A DNA stretch of 64,000 nucleotides from Amoebidium appalachense (GCA_963693365.1 CAVNZM010000009.1:3040231-3104230); one strand, 5' to 3'; positions 1 to 64,000 are shown, counted from the stretch's first letter. The notes: generated from the sequence alone by a model not told the origin. Numbers and translations are program-made.

Positions 1-31
1 CCACACACACACGCACGCATGCACGCGCATG

Positions 32-87
<56 letters not shown>

Positions 88-339
88 CACACACGCAGGC
101 ACACACGTAGGCACGCACGCACGCGCACACACAACCACCCACACACACGCGCGCAACAAAAAAAAGAAGAGAATAGAAAGAAAAGAAAAGAAAAGAAAAG
201 AAAGAAAAAAGATCAAACTTCACAAAAAGGAGCCCAGCAAAACAGATATTCACTTTTGTTTTATTTACAGAAACAAAAAAAAAGGAAAATTGAGAGTCAT
301 TGGAGAAAACAGCAAACAACAACAACAACAACAACGACG

Positions 340-377
<38 letters not shown>

Positions 378-470
378 AATAACAAACAATAACAAATTAT
401 AGTAGTAGTAGTAGTAGTAGTAGTAATAATTACAATAATAGCAATAATAATAATAATAATATAACAGAGC
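1..470. repeat. Compound microsatellite: (CA)n, A-rich tract, (CAA)n, (TAG)n, (TAA)n
   Basis: Directly visible simple repeats; the ORFs here are low-complexity artefacts. Confidence 0.95.
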
Positions 471-484
471 AAACAAAAACATAC

Positions 485-1240
485 ATTTGCCGTGTTCTGA
501 GAGGGCAGGGTGCGCGGTACGGTATATGGTGTCAGATCCAGTTCCCTCGCATTGTCCAAATCCACCACAAGGCTTGCCTGGCTGCCAGACTTGGTCAGCG
601 CGGCTTCCAGAACACCTGAGGGAAGAACATACACGTTAGTATACATTATGAAACCTTTCCCCGTAAATTTCCGTGTATTTTAGTGGAAGGTACAATGTTT
701 AGGATACACTATGGAACTTTTTCCCATAAATTTCCGCGTATTCTAGTGGAAGGTACATATAAGTATACATTATGGAGCCTTTTCTTGCAAATCTTAGTGG
801 AAGGTACATATTAGTATACATTATGGACCCTTTGGAGCCTATTCACGTAAATTTCCGCGTGTTTTGGTGGAAGGTACATATCATTATTATTAGAATACAT
901 CATGGAACCTTTTACCGTCAGTGTTTGTGTATCTTTTCGTCATTGTCTCCACCTTTCCTGTTCTTTCGATGTACTTTTATCACTATTGTTTCCATGCTTC
1001 CCATAATATCGACATATTCATTCACTCGTAAGATCAATGTTTCCCGTTACATTTTCTTACAGGGAACCGGCTCCCTGCCCCTTGGCAGACAACACTTGCT
1101 ATACGCTACACACACACACACACACACAAAAAAAAAATAATAAAAAAAATAAATAAAAAATAAAAGGACAATACACCTTTATATGCCAAATGCAGACAAG
1201 GTCTATTCCACAACCCCACTTTTTCCCCTCCCTCCCTCTT

Positions 1241-1272
<32 letters not shown>

Positions 1273-2712
1273 CCACACACACACACACACAAGGGAGAAA
1301 GAAAAAAATGAGAGCAATTGGTCCATTTTTGTGCATACCTTCACAATCCAACGTGCGGGGGCAAGCAGCGGGAGGGTAGAGAGGGAGGGGGGGTGGAAGG
1401 GGCAGAGGTGTGGTGGTTGAGAAAGAGGAATCCACAAGTGTGCACAAAAAATGCAACCATGAGCAGCACGGAGTTCTTACGTTCAAGTGATGTGGAAAAG
1501 GACAAGCACAGGGTGTGTGTGCACCAAAAGCAACAGGTGAAGGGGGTGGGAGGGGGGGGGGGGGGGGGGGGGGGAGCCCAGCATGATGGGGAAGGGGGAG
1601 GGGTGGAAGGGAGAGTTGGTCATGAAGAAAAGGATGAGGCCATAGTATCAACAAACATGCCTGAAACTCTCGAGACGAATAAAAAAAACTCAGAAAATAT
1701 TTTAGAATCTTCAGCAAAAACCTACTTTTCACCCGCACAGGGATAACCTTGCTGTCTGCGTTGCTCAGTTTTGACAGATTGGATCGCGCCGATTGCGTGG
1801 ATTGAGTGGATGCAATGAGCATAAGCGGTGCGGCCGAACTGGCCATTGCCTGTGTGTAGGTGAATTTCAATGTCAGATTAGTTACAAAAGGCAAACACGT
1901 CATGCGAGTCGTTCTGCTACATTGCCCGTTATTACACATCTCTCTCTCTCTCTCTCCTCCTCCTCCCCCCCCCCCCCCCCCCCCGGCTCTCCACCCCCCC
2001 AACCTCCTACACCCCCCCCCAACCCCCCCCCCTTCAACCCCCATCCTCCACAAAACACTACCCACGCAACCCCCCCCCCCCCCCTACTCTCCCCATTCTT
2101 ATCGCACGTCCCCAAACACACACAAGGGCCCAGATGTACACCGGACGGTCCGTACCCCAGGTGCAGCCTTTAGGCACAGCTGCCGCAAAAGGGCAAGTCC
2201 CGGGTGAGGGGCTGTACCAGATCCATTAACAAAGCACGATCACAAAAATACGATCACAACATGCAAAGACAGAGTCGTTTTTGCCAGGTCAGTCTGATAA
2301 TAACATGGCCGAAGTGCTTCTGGCCAAAGACTGTTTTCTTCGTGCTCCTTGAAATACATATTCGCCTCCCAAGCATCTATGCTTACACCAGATCCCACAA
2401 CTGGTTTCGCACACCAACATAGAGTCTGAAAGGGGTGAAGATTGTTGTGTTCTCATTTCAACCACACATGTGTCAATGTTGGTTTATAGAACATGCATGA
2501 TTGAAGCTCCCGGAATAATGACTATGTGAGAGCTGGTACCCGAGACAGCTCTGAAACGCAATCCCACTGTGCAGGGTTGAACTTCAAGCATGCACGTGTT
2601 TAGGAGCTAGGAATAGACTCCGCACGAAAGAAGAATAAGGAAAAGAGAACAAGTGCTCAAGGAACAACTGATGTGAAGGATTCGACATGTTTACCTTGCC
2701 ATCGTCCGACAT
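485..2712 (-). CDS. Putative multi-exon gene, 5' part, unknown product; continues beyond window start
   Basis: Candidate first exon 2712-2695 (MSDDGK|gtaaac). Further AG/GT-bounded open segments near 2610-2500, 2425-2390, 1850-1750, 1100-1060 and 615-485 (GVLEAALTKSGSQASLVVDLDNARELDLTPY...|gtatgt). No family recognised. Confidence 0.4.
630..915. repeat. Degenerate ~55-60 bp minisatellite, about 4-5 units
   Basis: Recurring ATACATTATGGAACCTTTT...TAAATTTCCGCGTATTTTAGTGGAAGGTACATA units. Confidence 0.8.
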
Positions 2713-2754
2713 GTTGTCTTTCGGAGCGTCCCCCGGTAGTACCAGGATTGGTGA

Positions 2755-3025
2755 TTATTTTCTCAACGGAGTTCGCTTAAAGACGTGCACGGCCGTGTAA
2801 TCTTTGGGTTTCCGAGCAAAAGAAGAACAGCATTTGAATTTGCCAATAAAACGGACTCATTACTTGACCCATCAACTATATGGTACTTTCTCAACGGAGT
2901 TTGCCATGGCCCTCTGAAACTTGCTTAAAGACGTGCACGGCCGTGTAATCTTTGGGTTGCCGAGCAAAAGAAGAACAGCATTTGAATTTGCCAGTAAAAC
3001 AGACTCATTACTTGACCCACCAACT
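2755..3025. repeat. Local direct duplication of ~110-125 bp
   Basis: GCTTAAAGACGTGCACGGCCGTGTAATCTTTGGG...GACTCATTACTTGACCCA at ~2775 and ~2923. Confidence 0.85.
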
Positions 3026-3572
3026 CACCATATAGAACCCAATTGGTATGGACTACTGAACCTGTATATTTTGTCCCGTTTATCACAGTGGAACTATTTA
3101 CCCGGCTAGGCTCGTCTGAAACACAAGTGACAGCTGTACAAGGAGGTTGCATCATCATTCAGGTTGCATACCAAGCATTCTTCTGAGCCGCACCCTATAC
3201 CTCTCAGGTGTTACGTAGGGCTACCTTTCTGTACTGATATGTACTATGTCGAAACGTTAAACGTAACTGTCGAAAATGGGGGGGTCAGTTAAATTGCAGA
3301 CTGAATTAAATATTTATAATACCTTATTCTTCATGCAGTCTCTCTATGTACATTTTTTAAATAATGACTTTTATTGATATGCTTGGAGGACAATCGAAAT
3401 ATGCGGCATGCCTCTATTTTGAGATGTACATTGACCCTGGAATAACTGGTAAAGAAACGTGTACTTAGTCTACTATATTGGGCGACCATACCGTACCCAA
3501 ATACCCAAACCCAAACCCAGATTTTAAAAGGGGTTTCTTTTAGGCCGATTAATTGTCCCCCTTAACGCCCGT

Positions 3573-3762
3573 TTTTTTTTTTCTCTTGACTGGGATTTTT
3601 TGATCAGTGGTCCGGTGGATATGAAGGCAACGTTAACGTGCAGCCACAGGCTACATGACCCACCAAAATAACCGACTTCAAAAGAGCCACAGCGATGAAA
3701 TAAAAAATAAAACTTGAACAACAAGTGACCAAAGGACACCAGCGGGCAAAGGTATAAGTGCA
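3573..3762 (-). mobile_element. Short A-tailed retroposon fragment (SINE or LINE 3' end)
   Basis: Reverse complement is similar to 27078-27238 and ends ...ATCCCAGTCAAGAG followed by poly(A). Confidence 0.6.
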
Positions 3763-5105
3763 CGTGTATGCGTGAAACTAGTTTGCTCCAACTAGTCATA
3801 TGCAGCGATGATGACCAGGCCACACTCCGCAAGAAGACATCATTACTGCTGCTCCCCAACAGGCCCCCCTCAAAACCTACCGGGGCACAGCAAGCAAGTC
3901 AGCCCTTTATAGAGCAATGCAGACCAAATCCGAGCGAGAAAACAATCCCCACGGGCCCTACCCCTAGAAAACCCGCAGAAGCTGTCTCTAACTCTTTGAT
4001 AAGGTGGCCTAGTTGTGGCAGGACACACAGGAAAACACAACTACAGAATGCATGCAAGCAAACGCAGTCATTGCCATACTGCTGAAGGCTGAAAACACGG
4101 CAGCCACAAGGAAAGCTCCTCGGCGACCCAGTAGCTACCCCTCCACTCACGCAGCGCAGAAGCAGTTGAAGAAGTTGCAGCAGCCCACCGCCAATAACTC
4201 GCGTAGAAGCGTAGATAGCGTGTAGAAGCCACCGTAAGTTGCAGTGGGCCACCAGATGTCGAAGAAACCACTCCTCAAGCGAGAAACTCCGCGGAAGGGA
4301 GATGTTCCCACACTCTCACAACAGTAGGAATAGACAAGGTCGCACTACACACACACAGTCACGGTGTCACGTTCCCCTGAGCGGGACCCCTTCCCACCAC
4401 AAAAAGAAAAAACGAAAGCCTTTATATACCTGCCATGGTGAAGAATCGGGAAAAAAAGTTGACGTGACAGCTACTAGTAAGAGATCGAAGTAAAAGTGAA
4501 GTCCCCACAACAGTAGGAATAGACAAGGCCGCACTACACACACACAGTGTCACGTTCCTCTGAGCGGGACCCCATCAGCAAACTTCCCGGAAGTATTGCC
4601 AACGTATTTTTTGCTATTGGAGCTATTGGCGATATTGGCAATAGAACCCCTTGCCGCCAATAGGAACGCCATATTGCAATAATATTGCTTTGGTATTGTC
4701 AATGGTAATACAGTACCAATACCCTCTATTGTCGATATCCCGCTGATATGAATATATTATCCAGTATATGTTACATCAATATCGCCAATACATTAGAGTG
4801 CCATTACATTACCATTGCATTACTATTGCGCTAGCATTATAGACGTATTGCCAATATCAATTATACCCGGGCGATATTACAATAACAACCAAATAATATC
4901 AAAAATACAGATAATGATATGGATAATACTGTATTTTCGCATTGTAGTTGCACTATGAACGCATTATTAATGTATTGCCAATATGTAATTCATAGAAATA
5001 CAAAGATTTAAATATCAAGAAACATATAAACAATGTATTGCCATTGGCAACATATGATCCAACTATAATCAATATATAAATGTGGTATCGCCGATAGGTT
5101 GCTTA

Positions 5106-6118
5106 CAGTATGCGTCCGCGCGTAACATACTCCGCGCACAACATAACGTCGACGCCGATTTTCAAAAAATCTTAACATACTGACCTCGGTCATTTTTCGG
5201 GATTATGTTAGCGCACCAAGGGGTCCTATATATAGTAGGACTGAATCGGGTTTATCTGGTCAGTTTAGACCCCCTATCTTTAGTATTTCGATCTCTTTCC
5301 CAGACAAAACAGTGGTTCGCCGTGATTTCCCGCCCAAAGCTCGGCAGGGCCAATGATAGGCGGCGGCCGCACATCGCATGGTATGCAAAGGACTCATGTG
5401 GCCGACTATGTCGATAAACGAGCAGAAACATACGAAGGCCCCAACTAGTTCGAAGCAGTCTTGTATAGCTGGTTTTTACTCCTAGTCATATAGGCAGGTT
5501 GAATGCATATTAAACCCACCGATCATGACCAAGCCAGTAGTCCAGGTGCAGGCAGCTGCACTTGGGGCGTTGAATAGTGCACTGCACACAGTAAATGAGG
5601 CCACAGACAAGTTTCAGGAAACTACCCAAGAAGCCCAAGCAATCATTTCTGAGGGTTTTGTAAACGCAAACAACACAATCAACAACGCAACCACACGTGC
5701 AATTGCACAAGCCGAAACGGCAAAAGCACAATTCATTGCGCTCGCACATGGAGAGTTTAGAGAGCCGCAGAGCCCCCACACGCGAGGAATCGCTGAAAAA
5801 GGCTGCCAACAAGTAAGCCTGGGCAGAAGACGATGTTCGATTTTGGGTGCATGGGTGTGAGATCTTGCGCAGGTTTAGTTTGGTGGGCTGGCTGCGTGGG
5901 GTGATAGTGGGTGGTGCCCAGAAAAGGGGGTTTCTTTTCCGTGTGAGTTACGATAATGGTTTGGAGCTTGATGAAACCCTGAATACGGATTTGTATGAGG
6001 CGAAGGGGGAGGGGTTGCCTCTTACTCGTGTAGGTGTGTGGTGCCAAATTCGTAAGGTGTGAGAGTAAGGTGTGAGGGAGCAGAAAGACTAGTACGTCCT
6101 TCAAGTTTGTATGAGTTG

Positions 6119-6156
<38 letters not shown>

Positions 6157-6341
6157 CTTTTTTGGTTTGGTCCCCTTGAAAAAAATTAGTATGTTTTTAT
6201 TATTATTTGAATCAATTACTTATTGATTTCCTCTATATTTACTTATTTAGCGGGTTGGGGAGGAGGGGAGGGGGGGTGGGGGAGGGGGGGGGGGGACTTG
6301 ATGTACTAAATGCTAGACTTTCAAGTATTGATTTAGATTTA

Positions 6342-6404
<63 letters not shown>

Positions 6405-6813
6405 CACACACACACACACATAGGCTTTCACGCTTTCAGCTTCTTTTTTTTTTTTTTTTTTCCCAAAGTTTTTTTTTTTTTTCCGAATTTCCTTTTTTTT
6501 TTTTTTTTCACCATCTCAAAAAGGAACTAGTATATAAGTATTCTTTGTTTATTCATTCATTTGATCAATTTATTATTTGTTTACTACTATATTTATGTCA
6601 TTTAGCGGTTTGCGGATTCCCCGCCCGATGGAGAGGCCCAGTGTGGCCTCCTGGGCGGGCGGGAGGGCGGGCGGGCGGGCGGGGGAGGGGGGGGGGGGGG
6701 GGGGTAACATAATCGAGACGGGCTCTGGGAGCCTATTTTTAGATACTAATTAAAATTTAACATAACGACCTCGACCCTTGTCGGGGCGGTATGTTATGCG
6801 CGGACGCATACTG
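5106..6813. mobile_element. Non-autonomous Tc1/mariner-type DNA transposon (1708 bp) carrying a cargo ORF
   Basis: TIRs CAGTATGCGTCCGCGCGTAACATAC (from 5106) and GTATGTTATGCGCGGACGCATACTG (to 6813), one mismatch; TA on both flanks (5104-5105, 6814-6815); CAGT termini. Confidence 0.85.
5525..6062 (+). pseudogene. Disrupted ORF: helical/coiled-coil N-part plus a Tudor/SH3-like C-part
   Basis: ORF 5525-5860 and an overlapping second frame ending GCEILRRFSLVGWLRGVIVGG..FLFRVSYDNGLELDETL..W; one frameshift and an in-frame TAA at 5814. No DDE motif seen. The fold guess is inference. Confidence 0.45.
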
Positions 6814-7642
6814 TATATATCGTGAGTATATTGATGACATAAACAGAGGTATGATGATTAATACACTCCCAACACATTACAAATAAGGAATATGTAAGTA
6901 TGTTCCATATCAAGCATATATTGCCAACATACGAATGATACCACCACCATAAAGATATAAGTGTTGATAATGCATTACATATATATTATAAATATCACAC
7001 TATATTATCCAAATACATTGCCAATAAATTGATAATGGGAACGAATGCATGCAAAGTACAGTATAAGTGCGCTTATAATATGAAAGGCATATCGGAGTAA
7101 CGTCTTATATCTAAGAATAATACGTATGACGAACATTGCCAATGTATTAACAATAACTTTATTGATACCTCAATCACATGCTCAATATATTGGCAATATG
7201 CACACGGTACGGTAAGCACAGCCCCATGATCATTGTCAATGTATTGCCAATGTATTGCACATGTCGACATCCATACGTGTTCCGTATGGTCACTTTATTA
7301 ACTTCGGTTGGATAGTGGCATCAAGCACACAAGTAAACAACACAACTAATATACCACCCCAGGTGGCATCCTACAGCACACAAGTTAACAACACAACTAA
7401 CATACCACCCCAGGTGGCATCCATTCTCTACTATCTACTTTATCTCGCATCTCGTATCAACATTACTCTTATGCAAACAAAAAATACCAAAAAGAATCAT
7501 GACAAAAAAAGAAGAAAAAAGAAGAAAAAAGAAAAAGAAAACTACCACACAAGCACAACAGGCTGGGCTGGGGCAACACAGAAACGAAAAACGGAAACAA
7601 CAGCAGCCATAGGACAAAGAGCCGGTACCCACCTCTAGAGTG

Positions 7643-8928
7643 GCAAAAAAAGAGTCGACAGAACGAACATCAAACATAGTAAGGACGGAAACCCGGACCA
7701 GAACTTATAAGTCTAGAGAAGCAGAAAATAGCTTGAACGACTGGTGGAGGGGATGATAGCTATAGTGCTAACAGCAAAAGTAGTGCCCACAGTCGCTGGT
7801 TCATGAACGTGAAAAGGCAACGTGCATCTGCAGCCAGCAGGCACACGCACAGTGTCACGCACGCACACGCACGCACACACACGCACACAGACACAGACAT
7901 GATCACAGGCACGGACACAGACCAGACAGACAACGCCACATGCACAAAAGCAGGCAACACAAACCTAACCTTCAAAGTTTAACGGCCTTTCAGCCGTTAC
8001 TAGGCGAAGAAGCTGCAGCATGCAGCATAGTCGAAACCATTCAGCACGGTGGCTGCGCGACCTGCGGAGGGCAAAAAAAGAGTCGTCAGAACCAACCTCA
8101 AACTTAGTAAGGACGGAAACCCGGACCAGAACTTATGAAGTCTAGAGAAGCAGAAAATAGCTTGAACGACTGGGGGAGGGGATGATAGCTATAGTGCTAA
8201 CAGCAAAAGTAGTGCCCACAGTCGCTGGTTCATGAACGTGAAAAGGCAACGTGCATCTGCAGCCAGCAGGCACACGCACACGCACGCACACACATACACA
8301 CACACGCACACAGACACAGACACAGACACAGACATAATCACAGGCACGGACACAGACCAGACAGACAAACGCCACATGCACAAAAGCAGGCAACACAAAA
8401 CTAACCTTCAAACGGCCTTTCAGCCGTTAGGCGAAGAAGCAGCAGCATGCAGCATGGTCGAAACCATTCTGAATCAGCACGGTGGCTGCGCGACCTGCGG
8501 AGGGCAAAAAAAGAGTCGACAGAACCAACCTCAAACTTAGTAAGGACGGAAACCCGGACCAGAACTTATGAAGTCTAGAGAAGCAGAAAATAGCTTGAAC
8601 GACTGGTGGAGGGGATGATGGCTATAGTGCTAACAGCACAAGTAGTGCACACAGTTGCTGGTTCATGAACGTGAAAAGGCAACGTGCATCTGCAGCCAGC
8701 AGGCACACGCACACGCACGCACACACATACAATCACACGCACACAGACACAGACACAGACACAGACATAATCACAGGCACGGACACAGACCAGACAGACA
8801 AACGCCACATGCACAAAAGCAGGCAACACAAAACTAACCTTCAAACGGCCTTTCAGCCGTTAGGCGAAGAAGCTGCAGCATGCAGCATGGTCGAAACCAT
8901 TCAGCACGGTGGCTGCGCGACCTGCGGA
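7643..8928. repeat. Tandem repeat, three copies of a ~430-bp unit
   Basis: Units start GCAAAAAAAGAGTCG at ~7643, 8071 and 8504; near-identical with small indels. Confidence 0.95.
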
Positions 8929-9397
8929 TGGGACCTGTGACCAGGCGACTCATCTAGTAAGGATACCTGATGGTCACCCTCTTTATGCTTCCTTCCCCCC
9001 CCCCTCCCTCCATCCCTCTTCCCCCCCGATTCACCAACGCCACTTCTGAATGTCCTCAGCCTACCCTCTTTCAACCCGATTCTTCCTCTCGCTATCTCAC
9101 TCCCTCTTTCTTTTCTCTTCCTGTTTTTTCTGCCTTTTCGAGTTATTACCTATGATACGCAGTATAAGTTTCTTTCTCGTTCTGAATCAGAGAAATCAAA
9201 GGTAAAAGTTTAACTCAGTTGGCATGTGTTATGTTCCTTAGGCAACACCGTACTGATCATTATCGCTTTTTGGGAGCTTTGGCAGGATATATTAAGTTCT
9301 CCTGCTGTACGTATGCCATACTAGTATACCACCCTAGTAGATAAGTCTGTATGGTGCTCTGATGTTGATATTGCCAGGGAAGTTGGGCAGTGGCGTT

Positions 9398-12300
9398 TGT
9401 AAACAGTTGGACTAGTTAGGATAAGGCAGAGTACAACTGAATCAAAATAAAGACAGAGAACGGGTAGAAAGGCACACGCGGCCAGGTTGCGTTTACTATG
9501 GGCCGACTCAGTCTGTCTCAGACTTCACTGATGTGATCCCCGTACTGGGACGGCTTTCTTATATAGCCCCCAGGTTTCGGATCAAGGCCCAGGATTGGTT
9601 CATCCGCGGCCAGCGCGGGTGGCAACATGCCATTCGTGATTCTGGTGCGGTCCGAGCCAGTCAGACCTTTGTCCTATTTATGCAAACCTCTTATTGGTTC
9701 ACTTCGTTTATGTGGTATGCAGCGGAAGAACCATATATGGTTCAATTCTTAGGTCAGAGTGAGTCCTATTGGTGCGGACATAATATTTATGTGATATTCA
9801 TGACAAAGCACGAATCGTGTGCTAGTAGATCACATTCTTTAGTAAACATGTACAGTTCATGTGTACAGTTGTTTACACTCCCCCCCTTGTCAGGAGCCTG
9901 GTGGTGTCGTTAGACAAGCAAACCACCAGGCTGAGAGGCGATAAACAACCTTCAGCGAGAATTCCTGTGCGCCGAGCTGCTGGGCAGAACAGAGCAAGGA
10001 CGGTTGAATAGTGTTGTGCACGTCTATGAGCACTTCTTCATTTGCCAAAACGTAAATTCATGCAGCATTCTTCTGTGATTTCATTTTCGTGGCGAAGATT
10101 ATTGCAGAGTGTGTGCGAATTGTTCGCTTCGTCTCTGTGCTTGGCTTTTCTGTAGAAGTAGTATTTTTCTTTTTGGGAATTTTTCCTTTTTAGGACACTC
10201 CCGCAGATTCGTTTTCAATTGCGAGTAATTTAGTTGTGTGGATGAATGATCATACCAAACATTCGATAATGAATATAACTCAAGCCTTAGGTCACTTCGT
10301 AGCTCAGGTAGTGGTGGATAGCTTCTTAGCGCTGCCCTTTATCCCGGTTCTACCTTAAGATCATTAAGGCGAGTCACCATGGCCAGAAAAGCCACTTCTT
10401 TCATGAACAAAGAGCACTTCTTTCCTTTCAGCTTTAACCCTGCATCATCGGAGCCGGGAATAGCATGAATAAGAATGCCCTAAATGTTCTTCGTTGGGCG
10501 ACATAAAGAAATATATCAGCCCGTCAGAACCAGTAAAAACCCGGTTCATAATTCATAAGAAGAGGGTAGGCAAAGCAAGCCTTCTTCAGAAAACACATGC
10601 TTCCATTCGTGAGCAGTTTTCGTATCCCATTTGCCAGCCATTTTCGTTGAGCAGGGGGATTCCAGGCATAATACATTCTTCTGGAGGCTTGGCCTAAAAA
10701 GAAAAGTCGTCACAGTCGCCCTTTCTTTTGTAAGCAACTTCGTGAGCGCGCTTCGTGTTTTCATATCCTCCAGTGCAGGTCTGGATGGTGCCCCATCCTC
10801 TGCTTCATTTGTAGGTGGCCCTACTGTAGGTTCTGTTCGTTGTGTGGAATACCAAAACCATTCGTATTCGTGGAACTGCTTTGTGCTGTGCTTTCTTTCG
10901 TGTTGGTGTTCATGGAGTTACCCAATTCACACACCTACTACTTTCATACATCAGACGTAAGTAGCTGCCTGGGGAGTGTGTGGTTCGTGTTCGTGGCATT
11001 CTTCTGTTCCTTCGTGAGAAGAATATTCGTTTTAGCAGAGGTGCCCAATAAGGCAGCTTGTGGGGTTGTCTCCCGCATGTGCCCATTGGTGGGGTATGCA
11101 CGTGCTAAATTGTTACAGTGTCATCATATTGCAAGGGAATAACATGGTCACCTCCGTACCAGGGCCTAGGTACACATGATGGTCCGATGTGTTAGTCAAC
11201 AACACCTTGCATTCGTATTCGTATTCGTCTTCCACGTCACTTTCTTCAGTAGTGAAGGAGGGTATTCGTAATTCGAAACTGAAAGGCTTCCAGCCAAAAT
11301 ACTGACGCTGTATGCTGGGGTTGTGAGGGAACGGTGCCCATACCACATTCTTTTGTTCTGGTGGGGGTGTACCGGCAGCTAGTGCAAGGCTTGACAGTGT
11401 AATTGGTATGTTACACCGCATTGCCACAGACGGGCATTCACCTTAAAATTCGTACCCAACACCTTCTTTGTTTTTCACATGCATGAACAAAAGTTCTGCA
11501 TCGACTTTATTACATGCCTTTTGTGCACCAAGAGTGCAAATTCGTTAGGGCGTGGCACCAGGAAGGGCCGCCATACATGAGTCAGGCATATGTTCGTAAT
11601 GTGTTTAGGCATGCCAGCATACATTCATGCGCATGTTGTGCATCCTGTGCGCTAAACTATGGGGCATGCTGTATTCGAGAACAGCAAGGGATTCGAAGCA
11701 TGCATGCAACACTACTTTCATAAGATCTTAGGTCCTACATGCTATAGCAACAGCGACTATCTTCTTCGTTAAGTGCATTTGTGCTGAAAGTGGCCGTGCA
11801 TCTGGCTTGCGAGTGTGGACGTGCATGCGGTGGCATGGACACGATGGCAGTGTGCAATAGGGCAATGCACGCAAGGGCAACGGTTTTATTTTCTTCCTAA
11901 CATAGAGGGGGCTGTGTGCATTGCAACCCAAGCAGTGTTGTGCATTCGTCCTTTCATTTTCGTATTTCCAGTTCATTTTGCTTTCGTTTTTCGTTTTTTG
12001 TCGTTTGATAACTTCGTTACTTCGTTTTGTTTTCGTGTTGCATTCATTTCGTATTTCCTCTATGCAATCGTTTGTCGTTAATTCTTTATTTCATTGCGTA
12101 TTCGTGATGGTTCGTTTTTCGTTGGTTCATTGCTTCGTTAGCAATTCTTTATTCGTTTGTTCGTGTATTCGTTGTTTCGTTGTGTATTCGTTTTTCTTCA
12201 CATTTTTGATGTGTCGTAGCAAAAGAAGTTTTACATGCTTTCAATTCTTTCCGTGTAGGTGGGCTGGCCACTTCAAACTTGTAGGTGTATATATTCTAAG

Positions 12301-12934
12301 CCGGACAAGGAAAGATGTGCCTATCATCGGGGTAAAAAGGATTGTGATCGGCCATGGGAGATTCTTGAGCTGATTGAAAGATGTGAGATTCTTGAACTGA
12401 TTGAAAGATGTGAGATTCGAAGGATGCGAGATTCTTGAACTGCGCGGTCGCCAATGTAAACAGTTGGACTAGTTAGGATAAGGCAGAGTACAACTGAATC
12501 AAAATAAAGACAGAGAACGGGTAGAAAGGCACACGCGGCCAGGTTGCGTTTACTATGGGCCGACTCAGTCTGTCTCAGACTTCACTGATGTGATCCCCGT
12601 ACTGGGACGGCTTTCTTATATAGCCCCCAGGTTTCGGATCAAGGCCCAGGATTGGTTCATCCGCGGCCAGCGCGGGTGGCAACATGCCATTCGTGATTCT
12701 GGTGCGGTCCGAGCCAGTCAGACCTTTGTCCTATTTATGCAAACCTCTTATTGGTTCACTTCGTTTATGTGGTATGCAGCGGAAGAACCATATATGGTTC
12801 AATTCTTAGGTCAGAGTGAGTCCTATTGGTGCGGACATAATATTTATGTGATATTCATGACAAAGCACGAATCGTGTGCTAGTAGATCACATTCTTTAGT
12901 AAACATGTACAGTTCATGTGTACAGTTGTTTACA
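9398..12934 (-). mobile_element. Non-autonomous gypsy-type LTR retrotransposon (3537 bp)
   Basis: Two apparently identical 480-bp LTRs (9398-9877, 12455-12934) with TGTAAACA...TGTTTACA ends; 5-bp TSD GCGTT (9393-9397, 12935-12939); minus-strand PBS TGGCGACCGCGCAG and [14 protein letters not shown]; empty site visible in the paralog near 15038. Confidence 0.95.
10280..11430 (-). pseudogene. Decayed pol remnants (reverse transcriptase fragment and upstream linker)
   Basis: Minus-strand peptides DAGLKLKGKKCSLFMKEVAFL, IMNRVFTG..EEHLGH and DTKTA resemble gypsy RT motifs; many stops and frameshifts; integrase not seen. Confidence 0.7.
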
Positions 12935-13139
12935 GCGTTGTGATAATCATGTTTCCATCGCCGCTGGTGCCACTTTTGTGCTGAACTTTTTAATCGAAAG
13001 AATGTTGATAGGTGTGAGTTTTTATGTCGCGTTTTACCTCTTTCCGTAGTACAGGTGTCTGCTACACTGCCAGTGGCTGGCAATGTGAACACTTTAGACT
13101 TTTTGTTAAATTCTGTTGGTCGTCACATTGAGTATTTAT

Positions 13140-14150
13140 ATGATTATCAAAGAGTATCATGGTACTAGAGCTCTTGAGCCCGGAGGCTGTGCTTCTTTTT
13201 ATATTAGAGGAGTCGTCTATTTTCTTTACAATCGTTGTGTAAATTAGCTACTTATTATATATCCTTCCTCTCGTAACCCTACCACACTAAGTCTTACCGA
13301 TTTTGCAATTCTAACCCCTCCTTATGATATATATAGCTTGGAAATGTTTATTTTATCGCTGGTGACCGTTCTTTGTTTCCATAAAATTTAATGTTTGTGC
13401 CACTTTTGTGCAGAACCTTTTTCTCGTAAACACTTACTAAATAGATGCCATATTTATTTATCTCAGATTATTCCGTTCGAAATTAGAAGACTGGTTTATT
13501 TAGATAATCCTGATATTACTAAGTACGCCTACTAGTATTGACTATCAGGTTGAACCACGGTATGTTTAACGAGTTTTCTGTATGTTACTTGGTTTCATAC
13601 TCAATATCCTTTGCTTCATCGTTCAACAAGTTGTGATAAAGAGTATCATGGTAGGGCTTTTGAGCCTGTGCTTCTTTTTATATTAGAGACTCGTCTATTT
13701 TCTTTACAATCGTTGTGTAAATTAGCTACTCATATTTATCCTTCCTCTCGTAAAACTACCACACTTACCGGCTTTGCAATTCTAACCCCTCCTTGTGATA
13801 TAGCTTGGAAATGTTTATTTTGGCGCTGGAACCTTTGCTTCCATAAATGTTTGTGCCACTTTTGTGCAGAACCCTTTTCTCGTAAACACTTAGATAGATG
13901 TATTTATTTATCTCAGATTATTCCGTTCGAAATTAGAAGACTGGCTTATTCAGATAACCCTGGTATTACGTCTATTGACTATCTGTTGAACCACGGTATG
14001 CTTAACGAGTTCTCTAGGGTGTATGATTATTTAAATCGTTATCTCCTCCGTATCCGAGAGTGAGGGCTTTTATATTTTCTTCTCCGAGATATCGGTGATA
14101 TCTCGAGGGCTTCTATTTTGCTGAGCATATCAATAAAGACATTATAAAAA
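13140..14150 (+). mobile_element. Two tandem LINE ORF2 3'-end fragments (subfamily B)
   Basis: 13140-13600 and 13630-14060 are paralogous; peptide LFWRWNLCFHKCLCHFCAEPFSRKHLDRC...SIDYLLN; followed by AATAAA and an A-run at ~14133-14152. Confidence 0.65.
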
Positions 14151-14154
14151 AATG

Positions 14155-15290
14155 GTGTTCAGGTATCTCAGTATGCACTTGCTACTGGATAACTCGTGAA
14201 GTTTTTTTTATTGTCTTCTCAGTATGCCGTGCGTACTTGCATATCTTTCCGTCGAATAAATCCAGTCAAAAGAAAAAAAAAATTTTTTTTTCACTCAGTG
14301 TTCAGGTATCTCAGTATGCACTTGTTACTGGATAACTCATGAAGTTTTTATTAACGGGAGTCTGTGATCCATCCTGCGAACCTTCTTCTCTACTATAAAA
14401 CTTTTTTACGGCCGACTTTCGAATATGGACTTCCGCTATTGGCCTGCGCCCCCACCTCGTGAGGCGGCCGTGGCGCTGAAAGAGTTCGACGATTTTCAGG
14501 GTACTGCGCTGCGCACTTTGTTTCGTACTCGGTTTGTGCCTCCCTTAATCAGTATGTTTGGATTGTCGTCTGCTGTTTGTCGTATGGAGGAATTGTCTCT
14601 TCGTTTTTGTTTTCATCTACTAGTTAGGATACCTGATGGTCACCCTCTTTATGCTTTCTTTCCCCCCCCTCCCTCCATCCCTCTTCCCCCTCGATTCACC
14701 AACGCTACTTCTGAATGTCCTCAGCCTACCCTCTTTAAACCTGATTCTTCCTCTCGCTATCTCACCGTGCTCCCTCTTTCTTTTCTCTTCCTGTTTTTTC
14801 TGCCTTTTCGCGTTATTACCATACGCAGTATAAGTTTCTTTCTCCTTCTGATAGAGAAATCAAAGGTAAAACTCAGTCGACATGTGTTATGTTCCTTAGG
14901 CAACACCGTACTGATCATTATCGCTTTTTGGGAGCTTTGGCAGGATATATTTCTCCTGCTGTACGTATGGATACCACCCTAGTAGATAAGTCTGTATGGT
15001 GCTCTGATGTTGATATTGCCTGGGAAGTTGTGCTGTGGCGTTGTAATTTTTTGTTTTAATCGCCGCTGGTGCCACCTTTGTGCTGAACCTTTTAATCGCA
15101 AGCATGTTGATAGGTGTTTGTTTTTATGTCGCGTTTTACCTCTTTCCCTACGGGTGTCTGCTACACTGGCTGGCAATGTGACCACTTTACACTTTTTGTT
15201 GAATTCTGTTGGCCGTCACATCGAGTATTTATATGATTTTCACACAGTGTTCAGGTATCTCAGTATGCACTTGTTACTGGATAACTCGTG
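14155..15290 (+). mobile_element. LINE 3' tail fragments followed by a 5'-truncated LINE copy (subfamily A)
   Basis: LLYYKTFLRPTFEYGLPLL (~14382-14440) matches the non-LTR RT thumb motif; C-terminal CHLCAEPFNRKHVDRC; shared 3' sequence GTGTTCAGGTATCTCAGTATGCAC at 14155, 14298 and 15248; tail AATAAATCCAGTCAAAAG(A)n at 14256-14282. Confidence 0.75.
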
Positions 15291-16137
15291 GGGGTTTACA
15301 CACTTTAAATTTACTGCGTGGACACTGCCAGAGGCCCAGCCACATTCGACGGCCTACTGCCGTGCGTTTTCCAGCGCAGCCAATCAAATGCAGCCAGTGA
15401 CATATGTACATGCTAGGCAACAATGAGCGCCATCGTAGTATTATGCCACCCCTATTACATATTATGGGTAAGCAGAGGCTAGCATACGGGCCTGTTTGGC
15501 AACCCGGGTTTAGGGTCCTAAATCCGGATTACGGGCGATTTTGGGTTTAGCGCTAAATCCAAATCTCAAAATCCAGCCGCTGCCAAACAGACGGCCAGAT
15601 CCGGTCACGTAAATCTGGGTTTCAAACCCCTCGGACATGGCCGTAATCTGGATTCCACTAATCCACCTCGGGAGGTGGATTAGCGCGAAATCCTTTCAGG
15701 TCCTGAATGTCCGACCCAATGAATGTTCATTTTATGGAACTATATATGGTGTCCTTTTGCACCAATCGTCGATAGTTTGAAGTGGCCAAAAAAGGATTGT
15801 TGAAAGGGCGCCAATTTCTTTCTTTTTTTTTGTTATGGTGTGGGCGGGGGGATAGTGCAAGAAACATCTTTTACGTGTAGAAGTGAGTATGATGTAGTGA
15901 TCACCGTTTGAAATCATTGTTTTAGTGTTCGGCCTCGCCGCCTGGTGCAGCATTAGTAGGAATACAAAAGTACTCAGAATGACCTTTGCAACATCATGTG
16001 CAGAAAGGTGTGTGTGTGTGCAGTTTTTTTCTTTTCTTTTACCTACTATCTTTCTTTGAGGGGGGGGGGGGGGGGGGGGGGGGGACGGGGGACGGGACGG
16101 ACACATGTCACTGCACGATTCAGTGCTCATTTACTAT

Positions 16138-20544
<4,407 letters not shown>

Positions 20545-21074
20545 GGTGAGTGTCTCAAATAAAACCGTATACAACTCAGCACTTTCGTGGTTTATTACTG
20601 CTTATCACTATGGTGTATATGTGTAGCGGGTCTGCAATTGCAAGTCACCGACCGGTGATGAACAGCGTGACAGCTGCAGAGCAAATCTAACCCGAAATCG
20701 TACGTGGGCTGTTTGGCATCCATGGGTTATCTACCCGGCTTAACCCAGGTTTCGGCTGAGATCCGGATTCTGCAGCATAATCTGGATCTCGATTTTGATA
20801 TCCAGATATCCCCCGAAATCCAGATTACACTAACCCGCGTTGCCAAACAGGCCCTTAGGTAGCTCCGAAAGAAAGTTAAGGCACCGGATCACAATATCAT
20901 ACTGTGCAGCATGAATAAGGTGATCTAGGATAGTCATCTTAAAACGGATATATTGAGGAAGAGAGGAGGAAAAGAGAATGGCCACCAATAACCTCCGGTT
21001 CTACTATGTTAGCTAACAGGTTGCACTTATTGATAGATATGCAGCCGCGAGTAAACCGCCCCCCACACATATTA

Positions 21075-21236
21075 CTCGTGAAGTTTTTTATTGTCTTCTC
21101 AGTATGCCGTGCATACTTGCATATCTCTCCGTCGAATAAATCCAGTCAAAAGAAAAAGCTTTTATTGTCTTCTCAGTATGCCGTGCATACTTTGCATATC
21201 TTTCCGTCGAATAAATCCAGTCAAAAGAAAAAAAAT
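21075..21236 (+). mobile_element. Two tandem LINE 3'-tail fragments
   Basis: Match 14193-14282; each ends AATAAATCCAGTCAAAAGAAAAA. Confidence 0.75.
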
Positions 21237-21360
21237 GTTTGACAGCATGAAAAAATGAAAAAATAAAAATGAACAGATGAAAAAAGCCGTTTCCCAATAT
21301 ATACCACCACCAACATCGTCTCTCTCTGTTTACCGTGACGCGTATCATAAGTATTGGGAG

Positions 21361-21399
21361 CAAGGCCTCCTAGATAGTATTAGTATCTAGGAGGCCTTG
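21361..21399. other. Perfect 16-bp inverted repeat with a 7-nt spacer
   Basis: CAAGGCCTCCTAGATA-GTATTAG-TATCTAGGAGGCCTTG. Confidence 0.85.
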
Positions 21400-22243
21400 A
21401 TCCTAACACGTACTGACGTGTTGCCGCACGTGCGACGTTATACATCTATCTACTCAGGCGGTCCCTTTTAAGCAAAAAAAAAAAAAAAAAAAAGAAAGAA
21501 AGAAAGGAGACACCGCCTCAGTAGGTGGTAGGCCTTGATCGGGAGTGTCATGGGCCAGCCTGTTGATGAAGTTCGACCGAATCGAGCCGGCCCGGCCGGG
21601 TCCCGGGCCCTGGTCACCATATGATCCGATAAACTTGAGCTACACGCAAAAACTGTTATGGGGTTATCATATATCTGAACCCAACAGCGTAGATCGGTAT
21701 ATCAGTCACACCCACGGATAGGTGTGTCTGCAGATGCATGTAAACGACATCAATGGTGGCAAAATAAATTTACCAAAAAAGATCAGGCTGAGGTCTATTT
21801 TGGATGTCATATTTCTCGCCTGCTCGTGGCCCACGTGCCGGTGTCGTTTTGGAATGGCGATTGCACTGGGAGCTAGCCAATAGGAAGTCAAATCGGGTGC
21901 GACGTGACACTAGGCGCTGGCTGGCAGCAGGGTGTGAAATCAGGGGCTGGGGGACCCGCGCGGGGAGCGCCCGCCCTCTGTTGGGCTTCAAGGCCCCTGA
22001 AAGCCCAAAAAGTGTCACTGACTAAATTTTTGAGTTTTGGTCCACCCGTTTTTTAAAAAATGATCTAGCAGAGCTAGGAATAGAAGAAAAATGCCCCTTT
22101 CTACGGTTGCTGGCCCTGATTGAGCTACTGTATCCAGGTTGGGGAAAAGCTGTTAAAAGTGGCACTTGCAGAAAACAAATTGCGAACCCTCGTCGGCAGC
22201 TCTCAAACAGTGCTAAGTTGACGTCAACACTGGGAGAGAGAGT

Positions 22244-22828
22244 GGGCCGCTTCACCTCGGGGCTAGATTTAGAAATGCGGCAAATCTAGAAGTTCTAAAT
22301 GCCAATTTAGAACTTTCTAAATTTTTCCGGTTCGCACAGGCATAATTTAGAAATATTAGAAACTCTATATTGTTTCTTGCTTTGTTTGATATCTAAATGT
22401 AGAAACTTAACAATGCGACGGTAATAAATATTCTATAAGCTTATAAATAAGCATTTTGATATTTTTGCAAGGTATTTATATAAGTATCGCTGAAAACTTC
22501 ATAACAAAACAGAAGACAGAAAATACAGCATAGCACAGGTATGCAAAAAACCCCTTTTAGACCAATGATCTTCATTAATGTCAATGATTGGACTAGACAA
22601 AAGGCAACCGCCCAATCGGAAATCAGGTCAATATCTAGATTGGCTCCCGACATCTGGAAGACCCCCCCTCCCCCCTCTTCCAGATTCGGCATCTGGAAGA
22701 GGGGTATCCAGAATCTAGACCCCGATGGAATGCATTAAATTTAATGCGATCGATCGGACTGGGCGAATTTTAACGCTAATTATCTAGATTCCCATTATCT
22801 AAATTCTAGCCCCGACGTGCAGCGGCCC
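22244..22828. mobile_element. MITE, probably PIF/Harbinger (Tourist-like), 585 bp
   Basis: ~30-bp imperfect TIRs GGGCCGCT(T/G)CAC(C/G)TCGGGGCTAGA; 3-bp TSD AGT (22241-22243, 22829-22831); TCTAGA/TTTAGA subterminal motifs. Confidence 0.85.
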
Positions 22829-24429
22829 AGTGTCACAGTGTCAGTGCCTTTTATGACACAGGCGGGGGTGTGCTGTTCATAATCTTCAAGCACTAAATAT
22901 ATAGAGACACGGAGGTTGTGGCATTTATATAGTTGCCTGATACCCCCATTGTTTTGCAGCCTGCACAGGGTCGTGGCTTTGCGCCAAAACTAGAGAAAGG
23001 AACATCAATTGGGCCTAATTGGCTGTATTTCTGGCTTCCGTCTCTTCGCCGGTCAGCAAGTAGTGAGTGTTGCGTAGGTCACTATATCACACTTCATTTA
23101 TCTTAAAGATGCATTTGAAGGTTCCTCTCCGTCTGTAGTTGAACATCTTAATTCAAAACATGTGTAGGTTGCACTAAACATGCATACCATGCACATGCAA
23201 TAGTGCCGAACTTTGTAGACTCCCCGAAAAGCCAATTTTGTCAAACACCACTCATTCATACACACACACACAATCAAGCACACCAATGATTCTTTTGTCG
23301 AGAATGGATAGCCGGGGTTCAATAGGGGGTCTGGGGCAACATGAGGAAGCACGCGTCTACCTCCTTCAACGACTCTTACCAACTGCTTTGGACGTTGCAG
23401 TAGTGCGTCTTATTCTGAGAATCCTCACTGCTATAGTCCTCGCGTTTTTGCGCATATTAGCGGTGTTTATCCCTAGGGCGCTGAAACATCGCTACCACGA
23501 GAAATACTCGCGTCTGATTTCAGCTACTGTGACAAAGGCACATCCATCACATGCTCAAAACCAACCCAACCCAGCAAAAATCGCACCTCCAAAACGTGAG
23601 TGCATATACCCACCCCCGGTTCATGTTGAGTGCGCCGGAGTTGTTTTGGCCCCAGCGGAAGCGGAAAAGAGTGAAACAGAAGCGACACCCACAGCAGAAG
23701 CGACACCCACAGCAATACGCAAAAAGAGAGCCTCCATAAAAGTCACTGATGATTACGCGCATACAAACCGCACCGTGTCTTTGCTCTCGGCCCCTCCTTC
23801 GTGCATCCGATCTACAACCCTCCCAGATGGACTGAATGAGTTGAAAGCTGGCCAAAACACACAAGGACACGATCAACGCCGTCCATCTTTGCAAATATCA
23901 CTAAATGATTTTCGGCGAGTGGAACAACCTAAGCACCAATCGCTTGCCAAGTCGAAGCTCGTGCCGGCGCGAGCTTCACTGACAAGAGCAGCAAAAGCAC
24001 TAAGGGCTCCCCTTCCCTGCTCTGGACTGCTTAGGTGGGTCCCACTCACTTTTTAATGGCAAGAAACTAGTGCATCACAGTGTGATGGCATGTACTTTAT
24101 GCATGGGGTGTTGCACGGCTTTAGGATGGTGATGGCTTGATGCCAGGTGTGTGCATGGCATCATCACCCGTGCTTGGCTGATGGGTGAGCGTTTTAAGGG
24201 CCTTGTCGACGAGTTGGCATCTCTTCAAACTGATGTTGGCATTTCTTCTGGAATGACTACACGAGGCGTAATTTTGTTACGTGCACGGAGCAGACATCGC
24301 GCAGCCAAACAGACAGTGGGATGTCTCAGCTGACATGGTGGTTTTGATAGAACGGACAGTGTACAGTAGGAGAGCAGTGACTGTGTGTATGTGTACGCAC
24401 ATGGAAAGAGAAGGGGGGAAGGGGGGAGG

Positions 24430-24480
<51 letters not shown>

Positions 24481-25341
24481 GGGAGGATGACAAGCGGTAT
24501 AAAGCTGCTGGGCATAGACACACCTGCATGCCCCTGTCTCTCTAGCTTGTCTCTCGAATATTTTTGTACGTCCTTCTAGTATCATCGAATGATTGAGAAT
24601 ATTTGGACAAGTAACCATTTTTGGGTCTGATGGTAGACTAATTGATTTTGGCATTTGGCAGTGCCTCCGAGTCTGAGAGTGAAGACGGTCCCAGCAATAT
24701 CCCAGGCCCTTTCATTGGCCGCCAGAGACCAGACTCTGAGAAGGTTAGCCACCCCCCCTCCCCCCCCCCCCCCCCCCCCCCCCTCTCTCCCCCCCCCCCT
24801 CCCTCCCTCCCTCCCTCCCTCCCTCCCTCCCTCCCTCCCTCTCCCAGGACCCTGGATTTGGACGATAAATCAACATGGTTTGATCCAGGGACATGCCTTT
24901 AAAGAGTTCGCACTTTGTTGTGGTGTTTTGTGCGAGTCTGGTTGGGGTGACTCATGTGTAAGAGTTACATGTAATTGACTAACCAAGAATCTCGATCATG
25001 ATCAGGTTTGTTTGCGCCAGCCACGCACGCGCACACTGAGCTTAGGGTCAGGCGTCAGCAAACAAGAAAATACAGAGGAGTCGTCGCTGGGTTTGGAAGT
25101 AGAACAGGTAGTGGAAATGTGGAAAGCGGAAACATCGGCGGGGAAAACAGATGAAGAACAGGCGAAATCATCTGTGTTGGTGCATACGCGCGCGGTTCCT
25201 GCGGATTTTGATGGTGACTGTGATAGGTTATTGGCCGTGCATGCTTACAAGAGACACTACCCAGAACTGAGAGTAAGAGGACCGGGAAACGTGCTGGCCA
25301 CGCGTTCTCGTAATGTCAGTTGATTTTTTTATTATTATTAT

Positions 25342-25373
<32 letters not shown>

Positions 25374-27077
25374 GGATGAAGTTGGTGTGTTATGCAAGAA
25401 TACGATTTGGTATGGTGAATCGACGGGGGGGGGGGGGGGGGGGGGGGGGGGGTTGTTTGTTATATTATTATGATAGGTGTGAGTTCTCGTGGTATCTGAC
25501 TCTGAGATCATGAGTGGTGTTTTGTGTAAGAAAGGAATTGAGAGTGGTGAGACGTGGTATCTGACTCTGAGATCATGAGTGGTGTTTTGTGTAAGAAAGG
25601 AATTGAGAGTGGTGAGACGGCGGAGAGTGAAGTTGGTGTTGCTGAAAGGATTGACGTACAGGTCTCTTTAAACACATCGGCAGGATTTTAAAGAAGAATA
25701 AGGAGAGGAGAATTTAAAGATGTTTGAATCTCGTATAGAAAGCGTCAAGAACATGTACAGTAGCTAGATAAGTGATGATGATCTGAAAATGAGTCCGAGA
25801 ATGAAAAGAGCATGCGTAGTCATAGCGCACCCACAACACACAAAGCACTGAGTTAACACAGAACACGACAAACCTTAAAACAAATAAACACGTTGCGTTT
25901 ATAATTGTATCCCCACCCCCCCCACACCCCAAACTCTGGTGGGAAGGAAAGAACAAAGGGGAGGAAGAACAAGGAAAAAAGGAAGGACGTATATAGTCGC
26001 GCGGGGGGAGGGGGGGGGGGGTTGGTAGTTGGGGGGGGGGGGGGGGGGGAGGGGGAAGAGAAGAAAAGAGAACTACCTTCCTATATAATGTGCGCTCGAG
26101 AAACAGCTGTGGCCCATATACCGTTTTAGCAAGGCAAGATCATGTGAGTCAGGGAAAAAGATGACTGTGAAGACGCTAGCTGGAGAGAATTGAAATGCCC
26201 TCCTGATGGCAGGGGAAAGGACCGTCGAACGAAATCTATTAGTAGTATTATTAATACCCGTAAGAACGGCTTGGACACAGCACACACCCTTTTCTCTTCT
26301 CCTCCTCCTCCCCCTCCTCCCCTTCCTCCTCCTCATGGAATTTTTATTTTATTTTTATTTTATTTAATTTTTTATTTTATCCCGTTTTGTTCCCGGAGGT
26401 GCCCCTAGGAACCCTCAGGGGGAACTACCGTCTTCCACCCAGCACCGACAATACTCTAGCTAGGGTGCTGCGATGCTATTAGCTAAACTAACACACCTAT
26501 AGCAATCCTAACTACATGTGTGTGTGTGTGTGTGCGTGCGTGTGTGTGTGTGTGTGCGCGTGTTCGTGTGAATGCGTGTGTGTGTATGTGTTGGGTAACC
26601 GCCGGGAGGCCGTAGGTACTGTAAGTCGGAGAAGGGGGGGGGGGGGGGACAGGGCACATTAGCGTATAGAGAGCACGCTCCATAGCCCGGGCATCTCATG
26701 TTGTGGTCAACTTGGCAAGTCCCAAGATCTCCGAGGCTGTCTCTGGCTGTCTCGAAGCCGGGCAGTCAGTTACCAAGGATGACGTCATTCAAATCTTCCG
26801 CAGCCTGCGCGAGCAACTGTTTGGATAGGTGCGCACCACTAACAATCTCCGCAAACCTTCTAGGGGTGGGGCGTAATGTAATTGACATGAACTCCCAAAA
26901 CCATAATAACGCATGTTTGCTTGTTTAGCACGTAACCACGGATACATAAAGCTATAAGTTAGAGGTGTGTATTTGTATTTTTTTCCATAAAAAATGGCCG
27001 TGATTTATGTCTGTAACATGTGTTTTCTTAGCCTGCAGGAATCCCTAAACAGGAAAATTTGGAAATGGTGTGACTGA

Positions 27078-27238
27078 ATATGTACCTTTGCCAGCTGGTG
27101 TCCTCTGGTCACTTGTTGTTTTATTTTTTATTTTATCGCTTTGGCTCTTTCGGAGTCGGCTATTTTTGTGGTCATGTAGCCTGTGGCTGCACGTTGCCTT
27201 CACATCAACTGATCAATAAATCCCAGTCAAGAGAAAAG
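27078..27238 (+). mobile_element. Short A-tailed retroposon fragment, same family as 3573-3762
   Basis: Inverted similarity to 3573-3762; ends AATAAATCCCAGTCAAGAGAAAA. Confidence 0.6.
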
Positions 27239-27270
27239 ACTGATTACGTGCACTTAAGCCCCAGGGGTGT

Positions 27271-27737
27271 TAGGAGATTACTGAAGGTTACGATATTCCG
27301 AGAGTCGGGGTGTGATCTGATTGGATGACGACACGACCTTTAACTTCAGTTAGTCTTGCCGTGATTGGCCTCAGCGAAATAACCAGGCTATGGACATTTC
27401 TATTGGGTTAGAGGAATCGAATAACCGGGTTAATGGGTGAGTGCGCTGCTAGCCAATCAAAGCGATCACTAGGAAAATGAGCCTGAAATATGAATGTAAT
27501 GATATATGAATCAAATAACCGAGTTAAAGTTTGCATAATGTATCAATAAAGTGAATGCTAAATCTTTATGGGTCATATCGTAACCGGATCATGTCGGCTC
27601 GTGTCCTCGCTCGACCTCGTTATTTCGGCTCGCCTTGACGATTATTTTGGCTCGCCTATCGGCTCGCCAAAATAACCGACGGCTCGCCGAAATAACTTCG
27701 GTCTCGCTCGGCCACTCGCCCCATGACTCCTGATTAT
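27271..27737. mobile_element. Possible non-autonomous Crypton-like element
   Basis: ATTGG boxes and AATAACC motifs in the 5' half, nested palindromic GGCTCGCC array in the 3' half, no TIR or TSD. Resembles Crypton derivatives from recollection; not verified. Confidence 0.4.
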
Positions 27738-28266
27738 CAGTGCCCTCACATGCAGGGAACAGGGCCTAGGCTAACAGGTGAGAACAACACAGAGTAAAAT
27801 ATGTATGTACATACTACGGCTGAAACCACGAAATCTCAAAGACCACCGAGATCATAAAGCAGCCTCAAACTAAGAAGAGAGATCCATGAAAAGTGTTTGG
27901 GTCCATCACAAGTCGTTAAAAGGGCACTGTACCGGATCTCTTTCACATCGAGCCTCCAGATGCAAGATCTCGCATGCTCAGACAACCCTTTTCCCTGTGA
28001 TATTAGTAGAGTTCATCTTTCGATGCTTCGGGAAGCAGCCGAGTTTATTTAGTTCAGCACTCTGTTGAATTTTGCCTTTTCGGCCTAGGGATTGCAGGTT
28101 AGCCCCATGGGCCCACTGTGTGCACCACCCAGTTTGAATCACTCCCCAGACACCCACACGGCCTAGGCCTATCAAAGGTTTCACAACCCAACCAACACCT
28201 TCAAGTAATTGCGCAAACTAAACGCAAAACAGTACATCCATTACTTACTATATACGTTTTTTATAA

Positions 28267-38708
<10,442 letters not shown>

Positions 38709-39364
38709 ATTAAAATTAATATTGTTAAGAAAATGAAAAGAAAAAGGAACGATTATAATGTACTTAAGCATTAATGCTTTTTTGATATCGTATTTTAAAA
38801 AGGGTCGTGGACACATCTTGAAAAAAACAACGTTTTCATATGAGGTAGCAACCAGTCTATGTGGGTCACCGTGTATAAACGTAAAGTAGTGTGCACATGT
38901 ACAAAATACAGGGGCAGGGACATTTAAGCTGACCATATAAGTTAACATATCCCTTTTACACTATCTTTATGTCAAATTGCGGAATCGGCTGTTGTACATT
39001 ATCGCTCTGGATAGCTTTGAAATTAGGCGATGTCTTTGGCCTCTGGGGGAGAGAGGGAGGGAGTGGGTTGGGTATATTCAGATAGTCCGGCTTACGGTAC
39101 AACCTCCCCCCCCCCCCCCCAAAAAAAAAAAAAAAAAAAAAAAAAAAGATACACACGCCTGTATATACATACACACCCGTATTCCCCCATCTTTCGGGTG
39201 ATGAAATGTACTGTATGGCTTCAGAATTTTTATTTAAGTGGTCTTAGCAGTTGCGGACCTAGTAAAATTTAATAGAGATTCGCTACACCTTTGAAAATTA
39301 ATATAGATGGCCATCGGACGACCTAATCATGAGTTGTCTCCTCCCCCTCCCTCCCTTCCTCCCC

Positions 39365-39427
<63 letters not shown>

Positions 39428-39811
39428 ACACACATGACCACCACCATGCTTCATTCTGTGCTCTCCTGCTGCCGGCAACCAACTGCAGTCAGTACTGAAC
39501 CCAATAACCCCTCGTCGTGGCACAGCTACTGGTATACCTTGCAATTGGCCGCCTGGTGTTCTTATGGCCAGTGTCTTACATGGGAATTGATGAACAATTC
39601 CAACCACTGTTCTATATGATATGATAGGGTATATACGTATTTGTGAAGCCGCAAGTATAAAAGGCTTGAACTGTTGTCCAAATAAAGCCGTCAGTAGATT
39701 AAAAACAAACACGGTACAAGGAGGCGAGCATGACCTACAAGAGCCGGAAGACATAAAAAAAGAGACACTTCCTTTCTTTTGCTCAGTGCCATGCGTTAAG
39801 TTGTTGGGTTA

Positions 39812-53429
<13,618 letters not shown>

Positions 53430-53437
<8 letters not shown>

Positions 53438-53475
53438 TCAGCGATGGGTGCGGGTGCGCGATTGACCAATCAAAT
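53430..53475. promoter_or_regulatory. Candidate CCAAT boxes of a divergent promoter
   Basis: AGCCAATCAG and GACCAATCA about 30 bp apart, between the minus-strand gene and the PGAP2 5' region (donor AG|GTAAGC at 53838, acceptor at 54254). Confidence 0.4.
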
Positions 53476-54254
53476 CACTTTTGACTTCGAAAGTTTGACG
53501 CCAAAAGCCTTCGCCGGGAAAGCTGGTTGAACACTTTAGATTTGTCTGGGACGTTTGAAACCGAAGGTAGTTGGGAAGTGGAGTAATGTTCTATTATAAA
53601 TCTATGCTATTCCATTTTTCTGGACGGTAGTAATCTTTTTAACTTTCTGTAGAGGGTTAACGGGATCGGTTTTTTGTGCCCTTATGCTTTCTCGGCAACT
53701 CACACTTGGAACTATCCATGCACGACCAGTCTTTCGTTTGTCAGTGGCATGATCAGCCGGAACCATCTGGCTAGTTTTGACTGCATCAGCTGCCAGCCGC
53801 TCCATGGAAACCAGAAGCAGCAGCGATCGGACTGAAAGGTAAGCCACCTTGATAATAATGAAGAAGGGCGTCCCCTCCTCCCCTCCCCCCCCCCCCCCCC
53901 CCCCCCCCTCGCGTCCCTCGCCCCCGCCCCCCCCCCTTTCCCCCCCCCCCCCTCCCCCCCCCCCCCCCCCCCCTTAAATATCACCCTCTCCCTTTTATTA
54001 ACTTTCTCTATCTCTCTCTCTCTTCATCTCTCTCCCTACTTCCTTTCCTCCCCCCCCCCCCCCCCCCCCCCCTTCTACCCTTATTTCTCGTGTCTTTTTC
54101 CTAGGACCGTCCCTGTCAGCCCCTCGCTTCGCTCCGACACCAAGTTTTCCGACTGAGTTCATTGAAGTCCTCTTGGCTTTGAGTGCACAGAAATCAGCCT
54201 TCTTTTCGGTGTCAAAAAGTTGCAATTTCTTAACAAGCCTCGGTCACATCACAG

Positions 54255-54498
54255 ATGGCCGTGGATCACCGGGAGGCTTATTTCTCCTGTAGGCACAAAC
54301 ACCTAATCTTTGTGGGCTGTGCCAGCCCGGTTGCCGGGTAACAGCCCTCCCTTCCCCCTCCCTCCCCCCTTCCCCCCCCCCCTCCCCCCCCCCCCTCCCT
54401 CCTCCCCCCTCTTTCCCCCCCCCCCTCCCCCCTCCCTCTTTCTAGCTTTCTAGTTCACGTACACACACAGAGAGAGGCCCATATAAGAGAGAGAGAGA

Positions 54499-54532
<34 letters not shown>

Positions 54533-55898
54533 CATGCAACCGGGCCCGAGCACACACAGTTACACAAAGGCACATGGACACACACACGGACGCTTGTCCT
54601 TTCCCGCCCAGTCCGTTACCCATCCCTCTGATTTCTCTTCGTCCCATACACTGGGAAAGGATACCAAATGGGGGGGGGGGGGGGGGGGGGGGGGGGAGGG
54701 GGGGGGGGGGGGGGGGGGGGGGGAAGAGGGGGAGGAGGGGGGTATGGGGGGAGGGGGGTGGGAGGGCGGGGGGGTGGTCACCTCCCTGCAAAGATCTAAC
54801 AACCATGCTCCTCTCCCCCCTCCCCTCCCTCCCCCCACTCCCTCCCTCCCCCCCCCCCCCCCCCCCTCCCCCCCCCTATAGGCTGCTCTTCTGCATCATC
54901 TATTCCCTGATGTATAACTTTGATGATGTCAACAACACACACTGTAAGGTATGTAGCGTCACGATCCCCTGTGGACCTCCCCTGAGAATGGGCTCTACTT
55001 ATTATGCATCCTGTTAATGTGTGATTTGCACTCTGCATGGTGTTGTCCGTTGCTAATGTGTACTTCGTAATTTATAGAGCATTCAACCCCCCCCCCCCCC
55101 CCCAAAAAAAAAAAAAAAACCCTCCCCTGCCCTCGGGGAAAAAAAAAAAAGAAAGATTAAAAAACAGACCTTAACCAAGGAAAAAAACAAAACAAAACAA
55201 AGGAGAAGTACAGAGACTGGTACGGGATTGGGCAATCGACAGAAGGAACAGGGGACTAACCAGATCAGAATCCCGGTAGGGTGGTATATAGTAACCAGTA
55301 GGCCAAATGCCCGGGAGCTTTCTTTTCTTTTTTCCTTTCCTTCTTTCTTTCTTTTCTTTTCTTTTTTTTTTTTGGAGGGGGGGCGGGGGGAGGGGGGTCG
55401 TCCTTGGGGGGAGGGGGAGGGGGAAAAAGAGGGAGGTTTACAAAATCTCTAGAAAAGCAACGTCAATACAAACGAAAAATATAGGGTAAAAGAAAATAAA
55501 AAATGGATGCCTACATACTTTGTATGAGCCTCTCTCCCTGCGGGGACGGGCAGGGGGATGGCCAGGGTGAGTCAGGTTTGCATGGGTGGGTGAGTGGGGG
55601 AGGCGGGAAGGGGGGGGGGGGGGGGGGGGGGGGGGGCAAAGGGAGGGGGAGGGGAGAAGGGGAGGAAGGGGGAAGGGGGGGAGAGGTGGAGTGGGATAGG
55701 GAGGGGGACCGGGGGGGGGGGGGGGGGGGGGGGGAGGCATGTGAAAAGTGCAGAAGACAACAGATTGTGTTGCGTAGCAAAAGGCATCAGAGAAAATAAA
55801 TGGAAGAAAAGAAAAAAACAGTAGGCGCAAGGTGGGGGGGGGGGGGGGGGGGGGGATGCATATAAAATACACACACACACACACATGTATATTAGAAG

Positions 55899-55965
<67 letters not shown>

Positions 55966-55989
55966 GGTTATATATCGCACGCGTGCGCG

Positions 55990-56034
<45 letters not shown>

Positions 56035-57986
56035 CGAGAAAAAGAGACGTATTAACCCCGCATGCACGTGCAGGTAGCCAACATTGTACCCTCTCTCAGC
56101 AGCTGCATCGGCAACCACCACCCGCAGGTCTATGTGTGGCGCATGGCTGTGGCTGTCATGCTGGGCCAGAGGCTGGTCGATAGCTTTGCATACCACACAT
56201 ACCTCAATGTATGTATATCAATTTCCAAGTTCCCCCATTGCATACCACACATACCTCAATGTATGTATATCAATTTCCAACTCAACCCATTGCATACCAC
56301 ACATACCTCAATGTATGTATATCAATTTCCAACTCAACCCATTGCATTCCACACATACCTCAATGTATGTATATCAATTTCCAACTCAACCCATTGCATA
56401 CTACACATACCTCAATGTATGTATATCAGTTTCCAACTCAACCCATTGCATACCACACATACCTCAATGTATGTATATCAATTTCCAACTCAACCCATTG
56501 CATTCCACACATACCTCAATGTATGTATATCAATTTCCAACTCAACCCATTGCATACTACACATACCTCAATGTATGTATATCAGTTTCCTACTCAACCC
56601 ATTACTACCACACATACCTCAATGTATGGATATCAATTTTCCAACTCCCCCCATTGCATACGTACCTCGCATACCTCTATATAGGTGTATTGCCTTCGAA
56701 CCCTCCTCCACAGCATACCACACATACCTAAATGTGCGGATAGCCACCTCTTCCCTGAATGCCACACATAAATCAATGTGCGTATATCGTCTCGGATATT
56801 CCCTTTTCATTGCATACTCCATTTACCTCAATGTGCGTATATCCCCCCCCCCCCCCCCCCCCCCCGCCCCCCCCTCCTCCTCCTCCTCTCCCCCCACCTT
56901 AAAATTTATTCTTATTGTGCTACTGTGTTGTAGACAGAGGCCTGGACGAGCTAGGAACAAGCATTGTGAGGCAGAGATAGTAATGGGAGTAATGCCCCCC
57001 TCCCCCCGCCCCCTTCCCCCTCTCTCTCCCCCTCCCCTCCCTCTCTCCACTGCCCCTCCCCCCCCCCCTCCCCCCCCCCCCCCCCCCTCCCCTCCCCTTC
57101 TCTATAGGTTAGGGAGTCGGGGAGCTTTGTAGAAGCCCGGCTTATGCTCTATCTCTCTGCTTGCTTGCTTTGTTTTCTTGTCTGCTTGCAGATTTTGTAG
57201 ACTCTGCGTTCTTAGATTGCTGCTCCTTGAACAACCCTGCTCGTCTTTGGCCAAGACGGGTGGACTCGCCTATTGCTGTTGAAACAAAGTATGGGTTGGG
57301 AACCACGCACGAGAGGTTAAAGAGTCGAAAGCCATGCTTTTGTGGAGGCAAAGGAACCCCCCTGATGATGGGCTCTGTTCAAGTGTCTTCTGCCTGCACG
57401 CTTAAATTGCTTGATTTTGGATTTCCCACCTTTGTGACGCTTTGTTGTTGCTCTTTGTTGTCTCCTCCATATTTCCAACCCTCTAACGCATACATCACCC
57501 CCCTCCCCCCCCCCCCCCCCCCCTGGAAGAGGGGGGAAGGGAGGGGGGAGGGGGAGGGACGAGGTAAATAGGTAGGAGGTTATGGATGAACTGGAGGGTG
57601 AGGGAAAGGGGGGGGGGGAGGGAGGGGGGGGAAGGGGGGGGGGGGGGGGGGAGAGGAGATGTATTAGGTTGGAAGGTACGGAGAAGTGGGGGGGAAGGGG
57701 GGGATGAGTAAAGGGAAAGAGGGGGGGGGGGGGGGGGAGAGGGATGAGTAAAGGGAAGGGGGGGGGGGGGGGGGGGAGGGGGGGGGGGGCAGGTAGAATA
57801 GGTTGAGGGGGTTGGAGGAGTCGATAACGGGAAAAACATGAATTCGACCCGTTTTATTGCTCCACCCACTTCAGATTCTTTCCCTCTCTCTTCCACCTTG
57901 CAACTTCAACCAACCCCACTTAACCCCTCTCTAGTGCCCCCCCTCCCCTCCCCCCCCCCCCCCCCCCCCCCCCCCCGTTTCCAACC

Positions 57987-58035
<49 letters not shown>

Positions 58036-58864
58036 CAATAACAATAACAATAATATTAATAATAATAGTAATAATGGTAATGATAATAATGATAATAATG
58101 ATAATAATAATAGTGATAATATTAATAATTATAATAATAATGATAATAATAATAATGATAATATTGATAATGATAATAGACAGGCACACCAGAGCCACCA
58201 CTACCTCCAACAGGACCACGCACCCATTTGTCCCTACTTCTCACACAATCAAAAGTGCAAACAACCCGCCCTCACCCCCTCCCCCCCCCCCCCCCCCCCC
58301 CTCCCCTCCCTTGAATCAGATCCATTCTATTAACAAGAACATTATTAACACCTAGAACAATAACAGTAATAATTACATCATAACAACAACAACAATGACG
58401 ATATCACCAACATTCTCATCAACACTAACAACAACAACAATAACAGACTGGGCCTGTTCGCCGCTCAACAACAAAAACAATAATAATTGTATGCATAATC
58501 ATAGCAACCCCAACATTATCATCAAAACTAACAACAACAACAACACCAGACAGGTCCCGTTCGCCGCTCGACCTACCACCATTCCCTCAACCACCTCCAC
58601 CTCTTTCTCATGCTGACAGAAAACATGGCTCTTGTTCTTCTCACCTACGTTTCCTCCACCGAAAACCACCCCGTTCACGTAGCGGCGTTCACGACTTTCA
58701 TCACGTCGTCGCAGTTGCACATGGGGCTACTTGCATACCTGTACAAACTGAGCAAGGGCGGTATGATGATTGAGGAAGAGCATAGGTCTTACAGGTATGC
58801 GCTTCTTGCATCCCCCTGCTCTTTGTTGTCTTCTCCATATTTCCAACCCTCTAACGAATACATC

Positions 58865-58897
<33 letters not shown>

Positions 58898-61137
58898 TTC
58901 GAGGATGCATTGTGTTGTTCGTCATAAATGTGCACTTCTAGTCTGTAACACATTCTTACCTTACACCCCCCCCCTCCCCCCGTATGGGGTAATGACATAT
59001 AAAATTATAAAAAGGTCCAAGATAAAGACGTAAAATTAAGATAAGTATTGATAATTTAGGTGCAATAGCAAACAATGTTGTTTGAATAGTAGGAGACCCT
59101 TGATACACATCCGGAGTCCTGCACTGGTGTGCTTCTCTTTGTGTGCGTCCGTTTCCGTTTTTTTCAATTTACCAGATTTGGGAGGTCACACACAAGCACC
59201 ATTTTTCCTGTTCGTGTTTGTCGTCACTTTTGCATTTCGACTCATCGTAGCTTCTTCCCCCCAAATTGGGCTTGGACTCGACTTATGACTCACACTTCTT
59301 GTGTGTGCTTTGCAAAACCTACATTGTATTGTTTGTCGAGAATGTGTATTTCGTACTTTGTAGCAGATTTTAAGTTCCCCCCTCCCCCCTCCCCCCTCCC
59401 CCCTCCCCCCCTCTCCACCCATCCCACTCCCCCCGCCTCCCCCCCTCCCCTCCCCCCCCCCCCCCCCCCCCCCCCACACACACACCCCCTTCCATCCCCC
59501 CCCTCCCCCCGCCCTCCACACACACATACACAACTTAACCTACGCGAGCAAATCAAATGTGCAAGGCTAGCCTCATTCCATCGACGAAAATGCATCTCTC
59601 ACTCTTTCTCCGAAACCCCCCCCCCCCCCCGCTTTGCATTGCCTTGTCCGACTTGAGTGTCCATTTCGTGCTCTCAAAACCCTCCATCCCCCCCCCCCCC
59701 GCTTTACTTCCATGCAACCGGGCATGGTTGCTCTGTGTCGTGCATCTGTAAGCACATACACATTTTTCGCTGCACTGCATTAGTTTGCACACACATCTTC
59801 ACCGTTTTGCTCACCTTGCTTGCATAAGCAACCCTGCTCGTCTTTGATTAAGACGGGTTGACCCTCCCAAGTTCAGTTGATGCTGCTGTCTGAGTTGGAG
59901 AGTCGTATATACGCGGGCTAAGGGGTCGAAACTCAGACGCAATTGATGACTTGGGCCCTCCCTGAGGATGGGCTCTGCTTATTACGCATACTGTGCGCAT
60001 GGCTTATGTTGCATACTTGAATGTTTGCCTTTGCATGTGTCCTGCACCTTGCTTCTCATCGTGTATGCGTACTTCGTACCGTGTTCCGCATTCAAACCCC
60101 CCCCCCCCCTCCCCTCCCCGCCGCCTTCCTCCCCTTAGCCGGATGCATGATATATGTAGTGTGTGGGTGCTAACTTATGTGCATGGGGCAGGTGGAAGCT
60201 GCAGTGTCTGCAGGTCAATGTGACGGTGATGGCTCTGGCCTGCTACCTCTACTACAGACACAACACCTACTGCGAACCTTACAGTACGTTACCCCCTCAT
60301 TCACCACTTACACCAACTTGTGCACACACGCAAGCACATACAGACTCGCATGCATACATGCAGACACACACACGAACACCCGGACATGCACACATCCACA
60401 CCGCATGTGCGCACGCACAAGCACACACACTGCCTCACATGCGCGGATGCAGACGCACACACCCTTGCACACGCGAGCACCCAGACTCGAACGCATGCTT
60501 AAACATGTGCGTGCGCACACGCACACATAGACACAAACTCGCTCACTCACACACACTCACTATCTCACTATCTCCCAGAGCCGACCATGAACTTACTCCC
60601 GCTCCCCCCCCCCCCCCCCCCCCCCCCCTCCCCATTGCGTTTTATCTTGCCCATATTTTCGCCTTTTCAACTTTCCCCCCCCCCCCCCCCTCCCCCCCCC
60701 CCTTCTCCCCCACCCCCTCCCCCCCACCCCCCGGCACCCCCACCCACCCATCCTCCACCCCTCCCCCTCACACACGCACACACAAACACACATGCTTTGC
60801 TCCCTCTTTCTACGCATTCTTGCCCTATCAAATCACAACCACACACCTACCAATAATCATAGATCCACAAGGAAGCAATTAATCACATATATAGAGACGT
60901 GCTCGTGTTTATGCACATATGCACGTACGGCGTACAAGTGAGCTGAACTGTCCCCCTCCCCCCCCTCCCCCCCCCCCCCCCCCCCCCCACCCACCCCCAC
61001 CCCCCCTTCCTTCTCCGGCTCCCGTGACTTCCCTGGGACCGGTGTTGCTTGTGTTGTATGCTACGTTCACACTGTGTTTCTGTGCTATTTTCTTGGCTGT
61101 TGGTTCTCATTCCTTAAATCGTAGCAGTACACTCCAA

Positions 61138-61230
<93 letters not shown>

Positions 61231-61434
61231 CCCTCCCGGCTGCCCTCCATATTTCCCCCCTCCCCTTGCTAAAACACACACACACACACACATGCACGCA
61301 CGCGCACACGCACGCACGCACACACGCACACACGCACGCGCACGCACACGCACACGCACACGCACACGCACACGCACACGCACAAGCACACGCACACTCA
61401 CACGCACACGCACACGCACACGCACAACGCACGT

Positions 61435-61509
<75 letters not shown>

Positions 61510-61636
61510 GTACAGCCTGTTCAGCAGCTGTGAATGGACGGTTGTTTTTTCCAACATCTGGTACCACTACAGCGCAGTTTTGGACTTTGCTGATTGCAAT
61601 TTGAGTTTTGGCCCATCGCCTATGTCACGGCCATAA
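54255..61636 (+). CDS. PGAP2: Post-GPI attachment to proteins factor 2 (Frag1/DRAM/Sfk1 family), 249 aa, 6 exons
   Basis: Exons 54255-54337, 54882-54948, 56074-56208, 58550-58794, 60192-60283, 61509-61636 (750 nt, all GT-AG, in phase). Motifs THCKVANIVPSLSSCIG, PQVYVWR, ENMALVLLTYVSSTEN, YYRHNTYCEP, YSLFSSCEW..V.SNI.YH. Confidence 0.93.
54975..55010 (+). ncRNA. 3'-terminal remnant of the hammerhead-like element
   Basis: CCTCCCCTGAGAATGGGCTCTACTTATTATGCAT resembles CCCTCCCTGAGGATGGGCTCTGCTTATTACGCAT at 59956-59989. Confidence 0.5.
56187..56840 (+). repeat. 52-bp minisatellite (~9 good units, then degenerate) built from a PGAP2 exon/intron junction
   Basis: Unit TGCATACCACACATACCTCAAT|GTATGTATATCAATTTCCAACTCAACCCAT; the first unit overlaps the last 22 nt of exon 3. 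Confidence 0.95.
57226..57383 (+). ncRNA. Full copy of the hammerhead-like structured element
   Basis: 8-bp closing stem, CTCGTCTT/AAGACGGG hairpin, long irregular duplex, GAAA at 57327-57330, CTGATGA at 57362-57368. Confidence 0.6.
57985..58180. repeat. (AAT)n-type microsatellite
   Basis: Directly visible. Confidence 0.95.
59824..59982 (+). ncRNA. Full, divergent copy of the hammerhead-like structured element
   Basis: Closing stem ATAAGCA/TGCTTAT; same hairpin with a different loop; GTCTGAG-TT-GGAGAGTC, GGGGTC-GAAA-CTCAGAC, GGCCCTCC-CTGAGGA-TG-GGCTCT. Confidence 0.62.
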
Positions 61637-61840
61637 CGAATACGCATATATTTTCCGTAAATATACGTAATATAGTTTTTATCGTTCACGGGGGCGTGCT
61701 TAAAGACAGCAGAATAGGTTGTGCACACACAGACAGAGATTTACACAAAGCACTCAACAAAAGAATGAACAGGCATTCACGCACACCTGCACACGGCCAC
61801 ACTAGCACCCGCGCGCGCGCACACACACACACGCACACAC

Positions 61841-61889
<49 letters not shown>

Positions 61890-62138
61890 AAAAAGTGACT
61901 TCTGAAATGAATTAAAAACAATAGGAGGTATAACAAAGTCCCTTTATGAATAAAATAATTATAAAAGGTTGCAAACTACGCTCAAAATATGGCTTTTAAC
62001 TGCAATTCGAAGTACCAAATGTGTAATTATCGGTTTATGTATACATCCATCCGCCCAATCAAACATCTGAACAATACACTTTTTGCACTCCATTGACGAA
62101 ACGTAAATACGATCGAGCGAGCATATCTTGCGTGTTTA

Positions 62139-62270
62139 GGCGTGTTTGGCGCGCCATAATCGTATTATCGCCCCTAAATACGCATACCTCAAAATAATTT
62201 TATGAATACGATTCATCGTCTTTTCGCACAATAATACGAATACGATTATTTTCGGCTGCCAAACACGCCC
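62139..62270. mobile_element. Tourist-like mini-MITE or isolated PIF/Harbinger terminus
   Basis: GGCGTGTTTGGC ... GCCAAACACGCCC, TTA on both flanks (left TIR one G short); TIR similar to that of 15488-20854. Confidence 0.65.
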
Positions 62271-62523
62271 TTACCTATCTATCGGCCGCGGATTGGCCTC
62301 GTGATACATAGGTGTTTGTGCGACGTGTGTGTGTTTGTGTGCCTCCACACGTGTGCGTGCGTGTTAACTTCGTGTGGGGGTGCGCTTTTGTGTACACATG
62401 TGTGGGTGTGCTTTGTGTGTACATGTGTGCGTGTGTACTATGTACTCGTGTGTGTATGTGTGGGGGTGGGTACGTGTGTGCTGGTGTGTGTGTGTGTGGT
62501 GGTGGTGGTGGGGGGGGGGGGGT

Positions 62524-62557
<34 letters not shown>

Positions 62558-63179
62558 GGGACGTAAGGGCCAATTCTTGTTAAAAAAAAAAAAAAAAAGG
62601 AGGGAGGGCCGGGAAGGAGGGGGGGGGAGGGGGGTCGTCAGAGTCATCGAAAAGAAAAAAAAATCCCAAAATTCCCAAATTACGTCTGCAGAGATTTATT
62701 GAAATGAGCGCTACAAGCGACTCTGACATTCACTAATACATGATATTAAACCAACCATTGCATATTTGCTTAAAATAGCACTCATATCAGCACTGCCTGC
62801 AGCCCGAGTTGAAGATTTTAACCAAAACATTCGAACAACTACAGCATGGTATGACCGGCACACCACACCTTATACACGCTCAGGTCATTTAGATTAAAAA
62901 TACTTCAAACTATGATATTAATTAATAGGCATTATAATACTCTTGTTAGGACTTCAAAAGGAATTACATCACAAAGCTACAATTTTCTGAAATTCTGGCA
63001 TTGGAATAAACTTTTTTGACGGTTGAGTAGGTTGAAAACCCTCCACACAACCTTTTTCATCCTACTATAAATACGTCTTGCCGCATATGTCTTCATCACA
63101 AACCACTACCCAAGCCCCGCCACTATCCACCCGTTATCTCGACAGGCAGTACATCACCTTAGCCCTATCCCTGGTTTAT

Positions 63180-64000
63180 CTATCGGCGAGTATATCTATC
63201 GGCCGTTGGGAGAGGGGGGCTGTTGACGGTACGGGAGGGGTTCTTTGTCTTGACTGGGGACTCTTCGTCGGGGGTTTTTTCAGCGTCCAGGTAGCAATTT
63301 GCAGTGTCGCAGTATTTCTCGGGCCGGACCTCGTTGGAGGCGGCACCCCACTTGATAGGCTTAACCCAGTTCCTGGAAAATGAAAAAAGGGGGGTTAGAG
63401 ACATAGGTTTATGATAGCAAGATGGCGAAATTAAACCTATGTATTATACTATGATCAAAAAGAAAAACTTGCAAGAGTTGTTAGATGTAAGAGCACGCGT
63501 GCATGACATGCCCATGTATGGTAAGAGGGGGCGCAAAGAGGAATGCATGCTCACCTCAGGAATTCATATTTCTCTCCGTCGATGGCCTCATAGGGCATCT
63601 GTGGGTAGGCACCGTGGTCGAGGGCTGGGAGGAAGGAGACACCTGCAAACAGTATCCCCAAATCAGTCCATTTGTTGGAACATACACGAAATGAGCACAG
63701 AAACAAACACATAATGCAACATAGCAAGTCTATTGGCACGGCAAGGTTAAGGGAAAGGATGTGGCAACGGCATAGTCCTTGAACAAGGAAAAGGAGGGAA
63801 GCTCAGGGTGTGGGCAAGGATGGAGTGATGGTTTTGTGTGTGTGTAATGGTGTGTGTGTGTGTCTGTGTAAGGGCAGAGGGGGGGGGGAGGGGAGGGGGG
63901 GGGGAGAGAGAGAGAAACAGAGAGAGAGAGAGAGAGAGAGAGAGGAGGAGGGGGGGGAGGGGGAGGGGGGAGGGCAGGGGGTAGGAACACGTACCCTTTA
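63180..64000 (-). CDS. Class II (adenosylcobalamin-dependent, monomeric RTPR/NrdJ-type) ribonucleotide reductase, 3' exons
   Basis: Exon end 64000-63995, exons 63642-63555 and 63372-63180 splice in phase to KGVSFLPALDHGAYPQMPYEAIDGEKYEFLRNWVKPIKW...EKYCDTANC; the GVSFLP / Y.Q.PYE.I motifs and the C-terminal Cys pair are typical of this family. Confidence 0.8.

Follow-up and report, generated by a model that had tools for sequence, protein, structure and literature searches.

Does an intronic stretch of Amoebidium appalachense DNA that carries the core motifs of the hammerhead ribozyme in a noncircular order encode a self-cleaving RNA and, if so, how would its strands be connected? We addressed this question in a 64-kb window (64,000 nucleotides, the whole stretch of DNA analyzed). 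Hammerhead variants "containing additional helices" were reportedly found by Weinberg et al. in 2015, as cited in PMC13725137. Eckert et al. (2023; PMC10085705) defined the blocks S, G, and C, measured in vitro cleavage by type SGC at 0.007 to 0.19 per minute, and, with block C assumed to be uninterruptible, thought six topologies possible. The comparisons below indicate that the Amoebidium element is probably a hammerhead of a new, split-core topology, and probably the ribozyme that has been overlooked in Naiad-type elements, with a predicted cut after U59896.

The initial annotation had placed full copies at 59824-59982 (+), 57226-57383 (+), and 48591-48748 (−), together with two fragments; all were located, the fragments at 35955-36018 and 54972-55002. 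Searches with blast and a tail profile yielded six further 3′ fragments, and the 64-kb window thus holds 11 repeat pieces, 3 full copies and 8 3′ fragments. The 159-nt structured element is the central portion of a repeat of ~360 to 400 bp. The pieces and the gene that hosts some of them are as follows:

54255..61633, + strand: host gene, Frag1/PGAP2-like, six exons
59701..60097, + strand: repeat copy bearing the candidate ribozyme, flanked by two C-runs, in intron 4 of the Frag1/PGAP2-like gene; its 5′ limit is uncertain, and many public contigs extend beyond both ends
57136..57497, + strand: copy of the second subfamily, structured part 57226-57383, in intron 3
48478..48847, − strand: copy of the second subfamily, structured part 48591-48748
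35938..36075, + strand: 5′-truncated copy whose 5′ end lies ~6 nt to the 3′ side of the predicted cut
54966..55087, + strand: 5′-truncated copy in intron 2, with CUGAGAA (G8 missing)
47623..47725, − strand: 5′-truncated copy, its 5′ end inside the 3′ strand of the closing stem P0
59285..59376, + strand: tail-only fragment
58800-58866 and 58901-58965, + strand: two stacked tail-only fragments with a C-run between them
45440..45502, − strand: tail-only fragment of the 57-kb type
32464..32526, + strand: diverged tail-only fragment found with the tail profile (E 5.7e-6)
59984..60097, + strand: 3′ tail ending in a C-run, common to the 5′-truncated fragments

The description of the element as intronic is borne out, as the 55.0-, 57.2-, and 59.8-kb copies lie on the sense strand in introns 2, 3, and 4 (the last spanning 58795-60191) of the Frag1/PGAP2-like gene, whose spliced product corresponds to P0001, an Amoebidium parasiticum record in EukProt. 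The second subfamily is represented in the window by two recent copies, at 57.2 and 48.6 kb, with 95% identity over ~390 bp; the one at 48478..48847 (−) is stacked behind another tail that ends in a C-run. Common 3′ ends, truncated 5′ ends, and microsatellite (C-rich) targets characterize the pieces: with 3′ ends chosen by eye at the C-run borders, 8 of 11 have at least 14 C in the next 20 nt on their own strand, against a background of 3.9%. Stacked tails occur in the window, and head-to-tail joints are found on single contigs in public DNA runs. These runs contain 5,253 (X1) and 13,857 (X2) matching contigs, and the summed depth of the repeat, which is not equivalent to copy number, is 0.1 to 2 million vs. 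10 to 40 for single long contigs. Within the window the copies are dispersed, and no tandem array of type I hammerhead units is present.

The hammerhead core is complete in all three full copies (C3-U4-G5-A6-N7-G8-A9, G12-A13-A14-A15.1, and U16.1-H17); in the 59.8-kb copy, all 15 core bases and helices I to III can be drawn. From 5′ to 3′, this copy begins with P0, a CCC clamp strand, an 8-bp hairpin, strand d, a 1-nt spacer, strand e, and an 8-nt loop, continues with a helix III strand, the GUU site, a helix I strand, a linker, and a helix II strand with GAAA, and ends with the helix III partner, strand k (which pairs with e), the helix I partner, CUGAGGA, U, GGG, and P0. The individual parts are:

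59824..59830, + strand: 5′ strand of the closing stem P0, pairs with 59976-59982 (pair probability 0.83 to 1.0)
59832..59834, + strand: 5′ strand (CCC) of the clamp helix, pairs with GGG at 59970-59972, directly after CUGANGA-U
59837..59857, + strand: inserted hairpin of 8 bp with a 5-nt loop, abutting G10.1 (probability 0.95 to 1.0)
59860..59864, + strand: strand d, the putative 10.x strand of helix II with G10.1 at 59860, pairs with 59923-59927
59866..59879, + strand: strand e of the helix (e/k) that connects stems I and II at their far ends, pairs with 59940-59955
59888..59895, + strand: 16.x strand of helix III with U16.1 at 59895, pairs with 59931-59938, with covariation
59896..59897, + strand: cleavage site predicted from the hammerhead consensus, after U17 (GUU, 59894-59896)
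59897..59902, + strand: 1.x strand of helix I, pairs with 59956-59961 (4 bp, a mismatch at 59901, 1 bp)
59923..59931, + strand: 11.x strand of helix II followed by GAAA (G12-A15.1 at 59928-59931)
59962..59969, + strand: CUGAGGA (C3-A9) and the U after A9, the same U as in type SGC ribozymes

The clamp helix (3 bp) is invariant, with a pair probability of 0.19 to 0.24 in the nested model; the inserted hairpin has an invariant stem and a variable loop, and the spacer at 59865 varies between T, A, and G in the public DNA runs. Helices I, II, and III comprise 4, 5 to 6, and 8 bp, respectively, with a probability of 0.85 to 0.87 for helix III. What had been described as an irregular central duplex of ~25 bp consists instead of two helices, the joining helix (14 bp with a 2-nt bulge) and an 8-bp helix, connected by an 8 × 1 loop. 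Similarly, an 8-nt helix I had been drawn, and 4 bp, a mismatch, and 1 bp were found because G59954-55 belong to the 14-bp helix. The weaknesses already pointed out for the 57- and 48-kb copies are present: helix I has 3 bp, helix III carries a G15.2·G16.2 mismatch at its second pair, and helix II has 5 bp. The free position of CUGANGA is G in the copy at 59962, U at 57362 and 48612, and A at 35999, as first noted; conservation of the motif holds for the full copies and at 35999 but fails in the 55.0-kb fragment, where CTGAGAA has lost G8.

To what extent could such an arrangement arise by chance? A descriptor for the order site-GAAA-CUGANGA with in-register helices (U-H, CGAAA, CUGANGA) finds only the three full copies in the window. 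In 150 windows shuffled in 400-nt blocks, there were 3 loose matches, 1 with a helix II of at least 5 bp, and no strict match; when the core motifs were fixed and the remainder shuffled, 0 of 20,000 sequences satisfied the descriptor. These figures are generous because the descriptor was tuned after the element had been seen. Among other candidates, GTCGAAA in a 430-bp tandem repeat (7652-8931) was set aside, with no conserved CUGANGA on the same strand, and pattern-scan loci in viral contigs (3 and 2) and metagenome contigs (31) were judged to be chance occurrences, with no blastn match to the repeat.

Pairs were compared between the two subfamilies by coordinates, the MAFFT alignments being one column off register in the center. 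The closing stem indeed keeps its pairing while its sequence changes, as the initial annotation had it, with 3 of 8 pairs altered on both sides; the eighth pair, broken in the 59.8-kb copy, is restored by the majority letter (T59983>G). In helix III, two of eight pairs change on both sides, one changes on one side, and one is broken (57/48-kb copies). Helix I has one of six pairs changed on both sides and three of six broken in at least one subfamily, helix II drawn with the upstream strand d has one of five changed on both sides, and the e/k helix one of the four pairs compared. With just two independent full sequence types in the window, the counts are small. In the public DNA runs, variation of at least 2% is seen at 25 positions of a 396-nt stretch, of which 7 lie within the element. 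Six of these seven fall in a loop, a spacer, or a mismatch, keep a wobble pair, or bring in a compensating letter seen elsewhere: 59849 is in the hairpin loop, 59865 is the spacer, 59901 is the helix I mismatch position (never G), 59956 retains a wobble pair, 59959 matches a G-C pair of the 57-kb type, and 59951 T>G fits a partner change in a loose-end consensus (unlinked, agreement 0.76). The remaining variant, 59844 T>C, disrupts the terminal pair of the inserted hairpin. None falls in the 15 core bases, which is uninformative, as ~50% is expected by chance from 7 variable sites in 159.

Rfam gave 114 weak matches over the whole window (E up to 1), none across a full copy, and no match at 59700-60100 (E up to 10), a search that had been proposed as a check at the outset; a hammerhead match is not expected from models in which the strand order is fixed. 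Folding z-scores are near zero for the whole unit and −2.8 (59.8 kb) and −0.8 (57.2 kb) for the core, in a nested model that is unable to score a split-core topology. The element is a real, conserved, high-copy structured RNA.

The same layout recurs in a class of retrotransposons. Craig et al. (2021; PMC8557442) described Naiads, which lack a canonical hammerhead and of which some were flagged "HHR_core" or "HHR_half_core," and Chlamys elements, for which (C)n/(CA)n are the targets and 5′ truncation is frequent. By eye, the split-core layout is seen near the 3′ end of at least 8 of 54 Naiad consensus records in the supplement to that paper: Naiad_Bfor, Amil, Aacu, Anas, Obim, and Ovul and two near parts 12 and 19 (names taken from the following header and the metadata order). 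The order is clamp, hairpin, d, spacer, e, site, GAAA, k, CUGAUGA, and clamp partner. The eight records represent five unrelated sequence types, and their stem sequences are unrelated to those of Amoebidium. As judged by eye, helix II has 6 bp in all eight (one mismatch in Aacu), helix I has 6 bp except in Bfor, with 2 bp, and in Aacu, with a mismatch; helix III has 4 to 11 bp, the joining helix 5 to 15 bp, and the clamp 3 to 10 bp. At least seven further Naiad records (Naiad-2_Nbra, Naiad-3_Nbra, Naiad_Hpol, Naiad_Smim, two near part 13, and one near part 15; by eye) look like type CSG, in which block C is intact and the cycle is the same; Eckert et al. (PMC10085705) had two CSG sequences. 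Rearranged hammerheads would thus be present in at least 15 of 54 Naiad records, a figure from motif searches that sampled the consensus file, parsed by eye, with unclear matches left out (near part 25 a degenerate split-core candidate, near part 26 a single match, and several near parts 16-19). No Chlamys record shows the split-core layout among the matches listed from the supplement (PMC8557442). The Physarum records in the same supplement look canonical with a long loop II.

The Amoebidium repeat itself appears to behave like the 3′ ends of Naiad/Chlamys elements, and it is likely the 3′ UTR/pseudo-LTR, or a nonautonomous derivative, of a Penelope-like retrotransposon of this type. No reverse transcriptase (RT) or GIY-YIG remnant was detected in the 64-kb window by Pfam on 140 of 167 low-repeat ORFs and a motif scan, and no homologs were found for a 350-aa ORF at 40058-41110. 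Five short repeat motifs gave no match in the covered portion of the Craig supplement (PMC8557442), by motif search rather than alignment. The proposed link therefore rests on architecture and insertion pattern.

How might the molecule work? In nested folding, the 59.8-kb copy forms a rod of P0, the hairpin, e/k, and helix III with probabilities of ~0.7 to 1.0, apart from one e/k end pair at 0.31. The docking-ready scaffold lies 6.3 and 4.2 kcal/mol above the minimum free energy (MFE); helices I and II as isolated duplexes, loop costs excluded, amount to approximately −18 kcal/mol vs. the 6.3 needed to free their strands. We propose that the RNA would first fold into the rod closed by P0, and that the loop with the cleavage site and GAAA would then dock on the CUGANGA end via helices I and II, the clamp helix and hairpin taking the place of the A9-G10.1 backbone step. 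Mg2+-dependent cleavage would follow after U59896, the products staying paired through ~30 bp. The role of the ribozyme would be to process transcripts, either tandem or read-through, to unit RNAs for a Penelope-like RT, which would copy them into (C)n tracts from the C-rich 3′ end. The 5′ end of the truncated copy at 35938..36075 fits the proposal, as a single case. Among the junctions listed from the public DNA runs (12 of 21), none starts at 59897; the starts include 59700, 59742, 59874, 59929, and 59956.

If the RNA cleaves, docking could occur within one molecule or be swapped between two tandem copies, with the former only slightly favored. The swapped dimer is given nearly even odds because the links are short in unrelated Naiads and because Penelope hammerheads act as dimers in tandem copies (PMC6765202, PMC6155905). 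On its 3′ side, the link between helix III and the joining helix has one base, and SGC-1, which has none, nevertheless cleaves (PMC10085705). A stronger version, which we put forward only tentatively and consider less likely than not to hold in full, is that this seventh topology is an ancient ribozyme of Penelope-like elements with an N-terminal endonuclease, spanning hosts from ichthyosporeans to octopus, and that only the strand-swapped dimer cuts. The site/GAAA loop of one copy would then dock on the CUGANGA end of the next; the ribozyme would sense tandem pseudo-LTRs, and solo intronic copies would be harmless to the host pre-mRNA.

One competing explanation, which we regard as unlikely, is that the RNA derives from a hammerhead and does not cleave, serving the RT of the element as a signal for binding or packaging. 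Copies on the sense strand in introns of a spliced gene would be accounted for in this way, as would the preference of nested folding for the undocked rod and the spread of the 57/48-kb subfamily with a G·G adjoining the core. That subfamily is likely slow or dead as a ribozyme, and since it spread despite the G·G and a helix I of 3 bp, elements can evidently spread without an intact core. A mere binding signal would, however, have no need of a core kept across unrelated sequences, and CUGANGA with a free N7, GAAA, NUH, and in-register helices I and II are retained from ichthyosporean to octopus; moreover, related SGC and CSG forms cleave (PMC10085705).

The identity of the helix II partner decides whether the core is split. 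In the preferred drawing, G10.1 (59860) lies ~100 nt upstream of A9 (59968) on a separate strand. The element could alternatively be an ordinary type SGC hammerhead with its CUGANGA block intact, in which GGCUCU (59971-59976) forms helix II and the upstream GACYC strand acts as a decoy or switch; the initial annotation had cast GACYC as a competitor in this sense. GGCUCU can form all 6 pairs in both subfamilies, and its energy is similar to that of the upstream pairing (isolated helices, −7.2 for GGCUCU vs. −10.9 upstream at 59.8 kb and −8.7 vs. −8.0 at 57.2 kb). The backbone from A9 to G10.1 would remain continuous in that drawing with at most 1 to 2 nt inserted, whereas it is interrupted in ours; the drawing needs a 2-nt insertion after A9, and one- or two-nucleotide insertions are known at this site (PMC10085705). 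Against it, this pairing shows changes on one side only, GGCUCU itself being invariant, and the bases 3′ of GGCUCU allow no helix joining stems I and II. The roles are probably reversed, as the GACYC strand begins with G10.1 and one of its five pairs changes on both sides together with its partner; strand d leads through a variable 1-nt spacer into the joining helix, as in SGC-1 and SGC-2. In all five Naiad sequence types (by eye), no pairing with the GAAA-side strand is possible for the strand that follows CUGANGA, which holds for 8 of 8 split-core records, and helix II can be built from the upstream strand alone. An intact block C is accordingly quite improbable. The helix II partner is most likely the upstream GACYC strand (59860-59864), and the backbone most likely has its opening between A9 and G10.1, spanned by a short helix and a hairpin.

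Box C/D RNAs have a 5′ box C (RUGAUGA), a 3′ box D (CUGA), and tandem G·A pairs. A SINE derived from such a snoRNA (box C/D or kink-turn), with UGAUGA/CUGA boxes that merely resemble a hammerhead, would explain the terminal stem, the presence of both box motifs within CUGAUGAUG of the 57/48-kb copies, and a clamp region extendable by U·U and G·A pairs, but it is very hard to reconcile with the absence of Rfam matches (59700-60100, E up to 10; copies, E up to 1), with UGAGGA in the 59.8-kb family, or with a box at the 3′ end (order reversed) facing CUGC without the kink-turn A, and it leaves GAAA, NUH, and helices I to III unexplained.

In the literature searched, which included few subscription journals, we found no split-core hammerhead, no permuted Naiad hammerhead, and no ribozyme in an Amoebidium repeat. 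Rearranged Naiad hammerheads are not described in the covered portions of bioRxiv 10.64898/2026.07.22.740005 and PMC13159263, and the main text of the Amoebidium genome paper (PMC11244446), as covered here, does not mention Penelope, SINEs, or ribozymes. Should the split core hold, it would represent a hammerhead topology beyond the six considered possible by Eckert et al. (PMC10085705), who took block CUGAnGA to be uninterruptible. It would also carry noncircular permutations from soil metatranscriptome RNAs to a major class of eukaryotic transposons, and would define a point in the catalytic core that accepts whole helices, of use for RNA design. The reported absence of canonical hammerheads from Naiads has been read as a hint at a dispensable or parasitic ribozyme (PMC8557442); rearranged forms appear to be present in at least 15 of 54 consensi. 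Standard descriptors and Rfam miss such forms, and genomic ribozyme counts may therefore be far too low.

Type SGC hammerheads (HRIMA-1; PMC10085705) are among the closest known systems. The initial annotation was right that a full hammerhead core occurs in the noncircular order UH-GAAA-CUGANGA, although this order is not new: the blocks follow each other as S, G, C in both, and it is the break at A9/G10.1 that appears to be new. In the SGC-1 and SGC-2 oligos (by eye), A9 is followed by U, helix II has 5 bp with 1 spacer base, and the helix joining stems I and II abuts helix I directly; the Amoebidium element shares the U and the 1-nt and 0-nt spacers around the joining helix. A helix joins the far ends of stems I and II in both, and stem III is closely linked to this helix. 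In type SGC, however, CUGAnGA is continuous with its helix II strand and the opening lies between the joining helix and stem III, whereas in the Amoebidium element the latter link is closed and the opening is placed at A9/G10.1, with the clamp, hairpin, and P0. The element may thus be described as an SGC cycle in which the gap between e and helix III has been closed and a new one opened at A9/G10.1. Its linkers measure 19 to 22 nt vs. 0 to 8 and 17 vs. 0 to 15 in the SGC descriptor (PMC10085705). The two SGC alignments are listed as soil RNA with a hairpin ribozyme on the opposite strand, whereas the Amoebidium element is a repeat in nuclear DNA.

Non-LTR retrozymes and Penelope type I hammerheads (PMC7229834; PMC6765202) are likewise short noncoding hammerhead repeats, a few hundred bp long, and both the Penelope link and dimeric cleavage are known for them (PMC7229834; bioRxiv 10.64898/2026.07.22.740005; PMC6765202). 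They are of type I, occur in tandem arrays, and dimerize via a short stem III; the Amoebidium element, by contrast, has a long stem III, dispersed copies, and a strand order other than type I, and any dimer would swap via helices I and II. The pseudoknot hammerhead of Zhan et al. (2024; PMC11300833) also has an extra helix and long-range helix II pairing, but its A9, G10.1, C11.1, and G12 lie in one short stem-loop, which is not the case here.

Compared with Naiad/Chlamys elements (PMC8557442), the Amoebidium repeat differs in that no ORF with an N-terminal GIY-YIG and an RT was found in the window and five short motifs gave no match to their consensi, and its host, an ichthyosporean, lies outside the host lists in the covered portions of Craig et al. 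It shares with them 5′ truncation, microsatellite targets, and a very high copy number, and its ribozyme layout is identical to that of the eight Naiad records.

The linker between helix I and helix II differs between copies of the ribozyme-bearing repeat. In the full copy at 59.8 kb, which carries a predicted split-core hammerhead, it contains a perfect 10-nt palindrome (59904-59913, +) that could seed dimer formation. The palindrome is not conserved in the 57/48-kb copies, which form a second subfamily and have a 4-bp hairpin at this site.

Three other 3' tails ending in a C-run are stacked head to tail with the ribozyme-bearing family:

48890-49080, minus strand, C-run tail
59631-59688, plus strand, C-run tail
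61022-61139, plus strand, C-run tail

No ribozyme was found in any of the three, and they are possibly additional families sharing the target of the ribozyme repeat. Other features of the window are as follows:

7652-8931, three tandem units of ~430 bp each
8954-15426, plus strand, partly tandem repeats with ORFs
18856-20601, minus strand, broken pieces of a DDE_Tnp_4 (Harbinger-like) transposase
32889-38705, plus strand, exons of an RGS-domain gene (RGS; RGS_DHEX weak)
40058-41110, plus strand, open frame of 350 codons with a signal-peptide-like start
56186-56843, plus strand, 52-bp tandem repeat

No hammerhead conserved on one strand was found in the ~430-bp units. The ORFs of the partly tandem repeats lack a Pfam match; we take them to resemble the C-terminal part of LINE ORF2. 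The 5'-truncated repeat fragment at 35.9 kb sits between exons of the RGS-domain gene, and the 350-codon frame has neither a Pfam family nor a match in a homolog search. The 52-bp repeat consists of many duplicates of the 3' end of exon 3 of the Frag1/PGAP2-like host gene, together with its donor site.

Type CSG, a non-circularly permuted hammerhead type, comprises just two sequences in Eckert et al. 2023 (PMC10085705). Parsed by eye, at least seven nematode and spider records of Naiad, a group of Penelope-like retrotransposons, carry type-CSG hammerheads, among the motif matches listed from supplement File S5 of Craig et al. 2021 (PMC8557442). Additional Naiad 3' regions in that supplement (records near parts 16-19) show a C run followed by CUGANGA, with GAAA upstream, and one seems to have a local hairpin in place of helix II; their parsing is of low confidence, so they stand outside our Naiad ribozyme counts. 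In the nematode and spider type-CSG hammerheads of File S5, the CUGAnGA block is unbroken and the joining helices are long.
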